From Clostridia bacterium (lineage in GTDB: Bacteria; Bacillota; Clostridia; Oscillospirales; CAG-272): DNA of 64,000 nt. Position 1 is the stretch's first letter; each line of letters starts with the position of its first letter. Where the stretch lies: NCBI GenBank assembly GCA_017505785.1, contig JAFVOQ010000061.1:62-64061 (forward strand). Direction: 5' to 3'. Position numbers and translations under genes: made by a program. Shown piece by piece: positions 1 to 64,000 of this stretch. The notes under the pieces were generated by a model, which worked only from the letters and a program-made list of their open reading frames with translations, was not told where the DNA came from and searched no databases.

Positions 1-68
1 TTTAGCGGCACTTCACCAAATTCTTCTCGAATATTTGTATATTCTTCAAAAAATTTGGTTTGTTCCAC
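1..68 (-). CDS. possible 5' end of a CDS running off the left edge (MEQTKFFEEYTNIREEFGEVPL...)
   Basis: Open frame from GTG at 68 to the window edge; no clear RBS; too short to identify. Confidence 0.25.
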   Translation of the reverse strand, partial: MEQTKFFEEYTNIREEFGEVPL

Positions 69-98
69 AAAAAATCTGTTTTTTAAAACTGTGAAACA

Positions 99-207
99 CC
101 CTGCGGTAAATAAATTTTTGATGGATTTTGCCGCGGCAAGGCGCAGACAAGTGTAGATTTTTCAAGCCTTGACACGGGAAAAGACGCAGAAATTTATTGC
201 CGCAGGG
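99..207. repeat. ~110-bp imperfect palindrome (MITE/REP-like or terminator-containing element)
   Basis: ccctgcggtaaataaattt (99-117) is a near-perfect inverted repeat of aaatttattgccgcaggg (190-207); inner arms caaggc/gccttg also pair. Confidence 0.6.
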
Positions 208-231
208 CTTATGGGCTTGACTCCCGTGCGG

Positions 232-1299
232 CTACATTTCTTGCTGCAGCTTTAATGCGGTATCCGCAGCGATCAGTGCATCAATGATATCGCTGATGTT
301 ACCGTTTAAAATCTTATCAAGTGAATAGAGTGTAAGACCGATACGGTGGTCGGTCATGCGCCCCTGCGGATAGTTATAGGTTCTGATGCGTTCACTGCGA
401 TCTCCCGTGCCTACCTGTGTGCGACGCTCACTTGCAATCTCATTTTCCTGTGCGGTGCGCTTGATATCAAGAAGCTTGGCACGCAGCATTTTTAATGCTT
501 TGTCGCGGTTTTTAAACTGGCTGCGCTCCTCCTGACATTCCACCACAATGCCGGTAGGCTTATGCGTCAGGCGTACGGCAGACTCGGTCTTGTTGATGTG
601 TTGACCGCCCGCGCCGCTGCTTTTGCAGGATTCCATGATGATATCTGCGGGGTTAATCTCCACATCAACCTCCTGTGCCTCCGGAAGCACGGCAACGGTT
701 ACGGTTGAGGTTTGAATACGCCCCTGTGATTCGGTTACGGGTACACGCTGCACGCGGTGAACGCCCGATTCAAACTTGAATCGGGAATAAGCACCGTCAC
801 CTTCTACCATAAATACAATTTCCCGAAAGCCGCCAAGCTCGGTTTCATTTTCACTCATGCGTGAGGTTTTAAAGCCGGCCGTTTCGGCATACATGGTATA
901 CATGCGGTAAAGCACAGCAGCAAAGAGTGCCGCCTCCTCGCCACCGGCGCCGGCGCGAATTTCCACGATCACGTTGCGATCGTCATTTTCGTCACGGGGC
1001 AGGAGCAATATTTTCAGCTCCTGCTCCAATGCCAAAACACGCTCCGAAAGCGTTTTTTGTTCCTCGGTTGCGAGTGCCTTCATTTCTTGGTCATCTGCTG
1101 TTAAGAGCAGATCTTTGATATCCGCAAGCTCAGCGCATGCTTTTTTATAGCTGCGATAGGTCGTTGCGATCGGCTCAAGACGCCGATATTCCTTCATCAG
1201 CGCAGTGTAAGCGGTAGGGTCGGTTACCACGGCAGGATCAGCACTGCGATCCTCCAGCTCTCTAAAACGAGCTTCAGTCGTATTTAGCTTGTCAAACAT
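232..1299 (-). CDS. prfA: peptide chain release factor 1
   Basis: GAGGQHINKTESAVR (GGQ motif); RF1-specific PxT motif (RVPVTES). Confidence 0.98.
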   Translation of the reverse strand: MFDKLNTTEARFRELEDRSADPAVVTDPTAYTALMKEYRRLEPIATTYRSYKKACAELADIKDLLLTADDQEMKALATEEQKTLSERVLALEQELKILLLPRDENDDRNVIVEIRAGAGGEEAALFAAVLYRMYTMYAETAGFKTSRMSENETELGGFREIVFMVEGDGAYSRFKFESGVHRVQRVPVTESQGRIQTSTVTVAVLPEAQEVDVEINPADIIMESCKSSGAGGQHINKTESAVRLTHKPTGIVVECQEERSQFKNRDKALKMLRAKLLDIKRTAQENEIASERRTQVGTGDRSERIRTYNYPQGRMTDHRIGLTLYSLDKILNGNISDIIDALIAADTALKLQQEM

Positions 1300-2684
1300 C
1301 AGGCACGGGAAAAGGCGATAAAGGCGAGATAAGCCTCATAAAGATCAACCTTTGAGATGACCTCAAAGGGCGCGTGCATGGAGATCACGGGTACACCGAG
1401 GTCTACCGTTTCAACGTTGTGACCTGCGATATATTTGGCAACCGTGCCACCGCCGCCGCCGTCAACCTTGCCAAGCTCACCCGCTTGCCACACCACACCC
1501 GCGCGCTCCATTACACCGCGAAGCCATCCAACGTATTCGGCACTGGCATCGTTTGTTGAGGATTTGCCGCGAGAGCCGGTATATTTGGTGAGAACCACAC
1601 CGCAGGATAACAGGGGCGTGTTGCGCTTCTCAAAAGCATCTGCAAAATTCGGATCGTATGCACAGGATACGTCTGCCGAAAGGCATCGCGAATTGGCGCG
1701 CACCACCGCGGGATTGCCGCCAAGTGCCACGGCGATCTGATTGATCAGATCGGGCAAGAGCGCACTTTTCATACCGGTATTGCCGTCACTGCCGGTTTCC
1801 TCCTTGTCTGCAAGCACGCACATGAGGGTGTGAACGGGTGCATCCTCCTGTAACAGTGCAGTCAGTGCAGGGTAGGCGCATACGCGGTCATCGTGTCCGT
1901 AAGCACCGATCAGCGCACGGTCAAAGCCGATATCCCGTGCCTTGAAGGCGGGTACCACGCAAAGCTCGGCAGAAAGAAAATCGTCCTCTGTAATGCCGTA
2001 TTTTTCGTGCAGAAGATACATCGTATTTAACTTGATGGCTTCATTCTCGGCAGCGTCATAAGGGCGGCTGCCAACGAGAACGTTAAGCTTTTCTCCGGGA
2101 ATTGCCTCGCCAAGGGGCTTTTTATCGGTTTCATGGCCGAGGTGGGGGAGAAGGTCGTTGATATAAAATACGGGATCACCCTCCTCCTCGCCGATATTGA
2201 CGGTAATACGCGTGCCGTCAGCCTTTACAATAACACCGTGGAGTGAGAGGGGGATTGCTACCCACTGATACTTGCGAATGCCGCCGTAATAATGGGTCTT
2301 GAAAAAGCTCATGCCGCCGTCTTCGTAAAGTGGGCATTGCTTGAGATCAATGCGCGGTGCATCGATATGCGCTGCATTGATGCGAATGCCGTTTTCGATC
2401 GGCTCGCTGCCAACGACGAAAAGAAACAAGTTTTTATCTCTGTTGTTGTAGTAGTATTTATCTCCGGCCTTAAGGGGAGCACCCATTGTGTAAGGTCTAA
2501 AGCCATTTTCCTCAGCCATTTTTACAGAAGTGCATACCGCTTCGCGTTCGGTTTTAGCGGTGTTAAGAAATGCAGCATAGCCCTTTGCATAGTCAAAAGC
2601 TGTGTCGATCGTTTTTTTATCGGTTTTTTCGTAAACGCTTTTTTTGCGGTATAGCAGCTTTTCGGAAAGTTCTTTTGCGTTCAT
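1299..2684 (-). CDS. M18 family aminopeptidase (ApeA/aspartyl aminopeptidase-like)
   Basis: AAHIDAPRIDLK, YGGIRKYQW, GHDDRVCAY, DKEETGS, SMHAPFE metal-ligand motifs; its TGA overlaps the prfA ATG. Confidence 0.93.
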   Translation of the reverse strand: MNAKELSEKLLYRKKSVYEKTDKKTIDTAFDYAKGYAAFLNTAKTEREAVCTSVKMAEENGFRPYTMGAPLKAGDKYYYNNRDKNLFLFVVGSEPIENGIRINAAHIDAPRIDLKQCPLYEDGGMSFFKTHYYGGIRKYQWVAIPLSLHGVIVKADGTRITVNIGEEEGDPVFYINDLLPHLGHETDKKPLGEAIPGEKLNVLVGSRPYDAAENEAIKLNTMYLLHEKYGITEDDFLSAELCVVPAFKARDIGFDRALIGAYGHDDRVCAYPALTALLQEDAPVHTLMCVLADKEETGSDGNTGMKSALLPDLINQIAVALGGNPAVVRANSRCLSADVSCAYDPNFADAFEKRNTPLLSCGVVLTKYTGSRGKSSTNDASAEYVGWLRGVMERAGVVWQAGELGKVDGGGGGTVAKYIAGHNVETVDLGVPVISMHAPFEVISKVDLYEAYLAFIAFSRA

Positions 2685-2686
2685 AA

Positions 2687-3265
2687 TTACTCCTTAAAAT
2701 TGTATTTTTCAAGATAATCGCAGTAAGCATCAAGCGTTACCGTGACGTAGCGTGCGGTTTCGGGATAGGGGATATCAAGCAGATTCTCTCCGTCGGACAG
2801 CGTGCTATCAGAAAGCCATTCCTCCACGCGGCCCTCGCCCGCATTGTAGGCGGCAAGAGCTACCCGCCAATTTCCAAAGCGAGAGAAAAGGTAGGAAAGA
2901 TAGTAGGTTCCGTAGCGGATATTCACTTGAGGTTTCCAAAGGTCGTTGTCGGTGAGATTTTCTTTTAATTTTTCCTCTCTTAAATAGACAAAGGTTTGAG
3001 GAAGCAGCTGCATTAAGCCAACTGCCCCCGCCGAGGAATGGGCATCTTGATAAAAATCGCTTTCGGTACGGATCACGGCGAGCACCATGGCAGGTGAAAC
3101 ACCGTAAGTGTTAGCGGCCGCAAGAACAATACTGTAAACCGCTTTTTCACGTTTGTGCCGAAGATGCTTATCTGTAAAATGTGCAAGGGACAGGCACAGG
3201 ATTGCAAGCAACAAAAAAATTGCCAGTACCGTAATAAGCCGTTTGCGAGATGCCGCGTATCTCAC
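2687..3265 (-). CDS. lytic transglycosylase (SLT domain) with N-terminal membrane anchor
   Basis: IRTESDF, AVGLMQL, ALAAYNAG motifs; probable GTG start at 3265 just after the coaE stop, with a GGGGG RBS (track start 3376 overlaps coaE). Confidence 0.92.
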   Translation of the reverse strand: MRYAASRKRLITVLAIFLLLAILCLSLAHFTDKHLRHKREKAVYSIVLAAANTYGVSPAMVLAVIRTESDFYQDAHSSAGAVGLMQLLPQTFVYLREEKLKENLTDNDLWKPQVNIRYGTYYLSYLFSRFGNWRVALAAYNAGEGRVEEWLSDSTLSDGENLLDIPYPETARYVTVTLDAYCDYLEKYNFKE

Positions 3266-3266
3266 G

Positions 3267-3872
3267 CTATAAAACCCCCGTTTTAACGAGCAGTGCCAGG
3301 AGATTTCTTTCAAGGCTTGCTGCATCGGTATTGTTTTCGAGAATGTAATCACAGCGTTCGCGGAAAAATTGATCACTTTTTTGTGCGTTTAAGCGTTTTT
3401 CGGTACTTTCACGCGAAATACGGTCGCGCACCATGATGCGCTCGGCGCGCAGTGCCCGATCTGCAATCAACCCGATCACAAAATTACATTCAAGATGAGC
3501 GTTTGCTTCAAAAAGGAGTGGCGCGTCGATCACGGCGGCATGTGTGCCGTTCACTTTTAGCTCGCGCAATCTTTTTTTGATTTCGCTCATAACATATTTA
3601 TGGGTGATTGTGTTCAAAGTATGCAAAAGGGCATCTGTATTTGGCTTGCCAAACACCGTGTTTGCAAGTGCTTGCCTTGAGATCAACCCGTTACCGTCCA
3701 ACACGTTGGGACCAAACGCCGCAGCAATTTCCTTGGTACAGTCGCCGTCCGTGCCAAGAATTTCATGATACACAAGATCGGCATCGATTACGGGAATACC
3801 GTGTTTTTTAAAAATCGAGGCGGCAACGCTTTTGCCTGCGCCGCTACTGCCCGTAAGACCGATCACCTGCAT
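3267..3872 (-). CDS. coaE: dephospho-CoA kinase
   Basis: IGLTGSSGAGKS P-loop, IDAD, DAPLLFE, RLNAQ motifs. Confidence 0.96.
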   Translation of the reverse strand: MQVIGLTGSSGAGKSVAASIFKKHGIPVIDADLVYHEILGTDGDCTKEIAAAFGPNVLDGNGLISRQALANTVFGKPNTDALLHTLNTITHKYVMSEIKKRLRELKVNGTHAAVIDAPLLFEANAHLECNFVIGLIADRALRAERIMVRDRISRESTEKRLNAQKSDQFFRERCDYILENNTDAASLERNLLALLVKTGVL

Positions 3873-3905
3873 GAAAGCACCTCCACCTAAATACTATTAA
3901 ATAGT

Positions 3906-3934
3906 ATTATACTACATTTAGTATTAAAATGCAA
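3906..3934 (-). promoter_or_regulatory. sigmaA promoter of the coaE-slt-peptidase-prfA run
   Basis: TTGCAT-17-TATAAT on the minus strand. Confidence 0.6.
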
Positions 3935-3964
3935 GAGAAATTCATAATATAGTCTGTTTCCGGG

Positions 3965-3993
3965 TTGAAATTTTTTAAATTTTCGGTTATAAT
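3965..3993 (+). promoter_or_regulatory. sigmaA promoter of the HAD-murB-whiA-dnaE run
   Basis: TTGAAA-17-TATAAT. Confidence 0.7.
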
Positions 3994-4016
3994 GCTTATA
4001 GAACAAATTTTAAAAG

Positions 4017-4718
4017 GTGGTGTTACGGTTGTCAGCTTATCGCGCGATCCTGTTTGATGCAGATAACACGCTTTTTGATTTTTCGCGTGCAGAGCGTGAG
4101 GCAATTGCCAACACGCTCACTTATTGCGGTATTGCACCCACAAACGCACTGATCCAAGCTTATAGCGAGATCAATGACCGCATGTGGAAACGATTGGAGC
4201 GCGGCGAAATTGCAAAGGAAGCACTAAGAGAAGCGCGTTTTGATGAATTTTGCAAAACCTTTGGATTTCGTGTGGATGTACCGCAAATGGCAAGGATGTA
4301 TCTTGAGTTCCTTTCCGAAAAGTCATACTTGATTGAAGGCGCGAAGGAGATCTGTGCTGCACTTGCCTCGCGTTACCGTCTGTATATTGTTACAAACGGG
4401 ATCAAAACTGTGCAAAGAAGGCGATTTTCGGCGTGTGAACTGAAGCCCTATTTTTCAGACATTTTTATTTCCGAGGAGCTTGGCTTTGAAAAGCCGCATA
4501 GCGGTTATTTTAAGGCCCTGGCAGAGCGTGTACCGCAGTTTACGCCCCAAACCGCACTGATCGTGGGGGATTCACTCACATCCGATATAAAAGGGGGGAT
4601 TGCCGCAGGACTTGATACCTGTTGGTATAATCCCCACCGACTTGAAAACAGGGAAGCCTTGCCCATTACCTATGAAATCAAAGCACTGCAGGAGTTGGCT
4701 CCTGTGTTGCTTTCCTGA
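4017..4718 (+). CDS. HAD hydrolase, YjjG-like non-canonical pyrimidine nucleotidase
   Basis: LFDADNTLFDF, IVTNG, EKP, IVGDSLTSDIKGG motifs; start may be TTG at 4029. Confidence 0.9.
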   Translation: MVLRLSAYRAILFDADNTLFDFSRAEREAIANTLTYCGIAPTNALIQAYSEINDRMWKRLERGEIAKEALREARFDEFCKTFGFRVDVPQMARMYLEFLSEKSYLIEGAKEICAALASRYRLYIVTNGIKTVQRRRFSACELKPYFSDIFISEELGFEKPHSGYFKALAERVPQFTPQTALIVGDSLTSDIKGGIAAGLDTCWYNPHRLENREALPITYEIKALQELAPVLLS

Positions 4719-5647
4719 TGCAAACGCTTTTTGAGGAAGCGTTAAAAAGAAAGAATATTAGGTTTCAAAAGAACGTAAAAACAGCAGATCTATGCACCTT
4801 TCGCATCGGCGGAGCTTGCCGGTATTTGATAGAGCCGCAATGCATCGGTGAGCTGGTGGAATCAATTCTGCTTTGCGAGCACACAAGGGTTCCTTACGAG
4901 GTGATCGGTAGGGGAAGCAATCTTTTATTTGCAGATGCCTTCATACCCATTGCGCTCATTCGAACCACAGCACTGAACGGTTTGGTGGTGCAAAACGGTG
5001 AGCTGATCGCCGCGTGCGGCATATCCTTGCCGCGCTTGGCACAAAAGGCGGCAGCACTTGGCTTTTTTGACCTTGCCTTTGCTTGCGGTATCCCTGGCAC
5101 ACTTGGTGGCGGCGTTTATATGAATGCGGGCGCACATGGCAGTGACCTTGCAAGCCTTGTGAAATGGGTTGATGTGTTACATCCCCAAACGGGCGAAATA
5201 AGAACATTATTTAACAAAGAGTTGAGTTTTTCTTATCGAAATAGTATTTTCCAACAAGAAAACATTGTTGCTTTGCGCGCTTGCCTTGCTTTGCGTTGCC
5301 CCTCGGAGCTTGATAAGATCCAGGCACAGATGCACGCGTTGCTCAATCGCCGTCAGGCAACCCAACCGGTTTCTTTGCCAAGTGCGGGGAGCGTGTTTAA
5401 GCGGATAAATAATGGTGCTTCAATGGGAAAGATCATAGATGAATTGGGGCTAAAGGGCATGCGCTGCGGCAATGCGGCTGTTTCTCAAAAGCATGCGGGA
5501 TTTATCGTAAATCTTGGCGGTGCCAAGGCTGCGGATGTATGTACATTGATCGATTGCATCAAGGGCATCGTCAAAAGAAAAAAAGGGATTGACGCGACAA
5601 CGGAAATTCGATTTTTAGGTTTTGAAAAATCCCAACCGGGCACATAG
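4718..5647 (+). CDS. murB: UDP-N-acetylenolpyruvoylglucosamine reductase
   Basis: TFRIGG, IGRGSNLL, GIPGTLGGGVYMNAGAHG, PSAGSVFK, KHAGFIVN. Confidence 0.96.
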   Translation: MQTLFEEALKRKNIRFQKNVKTADLCTFRIGGACRYLIEPQCIGELVESILLCEHTRVPYEVIGRGSNLLFADAFIPIALIRTTALNGLVVQNGELIAACGISLPRLAQKAAALGFFDLAFACGIPGTLGGGVYMNAGAHGSDLASLVKWVDVLHPQTGEIRTLFNKELSFSYRNSIFQQENIVALRACLALRCPSELDKIQAQMHALLNRRQATQPVSLPSAGSVFKRINNGASMGKIIDELGLKGMRCGNAAVSQKHAGFIVNLGGAKAADVCTLIDCIKGIVKRKKGIDATTEIRFLGFEKSQPGT

Positions 5648-5691
5648 AGTCCTTGTAGGAAGCTTTATTGCAAAATTAACGGAGGAAGGAT

Positions 5692-6543
5692 ATGAATTAT
5701 TCTTTACGGCTAAAGGAAGAATTGATTGTGGGTGCGCCGCGCAGAGCCTGCTGTAAAAAAGCATATTTACGTGGGCTTTTTCTCAATGCCGCGCAGACTA
5801 AGGGTGGTGCAGTAGTGCTATCGTTAGCGACCCTTGCCGCACGCCAAGAGTGCGCGCGCGTATATCGCGAACTCTATCGCGGTGAAGCATTGATCGATGC
5901 GAGCACGATGCTTTTTTCCTCCGAACGTTTATATAGTGATCTTACAACTACCGCCCCCATTTTTTGTTGCGAACGTTGTGCGGTGCATTTCCTTCGCGGT
6001 GCCTTTGTTTCTGCCGGCTCTGTTACCGATCCCGAGAAGGGCTATCACCTTGAGTTTAAGGTGTACGAGGAGGAGGGGCGTGCGTTTCTTGTTTCGCTCC
6101 TTGAACAGCACGGTTGGCAGGCGAAATGTCGCATACATCGCACAGGCTTTGGTATTTATTTTAAAAATAGTGCCGTCATTGAGGAAATACTTTCGGCACT
6201 TGGTGCAAATAACGCACTTTTTACATTGATGAACGCAAAGATCACGCGCGGTATTAGAAATGAGGAAAATCGCGCGACCAACTGTGTGGCAAAAAATATT
6301 GGAAAATCGGTTGAGGCCTCGGGGCGCGCGCTTGATGCGATCACAGCTATTCGCCAAGCAGCACGCTTTGATGCCTTACCGCAGGAATTGCGGGAAACCG
6401 CCGCACTGCGCGAGGAAAATGCAGATGCCTCTCTTTCCTATCTTGCGAAGTTACACAATCCACCGCTTACCAAATCGGGGTTAAATCACAGATTACAAAA
6501 GATCATTGCATTTTCTGATACGCTACATAACAAAGAAACATAA
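5692..6543 (+). CDS. whiA: DNA-binding protein WhiA
   Basis: FLRGAFVSAGSVTDPEKGYHLEF, NRATNCVAKN, TKSGLNHRL. Confidence 0.95.
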   Translation: MNYSLRLKEELIVGAPRRACCKKAYLRGLFLNAAQTKGGAVVLSLATLAARQECARVYRELYRGEALIDASTMLFSSERLYSDLTTTAPIFCCERCAVHFLRGAFVSAGSVTDPEKGYHLEFKVYEEEGRAFLVSLLEQHGWQAKCRIHRTGFGIYFKNSAVIEEILSALGANNALFTLMNAKITRGIRNEENRATNCVAKNIGKSVEASGRALDAITAIRQAARFDALPQELRETAALREENADASLSYLAKLHNPPLTKSGLNHRLQKIIAFSDTLHNKET

Positions 6544-6561
6544 AACAAAGGAGGTGTGCTT

Positions 6562-9500
6562 GTGTCTTCATTCGTACATTTGCATTTGCACAGTGAATAC
6601 AGCCTGCTTGACGGCGCCTGCCGCATTCGTGATATTGCCAAGCGCGCCAAGGCGTGCGGGCACGATGCGGTTGCCCTTACCGATCACGGTGTAATGTATG
6701 GTGCGGTTGCGTTTTATAAGGCCTGCGTTGCAGAGGGGATAAAGCCGATCATTGGTTGTGAGGTCTATGTCGCGCCTCGCTCTCGCTTTGCCAAGTCCAC
6801 ACTGGATGCGCACCCCAATCATTTGGTGTTGCTTTGTAAAAACGAGGTGGGATATCGCAATCTTATCGAGCTTGTATCCCGTAGCTTTACCGAGGGCTTT
6901 TATACCAAGCCGCGTATTGATATCGAGCTCTTGCGCGAGCATGCCGAGGGGCTGATCGCACTTTCCGGCTGTCTTGCAGGTCGTATTCCGCAGCTGCTCG
7001 TAGCGGGGGATTTTGAAGGTGCTTGCAGAACAGCCCGTGAATACGCTGCCATTTTTGGCAAGGATAATTTTTATATTGAAATACAGGATCACGGCTTGCC
7101 CGAACAAAAGCAGATCCTGCCGATGCTACTAAAGTTGGCAAGGACGTGTGGTTTGCCCCTTGTTGCCACCAACGACTGTCACTATCTTACGCGCACCGAT
7201 GCCGAAATGCAAGCTGTACTGATGTGTATTCAAACGAATAGCAGGCTTGACGACGGGCGTCCGATCGGCTTTGAAACCGATGAGTTTTATTATAAGGACA
7301 CCGCAGAGATGCAAATGCTCTTCGGTAGGTTTGATGATGCGATTGCCAATACCGTAAAAATCGCAGAACGCTGTGAATTTACCTTTGATTTTTCGCAAAA
7401 TCATCTCCCCAAATTCCCTTGCCCCGAGAGGACAAGCGCTGTGGCACATTTACGGGATCTTAGCGAAAAGGGCTTTGACATAAAAAAAGCTACGGGGGGC
7501 TTGTCGCTTGATATTTACAGTGAGATGGCTTACCGAGAGCGTATGGAATACGAGCTTTCTGTCATTGAGAAAATGGGATATGCGGATTACTTTCTTATCG
7601 TACAGGATTACGTTAATTTTGCCAAATCCAAAAGCATTCCCGTGGGACCCGGGCGTGGCTCCGGTGCCGGTAGTGTGGTAGCATATTTTCTTGGCATTAC
7701 CGATGTGGATCCGCTTCGCTTTGATCTGCTTTTTGAGCGTTTTCTCAATCCTGAGCGCGTCAGCATGCCCGATATTGACGTTGACTTTTGCTACAACCGC
7801 CGCGATGAGGTGATCAAATACGTTACCGCCCGTTACGGGCGCGAGCACGTATCCCAAATTATTACCTTTGGTACGCTTGCCGCGCGTGCGGCAGTGCGTG
7901 ATGTCGGCAGAGCCCTGGGAATTTCGTATCAAGAGGTGGATGCAGTAGCAAAAGCTATTCCGCGTGAGCTGGGAATCACCATTGCCGATGCGATAAAGCA
8001 ACCGGAGCTCAGACGCCTGTACGAGGGTAAGCAGGAGATCAAGAAGCTGCTTGATCTTGCCATGGCACTGGAAGGGATGCCGCGCAATGTATCGATCCAT
8101 GCGGCAGGTATTGTGATCACCGAAAAGCCGATTTCCTCGTATTTGCCATTGGCGGCAAGCAACGGCATTGTAGTCACACAGTACGATATGGATACGGTGG
8201 CGGCGTTGGGACTTTTAAAGTTTGATTTTTTGGGGCTTCGTTATCTTACGATCATTGACGATGCTGTAAAATCGGTGCGCCGCGAGAACCCTGATTTTGA
8301 TATTCGGAAAATTCCGCTTGACGATACGGCAACCTATAAGTTGATCGCCAGAGGCGCAACCTCCGGTGTGTTTCAGCTTGAATCGGGCGGCATGCGACAA
8401 ATGCTTGCCAATCTTGCGCCAAACTGCTTTGAGGATATTGTGGCGGCGATCGCACTTTACAGACCCGGCCCCATGGACTCAATTCCCGTGTTTGTCGAAA
8501 ATCATCACAATCCGCAAAAGGTTACGTATAAGATCCCTCACCTTGAGCCAATACTGCGTTCCACCTATGGGTGTGTGGTATACCAAGAGCAGGTGATGCA
8601 GATCTTTCGCGAGCTTGCCGGATATACCTTCGGTCACGCAGACGTGGTGCGCCGTGCTATGGCAAAGAAAAAGGCCTCGGTTATGGAAGCAGAACGCGAC
8701 TCTTTTCTTTCCGGATGCGCGAAAAACGGCATAGACAAGGAGCTGGCAGGGGAGCTTTTTGATGAGCTTTCAAGCTTTGCCAACTATGCTTTTAACAAAA
8801 GTCACGCTGCGGCATACGCGATCATTTCTTATCAGACCGCATATTTGAAGGAGCATGCGCCAAAGGCATATTTTGCGGCATTGCTGACCTCCGAGCTTGG
8901 AAACATGCCCAAGATCGCCGCCTATATTGCCGAGGTGGGCAAGCGTGGCGTGCGCGTGTTGCCGCCCGATATCAACGCCTCGGAAATCAATTTCAGCGTT
9001 TGCGGTGATCATATCCGATTTGGCCTTTTGGCACTGAAAAACGTAGGCAGACAGTTCCTGGAAGCTGTTGTAGAGGAGCGCAGGATCGGTGGCAATTATC
9101 GTTCCTTTTATGATTTTCTCGAGCGCATGTCCTCGCATGATCTCAACAAGCGTCAGATCGAGTCGCTGATCAAATCGGGTGCGTTTGACACGCTTGGCGT
9201 TTTTCGCAGTCGACTCATGGCGGTATATGAGCAAATGATCGATCAACTGCAAAGTAAGAATCGCACAAATCTTACCGGTCAGCTTGATATGTTTTCAAGC
9301 GTGGTCAGCGAGGAAGTGAATATCACTTATCCCGCGCTGCCCGAGTTTAGCTTACGGCAGCTGCTTGCCGAGGAAAAGGAGGCCGCGGGCATGTATTTTT
9401 CTGGGCACGTGCTCGACGGATTTTCAAGGGCACTTGCAGCTACCGACATTATACCGATTCAAAAGATCTGTGATGCGGACGAGGGAGAAAATACAGCCTT

Positions 9501-10089
9501 TGCCGACAGGCAAGCGGTTACCGTGGCGGGTATTATTACGGCGTTGACCCATAAAACCACAAAGTCAAACGAGCAAATGGCTTTTTTCACAGTTGAGGAT
9601 CGCATGGGTGAGATGGAATGTATAGCGTTCCCTAAAATGCGCGAAAAATTTGCCGATCAAATCCTCCTCGATAACGTGGTTCGCATTGAGGGACAGCTAT
9701 CTCTTAGGGAAGATGAGCCCCCAAAAATCATTATCTCTCGTATGAGTGAATTGCCCGCAAACGGCACAGCACAGCAGGGATCGGAGCCCCAAAAGAAAAA
9801 AGAGACGCCGGCAAAAACACAAGAAGCAAAGCAAGCGAAGACAAGCGACACCAACAAAGTGTCGCTTGAAAAAGCACGCATCCTTTATTTGCGCGTGCCC
9901 TCGCTTGATCATACGCTTTTCCATCGTGTGCGCAACATTCTTGAGATTTTTGAAGGAGATTTGCCGGTATCAATCTTTGATACCGCCACCAAAACCTATC
10001 ACAAGCAGGAAATGGGTTTTGCGCTATCGCACTTTACACTTGGTGAATTGTGCGACATTTTGGGCAAGGAAAATGTTGTGTTGAAATGA
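6562..10089 (+). CDS. dnaE: DNA polymerase III alpha subunit
   Basis: PHP domain (HLHLHSEYSLLDG, TDHG, TNDCHY), GPGRGSGAGS, PDIDVDF, FNKSHAAAY, OB fold; GTG at 6562 has the best GGAGG spacing (track start 6556). Confidence 0.98.
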   Translation: MSSFVHLHLHSEYSLLDGACRIRDIAKRAKACGHDAVALTDHGVMYGAVAFYKACVAEGIKPIIGCEVYVAPRSRFAKSTLDAHPNHLVLLCKNEVGYRNLIELVSRSFTEGFYTKPRIDIELLREHAEGLIALSGCLAGRIPQLLVAGDFEGACRTAREYAAIFGKDNFYIEIQDHGLPEQKQILPMLLKLARTCGLPLVATNDCHYLTRTDAEMQAVLMCIQTNSRLDDGRPIGFETDEFYYKDTAEMQMLFGRFDDAIANTVKIAERCEFTFDFSQNHLPKFPCPERTSAVAHLRDLSEKGFDIKKATGGLSLDIYSEMAYRERMEYELSVIEKMGYADYFLIVQDYVNFAKSKSIPVGPGRGSGAGSVVAYFLGITDVDPLRFDLLFERFLNPERVSMPDIDVDFCYNRRDEVIKYVTARYGREHVSQIITFGTLAARAAVRDVGRALGISYQEVDAVAKAIPRELGITIADAIKQPELRRLYEGKQEIKKLLDLAMALEGMPRNVSIHAAGIVITEKPISSYLPLAASNGIVVTQYDMDTVAALGLLKFDFLGLRYLTIIDDAVKSVRRENPDFDIRKIPLDDTATYKLIARGATSGVFQLESGGMRQMLANLAPNCFEDIVAAIALYRPGPMDSIPVFVENHHNPQKVTYKIPHLEPILRSTYGCVVYQEQVMQIFRELAGYTFGHADVVRRAMAKKKASVMEAERDSFLSGCAKNGIDKELAGELFDELSSFANYAFNKSHAAAYAIISYQTAYLKEHAPKAYFAALLTSELGNMPKIAAYIAEVGKRGVRVLPPDINASEINFSVCGDHIRFGLLALKNVGRQFLEAVVEERRIGGNYRSFYDFLERMSSHDLNKRQIESLIKSGAFDTLGVFRSRLMAVYEQMIDQLQSKNRTNLTGQLDMFSSVVSEEVNITYPALPEFSLRQLLAEEKEAAGMYFSGHVLDGFSRALAATDIIPIQKICDADEGENTAFADRQAVTVAGIITALTHKTTKSNEQMAFFTVEDRMGEMECIAFPKMREKFADQILLDNVVRIEGQLSLREDEPPKIIISRMSELPANGTAQQGSEPQKKKETPAKTQEAKQAKTSDTNKVSLEKARILYLRVPSLDHTLFHRVRNILEIFEGDLPVSIFDTATKTYHKQEMGFALSHFTLGELCDILGKENVVLK

Positions 10090-10131
10090 CAAAATCCGTG
10101 CATCTTCCCATATAGAAACAAGTATGATATC

Positions 10132-10174
10132 CCCCCGCTTGGCGGCAAACTAAAGCCAAGCGGGGGTGATTTTT
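10132..10174 (+). terminator. terminator-like hairpin after dnaE, overlapping the pbp RBS
   Basis: 12-bp stem cccccgcttggc/gccaagcggggg followed by tgattttttt. Confidence 0.7.
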
Positions 10175-12559
10175 TTGCATACAAAAAGAAAGGAAAGCAG
10201 GATTGCGATATTTTTCCTTTCCTGCACACTTACACTACTGATAGTTTTGTCGCTCGCGGTCGCTGTGGGCGCAATTTGGGCGCGTGCGGTTCCGCAAAGC
10301 GATTTGAAAGAGGAGCTCTTTGCCATTGGTGTGAGAGATCGTACAACAAGGTTATATTGCTACGATCAAAACGGGGAAGAGATAGAGCTGGTAAGCGACC
10401 GTGTCAGCGGTTATGAGAATGCGCTCTACTGCCCGATCTCGCAAATACCGGAAAATCTAAAAAATGCTTTTATTGCCATTGAGGATAAGCGCTTTTATGA
10501 TCATGGCGGTATCGACTGGATCAGAACGGCCTCTGCGGTGCGCAGCTATCTGGCGGGGGAGCAGGAGAGTAAGTTTGGCGGGTCAACCATTACACAGCAG
10601 CTTGTAAAAAATCTTACGGGTGATAGCAAAAAAACGCTTTCGCGCAAGGTCGGAGAGCTGATGCGCGCGGCAAAGGTGGAAAAAAAGCTATCTAAAAATG
10701 CGATTCTCGAGCAATATCTTAACGTGGTAAATTTGGCACAGAATTGCTACGGTGTAAAAACTGCCGCCAATGCTTATTTTTCAAAGGAGCCAAACGAGCT
10801 AACCCTGGCAGAATGTGCCAGTATTGCCGCTATTACCAACAACCCCACAAAATATGATCCCATACGACATCCCGAGCACAACCGTGCACGCCGCGATCTT
10901 ATTTTAAACGAAATGCTCTTACAGGGAATGATAAGCGAAGCCGATTATAATGAGGCGGTTATGTGTGAAGTGGTGCTGTCGATCAATCGAGAGGCGATGA
11001 CGGGGAGAGTGAACTCTTGGTACGCCGATCTTGCGATATCCGATGTTATTGCCGCTTTGGTAAAGGAAAAGGGGTATACACAAGCAGAGGCAAGCAGGCT
11101 TGTATATTGCGGCGGATTAAAGATATATGTTGCAATGCGTGAGGATCTGCAAAAAATTGTTACCGAGTATTATGAAAACACAAAAAATTTTCCCGTGCAT
11201 CAAGGCGGAGAGCAAGCGCAAAGCTCTATTATGATTGTAAATCCCAAAAACGGAGATGTTTTGGCAATGGCGGGGGCTACAGGTAAAAAGAGCTCCAATC
11301 GCATTCAAAATTACGCCACCGACACCAAACGCCCCTCGGGATCGGTCATCAAGCCCTTGGCGGTTTACGCACCTGCGCTTGAAAGAAATTTGATCAACTA
11401 CGCCAGTGTTTTTGACGACGTGCCGCAGCTCTTTCGACAAAACGGTGCGCCTTGGCCACGCAATTCGCCCGATATTTATCGCGGATTAACGACGGTAAAC
11501 GCAGCACTTACCCATTCTGTCAATACCGTTTCGGTTTCGGTCCTGCAAAGGCTTGGGGCGCAGGAATCATACCGATTTTTGCGCGATAAGCTCGGCTTTA
11601 CCTCGCTTGATGCGCAAAAGGATCTCGGAGCTGCAGCATTGGCACTCGGTCAGCAATATAGGGGCGTGACTCTGCGCGAAATGCTTGGCGGCTATACTGC
11701 ATTGGCAAACAATGGACTGTACGAGGGAACGCGTAGCTACTATAAGGTTCTTGACAGTAAAGGCGAGCTGTTGCTTACGAATGAAAGTCACGAGCGTCGC
11801 GTGCTTGGCGAGGACACTGCCTCAATTATGACAATGATGCTTCGTCGCGTTGTACGTGAGGGTACGGGAAAAGCAATTACCTTGAAGGAAAGAGTAGACG
11901 TGGCGGGCAAAACGGGAACCAGCAGTAACAATTGCGACAAGTGGTTTATCGGATACACTCCCGATCTGCTTTGCGGTGTTTGGTACGGGTATGAATACCC
12001 CAAGTCTGTAGCAGACATCAGTGGAAATCACGCCCTTGGCATTTGGGATGCTGTGATGCAGCGTGCCGTTGATGCGGTTGGAATCGGTGAAGGGCAGTTT
12101 AAAACCGCACCGGGAATCGTTATGGCACGTTACTGCAAGGATTCGGGACAGCTGATGAGCGACGCTTGCTATTTTGATCCGCGCGGAGACCGTGCAGAGA
12201 TCGGATACTTTAAAAAAGGAACCGAGCCGCACACCGCATGCCAATGTCATACACTGATCGATTATTGTGAGTGCGGAGGGGTCGCTACCGAAAATTGCCC
12301 TGCGGAGCATTGCCACAAAACTGCACTTTTGCGTGTGACAAGAAGCTTTCCTCGCCAAATCAGAGTGCTTGACGCGCCGTATTCCTATGGGGGAGCATAT
12401 GTCAAAAAAGAACGGGAATTGTCTGAAAATGAGCCATATTATGCGAACAAATACGAAACCAAGCAAAATTTTGGCATAGGATTGGATGTGATGCCGTATA
12501 ATCACGTTTGCCCGGCACACACCGAGGATACCTTTTGGCGCAGGCGCGCGATTATATAA
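10166..12559 (+). CDS. class A penicillin-binding protein (PBP1A family) with Cys-rich C-terminus
   Basis: TM anchor; transglycosylase EDKRFYDHGG, GGSTITQQLVKN; transpeptidase SGSVIK, SVN, KTGT. Start uncertain (GTG 10166 or TTG 10175). Confidence 0.94.
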   Translation: MIFLHTKRKESRIAIFFLSCTLTLLIVLSLAVAVGAIWARAVPQSDLKEELFAIGVRDRTTRLYCYDQNGEEIELVSDRVSGYENALYCPISQIPENLKNAFIAIEDKRFYDHGGIDWIRTASAVRSYLAGEQESKFGGSTITQQLVKNLTGDSKKTLSRKVGELMRAAKVEKKLSKNAILEQYLNVVNLAQNCYGVKTAANAYFSKEPNELTLAECASIAAITNNPTKYDPIRHPEHNRARRDLILNEMLLQGMISEADYNEAVMCEVVLSINREAMTGRVNSWYADLAISDVIAALVKEKGYTQAEASRLVYCGGLKIYVAMREDLQKIVTEYYENTKNFPVHQGGEQAQSSIMIVNPKNGDVLAMAGATGKKSSNRIQNYATDTKRPSGSVIKPLAVYAPALERNLINYASVFDDVPQLFRQNGAPWPRNSPDIYRGLTTVNAALTHSVNTVSVSVLQRLGAQESYRFLRDKLGFTSLDAQKDLGAAALALGQQYRGVTLREMLGGYTALANNGLYEGTRSYYKVLDSKGELLLTNESHERRVLGEDTASIMTMMLRRVVREGTGKAITLKERVDVAGKTGTSSNNCDKWFIGYTPDLLCGVWYGYEYPKSVADISGNHALGIWDAVMQRAVDAVGIGEGQFKTAPGIVMARYCKDSGQLMSDACYFDPRGDRAEIGYFKKGTEPHTACQCHTLIDYCECGGVATENCPAEHCHKTALLRVTRSFPRQIRVLDAPYSYGGAYVKKERELSENEPYYANKYETKQNFGIGLDVMPYNHVCPAHTEDTFWRRRAII

Positions 12560-12563
12560 AAAC

Positions 12564-12593
12564 ACGGCGAAGCCATATGCGTGGCTTCGCCGT
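12564..12593. terminator. terminator between convergent pbp and mnmA
   Basis: acggcgaagcca-6-tggcttcgccgt. Confidence 0.75.
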
Positions 12594-12596
12594 ATT

Positions 12597-13649
12597 TTAT
12601 ATAATTTTACCGCCACCGATAACGTAATCACCGTCATACAGTACCAAGGACTGTCCCTGTGAGATCGCGCGCTGCGGTTCATGAAATTCAACCGTGAGCT
12701 CGTCTTTTCCGGTTTGCTCTACACGCGCAGGTGCCGCCTCTTGGCGATAGCGCGCTTTTGCAAGAAGTGTAAGAGGGGATCTCAATTCATCAAACGGAAT
12801 GAAATTAATGTGCTCGACCGTAAGACGGCGAGTAAACAGATCCTCGTTCGCGCCAAGCGTTACGGTGTTGTCAGCGGCAGATTTTGATACCACAAACGCG
12901 GGTCTGCCAAGAGAAATTCCAAGCCCTTTACGCTGACCGATTGTGTAATGCACAATGCCGCGATGCTCCCCCAAAATTCTTCCGTCAAGTGACAAAAATT
13001 TACCGGGGCGGGGGGCGTTGCCGCTGTAATTCTCAATAAAAGCGGCGTAATCTCCGTTGGGAACAAAGCAAATATCCTGACTCTCGCTCCTGTGCACTGC
13101 GGCGAAGCCTTGTGCTGCGGCAACCTCCTTCACCTCGGCCTTGCTCATATTGCCCAAAGGAAATTCTACTTGAGAAAGTACCTCTTGGGAAAGCGTATAA
13201 AGCACGTAGGTCTGATCCTTGGTAAGATCCTTGGCGCGGCGCAACAAAAATCTGCCTTCGCTGTTTTTTTCAATGCGTGCATAATGACCCGTGGCAAGGC
13301 GGTCAAAGCCCTGTTCCTTGGCAAAGCGCAAAAGGGCACCGAATTTGATCTCCTTATTGCAGTCAATGCAAGGGTTTGGGGTTTTTCCTTCCTCATAAGT
13401 GCGTATAAAGGCGTTTACCACCAGTGCGCGAAATTCCTTCGAAAGCTCTGCCACAACGTGCGGTATGCCGAGTGCCACACAGGTGCTTGCCGCATCCTTT
13501 ATGTCTTGTGCCGCCGTTTTTGCGTGTTCATCTTGGTCAAAGGCAAGGCGCATGGTTACACCGCAGGCTGTGCGGTCACGAGAGGCGAGATATGCCGAAA
13601 CCGCGCTGTCAACGCCGCCACTCATGGCAATCATAATCTTACTGTTCAT
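12597..13649 (-). CDS. mnmA: tRNA-specific 2-thiouridylase
   Basis: AMSGGVDS, PNPCIDCN, ATGHYAR, KDQTY, ESQDICF, YTIGQRKGLG. Confidence 0.97.
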   Translation of the reverse strand: MNSKIMIAMSGGVDSAVSAYLASRDRTACGVTMRLAFDQDEHAKTAAQDIKDAASTCVALGIPHVVAELSKEFRALVVNAFIRTYEEGKTPNPCIDCNKEIKFGALLRFAKEQGFDRLATGHYARIEKNSEGRFLLRRAKDLTKDQTYVLYTLSQEVLSQVEFPLGNMSKAEVKEVAAAQGFAAVHRSESQDICFVPNGDYAAFIENYSGNAPRPGKFLSLDGRILGEHRGIVHYTIGQRKGLGISLGRPAFVVSKSAADNTVTLGANEDLFTRRLTVEHINFIPFDELRSPLTLLAKARYRQEAAPARVEQTGKDELTVEFHEPQRAISQGQSLVLYDGDYVIGGGKII

Positions 13650-14154
13650 ATGCAAGATCCCAATCGTATTTCGTTAAGCTGCCGACCTCCGAAAGCCCCG
13701 CAAAGGCACTTTGCCTGAGCACCTCATACACGGCGATCGCCACGGAGTTGGAAAGATTTAAGCTGCGAAGCTTGTCACGCATCGGAATGCGCACGGCTGT
13801 TTCGGGGTGCGAAAACAAAAGCTCCTCGGGAAGCCCCGCACTCTCCTTGCCAAACATCAAAAACACCTCGTCGGGATACCGAACGTCGGCATAGGTGTTT
13901 CTTGCCTTTGTGGTAAAATAATAGATCGGTTTATCACCGTGCTTCATTAAAAAATCGGCAAGCCCGTCATAGTACGTAATATCCAGCTTATCCCAATAAT
14001 CGAGCCCCGCGCGCTTTAGCTTTTTGTCATCAATGGTAAAGCCGAGGGGGCGAATGAGATGAAGCGCGGCTCCGGTTGCCGCACAGGTCCTTGCCACGTT
14101 GCCCGTATTTTGCGGAATTTCCGGCTCAAACAAAACAATATGTATCTTGGGCAT
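13639..14154 (-). CDS. trmL: tRNA (cytidine/uridine-34 2'-O)-methyltransferase
   Basis: HIVLFEPEIPQNTGN, KRAGLDYW, FGKESAGLP, RSLNLSNS. Confidence 0.95.
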   Translation of the reverse strand: MPKIHIVLFEPEIPQNTGNVARTCAATGAALHLIRPLGFTIDDKKLKRAGLDYWDKLDITYYDGLADFLMKHGDKPIYYFTTKARNTYADVRYPDEVFLMFGKESAGLPEELLFSHPETAVRIPMRDKLRSLNLSNSVAIAVYEVLRQSAFAGLSEVGSLTKYDWDLAYEQ

Positions 14155-14310
14155 AGCGATCTCCTTTATTTTTGCTTCTTTCATTATAGCTGATTTCTTT
14201 GAAACTTGCAAGTGAAGAGAAAATAATTTGCAAATTTTTTGTGCTGAGTATGGAAATTTAACATGATATGTAGTATAATAAATATAATTTGTTTATACTC
14301 GGAGGAAAAT

Positions 14311-17067
14311 ATGGGACTCTTTCGTAAAATTTTCGGCACGTACAGTGACCGCCAAATAAAAAAGCTGAAGCGCGTAGCCGATGAGATCGAAGCGTTAGCA
14401 CCAAAATACGCAGCACTCTCCAACGAGGAGCTGGCTCATGTTACAGTGGATCTAAAGGAACGTCTTGCAGCAGGGGAAACCTTAGACGATATCCTTTGCG
14501 ATGCGTTTGCCGCTGTTCGTGAAGCAGATGAACGCGTGCTGGGCAAGCGTCCCTTTTACGTACAATTACTTGGCGCAATTATTTTGCATCAAGGACGCAT
14601 TGCCGAAATGAAAACCGGTGAGGGAAAAACACTGGTAGCAACTATGCCTGCCTACCTCAACGCCTTGGCCGGTAAGGGTGTGCACGTGGTTACGGTGAAC
14701 GATTATCTTGCGCGCCGCGACAGCGAGGAAATGGGGAGAGTCTATGCCTTTATGGGGCTTTCTACAGGTCTTGTGGTGCACGGCGTCAGCCCTGCCGAGA
14801 AAAAGGCGGCGTATGAAGCGGATATTACCTATGGCACCAACAACGAGTTTGGCTTTGATTATCTGCGCGATAATATGGTGGTCTATAAAAATGATATGGT
14901 ACAGCGCGGTCATGCCTTTGCCATTGTAGACGAGGTAGACTCGATCTTAATTGATGAGGCACGTACACCCTTGATCATATCCGGTGCAGGTCAAAAATCC
15001 ACCGATCTTTACGAGCGTGCCAATACGCTGGTGCGTACCATGACCAAGCTTGTGCGAAAGGAAGTGGATAACAAGGAAGCCACAGACGATATCGAAGCGG
15101 ATTACTTGGTGGATGAAAAGGGGCACAATGCCATTCTTACGCCGCGCGGTGCCAAGCGCGCAGAGGAATTTTTTGAGCTTGAAAACTTTGCCGATCCCGC
15201 CAATTCCGAGATTGCACATCATGTGAACCAGGCCATTCATGCATGGGGTGTGATGAAGCGTGACGTGGATTATGTGGTCAACGAAAACGGTGTGATGATC
15301 GTAGATGCATTTACAGGTCGTATTATGCCCGGCAGACGTTATTCAAACGGGCTGCATCAAGCCATTGAAGCCAAAGAGGGTGTAGAGGTAAAAAAGGAAA
15401 ACCGTACGCTTGCCACGATCACCTTCCAAAATTATTTCCGTATGTATACCAAGCTCTCGGGTATGACGGGTACGGCTCTTACCGAGGAAATGGAATTCCG
15501 TGAAATATATGCACTTGACGTGGTAGAGGTGCCCACCAATATGCCCATGATCCGCATTGATCAAAACGATGTGGTATATAAAGATACCAGATGCAAGATC
15601 GATGCCATTGTTAAGCAGATCAAGGAATGCCACGACAAGGGACAACCCGTGCTTGTGGGTACGGTAAGTGTAGATAAATCCGAGGAGCTTTCCGCCCGCC
15701 TGAAGCGCGAGGGTGTGCGCCATAACGTCCTCAATGCCAAGCACCATCAGCGCGAGGCAGAGATCATAGCACAGGCAGGCAAGTTTGGTGCCGTTACCAT
15801 TTCCACCAACATGGCAGGGCGCGGTACCGATATCATGCTCGGCGGCAACTCGGAATTTTTAGCCAAGAATGAAATGCGTAAGCAGGGCTTTTCCGAGGAG
15901 CTGATCGTTATGGCAACGGGTACTACGGATATCGATGATGATGAGGTGCGTGCCGCACGCGAAACGTTTCATGATCTAAACGCGCATTTCAAGCGCGAGA
16001 TCGAGCCGGAGGCTGCACGTGTGCGCGAGGCGGGCGGTCTTTATATTCTCGGTACCGAGCGACACGAAAGCCGCCGTATCGACAACCAGCTTCGCGGCCG
16101 TTCGGGGCGCCAGGGCGATCCCGGTGAATCACGGTTTTTCCTCTCTCTTGAAGATGATTTGATGCGTTTGTTCGGTCATAATATCGATCGCGTAAAATCG
16201 CTTGTTACAAGGATCGGCTTGCCCGATGATCAACCGATCAGTGCAACGATACTGTCGGGGTTGATTGAAAATTCGCAAAAGAAGATCGAGGATGTTCATT
16301 TCAAGCGCCGCAAGAACGTGCTGACCTATGATGATGTGATGAACCAGCAGCGCAATCTTATTTACCGACAACGCCTTGAGGTGCTAAACGGAGAGGATAT
16401 TTCGGAAACGATTTTGCAAATGATCCGTTCCACCATTGAGGAAAACGTAGCACACTTTTTGGGCGACGGCAGCGAGGAAACGCGCAATCTTGAGGGCTTG
16501 GAGGCTCTTTATAAATCCTATCTCTTAAAGCCCGAGGAATCTCTTGAGGATATTTTTGCGCAAATGAAAAAGCCGGCTGAGCTTACTGCGTTTTTAACGG
16601 CACGCGCCGAGGGTGTATACGCCGAAAAGGAAAAGCTTTTTGGCAGCGAGGTGTTCCGCGAGGTAGAGCGCTCACTCCTGTTACAAGCTGTTGACAGCCA
16701 TTGGATGGAGCACATTGATATCATGGATGATCTTAAGGGCAGTGTTGGCTTGCAGGCATATGCACAACGTGATCCCGTAAATGAATATCGCTTACAGGGT
16801 GCTGACCTCTTTGACAACATGATCAACGATATTCGCGACGAAACCGTTCGTCACGTTCTGACCGTGATCCCGCGCACACAGCCCATAAAGCGTGTACAGC
16901 TTGCAAAGCCCTTGCAGGAAAATCTTGCGGGGGATAAAAGCACACAAAAGAAAAAGGTGATCGTGGTGCGCAAGGCAGAGAAGGTTGGAAGAAATGATCT
17001 TTGTCCTTGCGGCAGCGGAAAAAAATACAAGAAATGCTGCGGCGCGACACAGGGAAATGGCAATTAA
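14311..17067 (+). CDS. secA: preprotein translocase ATPase SecA
   Basis: MKTGEGKT, DEVDSILIDEARTPLIISG, TNMAGRGTDI, GRSGRQGDPG, C-terminal GRNDLCPCGSGKKYKKCC; ATG at 14311 after GGAGG. Confidence 0.99.
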   Translation: MGLFRKIFGTYSDRQIKKLKRVADEIEALAPKYAALSNEELAHVTVDLKERLAAGETLDDILCDAFAAVREADERVLGKRPFYVQLLGAIILHQGRIAEMKTGEGKTLVATMPAYLNALAGKGVHVVTVNDYLARRDSEEMGRVYAFMGLSTGLVVHGVSPAEKKAAYEADITYGTNNEFGFDYLRDNMVVYKNDMVQRGHAFAIVDEVDSILIDEARTPLIISGAGQKSTDLYERANTLVRTMTKLVRKEVDNKEATDDIEADYLVDEKGHNAILTPRGAKRAEEFFELENFADPANSEIAHHVNQAIHAWGVMKRDVDYVVNENGVMIVDAFTGRIMPGRRYSNGLHQAIEAKEGVEVKKENRTLATITFQNYFRMYTKLSGMTGTALTEEMEFREIYALDVVEVPTNMPMIRIDQNDVVYKDTRCKIDAIVKQIKECHDKGQPVLVGTVSVDKSEELSARLKREGVRHNVLNAKHHQREAEIIAQAGKFGAVTISTNMAGRGTDIMLGGNSEFLAKNEMRKQGFSEELIVMATGTTDIDDDEVRAARETFHDLNAHFKREIEPEAARVREAGGLYILGTERHESRRIDNQLRGRSGRQGDPGESRFFLSLEDDLMRLFGHNIDRVKSLVTRIGLPDDQPISATILSGLIENSQKKIEDVHFKRRKNVLTYDDVMNQQRNLIYRQRLEVLNGEDISETILQMIRSTIEENVAHFLGDGSEETRNLEGLEALYKSYLLKPEESLEDIFAQMKKPAELTAFLTARAEGVYAEKEKLFGSEVFREVERSLLLQAVDSHWMEHIDIMDDLKGSVGLQAYAQRDPVNEYRLQGADLFDNMINDIRDETVRHVLTVIPRTQPIKRVQLAKPLQENLAGDKSTQKKKVIVVRKAEKVGRNDLCPCGSGKKYKKCCGATQGNGN

Positions 17068-17103
17068 ATTTATAGGATAAGTGTAAAGGGGAGAAGACCG
17101 AAA

Positions 17104-17706
17104 ATGGGCTTTGGATTATTGTTGATCGGATATTTTTTAGCCAACATTTTGCCTGTAATATCGTTTTTTTCGGTGGCAATGATACCCGGATTTGCGATGA
17201 TTACGGTTGGGCTGTATCGGTTGGCTCCCTATCACAAACGGTTTTATTTTTCGTGGCTGTTTTCCTTACCCTCATCTCTTTTTGGATTGTATTACACTCT
17301 TTACAGCCTTGTATCGATTGGTATATTTCCCCGGCTTGAAGCTCTTGGTGGCACAGTATTCAACGTAGTAGAATGGATATATTTGGTGTATACGCTTACC
17401 TTAAGCCTGTTGATCTTGTGGAGTATCGCCTCACTATCGAGCGAGCTTGGACTGTATGGCATTCAAAGCGCGGCATGGCGAAATTTGACGTTTGTTGCCA
17501 TTTATCACACTCTGTTTTTTATTGTTAAGCTACCTCTTGCCGTTATCACGGCGCATGCCACGGCATTTGTGTTACCGATCACGATTCTGCGGTATCTTTG
17601 CGTATTTTTAAATTTATGGCTCTTTTTCCGTTGCTTGCGCGATATTTTACCCGAAGGAAGCGACATAGAAGTGTCAAATAGCTCAAAGGAGAAAAAGAAT
17701 GACTAA
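17104..17706 (+). CDS. hypothetical polytopic membrane protein
   Basis: 200-aa hydrophobic ORF with GGGGAG RBS; stop overlaps the next start. Confidence 0.75.
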   Translation: MGFGLLLIGYFLANILPVISFFSVAMIPGFAMITVGLYRLAPYHKRFYFSWLFSLPSSLFGLYYTLYSLVSIGIFPRLEALGGTVFNVVEWIYLVYTLTLSLLILWSIASLSSELGLYGIQSAAWRNLTFVAIYHTLFFIVKLPLAVITAHATAFVLPITILRYLCVFLNLWLFFRCLRDILPEGSDIEVSNSSKEKKND

Positions 17707-19081
17707 AAGATTTATTCTCGTACTTGTCGGGCTTTGCTTCTTTTTTAATCCCTACTTTGCGGCAATTGACGTTTTGCCCGATTTTATCGGATGTCTACTG
17801 ATTGCTATAGGTCTTATTCCGCTTTCTCGTATTTCATTGCCGATGAAGGAAGCGCAGCGCAGCTTTTTAATATTGGCTTTGATCGATGCTGCAAAGCAGG
17901 TTCTGCTGTTGTTTGTATTTGGCAACAGTGCCTTGGGAGAGCAAGAGGTGCTTTTACTGATCGTGGCTTTTCTAAGCGCTACGCTTGGAACGGTATTTGC
18001 TGTGCACGCCATGCGCACCTTGTTTAACGGTCTTGCTTGGTTTGCCGATACATATGAGTGTGAGAGCTTGTGTGCCGTAAAGCGTCAAGGTCGCTCTCGC
18101 ACAGAATTGTTTGCACGTTTTACCGTATTTTTTGTGATTGCAAAGGAAGCGATCCTGCTTTTACCTGAATTTGCAGCTTTGCTAAACAGTACATACGCGG
18201 ATTCCGACTTTGTACGTCTTTATAATTATATCGGCTTAATGCGTGCGCTTGCCGTAATTCCCGTTGCGATACTCGGCTTTTATTGGCTTTGCGCACTGAT
18301 CGTGTATTTTTGCAGACTTTTGAGGGAAAAGGTCTTTTTGCAAGCACTAAACGAGCGATATGTTTCCTTTATGGAAGAGCATCCCGGCACGCGTGTCAAG
18401 GCAAGATATTTTGTCGCATTTTGCCTCATTGCCACAGGCTTGTTTTTTCTAACCGATTTCTATCTTGATTATTGGAATATCATTCCCGATACCGTAGGCG
18501 GATGCCTCATTCTTTGCGGTGTGCTTTTGCTTGGAATTTCACGCAAGGTATATTTGCCGGCTGTGCTATCGGCAGTGCTGTATACCGTAGTAGCAAATAT
18601 TTCCTCGCACAAGTCTTATTTGTTTGTGTCTGAGCACGTCGGCGGAGATATTTCGCGCAGCGAAGCTGTGGCAAAGCAATATCAAATTATGTGGATGTGG
18701 TCGCTTGCAGAGCTTTTTTGCTTTCTTGTGCTTTTGCTGTTTCTCATCCTTGCACTGCGTGCCGTTCTTATAAAATGGGGCGGCTATCTGCCCGAACACG
18801 CGGATGTGGATTTTGAGGCACGGCATGAACTTAAAATTCGCGAGGAATTTGATTGGCAGTTTATCAAATGCTATATTTTTGGCTTTCTCAGCGCATTGCT
18901 CTCCTTCTTCTTCGATTATTTTAAAACATGGCCCAATACCGAATCTCTGCGTTATTTTTCCCGTTTTATGGAAGGACTGTGGGTTCCGGATTTTATACTT
19001 GCCATCTTTTTTGCTGTGTATATGTCCTATACGCTTACGCTTGCTTTTGCAAAGATCGGCGAACGGTTTATGTTTGAGTGA
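17699..19081 (+). CDS. hypothetical polytopic membrane protein with internal duplication
   Basis: 460 aa, many TM-like segments, AAGGAG RBS; repeated motif DVLPDFIG / NIIPDTVG. Confidence 0.8.
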   Translation: MTKRFILVLVGLCFFFNPYFAAIDVLPDFIGCLLIAIGLIPLSRISLPMKEAQRSFLILALIDAAKQVLLLFVFGNSALGEQEVLLLIVAFLSATLGTVFAVHAMRTLFNGLAWFADTYECESLCAVKRQGRSRTELFARFTVFFVIAKEAILLLPEFAALLNSTYADSDFVRLYNYIGLMRALAVIPVAILGFYWLCALIVYFCRLLREKVFLQALNERYVSFMEEHPGTRVKARYFVAFCLIATGLFFLTDFYLDYWNIIPDTVGGCLILCGVLLLGISRKVYLPAVLSAVLYTVVANISSHKSYLFVSEHVGGDISRSEAVAKQYQIMWMWSLAELFCFLVLLLFLILALRAVLIKWGGYLPEHADVDFEARHELKIREEFDWQFIKCYIFGFLSALLSFFFDYFKTWPNTESLRYFSRFMEGLWVPDFILAIFFAVYMSYTLTLAFAKIGERFMFE

Positions 19082-19109
19082 ATAATTAAATCTGCACCTC
19101 CACATACTA
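19080..19109 (+). promoter_or_regulatory. sigmaG-type (forespore) promoter
   Basis: GAATA (19080-84)-18-CATACTA (19103-09) matches the B. subtilis sigmaG consensus GHATR-17/18-CATAHTA. Confidence 0.65.
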
Positions 19110-19153
19110 TCCTCGAACACCTTGTGTGCTCGAATTTAAAGGAGATTTGTGTG

Positions 19154-19321
19154 ATGCAGAACTATAATCAAAATCAAAATCAAAACCAGAACAAGAATAA
19201 CCAGAGCAACAACCAGAACCAGAATCAGAACCAGAACAAGAACAATCACAACAACAACCAGAATAACAATCAGAACCAGAACCAGAATCAGATCCAGAAC
19301 AAGAACAACCAATATCGCTAA
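19154..19321 (+). CDS. 55-aa Asn/Gln-rich microprotein
   Basis: AAGGAG RBS at 19139-44, ATG 19154; 28 N + 17 Q of 55 aa; own promoter and terminator. Confidence 0.75.
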   Translation: MQNYNQNQNQNQNKNNQSNNQNQNQNQNKNNHNNNQNNNQNQNQNQIQNKNNQYR

Positions 19322-19346
19322 AACGATATTTCCCCAAAATCGGGGG

Positions 19347-19381
19347 GCAGGGGCGCTTGTTCGCCCCTGCTTTTGCTTTTT
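19347..19381 (+). terminator. intrinsic terminator after the N/Q microprotein
   Basis: gcaggggcg/cgcccctgc stem followed by ttttgcttttt. Confidence 0.75.
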
Positions 19382-19409
19382 ATGTAGCTAAAGTGAGGTT
19401 TTACATATC

Positions 19410-21818
19410 ATGTCAGAGCTAAATAAACGTTATCTTTTGGCAAAGCGCGCCTTGTTTGACCGTTATTACAGGTCGCTAAACAACGAGCAGCGCGAGGCAA
19501 TTTATCATATCAACAGTCCGTTGCTGATCTTGGCGGGTGCCGGTAGTGGAAAAACCACGGTGCTTGTTCATCGCATTGCATATATGATCCGGTTTGGAAA
19601 TGCATATCTTAGTGATTACGTTCCTTTTGACCTTGACCCTGCACACGTTGCAGTATTGGAAACGGCAGTGAATGCTGATATGAGCAAAAGCGAGCTTGAG
19701 GGGTTGCTTTCCGAATTTGCCAACAATCCGTGTCCCCCTTGGCGTATGCTTGCCATAACCTTTACCAATAAGGCTGCAGGTGAGATCAAGGCAAGACTTT
19801 CCGCCGCCTTTCCCGAGGATCCCGAGGTAACGACCGGTATTTGGGCGGGAACCTTTCACTCTGTTTGTATGCGTATCCTGCGTCGCTACAGTGAGGCAGC
19901 TGGACTGCGTGAGGGATTTTCTGTTTACGATGCGGATGACAGCAAAAAAGCCATACAGGCCGTTTTAAAGGAATTAAATATAGACGAAAAGGTGCTTTCG
20001 CACAAAACGGCTCTTACCTATATTAGCCGTGCAAAGGATAGAATGATCATGCCCGAGGTATTTGAGCTCGAAATGGGAAACGATCATCGAATGAAAACCA
20101 TAGCAAAGGTATACGCGGCGTATCAAAAACGCCTTGCCGCCTCCAATGCACTGGATTTTGATGATATCATTTGCCGCACGGTGCAGCTTTTAGAGCAAAA
20201 CAAGGAAATTTTGCAAAGCTATCAAAGCCAATTTCGATATGTTTCGGTTGACGAGTATCAGGATACCAACGAAGCACAGTTTCGCCTTACCGCTTTGCTT
20301 TCGGGTGGCTGGCGCAATTTAATGGTGGTTGGTGACGATGACCAAAGTATTTATAAGTTCCGCGGTGCAACCATTGCCAATATCTTGAACTTTGACCGTG
20401 TGTTCAGTGATGCCAAGGTCATCCGCCTTGAGCAGAATTACCGTTCTACACAATCTATTCTTGATGCCGCAAATGCAGTGATTGCACACAATCAGGGCAG
20501 AAAGGGAAAAACGCTTTGGACCGATCGCGGAAAGGGGAGTAAAATACATCTTTTAAATCCCGATCATCAAAATGCCGAAGCACGCGTGATTATCGATACG
20601 ATCGTGAGTAAGGTGGCAAAGGAAGGCTTGCATTACCGTGATTTTGCCGTTTTGTATCGCACTAACGCGCAATCGAACGCACTGGAAATGGCATTTGCAA
20701 GAAGTGCCATACCTTACCGCATGCTTGGTGGCATTCGATTCTCCGACCGCAAGGAAATTCGCGACCTGGTGGCTTACTTACAGCTTATCAACAATCACGA
20801 GGATCAAGACAGACTCCTGCGCATTGTGAATGAACCGCGCCGCAAGCTCGGGGACAAAACCTTGGCTGCCGTACAGGAGATCGCGGCGATCGAAGGTGTT
20901 AGCATGTTTGATATTATGGAGCGCGCAGATCAGTACATGGCGCTTTCTCGCTCCGCTGCAACACTGATCGGCTTCACAAAGCTTATCAATGAGCTGACAG
21001 CACTTTCAACCGTTATGGCGCTGGATGATTTTGTAAGGGAAGTGCTAACCCGCACGGGCTACCGCCAGATGATTGAGGATATGGGCCCTGAAGAAGCGGA
21101 CCGACTTGATAACCTTGACGAATTTATTTCAAACGTTGTGGAATATCAAAGCAATACCGACACCCCGTCGTTGGTTGAATTTCTTGAAGAAACTGCACTT
21201 GTTGCAGACGTAGATCGCTATGACGATACTGCGGATGCAGTTATCCTTATGACGATTCACAGCGCAAAGGGACTTGAGTTTCCTCAGGTCTTTTTGCCGG
21301 GCTTTGAGGAGGGAATATTCCCGGGACTTCAAACTGTAATGGGAGGCCCTGAGGAGATCGAGGAGGAGCGACGTTTGGCATATGTGGCGATCACGCGCGC
21401 AAAAAATGAATTGTATATTTTACACGCAAAATCACGTATGCTGTATGGTAGAACAGGTGCAAATCCGCCCTCACGTTTTCTTGCCGAAATCCCCGAAGAG
21501 CTGCTTGAATTGCCAAAGCCTGCTCATACTTGGGGAAATTCTACCGGATTTGCAGGACACGCTGTGGCAAGCGCACCGCAGCATAACGGCATGCGTGTGG
21601 CAGCTGCCGACCGCATCACTGTAGGTCCTACGCGCACACCTAAAGCCGAAAGCGCAGCATCTTTTGCAGCAGGGGACCGTGTGATGCATGCACTGTTTGG
21701 AAAAGGAGAGATTTTAGCAGTCCAAAAGATGGGCAGCGATTATCTCTATGAGATCGCTTTTGATACCAAGGGCACAAAGAAGCTCATGGAAACCTATGCG
21801 AAATTGAAAAAAATATAA
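19410..21818 (+). CDS. pcrA: ATP-dependent DNA helicase PcrA/UvrD
   Basis: LAGAGSGKT, TFTNKAA, VDEYQDTN, VGDDDQSIYKFRGA, MTIHSAKGLEF, EERRLAYVAITRA. Confidence 0.97.
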   Translation: MSELNKRYLLAKRALFDRYYRSLNNEQREAIYHINSPLLILAGAGSGKTTVLVHRIAYMIRFGNAYLSDYVPFDLDPAHVAVLETAVNADMSKSELEGLLSEFANNPCPPWRMLAITFTNKAAGEIKARLSAAFPEDPEVTTGIWAGTFHSVCMRILRRYSEAAGLREGFSVYDADDSKKAIQAVLKELNIDEKVLSHKTALTYISRAKDRMIMPEVFELEMGNDHRMKTIAKVYAAYQKRLAASNALDFDDIICRTVQLLEQNKEILQSYQSQFRYVSVDEYQDTNEAQFRLTALLSGGWRNLMVVGDDDQSIYKFRGATIANILNFDRVFSDAKVIRLEQNYRSTQSILDAANAVIAHNQGRKGKTLWTDRGKGSKIHLLNPDHQNAEARVIIDTIVSKVAKEGLHYRDFAVLYRTNAQSNALEMAFARSAIPYRMLGGIRFSDRKEIRDLVAYLQLINNHEDQDRLLRIVNEPRRKLGDKTLAAVQEIAAIEGVSMFDIMERADQYMALSRSAATLIGFTKLINELTALSTVMALDDFVREVLTRTGYRQMIEDMGPEEADRLDNLDEFISNVVEYQSNTDTPSLVEFLEETALVADVDRYDDTADAVILMTIHSAKGLEFPQVFLPGFEEGIFPGLQTVMGGPEEIEEERRLAYVAITRAKNELYILHAKSRMLYGRTGANPPSRFLAEIPEELLELPKPAHTWGNSTGFAGHAVASAPQHNGMRVAAADRITVGPTRTPKAESAASFAAGDRVMHALFGKGEILAVQKMGSDYLYEIAFDTKGTKKLMETYAKLKKI

Positions 21819-21832
21819 AACGAGGTCGCATT

Positions 21833-22501
21833 ATGAAAGAAAATAAGTTTTCATTTAAGGAAATCAAGTATCTTGCTTTTGTTTCATCCATACTGGCAAT
21901 GATCTTCTTTGTTTTGACTTGTGTAGTGAAAAGCAAGGGGCTTTCGATCTTTTTTGGCGTTATGGCGGGAGTTAGCTTGCTGGGCGGCTGTGTGTGTCTG
22001 TATCTTGCACACCGCATTTCGAAAACGCACACCAATTATTTTTTGTACGACCGTCGCAGAGGGATAACCCTCACTCCCGACGAGCTTACCTTTGCCTTTA
22101 TCAACGATAATCTTACATATTACATCTCTGCCTACGCGGAAAATTCTCTTGACCTGTGGAACGGGATCCCGAAAAATCTTGAAATGGCAATGCAGGCAGA
22201 GCCCGCTTACAGAACCCCCATAGCTTTTCGAATGCTTTATGACATGTCACAGCTTTCCGAAAATGACGTTTTGGCACTTTTTCATGCTTCTGACAAAAAA
22301 ACAGTTGCGGCTGTTTGCCGCGCTGTCAAGGCAGGCGGTGACAAGGAAATGGCAGATGTTATTTTTGAAATGAAATGTGATTTTGAACGTCTGCAAGCCC
22401 GTGTAGCACCGTTTTTTCAAAAAAACAAACGCTGCTTTGAGGGTAGGATCTATCACTATATCAAGCAGCATATTGAAGAATTTGATGCCGAAAAAAAATA
22501 A
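21833..22501 (+). CDS. hypothetical protein, 2 N-terminal TM helices plus soluble domain
   Basis: 222-aa ORF with GAGG RBS directly after pcrA. Confidence 0.75.
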   Translation: MKENKFSFKEIKYLAFVSSILAMIFFVLTCVVKSKGLSIFFGVMAGVSLLGGCVCLYLAHRISKTHTNYFLYDRRRGITLTPDELTFAFINDNLTYYISAYAENSLDLWNGIPKNLEMAMQAEPAYRTPIAFRMLYDMSQLSENDVLALFHASDKKTVAAVCRAVKAGGDKEMADVIFEMKCDFERLQARVAPFFQKNKRCFEGRIYHYIKQHIEEFDAEKK

Positions 22502-22509
22502 ATGCAATA

Positions 22510-22560
22510 AAAAAGAAGGGGCTGCCGCAAATTGCAAATTTGAGGCAGCCCCTTCTTTTT
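22510..22560. terminator. terminator hairpin built from the GGGGCTGnCGCAAAT repeat
   Basis: aaaaagaaggggctgccgcaaattgcaaatttgaggcagccccttcttttt. Confidence 0.8.
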
Positions 22561-22635
22561 GCGCCAAAAATTGCGTTGTGTTAAAAAAAAGAAGCGACAC
22601 AAAATAGTATAAGAAATACAGGAAGGAGAACAGTA

Positions 22636-23421
22636 ATGAAAAAAATTATATCATTTTTATGCATGTTAACGCTTTGTGTTAGCGTGTTGTGGTGTGAGAT
22701 CTATGCTGTGCCCACCAAGGAAATTCATTGGTATACTACAAGAAATAAGGATCACAAGCAAGCTTTAGTTCCACCCGATCTTTCCTTTGTAGAAAACCAC
22801 GGCGGCGTTTATATTGATCATAGGCATGACGATAGCAATCCCGACAAGGTGGTATACCTTACTTTCGATGTGGGATACGAGAACGGCAACGTAGAAAAAA
22901 CGCTAAATACACTAAAGGAAACGCAAACACCGGGTGCTTTTTTCGTTTTAAAGCATTTTGTAACAAAAAACAGTGATTTGCTTCTTCGCATGGCGGAAGA
23001 AGGGCATTTAATTTGCAATCATACTGCAAGCCATCCCAATCTTGCAAACGCTTCAAAGGAAAAAATCAAGGAGGAGATCATTTCACTTGAAAAAGCAGTA
23101 GAAGCGGTTACGGGAAGCGGTACCAAGCCTTATTTTAGGCCTCCTGAGGGTAGCTTTTCACTTGAAATGCTGGAAACGGTGCAATCCATTGGCTATAAAA
23201 CCGTATTCTGGAGCTTTGCCTATGCAGATTGGGATAACAACAAGCAACCGCAGCCTTCCGCGGCACTTTCACAGATCCTCACACACATGCACAACGGCGC
23301 CGTGATACTTCTGCATCCAACCTCCGCCACAAATGCCGAAATTTTACCCGAGTTGATCAGCACCTTAAAAAATGAGGGGTACCGCTTTGGTACGCTTGAT
23401 GAATTATGCTTTGCAAGGTAA
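22636..23421 (+). CDS. pdaA: PdaA-type polysaccharide deacetylase (spore cortex muramic delta-lactam synthesis)
   Basis: YLTFDVGYENG (PdaA-like variant), NHTASHP, YFRPPEG, WSFAYADW, HNGAVILLH. Confidence 0.85.
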   Translation: MKKIISFLCMLTLCVSVLWCEIYAVPTKEIHWYTTRNKDHKQALVPPDLSFVENHGGVYIDHRHDDSNPDKVVYLTFDVGYENGNVEKTLNTLKETQTPGAFFVLKHFVTKNSDLLLRMAEEGHLICNHTASHPNLANASKEKIKEEIISLEKAVEAVTGSGTKPYFRPPEGSFSLEMLETVQSIGYKTVFWSFAYADWDNNKQPQPSAALSQILTHMHNGAVILLHPTSATNAEILPELISTLKNEGYRFGTLDELCFAR

Positions 23422-24104
23422 AAAGCAAACGTGCTCTTGCGCTGATATTGGCGATATTCCTGTTATTCCTATTTTCAATTCAATCCTTTGCCACACCTAA
23501 GATCGTATATCGCCATACAGGCAACAGTGAAAAGAAAAGAGTGGCACTCACCTTTGACGACGGTCCGCATCCACGTTATACGCCAAAAATTCTTGATATT
23601 TTAGCAGAGTTTGGTGTGGAAGCAACCTTTTTTGCGGTAGGTGCTAATGTAGAAGCCTATCCTCAAATTGTAAAAAGAGAATTGGCGGAAGGGCACGAGA
23701 TCGGCAATCACACCTATCATCACTATCATACCGTCAATACAAACGGCAGTATTTTGGTTGAGGATATTTTGTCCTGCAGTGATGCCATTCAAAAATGCAC
23801 AGGGGAGGATGTGCATCTTTTTCGCCCACCGGAAGGCGTATTTAATGAGGATATTAAAAGGCTGTGTGAAGAAAAGGGTTATATCATCGTAATGTGGAGC
23901 GTGGACACAAGGGATTGGGCGCATACGCCAATTGAAGAAATTTGTAAAAACGTGAAAGAGAATGTTAAGGACGGTTCTATTATCTTAATGCACGATTTTA
24001 TCGGTAAAAACAGTCCGACCCCTGCAGTGCTTCGGCGAATCATACCGATGCTACAGGAGTCGGGATTTGAATTTGTAACGGTTAGTCGTTTGCTTCAGGG
24101 GTGA
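23406..24104 (+). CDS. polysaccharide deacetylase (CE4, PdaB-like)
   Basis: Signal/TM, ALTFDDGPHP, GNHTYHH, FRPPEG, WSVDTRDW, IILMHD. Confidence 0.9.
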   Translation: MLCKVKSKRALALILAIFLLFLFSIQSFATPKIVYRHTGNSEKKRVALTFDDGPHPRYTPKILDILAEFGVEATFFAVGANVEAYPQIVKRELAEGHEIGNHTYHHYHTVNTNGSILVEDILSCSDAIQKCTGEDVHLFRPPEGVFNEDIKRLCEEKGYIIVMWSVDTRDWAHTPIEEICKNVKENVKDGSIILMHDFIGKNSPTPAVLRRIIPMLQESGFEFVTVSRLLQG

Positions 24105-25053
24105 TGACTTCGGATGCATCCTCACTACTGTCGCTTGTTTCATACGGGTCGATCATGTATCGCTTGATATTGGGATAAGCGGCATACATAGAAATAAAGC
24201 CAAGCAAGGCCAAAAGATAAAAGAAGGGTAGAACAAGCGGCACAGAGAAGCCAACAGAAAGCCCCCAGAAAATAGCCACGATATTCAATACCAGAATAGC
24301 AAAAATTCCAAGAACTGCTATAAGGTTTCGTTTAAAGCCAAGCATGGTAAAGATCAGGGCATTTTTGAATAATTTATAGATCGAAAGATCGAACGTGATC
24401 ATCATGGGGTAAATATAGAAGCGCATCACGAGATAAATAATCCCGAGTGCCAATACAAGCCCGTACATTAAGCTGTACCCTAAATTCGTGGATAGAGGAA
24501 AGAAAAACAGGATATCGCAAAGCAACACAAAGATAATCAGAAGATCAAGAATACCAAACAAAAACGCTTGCTTAAAATTACGGCGCACGGCATAAAAATA
24601 ATCCGACCATAAAAATGTTGAGTCACCGCGAACCAAGCTGCGCATGTTATAAGCGGCACCAACATTCTGCCAGCCCCATGTAAGCACGGTAAGAGCGATC
24701 ATGCTACCAATGACGATCAAACGTCCCATTGTCATAACAGGAACATTTAGCTGTTGACCAAACGCACCGAGTAAAGTAGCGGCAGCGGGTGAGCCGCCTG
24801 CAATATATGTACCAAGTAAGGGCGCATAAGCCGCATGCTCAACGGTTGGTGTGGTGGCACCGAAGAAATAAACCAAAATGGCGACGACAATAGGAATGAT
24901 CTGAAAAACCATCATTAAATTGAGTGTTAAAAGCTTTGCAGCCTTTCGCCAAAGGAGCTTAAAGAAAAATTTGAGCGTTGGCGTGGTATCCTCTGCCACA
25001 GCATCAGGGCGTTCTTTGTTAAAAAAGGACCACGGTTTTTGTGTGTTTCCCAT
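24082..25053 (-). CDS. DUF624/YesL-like membrane protein
   Basis: 'KFFFKLLWRK..L..LNL' N-terminus, 'RRNFKQAFLFG', 'YIYPMMITFDL..YKLFKNA' pattern. Confidence 0.75.
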   Translation of the reverse strand: MGNTQKPWSFFNKERPDAVAEDTTPTLKFFFKLLWRKAAKLLTLNLMMVFQIIPIVVAILVYFFGATTPTVEHAAYAPLLGTYIAGGSPAAATLLGAFGQQLNVPVMTMGRLIVIGSMIALTVLTWGWQNVGAAYNMRSLVRGDSTFLWSDYFYAVRRNFKQAFLFGILDLLIIFVLLCDILFFFPLSTNLGYSLMYGLVLALGIIYLVMRFYIYPMMITFDLSIYKLFKNALIFTMLGFKRNLIAVLGIFAILVLNIVAIFWGLSVGFSVPLVLPFFYLLALLGFISMYAAYPNIKRYMIDPYETSDSSEDASEVITPEAND

Positions 25054-25074
25054 ATTTTTTCCTTTCCGTTAAAA

Positions 25075-25605
25075 TCAAAGAGCCGGCATAAGCGCCAGCA
25101 AATGCGGCCAAAGTAGATAAAGAAGCGTAGCCAATGCAATCAAAAGCAGCGACTCTATTAGATATTTTGCAAACGGCTTTGAAAGAATCAGTACAAGATC
25201 GCGCGCGTTACTTTCAAAGGAAAACCGAGCTGCATTTGTTGCCGCAAGTAAAAACAAAACAAATGAGGCGGCTGTCAGAAAAAAACAACCGTTCCATTCC
25301 CAAAAGCCGACATATCCGCCTTTCACAAAAAAAGTAATGCGAAACATCAGCTGTGCATCATAAAATCCTTTTATGGCAGTTAAAATCAAAAGATAGGTGT
25401 TGCTTACCGTCAAAAGTGCGGCACCCGCTGCAAGCAGCACAAATAAAAAAGCCATAACCTCAAGGCGCGCCGTGAAGAAAAGCGCAACGCCACGTAAAGC
25501 GGTTAGTACACCAATTATAACAGCGGAAGCATAAAACAGCATATACCGAATGGCAAGTCGTGCACCAAGGTTTTCATAGCTTGTAGGTACAAAGCCCTTC
25601 ATCAT
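25075..25605 (-). CDS. membrane protein, possibly SpoIIM-like
   Basis: 176 aa, ~5 TM, 'LLILTAIKGF' motif; sigmaE-like promoter upstream. Confidence 0.5.
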   Translation of the reverse strand: MMKGFVPTSYENLGARLAIRYMLFYASAVIIGVLTALRGVALFFTARLEVMAFLFVLLAAGAALLTVSNTYLLILTAIKGFYDAQLMFRITFFVKGGYVGFWEWNGCFFLTAASFVLFLLAATNAARFSFESNARDLVLILSKPFAKYLIESLLLIALATLLYLLWPHLLALMPAL

Positions 25606-25619
25606 GTCACCCCCAAAAC

Positions 25620-25649
25620 ACTATATGGGGAACACAGCTTTTCCTATAC
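25620..25649 (-). promoter_or_regulatory. sigmaE-like promoter
   Basis: GTATA-17-CATATAGT on the minus strand. Confidence 0.45.
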
Positions 25650-25734
25650 CATACAAATTATTATAATATATTATAACATATTACAGCAAAAAAATCAACG
25701 GGTTGCTCGGGAAAAGAACTGAAAAACAGATGAA

Positions 25735-25771
25735 AAGTGGCTGTCGGAAATTTCAACAGCCACTTCATTTT
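25735..25771 (-). terminator. terminator after clpX
   Basis: aagtggctgt/acagccactt stem. Confidence 0.65.
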
Positions 25772-27091
25772 TTATTCTGCCGCAGGAAGCACATCTCGCA
25801 ATAAAATATATTGCGGCTTTTCCTTACCTTTGACCGATTTCGGTGTGATACGCACCTCGGCTACGTCCTTGCGTGCAGGGATCTCATACATCGTGCTCAG
25901 CATCAGGTTTTCCATAATGGCACGCAGGCCGCGTGCACCGGTGTTGCGTTCAAGTGCCAACTCGGCGATCGCCTCAAGTGCCCCCTTTGCAAAGGAAAGC
26001 TTTACTCCGTCCATTTCAAAAAGCTTTTCATATTGACGTACAAGAGAGTTTTTTGGCTCGCTGATGATGCGCACCAAGGCATCGCGGTCAAGCTCATCGA
26101 GAGAAACGATCACAGGCACACGCCCCACAAGCTCAGGGATAAGGCCATATTTTACAATATCCTGTGGCAATACATCGCGGTAAAGCCCCGCCTTTTTCTT
26201 TTCGGCTTTCTTGAGAATCTCACCGCCAAATCCAACGGTTTGGTTGCCCTTGCGCTTTTCAATCAGCGTTTCAAGCCCCTCAAAGGCACCGCCGCAGATG
26301 AAGAGAATATTCTTTGTGTTGATCTGGATAAATTCCTGATTCGGGTGTTTTCTGCCACCCTGCGGAGGAACATTTGCAACAGTTCCCTCAAGAATTTTCA
26401 AAAGTGCCTGTTGCACGCCCTCGCCCGATACATCTCGAGTGATAGAACGGTTTTCGCTTTTGCGCGCGATCTTATCGATCTCGTCGATATAAATAATACC
26501 GCGTTCGGCAAGCGTAATATCAAAATCCGCTGCTTGAATTAAACGAAGGAGAATATTCTCCACGTCCTCGCCTACGTAACCCGCCTCGGTAAGTGTAGTA
26601 GCATCCGCAATAGCAAAGGGAACACGCAATGTTTTGGCAAGCGTTTGTGCAAGATAGGTTTTACCGACACCGGTAGGCCCAAGTAAAAGCACGTTGCTTT
26701 TCTGAAGCTCAACCTCATCGCTTTCTACTGTAACCGCAGCTTTTCCGCGGCGTTTTTTATTGCCTGAATTGTTTTTTTCGGTGTGTAGGATACGTTTGTA
26801 ATGATTGTAGACAGCAACGGAAAGAGCGATCTTTGCATCATCCTGTCCAATGACGTATTCGTCAAGCGCCGCCTTGATCTGCGTGGGGCGGGGAAGCGTA
26901 TCGGCAGTAAAATTGTTGTCTGCCGTGCTCGGTGCTTCAATATCGTCAAGAAGATCGGCACACGCATCTACGCAATAATTACAAATATAAAGCCCTGTGG
27001 TAGAGGGAATGAGAATAGCTTGATGCTCATTTCTGCCGCAGAAAGAGCAATGGCGGGCGCCGTTACCCTTGCCCGAGGTTGTATTTGCCAT
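25772..27091 (-). CDS. clpX: ATP-dependent Clp protease ATP-binding subunit ClpX
   Basis: CSFCG...ICNYC zinc domain, [35 protein letters not shown]. Confidence 0.98.
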
Positions 27092-27102
27092 AGTTACCTC
27101 AC

Positions 27103-27708
27103 TTAATTTCTTTTTGCAAGAACCTTATCAACAAGACCGTAAGCAAGTGCCTGATCCGCTGTCATAAAGTTGTCGCGATCTGTATCGCGTGCGATCTCCT
27201 CAATGCTCTTGCCGGTGTTCTCGGCAAGGATGCGATTGAGCGTATCGCGCGTGCGCAGAATAAGATCTGCTTGGATCTTAATATCCGAAGCTTGACCCTT
27301 TGCACCACCAAGAGGCTGGTGAATCATAATTTCACTGTTTGGCAGCGCAAGACGCTTTCCCTTGGTACCGGAGGACAGTAGGAATGCGCCCATGGATGCA
27401 GCCATGCCAATGCAAATGGTTGATACGTCACACTTAATGTAATTCATAGTATCGTAAATTGCCATGCCTGCCGTAACAGATCCGCCCGGGCTGTTGATAT
27501 AAAAGCTGATATCCTTGTCAGGATCCTGTGCCTCCAAAAAAAGCATTTGTGCTACTACAAGCGAAGCGGTGGTGTCGTTCACTTCATCGGAGAGAAATAC
27601 GATGCGGTCATTGAGAAGTCGCGAGAAAATGTCATAGGAGCGCTCGCCGCGACCGGTTTGCTCCACTACCATGGGAACAAGTGCGCTGTTTCGGAAAAAA
27701 TCCATCAT
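27103..27708 (-). CDS. clpP: Clp protease proteolytic subunit
   Basis: [32 protein letters not shown]. Confidence 0.98.
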
Positions 27709-27755
27709 AATTCTTTCAAAACCTCCGTTTTTTGATATTTTAAATATAGAACCTT

Positions 27756-27783
27756 ATAGCCGCGACAAATGCCGCGGCTATAA
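27756..27783 (-). terminator. hairpin after tig
   Basis: ttatagccgcg-8-cgcggctataa (about 27754-27783). Confidence 0.55.
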
Positions 27784-27797
27784 GGAATATCGGGGAA

Positions 27798-29198
27798 TTA
27801 CTCCTCGGTTTTTTCTTCAGTCTTTTCTTCGACCTTTTCTTCAGTCTTTGCCGCAGTCTTTTTTGCGGTAGTCTTTCTCGTGGTCGTAGTCTTCTTAGCA
27901 GGTGCCTTTTTCGGCTTCTCCTCGGTTACCACGGCCTTTTCGCGAACGAGATCCATGGTCTTTTTCACCTTGATATCCTCGCTGATCGCATCGGTGGGAA
28001 GGCTTTCCTTCACCTGATCGACAGGCATATTGTATGCAGCGGCAATGCGATCATATTCGGCATTCAGATCCTCTTCGGTTACCTCAACCTTTTCAAGCTC
28101 GGCAATCTTTTCAAGAGCCAAGCGTGCCTTTACCTGACGCTCAGCCTGGGGACGGAATTGCTCACGCATCTTCTCAAGCGTCATGCCGGTGTATTTCATA
28201 TAGGTGTTGAGGTCAAGACCGGACATACGCAGGCGATTGTCATAATCGCGCAGGAAGTTTTCAGCTTCAGCATCGAACATGGGAGCAGGAATATCTGCCT
28301 CCATTTTTTCGATCAACGCATCGATAAGCTGCTCGCCAATTTCAGCATCGGCAGAATCAGCATGTCTTTTTTCAATTTTTGCCTTAATGTCAGCTTTGTA
28401 TTCGGCAAAGGTATCAAATTCAGAAACATCCTTTGCAAAATCGTCGTCAAGCTCAGGGAGCTCTACGCGGGTAAGTGCGTGCAGCTTGCACTTGAAGGTT
28501 GCTTCCTTACCTGCAAGCTCAGGCGCATGATACTCGGTGGGGAAGGTAACGTTTACGTCAAACTCATCGTCGATCTTGTGACCTACGATCTGCTCCTCAA
28601 AACCGGGAATAAAGGTGTTAGAGCCAAGCTTCAGCGCGTAATCCTCGCCCTTGCCGCCATCAAACGCCTTACCGTCACAGAAGCCCTCATAATCGATCAC
28701 GGCAGTATCGCCCATTTCAGCGGCACGGCCCATGACCTCTGACTCGCGAGAGTTGCGCTCGCGAACGGTATTGATCTCAGCATCGACCTCGGCGTCTGTT
28801 ACGGGAGCAATGGTGCGCTTTGCTTCAAGACCGAAATAGTCCTTTACAGAAACCTCAGGCTTAACAAAAACCTTTGCAGAAAGCACAAGACCGTTGTCAT
28901 CGATCGAAACAACGTCAAAATCGGGCTGTGCAACAGGCGTGATGCCGGCTTCGGTTACAGCATCGCTGTACACACCGGGAATAATATCGTTGATAGCGGT
29001 TTCATAGAACACGCCCTTGCCGTACATTTTTTCAATGATAGCACGGGGAGCCTTGCCCTTGCGGAAACCGGGTACACTGATCTTTTTGCTTTCCTTTTGA
29101 AACGCTTTGTTTACAGCCTCATCAAAAGCAGCCTTATCAACCGAGATCTCAAGCTCATATTTGCTGTTCTCGATTTTTTCAGCCTTTAACAATTTCAT
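27798..29198 (-). CDS. tig: trigger factor with Lys/Thr/Ala-rich C-terminal tail
   Basis: VPGFRKGKAP, FKBP domain LGSNTFIPGFEEQ, FPTEYHA; ATG 29198 after GGAGG. Confidence 0.97.
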   Translation of the reverse strand: MKLLKAEKIENSKYELEISVDKAAFDEAVNKAFQKESKKISVPGFRKGKAPRAIIEKMYGKGVFYETAINDIIPGVYSDAVTEAGITPVAQPDFDVVSIDDNGLVLSAKVFVKPEVSVKDYFGLEAKRTIAPVTDAEVDAEINTVRERNSRESEVMGRAAEMGDTAVIDYEGFCDGKAFDGGKGEDYALKLGSNTFIPGFEEQIVGHKIDDEFDVNVTFPTEYHAPELAGKEATFKCKLHALTRVELPELDDDFAKDVSEFDTFAEYKADIKAKIEKRHADSADAEIGEQLIDALIEKMEADIPAPMFDAEAENFLRDYDNRLRMSGLDLNTYMKYTGMTLEKMREQFRPQAERQVKARLALEKIAELEKVEVTEEDLNAEYDRIAAAYNMPVDQVKESLPTDAISEDIKVKKTMDLVREKAVVTEEKPKKAPAKKTTTTRKTTAKKTAAKTEEKVEEKTEEKTEE

Positions 29199-29291
29199 TT
29201 TTTCTTCCTCCAAAGATTGAAAATTCACACAAAGTATATTTTAACGATTTAAAACCGTTTTGTCAAGTGTTTTCTACAAAATAATATAATG

Positions 29292-30029
29292 TTATAGCTC
29301 GATTTGAGGGAAAATACGGTGTGGCAGAAAATTAAGGTAATCAGAGGATATCAAAAACAGCCCCAGCCCCTCGTGAGTCTGCCCTGTCGGGGCAGCGTAC
29401 GTACCGTGAATATGTCCGAAATAGCAACGCTTTACACCGTATGCCTTCATGAGCTCGAGCATTTCGGCACAAACAAAATCACCCCAAAGAGGAGGAAAGT
29501 GCAGAAATACCAAAATTTCCTTATTAGCGTTTTCTTCGACCTGTAATTTTTTTGCCATATCAAGGCTCAGCTTCAAACGCTGTAGCTCGCGGTTTGAAAT
29601 TTTTTCGTAATCTACATTTCCCACGGTGATCTGCTGTGTTTTCTCAAGAAACCAGCCGCGTGTACCGCAAACAATAAAATCCTCTACAACATAGGCGTTA
29701 TTATAAAGTAGGGAAAGCGTGTGAAAACCGCACTCCTCAAAAAACCTACCGCATTTTGCGGCGGTATCCCACCAAAAATCGTGATTACCTTTACCAAGCA
29801 GCTTTTTTCCGGGGAGGGAATCAATGAGCGCGAAATCCTCCCTCGCGCCTGCAAGATTCATTGCCCAAGAGATATCTCCCGGTATTACGACAGTATCCTC
29901 ATCCTTTACAACAGCGCGCCAATTCTTAGATAGCTTTTTCATATAGTCCTGCCATCTTGAGCCAAATACGTCCATTGGGTGATCGGACGCGACCGAAAGA
30001 TGCAGATCGGCTATGGTAAACAGTGACAT
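29292..30029 (-). CDS. calcineurin-like metallophosphoesterase
   Basis: IADLHL, PGDISWA, KGNHDFW, FLHFPP, YFGHIH. Confidence 0.92.
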   Translation of the reverse strand: MSLFTIADLHLSVASDHPMDVFGSRWQDYMKKLSKNWRAVVKDEDTVVIPGDISWAMNLAGAREDFALIDSLPGKKLLGKGNHDFWWDTAAKCGRFFEECGFHTLSLLYNNAYVVEDFIVCGTRGWFLEKTQQITVGNVDYEKISNRELQRLKLSLDMAKKLQVEENANKEILVFLHFPPLWGDFVCAEMLELMKAYGVKRCYFGHIHGTYAAPTGQTHEGLGLFLISSDYLNFLPHRIFPQIEL

Positions 30030-30044
30030 CAAGCGCCTCCTTAA

Positions 30045-30073
30045 GAATAAGAACTGCAAAAATGCACATACTG
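30045..30073 (+). promoter_or_regulatory. sigmaG/sigmaF-type promoter
   Basis: GAATA (30045-49)-17-CATACTG (30067-73). Confidence 0.5.
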
Positions 30074-30103
30074 ATACTATCCCTTGAAAGGAGAGTATGT
30101 AAA

Positions 30104-30283
30104 ATGGAAAAAAATGATAAGTGCTGCGAAAGCATCAATCAGGGTATTACCTGCGATGTAAGAAATTGCCAATATCACCAGGGGGACTGCCATTGCACGG
30201 CGGAAAAGATCGCTGTTGGCCCCAGCTTTGCAACCTCAAGCACTGATACGGTATGCGCCACATTTAAGCCAAAAAAGGACTGA
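30104..30283 (+). CDS. DUF1540-type small Cys-rich protein
   Basis: CDVRNCQYH...CTAEKIAVG...TVCATF pattern; AAGGAG RBS. Confidence 0.85.
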   Translation: MEKNDKCCESINQGITCDVRNCQYHQGDCHCTAEKIAVGPSFATSSTDTVCATFKPKKD

Positions 30284-30296
30284 TTTTGTTAAATCT

Positions 30297-30329
30297 CAGG
30301 AGTTGCTTGGTTACAAGCAACTCCTTTTG
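30297..30329. terminator. bidirectional terminator (DUF1540/thrC)
   Basis: aggagttgcttg/caagcaactcct stem followed by tttt. Confidence 0.75.
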
Positions 30330-30340
30330 GTTTTGTCACC

Positions 30341-31825
30341 TTATTCGGCAAGATATGCAAGCATAGCGTTTTGCATATCTGCAGCTTCAACCACGTTGGT
30401 AAAGCGAACCGTTCTCTCACCGATGCCGCGCAGCGGATAGGTGATCTCTACGCCGGTTTTTTCGGAAAGCTGATCGAGGGCAGCCAAAGGCGATTTGGGT
30501 TCTTCGCCGTAAAGAGAGGTGTATACGTCCGATGCAAACTTGTAGGGGCTTGCGGTAGATGCTACAACCATAGGCTTATTGTCGCCTGTTTCATTTACGT
30601 ATTGCTCAGCGGCGCTGACAGCAACAGAGGTGTGCGTGTCAATGAGATAGCCGTATTGATCCATGGTATCGCGAATGGTAGCGGTGGTAGCGGCCTCATC
30701 TGCAAAATATCCGCAAAAATGATCGGCAATAGCGTTCTTGGTATCACCGTCAACCGTATAAGCACCTGTTTTTGCAAGCGATTTCATATACTCAGCGGTC
30801 TTTTCTGCCCCCGCCACAAAGTACAGCAGACGCTCAAGATTGCTGGAAATGAGAATATCCATAGAGGGCGACATTGTAAGATAAAAATCGCGGTTTCTAT
30901 CATACGTACCGGTTTTAAGAAAATCGGTTAAAATATTGTTTTTGTTGGAAGCGCAGATAAGGCGGTCAATGGGCAGCCCCATAAGCTTGGCAAGATATGC
31001 CGCAAAAATATTACCGAAATTTCCTGTGGGAACAGTTACGTTGATCTTGTCACCGTACTTGATCTCGCCCGAAGAAAGCAAATCACAGTATGCAGAAACG
31101 TAATATACGATCTGCGGTGCAAGACGTCCCCAGTTTATCGAGTTGGCAGAGGAGAGGAAATAGCCCTGCTTGTCAAGCTCCTCTGAAACCTTGGCATCGG
31201 AAAAGATCTTCTTTACACCTGTTTGTGCATCATCAAAGTTGCCCTTGATCGCCGTTACGTTGACATTCGAACCGGTTTGCGTTTGCATTTGCAGCTTTTG
31301 CACAGTGCTTACACCGTCAACAGGATAAAATACCATCATTTTAATGCGGTCGATATCCTTATAGCCCTCAAGAGCAGCCTTACCCGTATCGCCCGAGGTT
31401 GCAACCAAAATCAGAGCCGTGCGCTCCTCACCGGTTTTCACAAGTGCGCGTGACAAAAGACGCGGCATGATCTGCAAGGCCATATCCTTAAAGGCAGCTG
31501 TGGGACCGTGCCAAAGCTCCATAATGTGCATGGTATCGTTTAGCTTGTGAAGGGGTGCTGCACCGCCCACAAAGGAGGTGGGAGCGTAAGCAGCCTTGCA
31601 ATCGGCAAGCAATTCTTCAGCAGTGTAATCGGTCAAAAACTTACCGAGAACGGTTGCGGCACGTGCAGGATAATCCATAGCGCACAGCGCCTCGATATCG
31701 GCCTTAGTCAGCGCGGGTATACTTTCGGGAACAAACAAGCCGCCGTCTTGGGCAAGTCCTTGCTTAATAACCTGCGCCGCAGAAAGCTTTGCGGCAGCGG
31801 CATCGCGGGTGCTTTGAAATTTCAT
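30341..31825 (-). CDS. thrC: threonine synthase
   Basis: ELWHGPTAAFKD (PLP lysine), ATSGDTG, SANSINWGRL, VPTGNFGN, SPSMDILISSNLER. Confidence 0.97.
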   Translation of the reverse strand: MKFQSTRDAAAAKLSAAQVIKQGLAQDGGLFVPESIPALTKADIEALCAMDYPARAATVLGKFLTDYTAEELLADCKAAYAPTSFVGGAAPLHKLNDTMHIMELWHGPTAAFKDMALQIMPRLLSRALVKTGEERTALILVATSGDTGKAALEGYKDIDRIKMMVFYPVDGVSTVQKLQMQTQTGSNVNVTAIKGNFDDAQTGVKKIFSDAKVSEELDKQGYFLSSANSINWGRLAPQIVYYVSAYCDLLSSGEIKYGDKINVTVPTGNFGNIFAAYLAKLMGLPIDRLICASNKNNILTDFLKTGTYDRNRDFYLTMSPSMDILISSNLERLLYFVAGAEKTAEYMKSLAKTGAYTVDGDTKNAIADHFCGYFADEAATTATIRDTMDQYGYLIDTHTSVAVSAAEQYVNETGDNKPMVVASTASPYKFASDVYTSLYGEEPKSPLAALDQLSEKTGVEITYPLRGIGERTVRFTNVVEAADMQNAMLAYLAE

Positions 31826-31861
31826 GTTTGGGAACTCCTTTATGTAATAATATCCAAAATT

Positions 31862-32266
31862 TTATCTGCGTATATTGCCGTTTGCGGAAAAAGCATCCAT
31901 GATATGATTGATCTTCACGGGGCGCAATTTCTTTGCGCGGTCAAGATAAACCTCAATCACATCAAAGCGTGGGCAAAGCGCAGTTTTGTTTTCATTCAAA
32001 TAGGCAATGGCGGCCTTGGCGGTACGTAGTCGCTTTTCACGGTCAACAGCCTCGGCGGGACGGTAGGGGAGAGTATCTTCGCCCTCCACACTGCGTGCCT
32101 TTACCTCAACAAATACAATATATTGCTTATTCTTTACTACCAGATCAAGCTCATTTCTGCCAAAATGTCGGTTTCGCGCTACTGTGCGGTAGCCTTTGCG
32201 CCTTAAAAATTTGGCGGCTGCACGCTCTCCTTTACGACCGACCTGGCGGCTTGTATAGATTTTCAT
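31862..32266 (-). CDS. yraN: YraN/UPF0102 family nuclease-like protein
   Basis: GRKGERAAAKFL, RN..ELDLV, FVEVKAR, RFDVIEV; ATG at 32266 just after the rnhB stop. Confidence 0.9.
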   Translation of the reverse strand: MKIYTSRQVGRKGERAAAKFLRRKGYRTVARNRHFGRNELDLVVKNKQYIVFVEVKARSVEGEDTLPYRPAEAVDREKRLRTAKAAIAYLNENKTALCPRFDVIEVYLDRAKKLRPVKINHIMDAFSANGNIRR

Positions 32267-32267
32267 T

Positions 32268-32870
32268 TCAATCCTTATCCAAAAAACGAATGAATTTGGT
32301 ACGGTAGATCTCACAAGGACCGTATTTGCGCAGTGCATCCATGTGCGCCTTTGTGCCGTAGCCCTTATGCTTTGCAATGCCGTATTCAGGGTGTGCCGCA
32401 TCAAGCTCAAGGCAAAGCCTGTCACGCGTAACCTTTGCAAGAATAGAAGCAGCGGCAATGCTGGGTGATACTGCATCACCGTGTACTACGGCGCGGCAGG
32501 GAATGGTAAAGCCTCGTGTTTGATTGCCGTCGATCAGTGCAAAATCCGCCTTTACCTGTAACCCCTCAATGGCGCGACGCATGGCGTGCAGGGTTGTGGA
32601 AAGAATATCTGTTTCGTTGATCTCCTCCACACTGCCAAGCACCACACAGTAAGCAATTGCCTTTTCGCAAATTTCATCAAAAAGCTGTTCGCGTTTTTTT
32701 TCGGAAAGCTTTTTTGAGTCATTCAGCCCCTCTATTACAATACCCGTCGGCAAGATACAGGCGGCTGCCGCAACGGGACCGCACAAGGGTCCTCGTCCGG
32801 CTTCATCAACGCCGCAAATCGCGGTATATCCCTCGTTTTCAAGTGCGGCCTCTAATTCGTAAGTCAGCAT
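32268..32870 (-). CDS. rnhB: ribonuclease HII
   Basis: GVDEAGRGPL, LNDSKKL, IDGN, IAAASILAK, HKGYGT. Confidence 0.97.
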   Translation of the reverse strand: MLTYELEAALENEGYTAICGVDEAGRGPLCGPVAAAACILPTGIVIEGLNDSKKLSEKKREQLFDEICEKAIAYCVVLGSVEEINETDILSTTLHAMRRAIEGLQVKADFALIDGNQTRGFTIPCRAVVHGDAVSPSIAAASILAKVTRDRLCLELDAAHPEYGIAKHKGYGTKAHMDALRKYGPCEIYRTKFIRFLDKD

Positions 32871-32872
32871 AA

Positions 32873-33748
32873 TCAAACTCCCTTGGGTGGCTGATCAAGC
32901 GTGATACGCCCAATCTTTGCTGCGCGAAATTCATCAAGCAGTGTGTTGGCGGTTCGCTCGGTATTGATCTGACCGCCGCTGATGAGAAAACCGCGTTTTT
33001 TACCAATCGCCTCAAATAATTCGTAGTCGGAAAGATCACCTACAACGGTATCGGTATCCAGTTTATACCGTTCAGCAAGCAGGGCAGGGTAACGATAGCG
33101 CAGCTTGTGGCAAAGTGCAACCGCAAGCGTTTCAATTTCCACAACATCATCCTTGATCGCGCCGGTAATAGCAAGATTTTCGCCGATTTCACGGTCATCG
33201 AAGCGCGGCCAAAGCACGCCGGGCATATCCATGAGGTCAAGCCCCTCCTTCGTCGTGACCCATTGAGGAGTGAGCGTGACACCGGGACGATTTTCCACCT
33301 TTGCCTTTTTTGTGCCGCCAAGCAGATTGATCAGTGAGGATTTTCCCACATTGGGAATACCCACCACCATGGCACGCAGCTTTCGGCCATGCATTCCTTT
33401 TTGCTCGTAACGTGCAATTTTATCGGCAAGCACACTTCTCACAGCGGGGATCAAGCGATCAACCCCCCGTTTGCCAATGCAATCAAAAGGAATACAAATA
33501 TGCCCCTCACCCGTATAATGCTTCACCCATTTTTCGGTTTCGGCAGGATCGGCAAGCATAGATTTATTTAGCAGGGTAATCAAGGGCTTGCCCTCGGTCA
33601 AGCGCGTAATTTCGGGGTTTCTTGAGCTGCTCGGAATACGCGCATCCAAAAGCTCAATCACAATATCTACGTTTTTCAGGTTTTCTCCGATCAAGCGGCG
33701 TGTTTTCGCCATGTGGCCGGGAAACCACTGTATAATGTCGGTTGGCAT
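32873..33748 (-). CDS. rbgA: ribosome biogenesis GTPase RbgA/YlqF
   Basis: QWFPGHMAK, LDARIP, NKSML, GIPNVGKSS, DMPGVLWP. Confidence 0.96.
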   Translation of the reverse strand: MPTDIIQWFPGHMAKTRRLIGENLKNVDIVIELLDARIPSSSRNPEITRLTEGKPLITLLNKSMLADPAETEKWVKHYTGEGHICIPFDCIGKRGVDRLIPAVRSVLADKIARYEQKGMHGRKLRAMVVGIPNVGKSSLINLLGGTKKAKVENRPGVTLTPQWVTTKEGLDLMDMPGVLWPRFDDREIGENLAITGAIKDDVVEIETLAVALCHKLRYRYPALLAERYKLDTDTVVGDLSDYELFEAIGKKRGFLISGGQINTERTANTLLDEFRAAKIGRITLDQPPKGV

Positions 33749-33759
33749 AAAAAATCACC

Positions 33760-34362
33760 TCATTTAAATACAGTAAACGGAGAAAGACGGAGCAGTGCCT
33801 TTCCAAGCACACAGTTTTCATTCACCATACCAATGTGCGGATTGCGACTGTCTGCCGAATTGTTGCGATTGTCACCCATAACAAACAAGTGGTTCTCGGG
33901 TACGGCAAAAATTTCGGCAGGTTCCTCTACTTTTGCTTCTTTAAATATGCCGATATCGTAATACGCATACATGCTTTCATCTAACAGCTCGTCATCGCTG
34001 AAGGTATCGTCATCTGAAACATATACCGATTTTTGCATGTAGTCAATCTTCACATATTGACCCTCGGTGGCAATTACACGTTTCACAATCGGCTTATTAT
34101 AATATTCCACATCCGAATCTGACAAATGAAAAACTATAATATCACCGGTTTCGGGGGTATAGAAAAAGTCAGAAATAAGCAACTGCTCACCGTGCTTTAG
34201 GGTATTGTTCATAGAAGGACCGTCAACCTCACAAAGCCTGACGCAAAAGGTCATCAAAACGATTACAAAGATCACGGCAAACACAAACACTTCAACATAT
34301 TCGATCAAGTTTGCCGCAAAGCTTTGGGGATTTTGCTGCTTGGAGTTCAAGTTTTTTGTCAT
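33760..34362 (-). CDS. lepB: signal peptidase I
   Basis: VDGPSMNNT (Ser), IVKRVIA (Lys), GDNRNNSADSR. Confidence 0.95.
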   Translation of the reverse strand: MTKNLNSKQQNPQSFAANLIEYVEVFVFAVIFVIVLMTFCVRLCEVDGPSMNNTLKHGEQLLISDFFYTPETGDIIVFHLSDSDVEYYNKPIVKRVIATEGQYVKIDYMQKSVYVSDDDTFSDDELLDESMYAYYDIGIFKEAKVEEPAEIFAVPENHLFVMGDNRNNSADSRNPHIGMVNENCVLGKALLRLSPFTVFK

Positions 34363-34383
34363 GTTGATCTCCTTTGTGGATTG

Positions 34384-35598
34384 TTAATTACCGGTCAAAA
34401 TTTCCATTAAGCGATAGCCGTTTTCCAAATAGTTGTGTTTGGCGGCAGCGGTTTCCTCATTAAAGGTTGCAACGCCGTCAAGCACCGCATCAGAAGAATA
34501 GATAAAGAAGGGAACAGGATCAATGGTGTGCGTGCGCAAATGAATGGGGGTGGGGTGATCGGGCAAAAGCATGACCTTAAACTCCTCTGCGCTTTGGCGA
34601 AGATACTGCAGCACAGGCGAAAGGATCTCGGCATCGATACGCTCGATCGAGGTCACCTTATTTTCCAGCTCGGCACGGTGACCGCATTCATCAGGTCCCT
34701 CAACATGTACATAAACAAGCTCATAGCCCTCACGGAATGCATTGATCGCCGCATCAGCCTTGCCCTTGTAATTGGTGTGCACATTGCCCGTAGCACCCTC
34801 AACATCAATTGAGCGCATGCCGGCGCAAAGTCCAATACCCTTGATCAAATCAACAGCCGAAATCACAGCACCGCGCAAATTCCACTTTTCGCCAAAGGAG
34901 GGAAGCTGTGGCTTTTTACCGGGGCTCCAAAACCAAGCGGAATTTGCCGGCTTCAGTCCACGGGCACGGCGCGCCTCATTTATCGGATGATGATTAAGGA
35001 CCTCAAAGCTTTCCTTCATGATATGATAAAATTCCGCACCGCCGTCATCCACGCGAGGCAAATACTCCCCAATACGGCGACCGAGAATATCATGAGGACG
35101 CATAAATTTATAGCTATCATCACCGTTTTTACGAATCAAGCAATGTCTGTAGCTGACACCCGTATAAAAATGGCGCTCCTCGTTACCAAAGTGCTCTTGC
35201 AATGCTTTGATCAGCTCGTCAGCCTCTTCGGTTGAAATTTCATCGGCACTGTGGTCAAGAATGATTTTATCCTCATACGCTTCACCCTCATCGGAAAGCG
35301 TGACGACATTGCAACGATAAGCGGTTTCATCGGGCTGCATTTCAATGCCCATGCTAACAGCCTCAAGGGGAGAGCGACCCTTTGAAAAAATTTTAGGATC
35401 GTAGGAAAGAATAGCCAAATTGGCTGTGTCACTTTCAGGAACCATACCTGCGGGCACATTGGAAACAGTACCTACCAAGGCTACTTTGGCAAGCGCATCC
35501 ATGCAAGGCTTGCTTGCTTTTTGCATGGGGGTCATGCCGCCAAGTGCCTCAATGGGCTCATCTGCCATACCGTCGGGAATTAAAACAAGATATTTCAT
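34384..35598 (-). CDS. apgM: ApgM-like cofactor-independent phosphoglycerate mutase / proposed homoserine kinase family
   Basis: KYLVLIPDGMAD, PESDTANL, SAVDLIKGIG, HVEGPDECGH, LPDHPTP, THT..PVPF. Confidence 0.88.
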   Translation of the reverse strand: MKYLVLIPDGMADEPIEALGGMTPMQKASKPCMDALAKVALVGTVSNVPAGMVPESDTANLAILSYDPKIFSKGRSPLEAVSMGIEMQPDETAYRCNVVTLSDEGEAYEDKIILDHSADEISTEEADELIKALQEHFGNEERHFYTGVSYRHCLIRKNGDDSYKFMRPHDILGRRIGEYLPRVDDGGAEFYHIMKESFEVLNHHPINEARRARGLKPANSAWFWSPGKKPQLPSFGEKWNLRGAVISAVDLIKGIGLCAGMRSIDVEGATGNVHTNYKGKADAAINAFREGYELVYVHVEGPDECGHRAELENKVTSIERIDAEILSPVLQYLRQSAEEFKVMLLPDHPTPIHLRTHTIDPVPFFIYSSDAVLDGVATFNEETAAAKHNYLENGYRLMEILTGN

Positions 35599-35718
35599 GA
35601 TCAACCTCTATCATGCGCACATGCGCATTTAAATATTTATAATGTAATATTATAACATAAAAAAATACAAAGAGCAACACCGAAATGCAGTTATTTTCAA
35701 AAAATATTAGATTGACAA

Positions 35719-35750
35719 TAAAAAAACGCCGCATTAAGCGGCGTTTTTTT
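35719..35750 (-). terminator. terminator after the flavodoxin-like gene
   Basis: aaaaaacgccgc-5-gcggcgtttttt. Confidence 0.75.
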
Positions 35751-36174
35751 ATTGAAGATTATCAACAATACGATGCGTAAAGGCAAGAAGCGACTCTTTT
35801 TCCTCGGGCTTTACCTTGTCAAGGAAGGAAAGGAAGCCGCATTTTACATAATAAACCTCATCGGCAACATTGGTGCCGGCTTCGCCGAGAATAGCCTTCA
35901 TTCTGTTAGCAGCAGCCTCGTTACCGTCAATCACCAATGCAACATTCTGTGCACGCGCCTTGGTCAGCTCGCGGCAGAACAAACGCAGTTGATCTTCGGG
36001 CTCGCCCTTAAGAGAAAGCATTAAAATAACCAAACGCTCATTGTTGCAGGAATATGCGGGGGGAATTTTATCGACCGCATTGATCGCAAGATCATATTCC
36101 TTTTTTACAATATCAGCCATAGTGGCGATTTTGCTTTTATTCGACGCGTAAAGCACACGCATTTTGATAGCCAT
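35749..36174 (-). CDS. flavodoxin-like fold hypothetical protein
   Basis: 'RVLYAS' first strand and alternating beta/alpha pattern; GGAGG RBS; canonical S/T-x-TGNT FMN loop absent. Confidence 0.6.
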   Translation of the reverse strand: MAIKMRVLYASNKSKIATMADIVKKEYDLAINAVDKIPPAYSCNNERLVILMLSLKGEPEDQLRLFCRELTKARAQNVALVIDGNEAAANRMKAILGEAGTNVADEVYYVKCGFLSFLDKVKPEEKESLLAFTHRIVDNLQ

Positions 36175-36335
36175 AATTAACCTCCAAATCAGCAATATGT
36201 TATAGTAAAAATTTGCTTTTATTTAGTATAACATATAAACTATAAAATCGCAAATATTTTTGTGAGAATTGCAAAAAAATCGTAACATTCTACAGTTTAA
36301 AAGCTTGTTTTTTGTTAAATATTTACGATTTTTAG

Positions 36336-36683
36336 CACTTGCTTTATTCTATTCTGATTGTTGATTTGTCAACAACAAAAGAAGAGTTTAAAACATTGAT
36401 TTTTAAACTTGAAAACGCGATACAATTATATGATTTGAAAAATAAATTGTTTTAATGAAGTTATGCTATTGTTAATAATCAAACGGATCTTTTAAATCCT
36501 ACTCAAAAAAATTAAATAAACGCTTTTCAAAAATCATTAAAAATTTTAGAGCGTTGCGGAATAGTGTATTACAAAGAAGAAAATTTTTATTATGAGATTT
36601 CCATAAATCAAAAACAAATTTTTAATGAATTGCATTTTGCAGGACTCACAGTTTTAAAGAATAATTTTTTAATGAAAAAGTGA
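36336..36683 (+). pseudogene. possible decayed AT-rich ORF remnant
   Basis: 116-codon frame interrupted by stops at 36453, 36456 and 36513; last segment INAFQKSLKILERCGIVYYKEENFYYEI looks protein-like. Confidence 0.3.
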
Positions 36684-36857
36684 TCGACTCCGTACGGCTC
36701 TAAGATAACCTTTAATATTTCAAATTTTTTATCGCCATTTCAAAGATAATAAATAAAGGTAAACAAAGGCTGAATTAACGGCTCAGAAAAGCGCACAGAC
36801 CTTCAAAACAACGAAAAAAAGGAAAAACCCCTTATTTTCATGCTTTTTCCATCCCCT

Positions 36858-36889
36858 TTTTTATACAAAATTTGTCTTTTGTATAAAAA
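36858..36889. repeat. perfect 13-6-13 inverted repeat
   Basis: tttttatacaaaa-tttgtc-ttttgtataaaaa. Confidence 0.85.
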
Positions 36890-37012
36890 TAGGTGTTAAA
36901 AAATATAACGGCGTTTGGAGAACTGTATTTCGTTTCCCTTTTGGTAACTGTAGAAATCGCTTTATTTTTCTTGCGATCTTCTGTGATGTTTAAAACCATT
37001 TTGTGTCAGCGA

Positions 37013-37297
37013 TCAGATTTGATTTTTGTTTTTTAATTCTTTTTTGTATTTTTTTCGTGTTGCCTCACCGCCGCGCAAGTGGCGCTCATCCTTGTTTTGC
37101 TGTAAAACCTTATACACCTCAAGATAAAGCGCCGCATTGATACCGCGCAGATCTGTGGTAACATCTTTATGCACCGTACTTTTGCTAATGCCAAAATGTG
37201 CAGAGGCAACACGAACGGTACATTTGTTTTCTACAATATAATTTCCCAACAGCTCACAGCGTGTGGGATACAGCGGATCAATTTTATGCATGATCAT
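37013..37297 (-). CDS. spoIIID: sporulation transcription regulator SpoIIID
   Basis: YIVENKCTVR..A..FGISKSTVHKDVT..L and RHLRGGEATRKKY. Confidence 0.95.
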   Translation of the reverse strand: MIMHKIDPLYPTRCELLGNYIVENKCTVRVASAHFGISKSTVHKDVTTDLRGINAALYLEVYKVLQQNKDERHLRGGEATRKKYKKELKNKNQI

Positions 37298-37355
37298 TCT
37301 CTTCTCTGTTGAAATTTTGTCGGATTTCTGCTATACTGTATTTGTTGCGCTACTC

Positions 37356-37385
37356 TACACTATGCAAATCCTTGCGGCAAAAGAA
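37356..37385 (-). promoter_or_regulatory. sigmaE-like promoter of spoIIID
   Basis: TTCTTTT-14-CATAGTGTA on the minus strand; spoIIID is sigmaE-dependent in studied species. Confidence 0.4.
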
Positions 37386-37401
37386 CAAAGGAGCTTGATT
37401 T

Positions 37402-38175
37402 ATGATAAAAGAGGAAGTAAGATTTGAAAATTCTACGGTCATGGAGGGCATGACCTCTATTTCTTCTCTCTTAGCAGCACGTGCAGCGGGAGTCAACGAC
37501 CGCGAGATCACCGAAATTCGCTACGATCGTGCAAAAAAAGAAAAGAAGGCTCGCGAGCTTTCTTTTCTTGCGAAAAAATGTGCGGAGCTTGATATCAAAT
37601 TGGTGGAAACAACCGCACAAGAAATTGATAAAATCTCTGTTGGCAATACACACGGCGGCATTGTGGCTATTTGCGGCAAACGAACGCTTCCCCCTTTAAG
37701 CGCGGAAAATATCCCTCAAAACGGTTTTTTGTGCTTACTTGAAGGCATTGAGGATCCTTATAATTTCGGGTATGCCGTGCGCTCGCTTTTCGCCGCAGGC
37801 TGTGATGCTATTCTATTGGGAGAACGGAATTGGATGAGTGCTGCGGGCGTTGTAGCACGTGCTTCGGCTGGTGCTTCGGAGGCACTCCCCGTTTTTAGCG
37901 GCAATATTGAGGACAGTATAAAAACGGCAAAATCGCTTGGGTACCGCGTGGTATGTGCGGGCATTCGAGATGCCGTATCATACACGGATGCCGATCTCAA
38001 AAAGCCCCTGCTTTTGGTTGTGGGCGGAGAAAAACGTGGCATTTCTGCGGCGGTGGCAGCACTATCGGATACTACGGTTCGTATCGATTACGGGCGCACA
38101 TTTCGCGGATCGCTTTCCGCGGCCTCGGCAGCAACCGTGCTGGGATTTGAAATTTTGCGTCAAAACCGAAATTAG
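37402..38175 (+). CDS. SpoU/TrmH family RNA methyltransferase
   Basis: HGGIVA, LEGIEDPYNFG..VRS, VVGGEKRGIS, SLSAASAA. Confidence 0.9.
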   Translation: MIKEEVRFENSTVMEGMTSISSLLAARAAGVNDREITEIRYDRAKKEKKARELSFLAKKCAELDIKLVETTAQEIDKISVGNTHGGIVAICGKRTLPPLSAENIPQNGFLCLLEGIEDPYNFGYAVRSLFAAGCDAILLGERNWMSAAGVVARASAGASEALPVFSGNIEDSIKTAKSLGYRVVCAGIRDAVSYTDADLKKPLLLVVGGEKRGISAAVAALSDTTVRIDYGRTFRGSLSAASAATVLGFEILRQNRN

Positions 38176-38240
38176 GTCTTATATTATGTAATCTTGTGTC
38201 ATATATTATCATTTTTTGCACTAAAATTTTCTTTTTGGTG

Positions 38241-38269
38241 TTGAAAGCATCAAAAAATTTTGTTATAAT
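38241..38269 (+). promoter_or_regulatory. sigmaA promoter of purA
   Basis: TTGAAA-17-TATAAT. Confidence 0.65.
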
Positions 38270-38302
38270 ATAATATGGTAAAAAATTAGGGAGGTAGCAT
38301 TT

Positions 38303-39577
38303 ATGCTTACATCTATTGTTGGTATCAACTGGGGTGACGAAGGCAAGGGCCGTATGGTAGACCTTCTTTCCGAGGAACAGGACATCGTTGTTCGCTATCA
38401 GGGCGGCAATAACGCCGGACACACCGTAATTAACGAGCGCGGTAAATTTATTCTTAATCTTCTGCCCTCCGGCATTCTCCGCCCTGACGTAGTTTGTGTT
38501 ATGGGCAACGGCATGGCAATTGATCTTGAACACCTTGAAAAAGAAAGTGCCAAGCTTATTGAGGCAGGCGTTGAGATCTCGCCCAAAAATCTTAAGATCA
38601 GCGATCGCGCTATTTTAACGCTTCCCTATCACGTGCAGCTTGATTGCCTTGAGGAAGAGCGTTTGGCGGGCGAAAAATACGGCTCTACGCGCCGCGGCAT
38701 TGCACCCGTTTACGGCGACAAATATATGAAAAAGGCAATTCGCGCAGGCGATCTTCTTGATCTTGACTACCTTGCAAAACGCCTGAAGGGTGTCGTTGCC
38801 TATAAATCCTTGATGATCGAAGGCGTTTATAAGGCCGAGCCCCTTAATTACGACGAGCTTTTTGCTTGGCTCAAGAAATACGCCGAAATGTACAAGGATT
38901 ACATTGTTGACACGGGCATCTACCTTACCGAGGCTGTAAAAGCAGGCAAACGCATTATGTTTGAGGCTCAGCTTGGCGCTTTGCGTGATATTGATTTTGG
39001 TATTTACCCCTACACATCTTCCTCCTCCACCATTGCTGCCTATGCTCCCATTGGTGCAGGCATTCCCGGCGTGAAGCTTGACGAGGTTTACGGCGTGATG
39101 AAGGCTTACTCCACGTGCGTAGGCGAAGGTCCCTTCACCTGTGAGTGGTTTGGCGAGGAAGCTGAGGAGCTTCGCGCTGCGGGCGGCGAGTACGGTGCTG
39201 CTACCGGCCGTCCCCGTCGTGTAGGTCCGTTTGACGTGGTTGCTTCCCGTTACGGTTGCCGCGTGCAGGGTGCTGATTACATCGCCCTGACCAAGACCGA
39301 CATTCTTTCTTATATGAAGAAAATCCCGATCTGCGTTGCTTATGATGTAAACGGCAAGCGCGTGACCGAGTTCCCCACCGGCGAGGCTCTCAATAGCGCA
39401 AAACCCATTTACGAATACGTTGACGGTTGGAACTGTGATATTACGGGTTGCCGCACGATCGAGGATATGCCCAAGGAGCTGATTGCTTACGTCAAGAAGC
39501 TTGAGGAGCTGGTTGATTGCAAGATCAAATACGTTTCTGTCGGTGCAGAGCGTGAGGCTTATGTACAAATGTTTTAA
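38303..39577 (+). CDS. purA: adenylosuccinate synthetase
   Basis: GINWGDEGKG, QGGNNAGHT, STRRGIAP, GEYGAATGRPRR. Confidence 0.98.
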   Translation: MLTSIVGINWGDEGKGRMVDLLSEEQDIVVRYQGGNNAGHTVINERGKFILNLLPSGILRPDVVCVMGNGMAIDLEHLEKESAKLIEAGVEISPKNLKISDRAILTLPYHVQLDCLEEERLAGEKYGSTRRGIAPVYGDKYMKKAIRAGDLLDLDYLAKRLKGVVAYKSLMIEGVYKAEPLNYDELFAWLKKYAEMYKDYIVDTGIYLTEAVKAGKRIMFEAQLGALRDIDFGIYPYTSSSSTIAAYAPIGAGIPGVKLDEVYGVMKAYSTCVGEGPFTCEWFGEEAEELRAAGGEYGAATGRPRRVGPFDVVASRYGCRVQGADYIALTKTDILSYMKKIPICVAYDVNGKRVTEFPTGEALNSAKPIYEYVDGWNCDITGCRTIEDMPKELIAYVKKLEELVDCKIKYVSVGAEREAYVQMF

Positions 39578-39583
39578 TCCATA

Positions 39584-39621
39584 ACAAAAAACCGTTTCCC
39601 GGCGGGAAACGGTTTTTTGTT
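39584..39621 (+). terminator. terminator after purA
   Basis: aacaaaaaaccgtttccc/gggaaacggttttttgtt. Confidence 0.8.
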
Positions 39622-39809
39622 ATAATAGCAAATTTAAGGCAATTTCTCCATTGTATTTCCTCAACAGGCAAACGGCATAATACAACTATGATTTTACAAA
39701 AATAGACCTTTTTTTAACAAAAGCACTTGAAAAGAATGTTTTTATATGCTATACTATATGCATACGGTCACGAAAAACATATTGTTCTGTCAAAAGGAGG
39801 GGCCTTGTC

Positions 39810-40781
39810 GTGAAGTCTGAAATTCTTTCCCGTCTTGCGTATATCAATGATGAGGAACGACGCATCATCGAGGGCGAACAAAAAATCAACAAAAAGCTCT
39901 ATTCTGCTTTTGCAAAGGAATTTATCATCAATCAGCACCGCCTCATGCAAGAGGATGAGCAGATCGCCTTACGCCGACATACACGCTTTACCGATTTCCC
40001 CTCCCACGGACACAACTATGTGGAAATGACCTACGTTTGCTCGGGCGAGCTTACGCATGTCATCAAGCACCGTGAAGTAAAAATGCACGCGGGCGACGTC
40101 TTGCTTTTAAACCGTCACACACAGCATAGCGTACGCAAAACGGGTGAGGAGGATATTGCAATCAACGTGCTGCTTTCAACCGATTGCTTCCATTCCTTTG
40201 CCTCGGTGCTTCCCGCATCCTCTCCCCTTTCCTCCTTTATGGCGGAAAATATTCGCTCTAACGGCGAAGCGGAATACATGCTCTTTTCCACCGAGGGCGT
40301 TCCGCCTCTTGAAAATTTGTTTGAAAATCTTTGCTATGCAATGGTTGGTAATGATATTTTAAGCAATGAAATATTAAAAACTACCGTTGCGCTGATCCTA
40401 CGCCACTTTGCGGAGCTACCGGAATGTATGATCACCGCAGCTCGCCACCGTTCCGACGCTGAGCTTTTGCAAGCGCGCATCGAAGAATATTTACGCACGG
40501 AATTTCGCACCGCCACCTTGACGGAATTAGCGGAAAAGCTTGGTTTAAGCGTTCCCTACCTTTCCAAGCGCGTGCGTGAGCTTTGCGGCATGACATTCAG
40601 CCAGCTTTTACAGGAGGAGCGCTTTGCAGAATCCATTCGCTTACTGGAAAACACAGATCTACCTGTTGGCGACATCATTATTGCTGTTGGATACGAAAAC
40701 ACAAGCTTTTTCCATAATCAATTCAGAGCGCGCTACAATTGTTCTCCCTTTAAATGGCGCAAAACGCGCACAACAAAGTAA
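39810..40781 (+). CDS. AraC family transcriptional regulator (cupin + HTH)
   Basis: HTRF..FP.HGHNYVEM.YV..G cupin; YLSKRVRELCG.TF, VGYENTSFF...FR..Y..SP HTH; sigmaA TTGAAA-17-TATACT upstream. Confidence 0.93.
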   Translation: MKSEILSRLAYINDEERRIIEGEQKINKKLYSAFAKEFIINQHRLMQEDEQIALRRHTRFTDFPSHGHNYVEMTYVCSGELTHVIKHREVKMHAGDVLLLNRHTQHSVRKTGEEDIAINVLLSTDCFHSFASVLPASSPLSSFMAENIRSNGEAEYMLFSTEGVPPLENLFENLCYAMVGNDILSNEILKTTVALILRHFAELPECMITAARHRSDAELLQARIEEYLRTEFRTATLTELAEKLGLSVPYLSKRVRELCGMTFSQLLQEERFAESIRLLENTDLPVGDIIIAVGYENTSFFHNQFRARYNCSPFKWRKTRTTK

Positions 40782-40797
40782 CCTTATTTAATTCATC

Positions 40798-40837
40798 AAA
40801 GCGCGGCTCGTGTAAAATTTTACACGAGCCGCGCTTT
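40798..40837. terminator. perfect 40-bp palindrome between convergent genes
   Basis: aaagcgcggctcgtgtaaaa|ttttacacgagccgcgcttt, no spacer. Confidence 0.8.
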
Positions 40838-40910
40838 AATTATGGTTTTTAAGGGGGAGCACCTGCAAAAGCAAGTGCTCCGTAGTTTTCAGTTATTCTC
40901 TGTACACAGC

Positions 40911-41747
40911 TTACGAGTTACCGCAGCATCTGCCTCGCCCGTTGCCGTTACTGTTGGAAGCGGGGGCTATATTATTGGGGCAAAAAGCAGCGGTGGGGAA
41001 AGGCATTTGACGGAATGTGCAGCAGGGATCCTCATCAGCGGTATCCGTGCATTCCTTATCCGGCAAGCAAAATTCGGTTGCCTCAACGAGCAATTGCCCG
41101 TCGCGCACCAAACGAATCACCGAGAAAAGACCAAGCGAAATGGTAAGATAGCGGTTATCGCCATTTTGATCTCCGCCAAGCGCGCCGCCAAGGCTATCGG
41201 TTACCGCCGCGGGAATATCACAGCAGCAGCAACAGCAATGGCAATCACATTCCTCAAGAATACGTGCACCAAGCACTACGGGCTGTACCACCTCGATCAC
41301 TGCCTCGGGGTTATTATGCCCACAGCAAACAGGCTCGGGTGCAGCACAGAAATTATCACACGCCTTGCTACGGAAAATGCTAACGTTGCTTTGGCCGCCA
41401 AAGAGCACTACGCGCTTTTCAAGCACAGCAATGCCTTCAATGGTCTGAGATTGGCACATGGGTACGCAAACCTCAAATTCACACCGCACGTAAAATCTTA
41501 CAAGCACCGTATAAAAACCGCTATTGAATTGTACGGGATCTACCGAAATATTGGAAGCCACGATCTCGGCACATTTCACACGAACATTTCCTGTACGAGC
41601 GATCAACTCCTCGCCCCCACAGGTAAGGAACACGCGAACATCCTCGAAGCAATCCCTGTCACGGCAAGCATCGAGAATTCTTGAGGCTTCAATACCGAAG
41701 CGCTCCCCCGCGCCGTTCCCCGAACAGGAAAATCTGTTTTCTCCCAT
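40911..41747 (-). CDS. Cys-rich hypothetical protein, probable spore coat/exosporium component
   Basis: 27 Cys in 278 aa incl. CDCHCCCCCC; GAGGAGG RBS; CATAGGATA -10 upstream. Confidence 0.7.
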   Translation of the reverse strand: MGENRFSCSGNGAGERFGIEASRILDACRDRDCFEDVRVFLTCGGEELIARTGNVRVKCAEIVASNISVDPVQFNSGFYTVLVRFYVRCEFEVCVPMCQSQTIEGIAVLEKRVVLFGGQSNVSIFRSKACDNFCAAPEPVCCGHNNPEAVIEVVQPVVLGARILEECDCHCCCCCCDIPAAVTDSLGGALGGDQNGDNRYLTISLGLFSVIRLVRDGQLLVEATEFCLPDKECTDTADEDPCCTFRQMPFPTAAFCPNNIAPASNSNGNGRGRCCGNS

Positions 41748-41831
41748 AGGAAATGGTTCCTCCTCAAAAAGATTTCAGAGCAATACTGCTCTTCCCTATT
41801 ATCCTATGAAAGAGATGTCGAATTTGACAGC

Positions 41832-44102
41832 TTATTGTAAAACAAAGCGATATTTTTCCTCAAAAACAATATAAGAAGTATCCTCTCTGATCTCAAGGAA
41901 TAGTAATATCTTCTCGTTGGGAATCAATACCGTACCGATCTCGCCCTCTCGTAAAACGATCTCGTTATGCGGCACGGGTCCATGTGCGCCGAGAACATAA
42001 AAATCTGCCTTAAGTGCGGCAGTATCCGCACCAATCTCTCGTCGATTTTCCGACATAGCCGCACTTTCATAATACAGCACACTGTTTCCAAACTCAACTG
42101 TAAGGGATAGTACCGGTTCTGTTGAACGAGAGCAAAAAATAGGCTCACTGACATAAAGCACTCCACTCTCGAATACGGTAAGTGCGGTATCGTATGCATA
42201 CACTGTCACAGCAATATTTTGCGAGCTTGCTATGTTAAACAAGGTTTCAAAAACAACAAATTCATCGGCATTGCGCGGTTTTGGCAGCCAAAGAGCGTGA
42301 ATTGTAACGCGATCGCTAAAGCGCGCAAACGAGGTCTTTTGTGCGCTGTGATAATGGGTAAAAAGCAAAACGTCTAGCGAGGTGGCACCCTCCTCTTGTA
42401 ACAGTTGCCAGCCGTTTTGAAGCTGCGTGCTGCTACCGCTTGAAAGATCACACAGCACAGTGCCGTCATTTCCAATGAATCCAACACTCTCGTTTTTGCC
42501 ACTCATACGGTAAAGAGCCACCAGCTGACCGTCGCTGATAAGTCTGTTAATCGACAGACAAACGACAAAACCGATCACCAGTGCCAGCATAGGAGAGAAC
42601 ACAAACCACCAACGCTTTTTCAGATCAACAAGAAGCAAAATAACGGCAAAAATGATACAGGGTGTAAGAAGATACGGCAAAAAGTCGTATTGTAAGGAAA
42701 TTACCGTATCGGGCTTTGCCAAAGCAGAAACAAGCCAAAGACAAAGATTGCCGATCGTCCGACATAAAAATGCAAACGGTGCTACGGGATACAAAAGCAG
42801 CACGCCAAGTCCAAGCAATAAAAACGGCGCGGCAAGCGGAATTAAAAGGAGATTGGAGATCGGTGTGATCGTTGCAATTTCACCAAAGGTAAACCACTGT
42901 ACAGGCACAATAGCAAATCCTGCAAAAAGTGTGATCAACAAAGAGGAAATGACACCTCGGATGCATTTAAAAAGCACACCTTGCTTTCCCTTTCTTTTGG
43001 GAAAACTCGCCAAAAGGCTTGCGTGCGCTCTGCTAAATGCAAGAATACCAAAGGTTGCAAGCATGGTGAGCTGATATGAGGTACTGAAAATAGCATACGG
43101 CTGCCACATAAGAATGAGTGTTGCTACAAGGAATAGTGAGGTAAGCGCATCTGCATGATTTTTCATAAAAAAGGCAAGATAAACAAGCATTAGCATCAAC
43201 ACTGCACGCAAGGTTGAAAGTGTGCAACCGGTAAGCAAGAGATAGCCAAGCATTAAAAGCATTGTGAGCGATATGCGCAGCTTTTTATGCGTGCCAAACG
43301 CATACAGCAGCCTTTCAAAAACACCTGCTAAAATGCCGATGTGTAATCCGCTAAGTGCTAAAAGATGCATCACTCCCGCACGTTGAAAGTTGCGTGTGGT
43401 CGTTGCATCAAGACCGTCGCGCGCACCAAGCAGCATAGCATTTAAAAGATTGGCGGATTCTCCCCCAACCTCGGATACAACCCTTGTACACAGTCGCATG
43501 CGAGCATTTTCAAGCAAAATCGCTGCTTTGCTTGAGGTGTGATCAAGTAGCAAAAGATCCTCAGTTGTTTCCTTCAGCAATATAATACTGCAACCGTTGG
43601 CCTTGTATTGATAGTGTTGATTTTTATAATAGTTTCCGTATGTTAGAGGCATCACCTGAAAGGTTCCCGAAACGCGATCCCCACGATAAAAGGGGGAGGC
43701 AAAATCCAAAAGCAGTACAGCCTTCCCTGTGCACGCTTCTCCGCCCACGGTTTCTATCTTAACGATCAGCTCAGCAGAATATCCGTTTGTATGAGAAACC
43801 TCCTCTACGGTAAATACAGCCGTAGCTTGCGTTCCGATATGAGCAGTAAGAACCTCGCTTTGTTTTGTGTAAAACGCACTTCTCAAAGTGCCAAGTAAAA
43901 CACCCAGCGCCAAAAGCCCAAGATATATTTTGGTGTAGGAGTATCCACGCCATAAAAGCAAAACAAGCAAAAGCAAAAAAATGGCCGCTGCCGCCAACAC
44001 AAGTGCAATATTGATAGAATTATAAACAAATAAGCCTAACGTAATTGCCACAATAAAGAGGCAACACGCGGCAGCTAACGGTCGCTTTACAAATATCGCC
44101 AT
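41832..44102 (-). CDS. comEC: ComEC/Rec2 DNA uptake channel protein
   Basis: TM + OB region, 'GVMHLLALSGLHIG', 'LRAVLM', 'SYQLTMLAT.GI', 'ISNLLLIP', degenerate C-terminal MBL domain. Confidence 0.9.
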   Translation of the reverse strand: MAIFVKRPLAAACCLFIVAITLGLFVYNSINIALVLAAAAIFLLLLVLLLWRGYSYTKIYLGLLALGVLLGTLRSAFYTKQSEVLTAHIGTQATAVFTVEEVSHTNGYSAELIVKIETVGGEACTGKAVLLLDFASPFYRGDRVSGTFQVMPLTYGNYYKNQHYQYKANGCSIILLKETTEDLLLLDHTSSKAAILLENARMRLCTRVVSEVGGESANLLNAMLLGARDGLDATTTRNFQRAGVMHLLALSGLHIGILAGVFERLLYAFGTHKKLRISLTMLLMLGYLLLTGCTLSTLRAVLMLMLVYLAFFMKNHADALTSLFLVATLILMWQPYAIFSTSYQLTMLATFGILAFSRAHASLLASFPKRKGKQGVLFKCIRGVISSLLITLFAGFAIVPVQWFTFGEIATITPISNLLLIPLAAPFLLLGLGVLLLYPVAPFAFLCRTIGNLCLWLVSALAKPDTVISLQYDFLPYLLTPCIIFAVILLLVDLKKRWWFVFSPMLALVIGFVVCLSINRLISDGQLVALYRMSGKNESVGFIGNDGTVLCDLSSGSSTQLQNGWQLLQEEGATSLDVLLFTHYHSAQKTSFARFSDRVTIHALWLPKPRNADEFVVFETLFNIASSQNIAVTVYAYDTALTVFESGVLYVSEPIFCSRSTEPVLSLTVEFGNSVLYYESAAMSENRREIGADTAALKADFYVLGAHGPVPHNEIVLREGEIGTVLIPNEKILLFLEIREDTSYIVFEEKYRFVLQ

Positions 44103-44135
44103 ATCCTGCTCATTTCTCTAAAAAATTATATATTG

Positions 44136-44164
44136 ATTATACGTTTTTTATCAAAAAAAGTCAA
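44136..44164 (-). promoter_or_regulatory. sigmaA promoter of comEC
   Basis: TTGACT-17-TATAAT on the minus strand. Confidence 0.65.
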
Positions 44165-44202
44165 CCTTTTCCATTGATATACACCTATTTTAAAGAAAAT
44201 GC

Positions 44203-44231
44203 TTGACAAAATTCGTTTTGCTATATATAAT
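44203..44231 (+). promoter_or_regulatory. consensus sigmaA promoter of the ACP gene
   Basis: TTGACA-17-TATAAT. Confidence 0.8.
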
Positions 44232-44259
44232 AAAACTAATAACTTTTGGAGGACTGTTT

Positions 44260-44481
44260 ATGTTTGATAAAGTAAAGCAAATTCTGATTGATGAATTGCA
44301 GCTTGATGAAAGCGAGATCACGCTCGAGGCGGAGCTCTCGAAGGATCTTGGCATCAACTCGATTGAACTTGCCGATCTTATCATGATGTGTGAAGAACAA
44401 TTTGGCATTGAAATTTCAGAGGATGATGCCAATGAGTTTGTTACCGTCGGTGACATTGTAAACTATCTTGAAAAACTTTAA
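44260..44481 (+). CDS. acpP: acyl carrier protein
   Basis: 73 aa acidic; MFDKVKQIL, DLGINSIEL (phosphopantetheine Ser), FGIEI, TVGDIV.YLE; GGAGG RBS. Confidence 0.9.
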   Translation: MFDKVKQILIDELQLDESEITLEAELSKDLGINSIELADLIMMCEEQFGIEISEDDANEFVTVGDIVNYLEKL

Positions 44482-44488
44482 TTTTGAA

Positions 44489-44528
44489 CACCAAAAGGCG
44501 CACGAGCATTGCTTGTGCGCCTTTTGGT
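44489..44528 (+). terminator. terminator after the ACP gene
   Basis: accaaaaggcgcac/gtgcgccttttggt stem. Confidence 0.7.
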
Positions 44529-44573
44529 TATATTTTTAAAAGTTTTCACCTATATTTCAATGAGGTGAGAATC

Positions 44574-45323
44574 ATGTTTAAAAAATGGTCGTTTTTATCA
44601 TTTTTCAGTTTGTTTGTAGCGATATCTCTTCTTTTTTCCACTCTTTCCTTCTCTTTTTTTAAGAATAGCATGGATCTATCAACCAATACCATGCCGTATG
44701 AAGAATGCGTGATCGTAATCGATGCAGGTCACGGCGGTATTGACGGTGGTGCCACGGGTACAAACGGCGTGACGGAAAAGGATCTTAATTTAGCTGTTGC
44801 AAGCAAGCTTGCTGCCCTTTTTCGTATGACGGGCTATACCGTAATAGAAACGCGCACAAGTGATTGCTCACTTGCAGATACAGATGCAAAAAAAGGACAC
44901 GTGAAGCAATCGGATCTTACCAATCGCCTGAAAATTTCCAATCAATATCCAAAAAGTGTTTTGATCAGCATTCACATGAATACCTACCCCGGGGTTGATT
45001 GCAGTGGGCTTCAGGTCTGGTATTCTCAGAATAACGATCTTTCCGCCGAGCTGGCAAACGCTGTACAAGGCGGCGTGAAATCAATGCTACAGCCGCAAAA
45101 CAACCGAAAGATCAAGGCGGCAACCTCCTCTATCTATCTTTTGCGCCATGCTGAAAATCCCGCAATTCTCATTGAATGTGGCTTTATTTCAAACGTTGAA
45201 GAATGTGAAAAGCTGACAACTGAAATCTATCAAAAGGAGCTTGCGCTTGCAATTTTTGCTTCGCTACACAAAAAAATGCAAAACGACACTTGCGATAACA
45301 CCAAAAGAATGTTATACTACTAA
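44574..45323 (+). CDS. cwlD: N-acetylmuramoyl-L-alanine amidase (CwlD-like)
   Basis: TM, VIDAGHGGIDGG, EKDLNL, ISIHMN, ILIECGFISN; sigmaE-like TTATATT-14-CCTATATT at 44528-44556. Confidence 0.8.
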   Translation: MFKKWSFLSFFSLFVAISLLFSTLSFSFFKNSMDLSTNTMPYEECVIVIDAGHGGIDGGATGTNGVTEKDLNLAVASKLAALFRMTGYTVIETRTSDCSLADTDAKKGHVKQSDLTNRLKISNQYPKSVLISIHMNTYPGVDCSGLQVWYSQNNDLSAELANAVQGGVKSMLQPQNNRKIKAATSSIYLLRHAENPAILIECGFISNVEECEKLTTEIYQKELALAIFASLHKKMQNDTCDNTKRMLYY

Positions 45324-45346
45324 CAGTAATATCATGGGAGGTTCAA

Positions 45347-46744
45347 ATGAAGGGGCTTAAAACAATTTACGTTTGTTCTGAATGTGGATATAGATCCCCA
45401 AAATGGATGGGAAAATGTACTGCGTGCGGTGCCTGGAACAGCTTTGTTGAGGATGTGGTAGAGGATGAGAAAAAGAATTCTGCAAGCGCGGCGCGTCACG
45501 CACTGACCGCACGTTCGGGCGAGCATCGTGCCACACCCTACAGGGAGCTTGAAATGCCCTCTTACATCCGCACGGCAACGGGTCTTGCCGAGCTTGACCG
45601 TGTACTCGGTGGCGGCTTGGTGCTTGGTTCCGTAGTGCTTCTTTCCGGTGAACCGGGCATCGGCAAATCCACACTTTTGATGCAGATCTCCGATATTCTC
45701 GGCGCGCACCGCCGTGTACTCTACATTTCAGGCGAGGAATCCAGCGGTCAGTTAAAGCTGCGCGCTGAGCGACTTGGCGTGCGCGGAGAAAACCTTTCTA
45801 TCCTCACGGAAACCAATATTGAAAAAATACTTGCCGAGATCGACCGTGTAAAGCCTGACGTAGCGATTGTGGATTCCATTCAAACGATTTACAGCGAGAA
45901 CATCGCTTCTACGGCAGGAGCAGTAACGCAGGTGCGTGAAACGGCACTTGCCCTTATCAATAAAGCAAAAGCAGACAATATTTCTGTAATACTGGTTGGT
46001 CACGTCAACAAGGAAGGCAGTATTGCCGGTCCCAAGATCCTTGAACACATGGTTGATGCGGTGCTCTATTTTGAGGGCGAGCGTCAGCAGACCTACCGCA
46101 TCATTCGTGCTATTAAAAACCGCTATGGCTCTACCAATGAAATCGGCGTGTTTGAAATGACAGACCAGGGGCTTTCAGAGGTACAAAACCCCTCGGAAAT
46201 GCTGCTTGCCGGAAGACCGCAAAACACCTCGGGTAACTGTGCCGTTTGTACCATGGAGGGCACGCGACCGCTGATTGCGGAAATTCAGGCACTTGTCAGT
46301 GCCACTGCCTTCCCCGCCCCGCGCCGCACCTCAAACGGCATTGACTACAACCGCCTTTGTTTGATACTGGCAGTGCTTGAAAAACGCTTAGGACTTCGCT
46401 TTTCCGCAAATGACGTCTATATTAACGTTATTGGCGGCATGCACCTTGATGAGCCCGCCTCTGATCTTGCCGTGGCCATGGCGCTCATTTCCTCGCTTAC
46501 AGACCGTGCCGTCCCCGATGACCTCATTGCAATCGGCGAGCTTGGGCTTTCCGGCGAATGTCGCGCGGTATCCGGGCTTGAATATCGCGTAAAGGAAGCG
46601 GCGCGCCTTGGTTTTTGCCGCGCAGTTGTTCCCTGCCGCAATCTTGAAAAAAGGCAGATCAAGGCAGATATTGAGCTTATCCCGATCAAAAGCATTTTTG
46701 AAATTTTGAAATTGCTTAGCCCCACCAACAAACAGGAACTATAA
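45347..46744 (+). CDS. radA: DNA repair protein RadA/Sms
   Basis: CSECG..SPKWMGKCTAC, GEPGIGKST, KNRYG, Lon-like C-terminus. Confidence 0.98.
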   Translation: MKGLKTIYVCSECGYRSPKWMGKCTACGAWNSFVEDVVEDEKKNSASAARHALTARSGEHRATPYRELEMPSYIRTATGLAELDRVLGGGLVLGSVVLLSGEPGIGKSTLLMQISDILGAHRRVLYISGEESSGQLKLRAERLGVRGENLSILTETNIEKILAEIDRVKPDVAIVDSIQTIYSENIASTAGAVTQVRETALALINKAKADNISVILVGHVNKEGSIAGPKILEHMVDAVLYFEGERQQTYRIIRAIKNRYGSTNEIGVFEMTDQGLSEVQNPSEMLLAGRPQNTSGNCAVCTMEGTRPLIAEIQALVSATAFPAPRRTSNGIDYNRLCLILAVLEKRLGLRFSANDVYINVIGGMHLDEPASDLAVAMALISSLTDRAVPDDLIAIGELGLSGECRAVSGLEYRVKEAARLGFCRAVVPCRNLEKRQIKADIELIPIKSIFEILKLLSPTNKQEL

Positions 46745-46752
46745 TTAACAAG

Positions 46753-46783
46753 AAGGGGCTGAGTCATTAGGCTCAGCCCCTTT
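46753..46783 (+). terminator. terminator after radA
   Basis: aaggggctgag/ctcagcccctt. Confidence 0.7.
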
Positions 46784-46885
46784 AAAGTTTACAATTCTTT
46801 CAAAAAAAATGTTAATATCTAACACTCTTGACTTTTGAGTTGTGATATAATAAACATATGTTTAAAGAAAAAGCGAGGATCTTAT

Positions 46886-48085
46886 ATGCTTGGATTTATC
46901 ACCGCTAAGGGAAAAACGTTAACCCTTGCCGAAACCTACGAAAATGCAAAAAACCAAAATGTAGTGCTTCGCTATACTGATGTGAGCGAAGCGCAATACG
47001 AAAAATATTATACATCATTTCTTCAAGAATTTACGGTGTATGATGAAAAGTGTGTGGTTGGCAACCGTTTTGCAACGCTTGTAACGGACACGCATGAGTT
47101 ACATATCTGCTTTTATCCCGCAATTTCTGAAATGCGCGTTATTTACGGTGCGCGCGGTTGGTTGCCCCCAAAAGCAGTGCCAGATGCGGTAAACAAAGTC
47201 CCCGCCTCCTTTACACAGATCGGACTTGTCAACGGCGGCATGCTTTACGTAGCACAGCTTTCTGACGGCAGCTTCTTGATCATAGACGGCGGCAAAAAGA
47301 ACGATACAGATCGCGACGCTCTCTTAAACTTCTTATACGAGAAAAAGCCCACACATCACGAAAAGCCGAAGATTGCCGCTTGGCTTATTTCACACGCGCA
47401 TCACGACCATCTTCATTTATGCCTTGAATTTCTTGCCGATTACGGCGACAAGATAGAGCTTGCGCTCTTTGGCTATAACTTCCCTGATTTTGAAACCGAT
47501 ATTATCAAAAGCTCGCGCCCTGTCGAAACCGAGCATGCGGTGCTTTGGCAAGCGCGCACAAAGCAACTGCTTGACGAGCATTTCCCCACCGCCACGCGCT
47601 ACACCATGCACACGGGTCAAACGCTTCTTTTACCTGGCTGCAAGATAGACTTCCTTGGCACATGGGAGGATTATTGGCCCGGACTTATGAAGACGGTCAA
47701 CGAAACCTCCTTTATTGTTCGACTTACCTTTGAGGGCGGCCGCACCTTCCTTCTTCCGTGCGATGCTTGGAACGGACAAACCGATTTAGCCATCAAGATG
47801 TGGGGCGATCACCTGAAAAGTGACGTTTTGCAGGTCATTCACCACGGGCTTCGCGGAGGCAATATTCCCTTTTATGAGATGGTTTTGCCTGAAATCGTCT
47901 TTTGGCCGAGCTCCGAAACACGCTTTGTGGCAGCACCCGGATCGATTGTCGATCCCCAAACGGGCAAAAAAACAGCCGTTGTTCGCGACTTCGATACCAG
48001 TCTGTGGTTGCTTGAACGTGTGGAACGTCACTATCACTGTGGCAGGACCGTAACGGTTGATGCCAAAACTCTTGAAGAAATTTAA
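46886..48085 (+). CDS. MBL-fold metallo-hydrolase, paralogue 1
   Basis: FLIIDGG, ISHAHHDH (HxHxDH), NETS, LPCDA, QVIHHG; extended -10 TGTGATATAAT at 46841-51. Confidence 0.88.
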   Translation: MLGFITAKGKTLTLAETYENAKNQNVVLRYTDVSEAQYEKYYTSFLQEFTVYDEKCVVGNRFATLVTDTHELHICFYPAISEMRVIYGARGWLPPKAVPDAVNKVPASFTQIGLVNGGMLYVAQLSDGSFLIIDGGKKNDTDRDALLNFLYEKKPTHHEKPKIAAWLISHAHHDHLHLCLEFLADYGDKIELALFGYNFPDFETDIIKSSRPVETEHAVLWQARTKQLLDEHFPTATRYTMHTGQTLLLPGCKIDFLGTWEDYWPGLMKTVNETSFIVRLTFEGGRTFLLPCDAWNGQTDLAIKMWGDHLKSDVLQVIHHGLRGGNIPFYEMVLPEIVFWPSSETRFVAAPGSIVDPQTGKKTAVVRDFDTSLWLLERVERHYHCGRTVTVDAKTLEEI

Positions 48086-48091
48086 TATTAA

Positions 48092-48277
48092 GGGGGGCTG
48101 TCGCAAATTGCAAATTTGCGACAGCCTCTTCGCGTCAAAAAGGCGAAGGTAGGCTTTTTGACGCCGGGAATTTGTGCTTTTCACCCGTTTAGCGGGTGAA
48201 AATGGCGGTGTTTAGCCGCCAAACAAAAACCATAGGGGCTTGTCGACCAAATGCCTTGGCATTTGCGACAGCCCCCT
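48092..48277. mobile_element. MITE-like element with terminal inverted repeats and internal hairpins
   Basis: gggggctgtcgcaaat at the left end, atttgcgacagccccc at the right end; five hairpins; no ORF. Confidence 0.55.
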
Positions 48278-48380
48278 TTTTTTTGCAATTATTACAAATA
48301 TTTTATCAATATTCACTATCCTTGGGTTTCGCTTTGTGCTATAATGAAAACAATGACTGAAGCAAAAGTGAGGATCGTGT

Positions 48381-49580
48381 ATGCTTGATTTTATCACCGC
48401 CAAAGGAAAGGGGCTAACCCTTGCTAACACCTACGCAAACGCAAAAAATGAAAACGTAGTGCTTCGCTATACAAATGTGAGCGAGGCGGAATTTGAGGAA
48501 TACTACCACTCCCTTTCGTGCGATTTTACAGTTTACGATGAAAAAACGGTTGTTGGCAACCGCTTTGCAACACTTTTGACGGACACAAATGAGTTGCATA
48601 TTTGCTTTTATCCGGCAATTTCTGAAATGCGCGTTATTTACGGTACGCGCGGTTGGTTGCCACCGAAAACAGCACCAGCAAATGTTGGAAATGAACCGCT
48701 TACCGTAACACAAATGGGGCTTATTGTTAACAGCGGCGAATCCATCGTTGTAACCCTTTCTGACGGCAGTTTCTTGCTGATTGACGGCGGTAAGGAAGCC
48801 AACGATGATCACCAGGACCGCAAAAATCTCTTTCACTTCTTGTGGGAACATAAGCCTGCTCATCACGAAAAGCCAAAAATTGCCGCATGGCTTATTTCAC
48901 ACGCCCACACCGATCATATCAATCTCTGCCAAGAGTTTTTAAAGGAATACGGCGATCGCGTGGAGCTTGAGCTCTTTGGCTACAACTTCCCCGATTTTGA
49001 AACGGGCATTATCACCGCCTCCGAAGGATCCAAGGAACTTCATTGGCAAATAACCACCAAGGAATTGCTCGACGCGCGTTTTCCCAATACAACGCGCTAC
49101 ACGATGCATACGGGTCAAAGCCTGCTTTTGCCCGGGTGTGAGGTAGAGATCCTGCTCACTTGGGAGGACTTTTGGCCGCAGGAAATGCCGAGCGCCAACC
49201 ACTCCTCCTTCATCATACGCTTGAAATTTGACACGGGAAAGACAGTGATGCTTCCTTGTGACGCGTGGAAACCCGCAACTGCTGTAGCAGTTGCCGTTTG
49301 GGGTGATTATCTCAAGAGTGACGTGCTGCAAGTGGTACACCACGGACTTTCCGGCGGCAATATTGCCTTTTATGAGAAGGTCATGCCCGAAGTGTTGCTC
49401 TGGCCTACCCCCGAGATCCGCTTTGTATCTCCTGAACCCTATATCAATGAGGAAGGTTCGAAAAAGGCGGTGGCACGCCAGTTCGAGCCGAGCCGTTGGC
49501 TCATCGAGCACTTTGACCGTCATTATCACCACGGCAAAACCGTGACGCTTGATATGCGTGATCTTTCCGAATTACAATAA
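48381..49580 (+). CDS. MBL-fold metallo-hydrolase, paralogue 2
   Basis: FLLIDGG, ISHAHTDH, NHSS, LPCDA, QVVHHG; extended -10 TGTGCTATAAT at 48335-45. Confidence 0.88.
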   Translation: MLDFITAKGKGLTLANTYANAKNENVVLRYTNVSEAEFEEYYHSLSCDFTVYDEKTVVGNRFATLLTDTNELHICFYPAISEMRVIYGTRGWLPPKTAPANVGNEPLTVTQMGLIVNSGESIVVTLSDGSFLLIDGGKEANDDHQDRKNLFHFLWEHKPAHHEKPKIAAWLISHAHTDHINLCQEFLKEYGDRVELELFGYNFPDFETGIITASEGSKELHWQITTKELLDARFPNTTRYTMHTGQSLLLPGCEVEILLTWEDFWPQEMPSANHSSFIIRLKFDTGKTVMLPCDAWKPATAVAVAVWGDYLKSDVLQVVHHGLSGGNIAFYEKVMPEVLLWPTPEIRFVSPEPYINEEGSKKAVARQFEPSRWLIEHFDRHYHHGKTVTLDMRDLSELQ

Positions 49581-49587
49581 ACAAGAT

Positions 49588-49625
49588 GGGCTACTCAAGC
49601 ACTTAAGCGCTTGAGTAGCCCCTTT
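49588..49625. terminator. bidirectional terminator
   Basis: gggctactcaagc-8-gcttgagtagccc. Confidence 0.75.
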
Positions 49626-49629
49626 GATT

Positions 49630-49806
49630 TTATTTTATGATAGGCGTAATAACAGGCTTGCCCTCGCGGTCAAGCAGCGGCGTGATCCCGCCGGCATATC
49701 CGGATTGACGAAATACGTAGTTTACACCGGTTTGCGTATCTACCCAGATCTCTATCACATCCATTGCGCCCTGCTTATAAGTTCTTTCAAATCTTTTTTC
49801 TGCCAT
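49630..49806 (-). CDS. 58-aa DUF6440-like small protein (absent from the ORF track)
   Basis: MAEKRFERTYKQGAMDVIEIWVDTQTGVNYVFRQSGYAGGITPLLDREGKPVITPIIK; GAGGA RBS just after the malQ stop. Confidence 0.8.
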   Translation of the reverse strand: MAEKRFERTYKQGAMDVIEIWVDTQTGVNYVFRQSGYAGGITPLLDREGKPVITPIIK

Positions 49807-49815
49807 AACAATTCC

Positions 49816-51258
49816 TCATATTCTGCCGTAAAGCTCATTCAAACGGCGATATTTTGCCACATCAAGCCCCTTTAGTTGATCGGAAGTGATGCGGTAACCC
49901 CAGTTCCCGGCCGCCCTGCCGGGTGTGTTCATGCGTGTATCAGCTCCAAATCCAAGCAGATCCTGTACAGGGAAAATCACAAGCCCCGCGTGGCTTTGCA
50001 GCATGGTGCGTAAAATAGCATCGTAACCGTTATCCCAATTTGCATCGGTGTAGCCGCAATATTCAAGCATTTGTGCTCTTGTGGCACTGTCAAGCTCCCA
50101 TACATACCCAAGTAAGGTGTTGTTATCGTGTGTTCCGGTATAAGCAACACAGTTTTGCTCATATGTATGCGGCAGATGCGGCGTTGCGGGATCACCAAGA
50201 AATGCAAACTGGAACACGCGCATACCGGGGAACCCGCTTTTTGTCACAAGCCGACGAACAGCATCGGTAATGTCACCGAGATCCTCAGCGATAATAAGCT
50301 TATCCCCTGCCACTGCTTTCAGTGCCTTGATCAGCGACATACCGGGCCCCTTCACCCATTTCCCCTCCTTGGCGGTTTTGGCGGTGGCAGGCACGCTCCA
50401 AAATGCTTCAAAGGCACGAAAATGGTCAATTCGCACACCGTCAAAAAGCTCGAGCATAAAGGAAAGTCGCTCGCGCCACCAATGAAAGCCGTCTGCCTTC
50501 ATTTTCTTCCAATTATAAAGCGGATTGCCCCAAAGCTGACCTTCTTTTGCAAAATAATCGGGTGGCACACCCGATACAACGGTTGGATGCCCCTGCTCAT
50601 TGAGTAAGAATTGATCACGGTTGCCAAACACATCAGCACTGTCATCAGCAACGTAGATCGGTATGTCGCCAATTACCAAGATGCCTTTTTCGTTGGCATA
50701 AGCCTTTACCGCCTGCCATTGTCGCCAAAAGTAAAACTGCGTAAAAGCAAAATAGAAGTAATCGTTAGAGTCAGGCTCAAAAACCGTAAAATCCTGCCAT
50801 GCAGCACCGCCGTTTGCGCGCTTTAACGCAAGAAAACGGCAAGCGTTATCCAGCTGTGGACGGGATTTCACAAAATCAAGAATTTGTTCACGGTTGCTGA
50901 CACGCGATGCGGCAAGGCGCAGCAACACCTCACGCTCACGGGAAAGACGTTCACTTTCTACCGAAAAAGGAGTTTGTTGTTTTGCAGCTTTTAATTCCTC
51001 ATCGCACAAAAGCCCCTCGCGTGCAAGTAATGGCAGATCGATAAAATACGGATTACCGGCAAAGGATGCCTCCGATTTATAGGGGGAGCCCAATGCATCC
51101 GGAATACAAAACGGAAGCACCTGCCAGTATGAAAAGCCGCTGCTTTTCAAAAAATCCACAAATTCAAAAGCGGGCTTTCCGAATGAACCGATCGAATACT
51201 CCCCGTGAAGAGAGGAAATATGCATCAAAACACCGCTTTTTCTCTTAATGACTGTCAT
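49816..51258 (-). CDS. malQ: 4-alpha-glucanotransferase (amylomaltase, GH77)
   Basis: GVLMHISSL, WQVLP, GDIPIYV, GVPPDYF, WGNPLY, RIDHFRAF, AEDLG, YTGTHDNNT; ATG 51258 overlaps the polA end. Confidence 0.97.
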   Translation of the reverse strand: MTVIKRKSGVLMHISSLHGEYSIGSFGKPAFEFVDFLKSSGFSYWQVLPFCIPDALGSPYKSEASFAGNPYFIDLPLLAREGLLCDEELKAAKQQTPFSVESERLSREREVLLRLAASRVSNREQILDFVKSRPQLDNACRFLALKRANGGAAWQDFTVFEPDSNDYFYFAFTQFYFWRQWQAVKAYANEKGILVIGDIPIYVADDSADVFGNRDQFLLNEQGHPTVVSGVPPDYFAKEGQLWGNPLYNWKKMKADGFHWWRERLSFMLELFDGVRIDHFRAFEAFWSVPATAKTAKEGKWVKGPGMSLIKALKAVAGDKLIIAEDLGDITDAVRRLVTKSGFPGMRVFQFAFLGDPATPHLPHTYEQNCVAYTGTHDNNTLLGYVWELDSATRAQMLEYCGYTDANWDNGYDAILRTMLQSHAGLVIFPVQDLLGFGADTRMNTPGRAAGNWGYRITSDQLKGLDVAKYRRLNELYGRI

Positions 51259-53761
51259 ACCAGTTTTCTCCTTGTGCAACGCCAACCTTTAATGCTACCG
51301 AAAGCACAGCCGCATTTTCCATTTCCTCAATCAAAATCGCCTTTGCTTCATCTGCCACATCCTTGTGCGTTTCAATGATCAGCTCATCGTGCACCTGCAA
51401 AACAAGACGTGCGTCAAGCCCACGATCAGCAAGCCTTTCTGCTACGTGGATCATAGCGATTTTAATAATATCGGCTGCCGTACCCTGTATCGGGCTGTTC
51501 ATTGCTACACGCTCACCAAAGTGCTGCATATTTTTGTTTTGCATCTTTAACTCGGGAATATAGCGGCGGCGACCGAACAGGGTAGTAACGTACCCCCGAT
51601 CCTTCGCCTCGGCAACAACGTTTTTAAGATAAGCATCAATGCCGGGATACGCAGCAAAATAATTGGCAATATACTCTCTTGCCTGTGACATTGAAATGTG
51701 CAGATCCTCTGAAAGGCTGTGTGCGCCCATACCGTAAAGAATACCGAAATTGACTGCTTTGGCACGCTTGCGAAGGTCGGGTGTAACGGCAGAAAGAGGC
51801 ACACCAAATACATTTGCGGCAGTGGCGGCGTGAATATCCTCGCCGCTTGCAAACGCCTCGATCATAGCGTTATCGTTTGCCATTGCCGCAAGCAAGCGAA
51901 GCTCAATTTGAGAGTAGTCTGCGTCAATTAATAAATAATTGCTGTTTTTTGTGATAAAATAACGCCTTAATTCTCTGCCAAGCTCGGTGCGTATCGGAAT
52001 GTTTTGCAGATTGGGTTCTGCCGAAGAAAGGCGCCCCGTAGCGGTTCCTGTCTGCTTGAAGGTGGTGTGGATGCGCCCGTCACTCTCGACCTGCCGTAGT
52101 AACCCCTCGGCATAGGTGCTGTTTAGCTTGGTGAGTTGTCTGTAATCCAGAATGTCATCAACGATCGGGTGAACATAGCGCAGCTTCTCAAGGACCTCTG
52201 CATTGGTGGAAAATCCCGTTTTTGTCTTTTTACCGTGAGGCAAGCCAAGCCTCTCAAACAAGACCTCGCCAAGCTGCTTGGGAGAATTGATGTTAAATTC
52301 CCCACCCGCCGCAAAATAAATACGTGCGGCAAGCTGCTCTGCCAACTCTTTAAGCTGTTTTCCATATGCCAAAAGTCCTGCCTTATCTACCTGGAAGCCA
52401 ACAAGCTCCATGTCAGCCAAAACACGGCAAAGCGGCATTTCGATATTGTAAAGCAAGCCCTCAAGCGAAAGCTCCTGAATACGCTTCTCGAGCTCCTGCT
52501 TTAAAGCATAGACTGTTTTAACATGTGAAGGCACTGCCCCTGTTTGCTCACCAAGATAAGTGAGGGACAAGCGCGGCAGATCAAATCCATTTTCCGCAGG
52601 ATTTAACACATAGGCGGCAAGCATGGTATCAAACCGACAGCCGCGCCATGTAATATCGCGCTTTTGCAGCTCTTTATACACAGCCTTGGCATCGTGGCAA
52701 ATAACGTGCCCCTTGCCTTTTTCAAGAAACGCCAAAATTGCTTCACGGTCGCAAAGCCTGCCAACACGCTCTCCGTCTGACACATATGCTTCACCGTCAA
52801 TCATATCAAAGGCGATCTCGTTTTCAAAACCAATTACATCGGCAGCAGTCAAGCACTCAGTAGGAATTGCTTGCTCTACCTCTACCTTTTGCTGAGGCTC
52901 GCTTAAGCCAAAGCGTTTGATAAACGCATTAAATTCAAATTTTGTAAATAGCTTGAGCAAAGCGGCTCGATCGGGCCCATCATACAGATAATCGGAAAGT
53001 ACGGTACTGATCGGAACCTCTGTGAAAATAGTTGCTAACTTTTGTGAAAGGTAGGCACTCTCCTTCCCCTCCTCAAGCTTGCGTCGCACAGAGGGGGTGA
53101 GCGTTGCCGTTGGCAGATCCTGATATACGCCGTCAAGCGAGCCGTGGTCGGCAATCAGCTTGAGGGCCGTTTTTTCACCGATCCCCGGCACGCCGGGGAT
53201 ATGGTCGGAGCTATCACCCATTAACGCCTTCACATCTACAAATTGCGTGGCGGCAACACCGTACTTTTCAAAAAAGCGCTCCTTGCCAAAATCAACCGTG
53301 TCGGTATTGGTGACAAGCAGTACGTGCACACGGTCGGAGATGAGCTGTAATGCATCGCGATCACCCGTGAGGATATATGCTTCCACATCCTCTTCCTTTT
53401 CGGCAATGGCAGCAAGCGTTCCGAGAATATCGTCTGCTTCAAAGCCCTCTTTTTCAAGACAAGAAAAGCCAAGCGCCCCTGCTATTTCCTTTGCCGCAGG
53501 CATTTGTGCCACCAGATCTTCGGGGGTGGGTCTGCGCCCCGCCTTATACTCATCATACATAAGATGACGAAACGTCGGCGCTTTCAAATCAAAGGCAATC
53601 GCACAAAAATCCGGCTTTACAGCCTCTAAATTTTTTTCCAAGATTCCAACCATGCCAAAAAGCGCATTGGTTGGAAAGCCCTCCTTGTTGGAAAGCGGGC
53701 GTACGCCGTAAAACGCACGGTTTACAATACTGTTTCCGTCAACAGCCAGAAGCTTTTTCAT
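51245..53761 (-). CDS. polA: DNA polymerase I
   Basis: 5'-3' exonuclease (VDGNS..NRAFY, EADDILGT, GDRD), ADYSQIELR, KAVNFGILYG, LQVHDEL; TTGACA-17-TATAAT upstream. Confidence 0.98.
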   Translation of the reverse strand: MKKLLAVDGNSIVNRAFYGVRPLSNKEGFPTNALFGMVGILEKNLEAVKPDFCAIAFDLKAPTFRHLMYDEYKAGRRPTPEDLVAQMPAAKEIAGALGFSCLEKEGFEADDILGTLAAIAEKEEDVEAYILTGDRDALQLISDRVHVLLVTNTDTVDFGKERFFEKYGVAATQFVDVKALMGDSSDHIPGVPGIGEKTALKLIADHGSLDGVYQDLPTATLTPSVRRKLEEGKESAYLSQKLATIFTEVPISTVLSDYLYDGPDRAALLKLFTKFEFNAFIKRFGLSEPQQKVEVEQAIPTECLTAADVIGFENEIAFDMIDGEAYVSDGERVGRLCDREAILAFLEKGKGHVICHDAKAVYKELQKRDITWRGCRFDTMLAAYVLNPAENGFDLPRLSLTYLGEQTGAVPSHVKTVYALKQELEKRIQELSLEGLLYNIEMPLCRVLADMELVGFQVDKAGLLAYGKQLKELAEQLAARIYFAAGGEFNINSPKQLGEVLFERLGLPHGKKTKTGFSTNAEVLEKLRYVHPIVDDILDYRQLTKLNSTYAEGLLRQVESDGRIHTTFKQTGTATGRLSSAEPNLQNIPIRTELGRELRRYFITKNSNYLLIDADYSQIELRLLAAMANDNAMIEAFASGEDIHAATAANVFGVPLSAVTPDLRKRAKAVNFGILYGMGAHSLSEDLHISMSQAREYIANYFAAYPGIDAYLKNVVAEAKDRGYVTTLFGRRRYIPELKMQNKNMQHFGERVAMNSPIQGTAADIIKIAMIHVAERLADRGLDARLVLQVHDELIIETHKDVADEAKAILIEEMENAAVLSVALKVGVAQGENWYDSH

Positions 53762-53916
53762 AAGGACCTCCGTTGTTTTATTAACATTATTATACTACTT
53801 AAAATAATTTATGTCAATGAAACGGAGCCCGACTGTCGAAATTTTCCTCAAAAGTATTGTCTTTTTGAGCTGTCTGTGATAAAATAATATGGTAATCAAA
53901 AAAGTGAGGTTTCTTT

Positions 53917-54351
53917 ATGCAAAAAAAGGATTACTTAAAAAAAATCTGGCTTTCTGCCTGTATGTATTATACCGCTACCACGTTTTTACTGATCTTTCTT
54001 TTTTGGCTCATTAGCAATGATATCACGCGTGCTATGCATCCCGTGGCTTTGATGCTGATCCTGCCCTTTTCAATTTTCTTTGCCACTGCAAATACACTTT
54101 TCAAATATGCAAGCCTTGCAGAATGGATAAAGGTCTTACTCCACTATACACTGACCATGACGGGCATTTGGTGCTTTTTGTTTTTGCCAAACAAGGCAGA
54201 CGGGCAAACAGCAGGTGGCGCATTTATCCTTTATATGGTTCTTACCTTGATTTACGCGATCATCATGGGAATCGTGCTGTATATGCGCGGTAGAATCAAG
54301 CGTATTGCGCGCGAGGAAACAAAATATACGAGCGTATATAAGAAAAAATAA
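53917..54351 (+). CDS. hypothetical 4-TM membrane protein
   Basis: 144-aa hydrophobic ORF, GAGG RBS. Confidence 0.75.
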   Translation: MQKKDYLKKIWLSACMYYTATTFLLIFLFWLISNDITRAMHPVALMLILPFSIFFATANTLFKYASLAEWIKVLLHYTLTMTGIWCFLFLPNKADGQTAGGAFILYMVLTLIYAIIMGIVLYMRGRIKRIAREETKYTSVYKKK

Positions 54352-54391
54352 AATCACATAATACGGTTGAAGTTCAAACGGAGGTATTCTC

Positions 54392-55120
54392 ATGCACTTC
54401 AACCGTGTTTTTTTATGCCTGCTTTGCTGCTTACTTCTATGCAACGGTTGCGAAAAGGCTTCTGCCGCACATACCGAAGCTATGCAAGAGCAGGTATGTA
54501 ACAAGCAGGCTTGCTTTCTTGATACACTGACATTTTTGGGCGATTCCACAACCGCACACATGCTTTTACGCGCGCCGCTAAAGGACGGCAAGGAATCAAA
54601 GCAGGTTTGGGCAACCAAAAGCCGTTATTTAAATTTAAGCTCACGCATCACCTATGAAAAGATCATATGCCCCGAAAACGGGCAGGAGCTTACCATTGCC
54701 GAGGTGGCAGCAGTTACAAAACCCGCACGGCTTGTGATTACACTTGGGATCGACTACGGTGTATATTATTACCGAAACAAGCTTGATACCTTTGGTTATT
54801 ACTATGAAAAGCTGTTAGATGCTATTTTAGCCGCCTCACCAAACACCAATTTGATCTTACAATCAATCTTCCCAGTGGGAAAGAACAGCACGGTTATCAC
54901 CAATGCCATGGTGGACAACGCCAACCGCGTAATTGCTGAAATTGCCGCGCGTCGCTCGCTTGTTTATATCGACACCGCAACAGCTTTAAAGGATGCCGAA
55001 GGATATCTGAAAGCTGACTATTGCTACAGCGATGACGGCATACACCTCACCGCCTCGGCGTATGAAGCAATATTTGAAAATATCAAAAAATATGAAGCTG
55101 AGGTTAGGTCAAAGGAATGA
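54392..55120 (+). CDS. SGNH/GDSL hydrolase-like lipoprotein
   Basis: Cys-containing signal peptide, FLGDS, TLGID, DGIHLT. Confidence 0.85.
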   Translation: MHFNRVFLCLLCCLLLCNGCEKASAAHTEAMQEQVCNKQACFLDTLTFLGDSTTAHMLLRAPLKDGKESKQVWATKSRYLNLSSRITYEKIICPENGQELTIAEVAAVTKPARLVITLGIDYGVYYYRNKLDTFGYYYEKLLDAILAASPNTNLILQSIFPVGKNSTVITNAMVDNANRVIAEIAARRSLVYIDTATALKDAEGYLKADYCYSDDGIHLTASAYEAIFENIKKYEAEVRSKE

Positions 55121-55590
55121 AAAGATTACTATTCACCATGATCGCGCTTTCCCTGCTATTTTCTGCATGTGAACGCAAAGCTAATACACCTGATATCACC
55201 ACCGTAACAAACAAGGTGTTAAGTGTACTTGACAGCAAGGATGAGTTTACCCTTGCTGACGATGATTTTGCCGAAAACAATCTTATGTCCGACGATTTGA
55301 TTGATGACTGTAAAATTTATATTGGTGAAGGCAAAGAGATCGGCATTTTAAAGCTTGAGAAGGATGCGAACCAAACGGCAGCGGAGCGCTCCCTTATGGA
55401 GTATCTCACAAACGAAGCAAGCGCAATCTCCTCGCTCGTGACATTATATCCAAGCGAAGCACTCACAGAAAAGCTGGGAAGATACCAAAATGCAACGGTT
55501 GTGCAAAAAGGGCGATACATTTGCTATCTGGTATTGCCCGAAGCAGAAGCGGCAAAAGCAAAAGACGCCTTTTTAAAGGTGCTTTCGTAA
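55117..55590 (+). CDS. DUF4358-like lipoprotein
   Basis: Lipobox LFSAC; 'NATVVQKGRYICYLV' C-terminus; overlaps the upstream stop. Confidence 0.65.
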   Translation: MKRLLFTMIALSLLFSACERKANTPDITTVTNKVLSVLDSKDEFTLADDDFAENNLMSDDLIDDCKIYIGEGKEIGILKLEKDANQTAAERSLMEYLTNEASAISSLVTLYPSEALTEKLGRYQNATVVQKGRYICYLVLPEAEAAKAKDAFLKVLS

Positions 55591-55630
55591 AAAAACAAGC
55601 CTTGGTGCGTGGCACCAAGGCTTGTTTTTT
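55590..55630. terminator. bidirectional terminator
   Basis: 19-bp stem aaaaaacaagccttggtgc-gtg-gcaccaaggcttgtttttt. Confidence 0.85.
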
Positions 55631-55651
55631 AGGTTTAAAATTTTATTTGCC

Positions 55652-56959
55652 TTAATTTTTACCAAGCAAATGATTGATAAACTGCTGGGCGGTTCTGCCC
55701 GAAACGCCGCCGTGGCGAAGCTCCCAGCGGTTTGCCTCTAAACGAAGCTCCTCACGCGGCATCGCAATGCCGTGGCGCGCGGCAAGCTCGTCTACAATCT
55801 CATAATACTCAGCGGGAGTCGGCTTGGAATAATTGATTGCAACGCCAAAGCGCGTAGCAAGCGAAAGCTTTTCCTCCATAGTGTCGGAATGATGTACATC
55901 TTGATCAGTGAGCTTGACGTCACTGCGGTCCCCCCATGTTTCACGAATGAGGTGGCGGCGGTTTGAGGTAGCATAGATCAGCACATTTTCGGGCTTGGTT
56001 TCAACACCGCCCTCGATCACTGCTTTCAGGAACTTATACTCAATTTCAAATTCCTCAAAGGAAAGATCGTCCATATAAATAATAAACTTATAGTTACGGT
56101 TTTTGATCTGCGCGATCACCTGCGAGAGATCCTTAAACTGATGCTTATAGATCTCGATCATACGAAGCCCACGCGGATAAAACTCATTGACTATAGCCTT
56201 AATGCTGGTCGATTTACCCGTGCCGCTATCACCGTACAAAAGCACGTTATTGGCACGCTTGCCCGAAACAAATGCCTCGGTGTTTTCCACCAGCTGTGCT
56301 TTTTGCTGCTCGTACCCCACAAGATCGGAAAGCATAACTCTTTCCATATTGTTAATGGGCTGAAAGGCAACACGATTTTCCGTGCCCGATTGAACACGAA
56401 ACGCCTTGTTAAGCCCAAATTGCCCAACGCCGTAAGCGCGGTAAAAATCGGTTATGCCGCAAAAAAACTCGTCGGTCGTGGTAGCTGCTGCAAGCACATC
56501 GGAGAGTGCTTGCACCTTTTCACTCACGCTCTTGTTATACATAAGCTCCGGCTTTTTGATCGCCTGATAGCTTGTGATGCAGGAAAAGCAATCGATACAA
56601 AGCCGCTTCTCGAGCGAGGAGAAATCATAATGAAAAAGTTCTATGAAGGCGGCGCAGTCACTTTTTGCAAAATGATTCACACTCCCCTCTCGCACGCCCA
56701 TTTTTTCACAGGTGAGCGTGAAGGGGTTTTCATCGGTCATGAGTAAAAAGGTGAGATAATTTTGCCAAAGATTTTTGTCAAACCCAAAATCCGTAGCCAG
56801 CACCAACAGGCGTTTTACCTGCCGATAAACACGCGCAACAAGCGCTTCCTTGTTATAGCTCTCCCCCTTCGCCTCACGGCAAATAGCCGCAAGCTCCGCA
56901 AGGATACTGTCGCTTGGCAGATCACCAAAAATCAAAAGCTTTGAAACAATCTTATCCAT
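55652..56959 (-). CDS. DUF815-family AAA+ ATPase
   Basis: [41 protein letters not shown]; ATG 1 nt after the pyrB stop. Confidence 0.9.
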
Positions 56960-56960
56960 A

Positions 56961-58049
56961 TCAGTAGTTCTTTTTTGTGTCGCAGTAAACGCAGCGGCAG
57001 ATGCGGTTTTCGGGGCTGACAACACGGAATACCTGTCTTAGCTCCTGCTCCGTGGTGGTAATGCAACGTGGATTGTCACACTTAAAGTCGTAAAGATAGA
57101 CGTCACCCTGCTCCTTATCCTCGGTCTTGCCGCACTTGACATCATTCAGAAGCTTCAAAATCAAAGCCATGCGCATATATTTACCGTTTTGCACCTGCTT
57201 GAAATAGCAAGCGCGGGGATCGGCATCAACTGCCACGCTGATCTCATTCACACGAGGCAGCGGGTGCAGAATGATCATATCCTTTTTGGCGGTAGCGAGC
57301 TTCTCGGGGTTCAGAATATAAGCATCGCGCAGGCGCAGATACTCGTCAATATCAGTAAAACGCTCCTGCTGTACACGCGTCATATAAAGAATGTCAAGCG
57401 TGGGCATGACTGCCTCAAGATCTGTGGTTTCGGTATAGGTAAAGCCGCGCCCTTGGGGGATCTCATTTTTCACATACCCGGGAAGCTTAAGCTCATCGGG
57501 CGAGATCATCACAAAATTAATGTTTTCATAGCGGCAGAGTGCGGTAATGAGAGAATGCACGGTGCGCCCGAATTTGAGGTCACCGCAAAAGCCCACGGTA
57601 AGACCTGAAAAATGTCCCTTTTCACGCTTGATCGTCAAAAGATCGGCAAGCGTTTGTGTGGGGTGATGATGCCCACCGTCACCTGCATTGATGACGGGAA
57701 TGCTTGCATTTTTCGAGGCAACAAAGGGTGCGCCCTCCTTAGGGTGGCGCATTGCAATGATGTCAGCATAACAGCTGATGACCTTTGCGGTATCTGCAAC
57801 ACTCTCGCCCTTGCTGGCAGACGTACTGCTCGCAGAGGAAAAGCCGATTACGTTACCGCCAAGCTCGTACATCGCCGCTTCAAAGGAAAGACGGGTGCGT
57901 GTTGAGGGCTCAAAAAAGAGCGTTGCTAATTTTTTGCCACGGCATACCTCGGCATATTTAGCGGGGTTTTCAATGATATCCATAGCCGTATCAAGCAGCT
58001 CATCAACCTCCGAAACCGAAAGATCAAGAATATCTACTACACTTTTCAT
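56961..58049 (-). CDS. pyrB: aspartate carbamoyltransferase with fused PyrI-type Zn domain
   Basis: [34 protein letters not shown]; C-terminal CDNPRC...CVYC. Confidence 0.95.
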
Positions 58050-58069
58050 CCCTTACACTCTCCTTGGCA

Positions 58070-58726
58070 TTATGCCTTTGCGCCATTGACGGCAAGATAG
58101 TTTTTGATACGCATGACGTTCTCCTCGTTTGAAGGATCCTCTTCGAGATATTCAATGATGTCATAAACATCAACAATGGAGTATACAGGGAAGCCGAACT
58201 GCTCCTCGATCTCCTGCATTGCGCCCTTTTCTCCCTGTCCCTTTTCCTTGCGGTCTACCATAATAAAGGTAGCGGCAACCTTTGTGCCTTCAAGGTGAGA
58301 AAGGATCTCCATGCTCTCACGGATCGCTGTGCCTGCGGTAATGACGTCCTCAATGATAACGATCTCCTCACCTGCCGTCGGAACATAGCCCACGAATACG
58401 CCGCCCTCGCCGTGATCCTTTACCTCCTTGCGGTTGAAAAAGAACGGAACGTTGAGGTCGTTTTTGGAAAGTGCAACTGCGGCAGATACGGCAAGTGAAA
58501 TGCCCTTGTAGGCAGGGCCGTAAAGCACTGCCTTTTTTGCACCCAGCTTTTCAAAGTAAGCGCGGGCGTAAAATTCACCGAGCCTTGCAATGTCGCTACC
58601 CGTTTTGATCATGCCGGCATTGATGAAATACGGAATTTTTCTGCCGCTTTTTGCCGTGAAATCACCAAACTTCAGCACGCCTGCACTCTGTAAAAAATCA
58701 ATAAATTCTCTCTTGTACGCTTCCAT
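58070..58726 (-). CDS. pyrE: orotate phosphoribosyltransferase
   Basis: LKFGDFT.KSGR, GPAYKGI, RKEVKDHGEGG, IIEDVITAG. Confidence 0.96.
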   Translation of the reverse strand: MEAYKREFIDFLQSAGVLKFGDFTAKSGRKIPYFINAGMIKTGSDIARLGEFYARAYFEKLGAKKAVLYGPAYKGISLAVSAAVALSKNDLNVPFFFNRKEVKDHGEGGVFVGYVPTAGEEIVIIEDVITAGTAIRESMEILSHLEGTKVAATFIMVDRKEKGQGEKGAMQEIEEQFGFPVYSIVDVYDIIEYLEEDPSNEENVMRIKNYLAVNGAKA

Positions 58727-58738
58727 ATCAAACGCTCC

Positions 58739-59437
58739 TTAATCTACAAATTCACGCACGCAGCGCTCGTAGGCTGCAACGGGATCAGCGGCAGCCGTGA
58801 TCGGTCTGCCAACCACAATGTAATCCGAGCCGATCCTTTTTGCCTCAGCAGGGGTCATCACACGCTTTTGGTCACCAATATCACCGTCGGCAAAGCGCAC
58901 GCCGGGGGTAATCGTCAAAAACTGCTTGCCGCAGAGCTCATGTACCTTACCTGCCTCAAGGGGCGAGCAAACAACACCGTCAAGTCCTGCCAGCTTTGCA
59001 TTGTGTGCATAGTGCATCACGACCTTGTCGATCGGCTCTTTGATGAGGAGATCGTTTTCCATGCTCTCCTGATCGGTAGAGGTAAGCTGCGTTACGGCAA
59101 TGAGAATGGGGCGTGTACCGTCAGGGCGCGTAAGACCCTCAAGTGCCCCCTGCATCATGCGGATCGTACCGCTTGCATGCAGGTTTGTCATATCCACATC
59201 AAGGCGAGAAAGCACCGCCATAGACTTTTTCACAGTGTTAGGAATATCGTGAAGCTTGAGGTCAAGAAAGATCTTATGTCCTCTTTTTTTGATCTCACGC
59301 ACAATAGAAGGCCCTTCGGCATAAAAGAGCTCCATGCCGATTTTTACAAAGGGCTTTTTGCCCGTAAATTGATCAAGAAATGCAAATGTTTTTTCTGCGC
59401 TGTCAAAATCACACGCAATGATTACGTCTTTTCCCAT
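58739..59437 (-). CDS. pyrF: orotidine-5'-phosphate decarboxylase
   Basis: FLDLKLHDIPNTV, AVTQLTS, TPGVR, VVGRPIT. Confidence 0.97.
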   Translation of the reverse strand: MGKDVIIACDFDSAEKTFAFLDQFTGKKPFVKIGMELFYAEGPSIVREIKKRGHKIFLDLKLHDIPNTVKKSMAVLSRLDVDMTNLHASGTIRMMQGALEGLTRPDGTRPILIAVTQLTSTDQESMENDLLIKEPIDKVVMHYAHNAKLAGLDGVVCSPLEAGKVHELCGKQFLTITPGVRFADGDIGDQKRVMTPAEAKRIGSDYIVVGRPITAAADPVAAYERCVREFVD

Positions 59438-60354
59438 TATTTTACACCTCCAATGATCTCGTTAAGTGAATTTATTTTGTATTTTTCCATTACCGCGGGC
59501 AGATCTGTTACAATCTTTTGCGAGGCAAAGGGATCGATCAGGTTTGCGGCACCCACCTCAACAGCGGTAGCCCCCGCAAGCATCATTTCGATCACATCCT
59601 CCGCAGTGCTAACGCCACCCATGCCCACTACGGGGATCTTCACGGCGCGCGCCACCTGATACACCATACGCAGTGCCACAGGAAAAATCGCCGCACCCGA
59701 AAAGCCACCCATGGTATTGGCTATCACGGGCCTTCTGGTGCGCAGATCAATGCGCATACCGAGCATGGTATTGATAAGGCTGATACCGTCAGCACCTGCC
59801 GCCTCACAAGCCTTGGCGATAGAAACGATATCGGTCACATTGGGCGAAAGCTTGATGATAACGGGCTTTGTCGTAACCTTTTTCACCGCTGCCGTAACCT
59901 CTGCCGCAGCCTCGGGGCTTGTGCCAAAGCTCATGCCGCCGCCGTGAACGTTCGGGCAGCTCACGTTTACCTCAAGCCACCCGACCTGCTTTTCCTTATC
60001 AAGTCGCTCGCAGGTATAAGCATAATCCTCTACCGAAAAGCCGCTGACGTTTGCCATAACAGGCTTTCGGAAGCACTGTGCAAGCCTTGGAAGCTCCTCG
60101 GAGATCACCTTATCAACACCGGGATTTTGAAGCCCCACGGCATTGATCATACCGGCAGTACACTCCGCAATACGCGGCGTAGGATTGCCAAAGCGCGGAT
60201 CCTTTGTTGTTCCCTTAAAAGAAAACGTGCCAAGACAGTTGATATCATAAAGCTCGGCAAATTCATAGCCGTAGCCAAACGTGCCAGAGGCGGGTATCAC
60301 AGGGTTATCAAGCTCGATACCGCAAAGCGTTACCTTGGTATTCACTTCTCCCAT
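59437..60354 (-). CDS. pyrD: dihydroorotate dehydrogenase B, catalytic subunit
   Basis: PASGTFGYG, NAVGLQNPG, VNVSCPNV, KLSPNV, LINT, GMGG. Confidence 0.96.
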   Translation of the reverse strand: MGEVNTKVTLCGIELDNPVIPASGTFGYGYEFAELYDINCLGTFSFKGTTKDPRFGNPTPRIAECTAGMINAVGLQNPGVDKVISEELPRLAQCFRKPVMANVSGFSVEDYAYTCERLDKEKQVGWLEVNVSCPNVHGGGMSFGTSPEAAAEVTAAVKKVTTKPVIIKLSPNVTDIVSIAKACEAAGADGISLINTMLGMRIDLRTRRPVIANTMGGFSGAAIFPVALRMVYQVARAVKIPVVGMGGVSTAEDVIEMMLAGATAVEVGAANLIDPFASQKIVTDLPAVMEKYKINSLNEIIGGVK

Positions 60355-61079
60355 ATAATATCCTCCTTTGTTAGGACAGGCCCTTCCTTACAAATGCGCT
60401 TATTGCCAGTCACGGTTTTGCAGGAGCAGCCCATGCAAGCGCCAAAGCCACAGCCCATACGTTCTTCAAAGCTAAACTGTCCGCTTGTCTTCGCGGCACG
60501 GTAAATTGCCTTTAGCATGGGCTCGGGGCCGCAGGTGTAGAAATAGGAATAGTCTTTTTCTGCCATAGCATCGGTGACAAACCCCTTTACACCATAGCTG
60601 CCGTCAACCGTGGTTACCGTGACATCTGCACCGAGTGCACGAAATTCATCCTCATAAAAGATTTCATTTTTGGTATTAAAGCCAAGTATGACCGAAACCC
60701 TTTTGCCTGCCGCCAAAAGATCCTTTGCCAGGCGGTAAAGGGGCGGCACGCCAACACCGCCGCCAAGCAGCATTGGGCTATCGCCCGCCTTAGTGAGGTC
60801 ATAACCGTTGCCAAGACCCGTTAAAACATCAAGCTTTTCGCCCTTTTTCATATGGCGCATTTGCTCAGTGCCCTTGCCTACGACCTTATATAAAATAACG
60901 ATTTTTTGAGCATCCCAATCACAAACAGAAATTGGGCGGCGCAAAAAGAGCCCGTCTAATTTGATATTCACAAATTGACCCGGCGCGGTGATCGCAGAGG
61001 TATCACCGCCAAGCTCCATGCGCATGACCCCCTCTGTTAAGGGGGTGTTGCTTAAAATTTCAAAAACTCCTTGCTTCAT
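60342..61079 (-). CDS. pyrK: dihydroorotate dehydrogenase electron-transfer subunit
   Basis: RRPISV, GGGVGVPP, CGPEPM, EERMGCGFGACMGC...C 2Fe-2S motif. Confidence 0.96.
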   Translation of the reverse strand: MKQGVFEILSNTPLTEGVMRMELGGDTSAITAPGQFVNIKLDGLFLRRPISVCDWDAQKIVILYKVVGKGTEQMRHMKKGEKLDVLTGLGNGYDLTKAGDSPMLLGGGVGVPPLYRLAKDLLAAGKRVSVILGFNTKNEIFYEDEFRALGADVTVTTVDGSYGVKGFVTDAMAEKDYSYFYTCGPEPMLKAIYRAAKTSGQFSFEERMGCGFGACMGCSCKTVTGNKRICKEGPVLTKEDIIWEK

Positions 61080-61088
61080 AGTGCCCTC

Positions 61089-64000
61089 TCACGCATCAAT
61101 GGTAGAAATGCAAAGCGTGGTTTCCTCCAATACGTCAAGCAGAACCCTTACGGTATCGAGCGAGGTAAAGATCGATACGTTGTTTTCGGTCGCACACTTG
61201 CGGATCTCCACGCCGTCGGTCTGCTCATGCTGAGATTCAAGCGAGCTTGTATTGATCACGTATGCGATATAGCCCTGTCTGATCTCCTCTTTGATCTCAT
61301 CGCTTTGATCGCTGATCTTGCGTACCACGTGTGTGCGGATCCCATTTTCCTTGAGGAATTTGGCAGTACCTGCGGTTGCCTCAATGTTAAAGCCGAGGTT
61401 ATAGAAGCGGCGAATGAGGGGGAGTGCCTCCTCCTTGTCACAATCGGCAATGGTGGCAAGCACCGAGCCGTAATTTTGAAGCTTCATACCGGATGCCTGC
61501 AGTGCCTTGTAGAGCGCGCGGTTAAGCTTGTTATCGTAGCCGATCGCCTCACCCGTGGATTTCATTTCGGGCGAGAGATATGCATCAAGACCGCGAATTT
61601 TATTGAAGGAGAATACCGGAACCTTTACGTACCAGCGCTCCTTCTCCGTGGGATACAGATCAAAGATACCCTGCTCCTTCAGGCTCTGTCCAAGGATACA
61701 GTTGGTGGCAATGTCCGCAAGGCTATATCCCGTTGCCTTGGAAAGGAACGGTACGGTACGGGAGGAACGGGGATTGACCTCAATGATATACACCTTTTCG
61801 TTTTGGTCAACGATAAACTGAATGTTGTAAAGACCGACAATACCGATTCCAAGGCCGAGCTTCTTTGCGTACTGCAAAATAGTGCCCTTTACCTTATCGG
61901 AAACGCTAAAGGTAGGATAGACACTGATCGAGTCACCCGAGTGGATACCCGTGCGCTCTACAAGCTCCATGATACCGGGCACAAATACATCGCGCCCGTC
62001 ACAAATGGCGTCTACCTCAACCTCCTTGCCGATGATATATTTATCAACCAGCACCGGCTTGTCCTCGTCGACCTCAACGGCGGTCTTCAGATAGTGGCGC
62101 AGCTGTTTTTCGTTGGATACGATCTGCATAGCGCGCCCACCGAGCACGAAGCTCGGGCGCACAAGAACGGGATAACCGATTCTTTCTGCAGCCTTTACGC
62201 CGTCCTCGATTTTGGTAACGGCACAGCCCTGCGGCTGGGGTATATCAAGCTCCTTCAAAAGCTTTTCAAAGGAGCCGCGATCCTCCGCCTTCTCGATCGC
62301 CGCGCAGTCCGTGCCGATGATACGCACGTTTCTGTCGGTAAGCGGCTGCGCAAGATTAATGGCCGTTTGTCCGCCAAGCGATGCCACAACACCCTCGGGA
62401 TTTTCAAAATCGATGATGTTCATAACATCCTCGGGCGTGAGAGGCTCGAAATACAGCTTGTCGCTGGTGGTGTAATCGGTAGAAACGGTTTCGGGGTTGT
62501 TGTTGATGATGATCGCCTCATAGCCCGATTCCTTAATGGTTGTAACGGCGTGCACGGTGGAGTAGTCAAATTCCACGCCCTGCCCGATACGAATGGGGCC
62601 GGCACCAAGCACAACAACCTTCTTTTTATCGGTCAGAACGGATGCATTTTCACCCGTGTAGGAGGAATAGAAATACGGAATATAGGCATTTGTATGGAAG
62701 GTATCTGCCATTTTGAATACGGGAATGATACCGTTTTCCTTACGAAGCGCGCAAACATTGCTCTCCTTCACGCCCCAAAGCTTTGCAATGAACTTATCGG
62801 AAAAGCCCATTTTCTTTGCATCACGCAGCAAAGCTACATCGCCCGACGCCGCACGAAGCCTATTCTCCATATCAACGATCTTGCGGAAGGATTCAAGGAA
62901 GTAGGGGGTGATCTTGGTTACCTCGTAAAGCTCCTCAATGCTAACACCGATGCGAAGTGCCTGTGCCACAGCGAAAATGCCGTCTGCATGGAACTCAGCA
63001 AGGTAAGCCAGCAGCTCCGCCTTCTCCATGCTGTCAAATTTTGCACTGTGCAGGTGACAAACGCCGGTTTCAAGCGAGCGCACGGATTTCAGCACACACT
63101 CCTCAAGATTGGAGCCGATACCCATAACCTCACCCGTTGCCTTCATTTGCGTACCGAGAATATTGGATGCCTTGGTAAATTTATCAAACGGGAAGCGCGG
63201 GAATTTTGCTACTATATAATCAAGCACAGGCTCGCGCGCAGCGTTGGTATTGGCAAGCGGGATCTCCTCAAGTGACATACCGACTGCGATCTTTGCCGTT
63301 ACACGTGCAATCGGGTAGCCGCTTGCCTTAGAGGCAAGTGCCGAGGAGCGCGACACACGGGGGTTGACCTCAATGAGATAATATTCGCTGGTGGTGGGAT
63401 TGAGTGCAAACTGCACGTTACAGCCGCCCTCGATCTTCAACGCCTTAATGATCTTTAACGCACTGTCGTTGAGCATCTTAAGATCATGGTCGTTGAGGGT
63501 AAGAATGGGGGCAACAACCACCGAGTCACCCGTGTGCACACCGACAGGGTCGATATTCTCCATACCGCAAATGGTAATGGCATGATCCTTGCTGTCACGC
63601 ATGACCTCAAATTCGATCTCCTTATAGCCTCTCACGCTTTTTTCGATCAAAACCTGATGCACGGGAGAAAGCTTAAATGCATTTACACCGATTTCCACAA
63701 GCTCCTGCTCGTTGTTGGCAAAGCCGCCGCCCGTACCGCCGAGGGTGAAAGCAGGACGCAGCACTACGGGATATCCGATCTTCTTTGCCGCAACCTTTGC
63801 CTCATCAAGGCTATAGGTGATCTCAGAGGGGATCGTAGGCTCGCCGATGGATTGACAAAGCTCCTTAAACAGTTCTCTGTCCTCTGCACGCTCAATGCTC
63901 TCACTGCTCGTGCCAAGCAGCTCAACGCGGCATTCTTTCAGCACGCCCTTCTTTTCAAGCTGCATGGCAAGATTCAGTCCTGTCTGTCCGCCAATGCCGG
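61089..64000 (-). CDS. carB: carbamoyl-phosphate synthase large subunit (5' end outside window)
   Basis: GGQTGLN, GGTGGG, GVHTGDS, IEVNPRVSRSS, GPIRIGQGVEFDY, duplicated ATP-grasp domains, MGS-like C-terminus. Confidence 0.98.
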   Translation of the reverse strand, partial: GIGGQTGLNLAMQLEKKGVLKECRVELLGTSSESIERAEDRELFKELCQSIGEPTIPSEITYSLDEAKVAAKKIGYPVVLRPAFTLGGTGGGFANNEQELVEIGVNAFKLSPVHQVLIEKSVRGYKEIEFEVMRDSKDHAITICGMENIDPVGVHTGDSVVVAPILTLNDHDLKMLNDSALKIIKALKIEGGCNVQFALNPTTSEYYLIEVNPRVSRSSALASKASGYPIARVTAKIAVGMSLEEIPLANTNAAREPVLDYIVAKFPRFPFDKFTKASNILGTQMKATGEVMGIGSNLEECVLKSVRSLETGVCHLHSAKFDSMEKAELLAYLAEFHADGIFAVAQALRIGVSIEELYEVTKITPYFLESFRKIVDMENRLRAASGDVALLRDAKKMGFSDKFIAKLWGVKESNVCALRKENGIIPVFKMADTFHTNAYIPYFYSSYTGENASVLTDKKKVVVLGAGPIRIGQGVEFDYSTVHAVTTIKESGYEAIIINNNPETVSTDYTTSDKLYFEPLTPEDVMNIIDFENPEGVVASLGGQTAINLAQPLTDRNVRIIGTDCAAIEKAEDRGSFEKLLKELDIPQPQGCAVTKIEDGVKAAERIGYPVLVRPSFVLGGRAMQIVSNEKQLRHYLKTAVEVDEDKPVLVDKYIIGKEVEVDAICDGRDVFVPGIMELVERTGIHSGDSISVYPTFSVSDKVKGTILQYAKKLGLGIGIVGLYNIQFIVDQNEKVYIIEVNPRSSRTVPFLSKATGYSLADIATNCILGQSLKEQGIFDLYPTEKERWYVKVPVFSFNKIRGLDAYLSPEMKSTGEAIGYDNKLNRALYKALQASGMKLQNYGSVLATIADCDKEEALPLIRRFYNLGFNIEATAGTAKFLKENGIRTHVVRKISDQSDEIKEEIRQGYIAYVINTSSLESQHEQTDGVEIRKCATENNVSIFTSLDTVRVLLDVLEETTLCISTIDA

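Follow-up and report, generated by a model that had tools for sequence, protein, structure and literature searches.

A conserved asparagine- and glutamine-rich microprotein gene of gut Clostridia with a forespore-type promoter, probably encoding a previously unrecognised type of small spore protein

In the Bacillales, the gamma-type small acid-soluble spore protein (SASP) SspE serves as an amino-acid reserve that is broken down at germination, and Bacillus also possesses a series of minor SASPs (SspG-SspP and Tlp), which are 34-71 aa long and often overlooked by gene callers. Proteins rich in glutamine and asparagine are also familiar from prion-like domains, such as the N domain of Sup35 with its GNNQQNY steric zipper. 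SASP genes are dependent on sigmaG (PMC3533761). Clostridia are held to have very few SASP types overall; the Q/N-rich, gamma-type SspE is reported to be absent from them, and Galperin et al. found SspH, SspI and Tlp to be the only minor SASPs in any clostridia (PMC3533761). The original prediction for the locus described here had taken the absence of SspE from clostridia as its premise, and the literature bears this out. The sigmaF and sigmaG consensus sequences of clostridia are similar to those of B. subtilis (PMC3789822). A further spore protein, GerG (CD0311) of Clostridioides difficile, is lineage-specific and contains Asn-rich tandem repeats that differ in number between strains and drive gel formation in vitro (PMC5241399).

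The window analysed here, a stretch of 64,000 nucleotides, includes a locus that invites comparison with all of these systems. It had been predicted to be a complete small transcription unit, and every element of such a unit is indeed present across positions 19079-19383 (Table 1), in a region where all genes from secA through pcrA lie on one strand. Transcription would start approximately 7-9 nt past the -10 element, near 19116-19118. In the 5' UTR, folding revealed nothing significant (z = 0.09). Three independent hairpins form in the 3' region, with a folding energy of -33.2 kcal/mol (z = -4.05), and no competing antiterminator is among them. The upstream membrane protein matched no family in Pfam or NCBIfam profile searches, and no recognisable promoter is found in the interval between the terminator and pcrA. 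Within the open reading frame (ORF), Tandem Repeats Finder identified a 45-nt unit in 2.5-2.8 copies of 79-84% identity, plus degenerate hexamers; the unit spans 15 codons, and the ORF therefore arose by in-frame duplication followed by divergence.

Table 1. Features of the Asn/Gln-rich unit and its neighbours, in window coordinates
Feature	Position	Strand	Remarks
Upstream neighbour, 460-aa polytopic membrane protein	17699..19081	+	Synteny anchor
-35 element TGAATA	19079..19084	+	GAATA at 19080-19084; overlaps TGA stop (19079-19081) of upstream gene
Promoter spacer, 18 nt	19085..19102	+	Sequence varies among orthologues
-10 element CATACTA	19103..19109	+	sigmaG-type CAtnnTA
Antisense Leu/Val/Ile-rich ORF	19136..19312	-	
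Ribosome-binding site (RBS) AAGGAG	19139..19144	+	9 nt 5' of ATG
ORF, 55-aa Asn/Gln-rich microprotein	19154..19321	+	ATG at 19154, TAA at 19319-19321; MQNYNQNQNQNQNKNNQSNNQNQNQNQNKNNHNNNQNNNQNQNQNQIQNKNNQYR
Internal tandem repeat, 45 nt (15 codons)	19178..19302	+	On degenerate AAC-CAG hexamer background
Small 7-bp hairpin AAUAUCG/CGAUAUU	19311..19330	+	Across stop codon; RNA fold
Intrinsic terminator	19343..19383	+	GC-rich hairpin 19343-19374, then UUUUGCUUUUU; core stem 19346-19355 / 19362-19371
Downstream neighbour, PcrA/UvrD helicase gene (pcrA)	19410..21818	+	Starts 35 nt past terminator

Translation of the ORF yields exactly the peptide of the original prediction, 55 residues comprising 28 Asn (19 AAC and nine AAT codons), 17 Gln (13 CAG and four CAA), three Lys, one Arg, one His and two Tyr, with neither Asp nor Glu. 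Asn and Gln together account for 45 of the 55 positions (82%, which is also the family median) and the net charge is +4; to our knowledge, proteins so nearly composed of Asn and Gln alone are very rare in bacteria. Neither a signal peptide nor a hydrophobic segment is present in the sequence, and its predicted tryptic fragments are MQNYNQNQNQNQNK, NNQSNNQNQNQNQNK, NNHNNNQNNNQNQNQNQIQNK and NNQYR. AlphaFold2 returned a pLDDT of 56.5 and no secondary structure for the monomer, and the microprotein is predicted to be intrinsically disordered. No family was matched by hmmscan against Pfam-A (E <= 0.01) or by NCBIfam models (E <= 1), and the peptide does not occur in a collection of 15 billion proteins, whichever of three start choices is used. 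A search of 5.8 billion proteins produced 370 candidates that shared words with the query, none of which scored; composition-bias correction is the probable cause, and this result is silent on absence. Used as a query against genomes, the peptide recovered just one of the 26 orthologues identified by synteny, and sequence search is therefore unsuitable for this family.

By synteny, an Asn/Gln-rich ORF of 37-67 codons is found between the membrane-protein gene and pcrA in 27 species of the same genus, and the site is empty in three species; orthologues of the membrane protein itself are encoded by 36 further genomes from the genus (38-82% identity). The claim that this is a stand-alone unit is sustained throughout, with synteny, frame, start codon, RBS, promoter and terminator all kept in the 27 congeneric species. 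A perfect GAATA-17/18-CA[T/C]ACTA precedes 20 of the 27 orthologues. Considered separately, the -35 element is GAATA in 25 and GTATA in two (1.4-2.0 bits per position), the -10 element is CA[T/C/A]ACTA (1.5-2.0 bits per position, but 0.6 at the third), and the spacer, which measures 18 nt in 19 of the orthologues and 17 nt in the remaining eight, carries 0-0.7 bits per position. AAGGAG(A) occurs 6-11 nt 5' of the ATG in 25 of 27, and where the downstream sequence is readable, nearly every orthologue has a hairpin with a T-run behind the ORF. Differences in ORF length between species stay in frame, as does a 3-nt deletion at 19199 in one metagenome contig. The mixture of AAT with AAC and of CAA with CAG had been interpreted as selection on the protein, and the family as a whole strengthens that interpretation: AAT makes up 37% of its Asn codons versus 42% genome-wide, CAA makes up 42% of its Gln codons versus 41%, and 24 of 27 orthologues keep a net charge of +3 to +5, lengths of 37-67 aa notwithstanding, such that orthologues with added acidic residues have compensating basic ones. 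It is because synonymous ratios match genomic usage and net charge is maintained that we infer selection on the protein, rather than slippage alone. This comparative evidence demonstrates a real, conserved and hitherto unannotated protein-coding gene with a conserved anatomy, and its carriers are uncultured, spore-forming Clostridia of the gut.

One of the closest resemblances is to SspE (SASP_gamma, PF04259). Both proteins are small, repeat-built, low-complexity and rich in Gln and Asn, and neither has a hydrophobic core; each is encoded by a monocistronic gene in which a consensus sigmaG-type promoter is followed by a strong RBS and a terminator closes the unit; and the role that we propose below would be that of SspE, an amino-acid reserve. 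However, the composition of the clostridial peptide is far more extreme, at around 80% Asn plus Gln and with Gly, Ala, Glu, Phe and Thr nearly missing; it is basic where SspE is near-neutral, and it is found in Clostridia, from which SspE is reported absent. The original prediction that it is not a simple SspE orthologue stands, given that the peptide matches neither SASP_gamma nor any other Pfam or NCBIfam family and has no site for the protease GPR; the TEFAS site is missing, as had been claimed, there being no Glu, Phe, Ala or Thr in the peptide from which to build it. Nor is it an alpha/beta-type SASP (PF00269), having no Pfam match, and the genuine alpha/beta SASP of this genome is a separate gene. 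With the minor SASPs of Bacillus it would share a tiny, lineage-restricted, stand-alone gene of unknown function under sigmaG, if the promoter is read correctly, but there is no homology and none of those proteins approaches an Asn/Gln homopolymer. GerG is likewise lineage-specific, with Asn-rich tandem repeats of variable number; however, it is a larger protein with ordered flanking regions, whereas the microprotein is repeat throughout, and the GerG repeats (GMPNNMSNNMNSNM) consist of approximately 30% Asn together with Met, Pro and Ser. GerG affects the incorporation of Csp proteases, and its repeats are dispensable for function; by promoter and architecture, the microprotein falls outside the GerG-like class. 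Finally, the peptide has the Q/N-rich, low-complexity composition that is the hallmark of prion-like sequences, and its ends carry NYNQ and NNQY. By analogy with such domains, composition alone would be expected to favour assembly into polar zippers, amyloid or gels, although it differs in being a free bacterial peptide of 55 aa, with regularly spaced Lys interruptions and no attached functional domain. A RiPP precursor or secreted peptide was also considered and rejected: the peptide has no Cys, Ser or Thr core and no signal peptide, and modification or transport genes were not found nearby.

The promoter had been described as matching the forespore sigmaG type, and our analysis agrees with this. 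It is a perfect match to the sigmaG consensus (GHATR-18-CATXHTA), and the same architecture is seen at forespore genes of the same genome, namely spoVT (GTATA-17-AATACTA), a spoIIQ-like gene (GTATA-17-AAAAATA) and sigG (GTATA-15-GGCAATACT). The genome encodes a SigG that scores 416 bits, over the NF006071 cut-off, besides SigF-, SigE- and SigK-like factors, a single alpha/beta SASP (C32:20833-21003), spoVAD-spoVAE and pdaA/pdaB-like genes. When the 1.69-Mb genome was scanned for GAATA-N17/18-CAYAHTA, the promoter of the unit was the single site found, with approximately two expected by chance, so that one match carries no significance on the scale of the genome. What does count is that 27 species conserve the motif, at the same distance from the ORF and across a spacer of near zero bits. 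Relaxed genome-wide scans recovered spoVT and the SpoIIQ-like gene and were too noisy to define a regulon. Clean GAATA/CATACTA elements are absent from the promoters of the genome's own alpha/beta ssp gene and spoVAD, and upstream of alpha/beta ssp genes in this lineage the sole conserved block is GCTCTTGAAAATAGAT, about 75 nt before the ATG, with no clean GNATA/CATnnTA; therefore, the best-known sigmaG genes of the lineage do not calibrate the motif. The sole 'RNA' run was rejected as evidence of a transcript, because the repeat alone was matched, at 90-95% identity, which indicates that the run came from another organism.

Similar stand-alone units are found well beyond the genus, in many families of the order. 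We surveyed 401 genomes from 178 genera of the order for runs of at least 15 Asn, Gln, Lys or His codons, and such runs were present in 68 genomes and 49 genera. Approximately 22 of 30 sampled loci are stand-alone Asn/Gln-rich ORFs of 38-76 aa with an RBS, most of them followed by a terminator, and about half of the stand-alone loci match GNATA-17/18-[C/A/G]A..(T)A, with a few more by eye. The neighbouring genes in other families of the order are unrelated. In a Faecousia genome, the ORF lies 62 nt past spoVAE, of spoVAD-spoVAE, with no terminator between them, and in B. subtilis the spoVA operon is under sigmaG control. The gene is not peculiar to its source genome but is a member of a widespread class within the order. 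SASP genes accompany 62 of the 68 genomes with units (91%) and 282 of the 333 without (85%), which is no significant association, and the comparison has low power because 86% of genomes in the order carry a SASP; six genomes have the pattern and no SASP match, two of them being 99-100% complete. A contig scan for (CARAAY)x5 yielded, among the matches listed, mostly unrelated hexamer repeats from Proteobacteria, Archaea and other groups, along with at least four loci of use.

In interpreting these observations, we need to consider where, and whether, such a gene is expressed. The ATA of the -35 element and the CATAC of the -10 element (CATACTAT) are also similar to mother-cell sigmaE promoters, whose -10 consensus in B. 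subtilis is CATACA-T, and a CotJA-like gene in the same genome has GCATA-17-CATCCTA. The gene could then be real but transcribed by sigmaE or sigmaK in the mother cell, its product being a gel-forming protein associated with the coat, the cortex or the intermembrane space, by analogy with GerG, which is Asn-rich, gel-forming and controlled by sigmaE (PMC5241399). We consider this distinctly unlikely. The distance from ATA to CATA is 17-18 nt in all 27 orthologues, where a sigmaE promoter would be expected to have approximately 16 nt; the -35 element invariably begins with G; the third base of the -10 element is free (T, C or A), in a CATA that is near-invariant for sigmaE and sigmaK; and the -10 element terminates in TA, as sigmaG CATnnTA does. 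Our sigmaG assignment derives from these four features, to which may be added a peptide that lacks any signal or hydrophobic segment for such a location and a Faecousia unit that is fused to a forespore operon. Expression in growing cells deserves consideration also, since the genes from secA to pcrA are co-oriented, a scan of 18500-19900 found no terminator between the upstream gene and the ORF, and pcrA lacks its own promoter in this clade, meaning that read-through transcripts must exist; on these grounds, the ORF is probably carried on vegetative transcripts from the upstream secA-membrane-membrane operon in this clade as well. Were this its principal mode of expression, with the promoter secondary, the gene would be real but not spore-specific, yielding a basic, disordered peptide that might bind nucleic acids or ribosomes, or form condensates, and the conserved charge of +3 to +5 would fit the binding of a polyanion. 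This is unlikely in our estimation, as it leaves a strictly conserved consensus forespore promoter unexplained, the strong terminator speaks for a dedicated short transcript, and the units of other families retain a forespore-type promoter when situated alone between convergent or unrelated genes.

A regulatory-type codon run, followed 21 nt later by a terminator and, 35 nt beyond that, by a pcrA gene with no other visible promoter in this clade, raises the idea of a cis-acting leader peptide, in which the speed of ribosomes over 45 Asn and Gln codons would sense the supply of Asn- and Gln-tRNA and set termination before pcrA. We regard this as the least probable of all readings and have rejected transcription attenuation, because the three hairpins are independent of one another; known leader peptides are far shorter than this ORF of 37-67 codons; a TTGC-N17-TATAAT promoter lies between terminator and pcrA in another clade of the genus; the unit is missing entirely from three species; the downstream gene in other families is unrelated or on the opposite strand; and a helicase has no link to Asn or Gln supply. 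It is scarcely more credible that there is no functional gene at all, merely a hexanucleotide microsatellite that happens to be open in frame, or that the true product is an antisense peptide resembling a type I toxin. Tandem repeats are certainly present, stop codons are lacking across them in frame +1 and in two antisense frames as well, (CARAAY)n tracts are found in many unrelated genomes and the ORF has never been called by gene callers. Yet the ATG, RBS and stop are conserved in 27 species for the Asn/Gln frame only, the orientation of promoter and terminator suits that frame, only in that frame is the variation synonymous and at genomic codon equilibrium, and net charge is conserved. The antisense hydrophobic ORF itself was discarded, having a TTG start and no RBS, following the terminator, and lying among signals oriented the wrong way.

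Our preferred explanation is of a real gene that is expressed in the forespore under sigmaG, and whose product accumulates in the spore core in a storage or matrix role; taken as a whole, we give this somewhat better than an even chance. The product probably represents a small spore protein of a new type, and its promoter points to expression in the forespore. RNA polymerase containing SigG would transcribe the gene at a high rate late in sporulation, in the engulfed forespore, and the peptide would build up in the core in the manner of small acid-soluble spore proteins. Its part there, on which we can only speculate, would most likely be that of a concentrated store of amide nitrogen and amino acids, possibly with an additional role as a hydrogen-bonding, water-replacing component of the core matrix, and it would be degraded upon germination. 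The GPR cleavage motif is missing from the peptide, which counts against this explanation. A more ambitious proposal is that spore-forming Clostridia of the gut share a widespread, hitherto unannotated class of sigmaG-driven core peptides, composed almost wholly of Asn and Gln and bearing a small, fixed positive charge. Highly concentrated in a core that is low in water, such polar-zipper peptides would form a reversible, hydrogen-bonded gel or glass, or a coat on nucleic acids, helping to set the immobility of the core and dormancy. At germination they would dissolve and be hydrolysed, releasing amide nitrogen for outgrowth, and they would constitute a non-homologous functional replacement for gamma-type SASP with a further role in the material state of the core; we hold this to be unlikely, albeit worth stating.

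These genes represent a systematic blind spot, being missed by gene callers, by HMM searches with composition correction and by low-complexity filters alike; none of the sequences appears in the collection of 15 billion proteins. About one in six of the genomes sampled from a large order of gut Clostridia carries the class. The peptide offers a minimal natural system in which to test polar-zipper, gel or glass behaviour within a dehydrated cell compartment. If our explanation is true, the product would fill the clostridial gap left by gamma-type SASP through convergence, and would be an abundant, overlooked component of the spores by which many gut commensals pass between hosts.

The stretch between the 460-aa membrane-protein gene and pcrA forms the complete unit that the original prediction described, with promoter, RBS, a 55-codon Asn/Gln-rich (N/Q) ORF and terminator all present at 19079-19383. 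The encoded peptide, MQNYNQNQNQNQNKNNQSNNQNQNQNQNKNNHNNNQNNNQNQNQNQIQNKNNQYR, contains 28 Asn, 17 Gln, 3 Lys, 1 Arg and 1 His with no acidic residues, and its AlphaFold2 model has no secondary structure (pLDDT 56.5, pTM 0.19). Within the ORF, a 45-nt unit occurs in 2.5-2.8 copies of 79-84% identity, on degenerate AAC-CAG hexamers (Tandem Repeats Finder), and a folding energy of -33.2 kcal/mol (z = -4.05) was computed for the 3' region. The source genome (1.69 Mb, 50% G+C, 98% complete) has no other N/Q-rich ORF and a single GAATA-N17/18-CA[TC]A[ACT]TA site, the promoter of this unit, although the lone match proves nothing by itself because about two chance sites are expected at that genome size.

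Features of the N/Q unit in the window
Feature	Position	Strand	Basis and remarks
Upstream gene stop TGA and -35 element, TGAATA	19079-19084	+	Sequence read; TGA closes the 460-aa membrane-protein gene
Promoter spacer, 18 nt	between -35 TGAATA and -10 at 19103	+	Sequence read
-10 element CATACTA	19103-19109	+	Sequence read
RBS AAGGAG	19139-19144	+	Sequence read
N/Q ORF, 55 codons	ATG 19154, TAA 19319-19321	+	Sequence read
Terminator, GC-rich hairpin and U-run	19343-19383	+	Terminator scan: 13 pairs; two small hairpins precede

That the N/Q unit is a real gene we consider very probable. The open frame is no evidence of this, since stops are missing from frame +1 as well as from two antisense frames; the N/Q frame alone has a conserved ATG, RBS and stop. 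A 15-billion-protein collection contained neither the peptide (three possible starts tried), nor four orthologues, nor the antisense ORF. Sequence searching fails at such composition: phmmer against 5.8 billion proteins gave zero scoring matches, and a six-frame search of 40 relatives returned one weak match, in the slot that separates pcrA from the membrane-protein gene. For this reason the 460-aa membrane protein, present in 36 other genomes of the genus at 38-82% identity, was taken as a synteny anchor. The slot holds an N/Q ORF of 37-67 codons at 26 of the 29 loci that reach pcrA, and one more orthologue, the 27th, sits on a truncated contig outside these; in three species the site is empty, with 18-82 nt separating the membrane-protein gene and pcrA.

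When the 27 upstream regions are aligned on this anchor, their conserved elements read as a clean phylogenetic footprint. The -35 TGAATA carries 1.4-2.0 bits per position and the -10 CA-ACTA, variable at its third base, 1.5-2.0, against 0-0.7 for the spacer, where 19 species have 18 nt and the other eight 17 nt; a perfect GAATA-17/18-CA[T/C]ACTA promoter precedes 20 orthologues. AAGGAG stands 6-11 nt 5' of the ATG, and a hairpin with T-run lies 3' of the stop. Synonymous changes occur in the N/Q frame alone, and the summed codon counts (AAT/AAC 215/363, CAA/CAG 179/244) are at the genome-wide ratios of 42% and 41%, as expected of an old protein-constrained sequence and not of a young slippage array, which bears out the earlier reading of codon variation as selection on the protein. 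All length differences keep frame. Of the 27 peptides, 24 have a net charge of +3 to +5 (14 of them +4) across 37-67 aa and 0-5 acidic residues, and orthologues that gain Asp or Glu offset them with additional Lys or Arg; this steadiness suggests selection on charge as such, and together with the synonymous variation points to selection on the N/Q protein. The locus was found in gut or faecal metagenomes of several independent studies. One faecal contig (sequencing run X10) has a 3-nt in-frame deletion within the repeat at 19199, and assemblies from three studies were all broken inside the repeat, so that length polymorphism or assembly collapse is likely in public MAGs.

The B. subtilis sigmaG consensus is reportedly GHATR-18-CATXHTA (Helmann and Moran; Wang et al. 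2006; Nicholson et al. 1989), and the N/Q promoter fits it perfectly, 18-nt spacer included, as originally claimed. A G 5' of the -10 is the mark of sigmaF, and an A at its downstream edge that of sigmaG (PMC3789822). The N/Q -10 has no upstream G and ends in A. Confusion is most likely with the mother-cell sigmaE promoter, ATA ... CATACA-T, with about 16 nt from ATA to CATA. Against a sigmaE assignment, this interval measures 17-18 nt in every one of the 27 species, the -35 invariably begins with G, the third -10 base is free to be T, C or A, and TA is kept at -10 positions 6-7. The source genome has genes for SigG (416 bits, over the NF006071 cut-off), SigF-, SigE- and SigK-like factors, an alpha/beta SASP, SpoVAD-SpoVAE, SpoVT and a SpoIIQ-like protein, so the organism can use forespore-type promoters. 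Its sigG (GTATA-15-GGCAATACT, sigmaF type), spoVT (GTATA-17-AATACTA) and spoIIQ-like (GTATA-17-AAAAATA) promoters share the grammar of the N/Q promoter; a clean motif was absent from the ssp and spoVAD promoters of the lineage, so the motif is calibrated only in part on the lineage's own genes. Taken on comparative anatomy, forespore-type transcription of the N/Q gene is well supported and we think it likely.

The sole alpha/beta SASP gene of the genus (20833-21003, minus strand, of C32, another contig of the source genome) has a strongly conserved block, GCTCTTGAAAATAGAT, about 75 nt before its ATG, followed by a GC-rich variable stretch resembling a hairpin, with no canonical GNATA/CATnnTA seen. 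Two neighbouring polysaccharide deacetylase genes at window 22636-24104 have PdaA (262.7 bits, cut-off 298) and PdaB (189.8, cut-off 237) as best models, and this PdaA/PdaB-like pair supports a sporulating lifestyle. GTATA-18-CATAATA, a further forespore-type promoter match, precedes the gene (54392-55120) of a putative 242-aa lipoprotein that carries a GDS(T)-type hydrolase motif.

In the window's clade (loci L003-L013), the pcrA start lies only 25-40 nt beyond the terminator (window region 19322-19412), with no recognisable promoter between them. The sister clade (L018-L032) has a consensus TTGC-N17-TATAAT promoter at the corresponding place, and in the empty-site species pcrA directly follows the membrane gene. 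Transcription of pcrA in the window's clade thus probably comes from the secA-membrane-membrane genes by read-through of the terminator, and vegetative transcripts would then also contain the N/Q ORF. An attenuator was rejected: the 3' region comprises three separate hairpins that show no alternative way of pairing, and N/Q units of other families are uncoupled from pcrA. The overlapping polytopic membrane-protein genes directly after secA (17104-17706, 200 aa; 17699-19081, 460 aa) gave no family match in Pfam or NCBIfam; the 460-aa protein is conserved through the genus, both have distant relatives (~24-25% identity) after secA in the L149 MAG, and they form an uncharacterised secA-linked pair.

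N/Q synteny extends to a second genus of the family (L169) and to that same 'uncultured Eubacteriales' MAG, L149. An order-level scan for uninterrupted runs of 15 or more N/Q/K/H codons matched 68 of 401 genomes and 49 of 178 genera; the reversed control pattern occurred in far fewer genomes. The original prediction had proposed seeking N/Q micro-ORFs preceded by CATACTA in related genomes. Here about 22 of 30 fetched loci hold stand-alone N/Q ORFs of 38-76 aa, all with an RBS and most with a terminator; the promoter pattern GNATA-17/18-[C/A/G]A..(T)A is matched by roughly half of them, and by several others on visual inspection, for example as GAATA-17-CATAATA or GNATA-17/18-CAAAATA. Neighbours change from family to family among housekeeping genes (e.g. 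yebC, dinB, leuB, rlmH, thrS), so that the unit acts as an autonomous cassette rather than a local operon member. In a Faecousia MAG the ORF lies 62 nt 3' of spoVAE with no terminator in the gap, and is thus appended to an operon, spoVA, that is sigmaG-dependent in B. subtilis.

SASP genes occur in 62 of the 68 genomes with the N/Q pattern versus 282 of the 333 without, an uninformative association because 86% of all genomes carry SASP. G003, a 98% complete genome of the same genus, has neither the unit in the syntenic slot nor a SASP match, which may reflect a loss of sporulation. No PF00269 match occurred in G177 (100% complete) or G287 (99% complete), both of which contain N/Q units. Locus L184 (genome G072) encodes a 157-aa protein whose N/Q/Y/P-rich N-terminal tract (MDYNQNNQNQNNQ...) is joined to transmembrane segments, an architecture different from the N/Q unit with low-complexity sequence of a like kind.

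Pfam and NCBIfam profile searches placed the N/Q peptide in no family, so it is not SspE (PF04259), an alpha/beta SASP or a minor SASP, and the GPR site is absent; the earlier statement that it is no SspE orthologue thus holds. A secreted peptide or RiPP precursor was also rejected. The literature searched gave no account of N/Q-rich proteins of this kind, the nearest published analogue by composition being GerG of C. difficile, which is Asn-rich, gel-forming and sigmaE-controlled. Judged by its sequence, the N/Q protein belongs to no described family. We advance a storage or core-matrix function tentatively, as a reasoned guess; the protein may work like a gamma-type SASP, by analogy and not as a member of that family.
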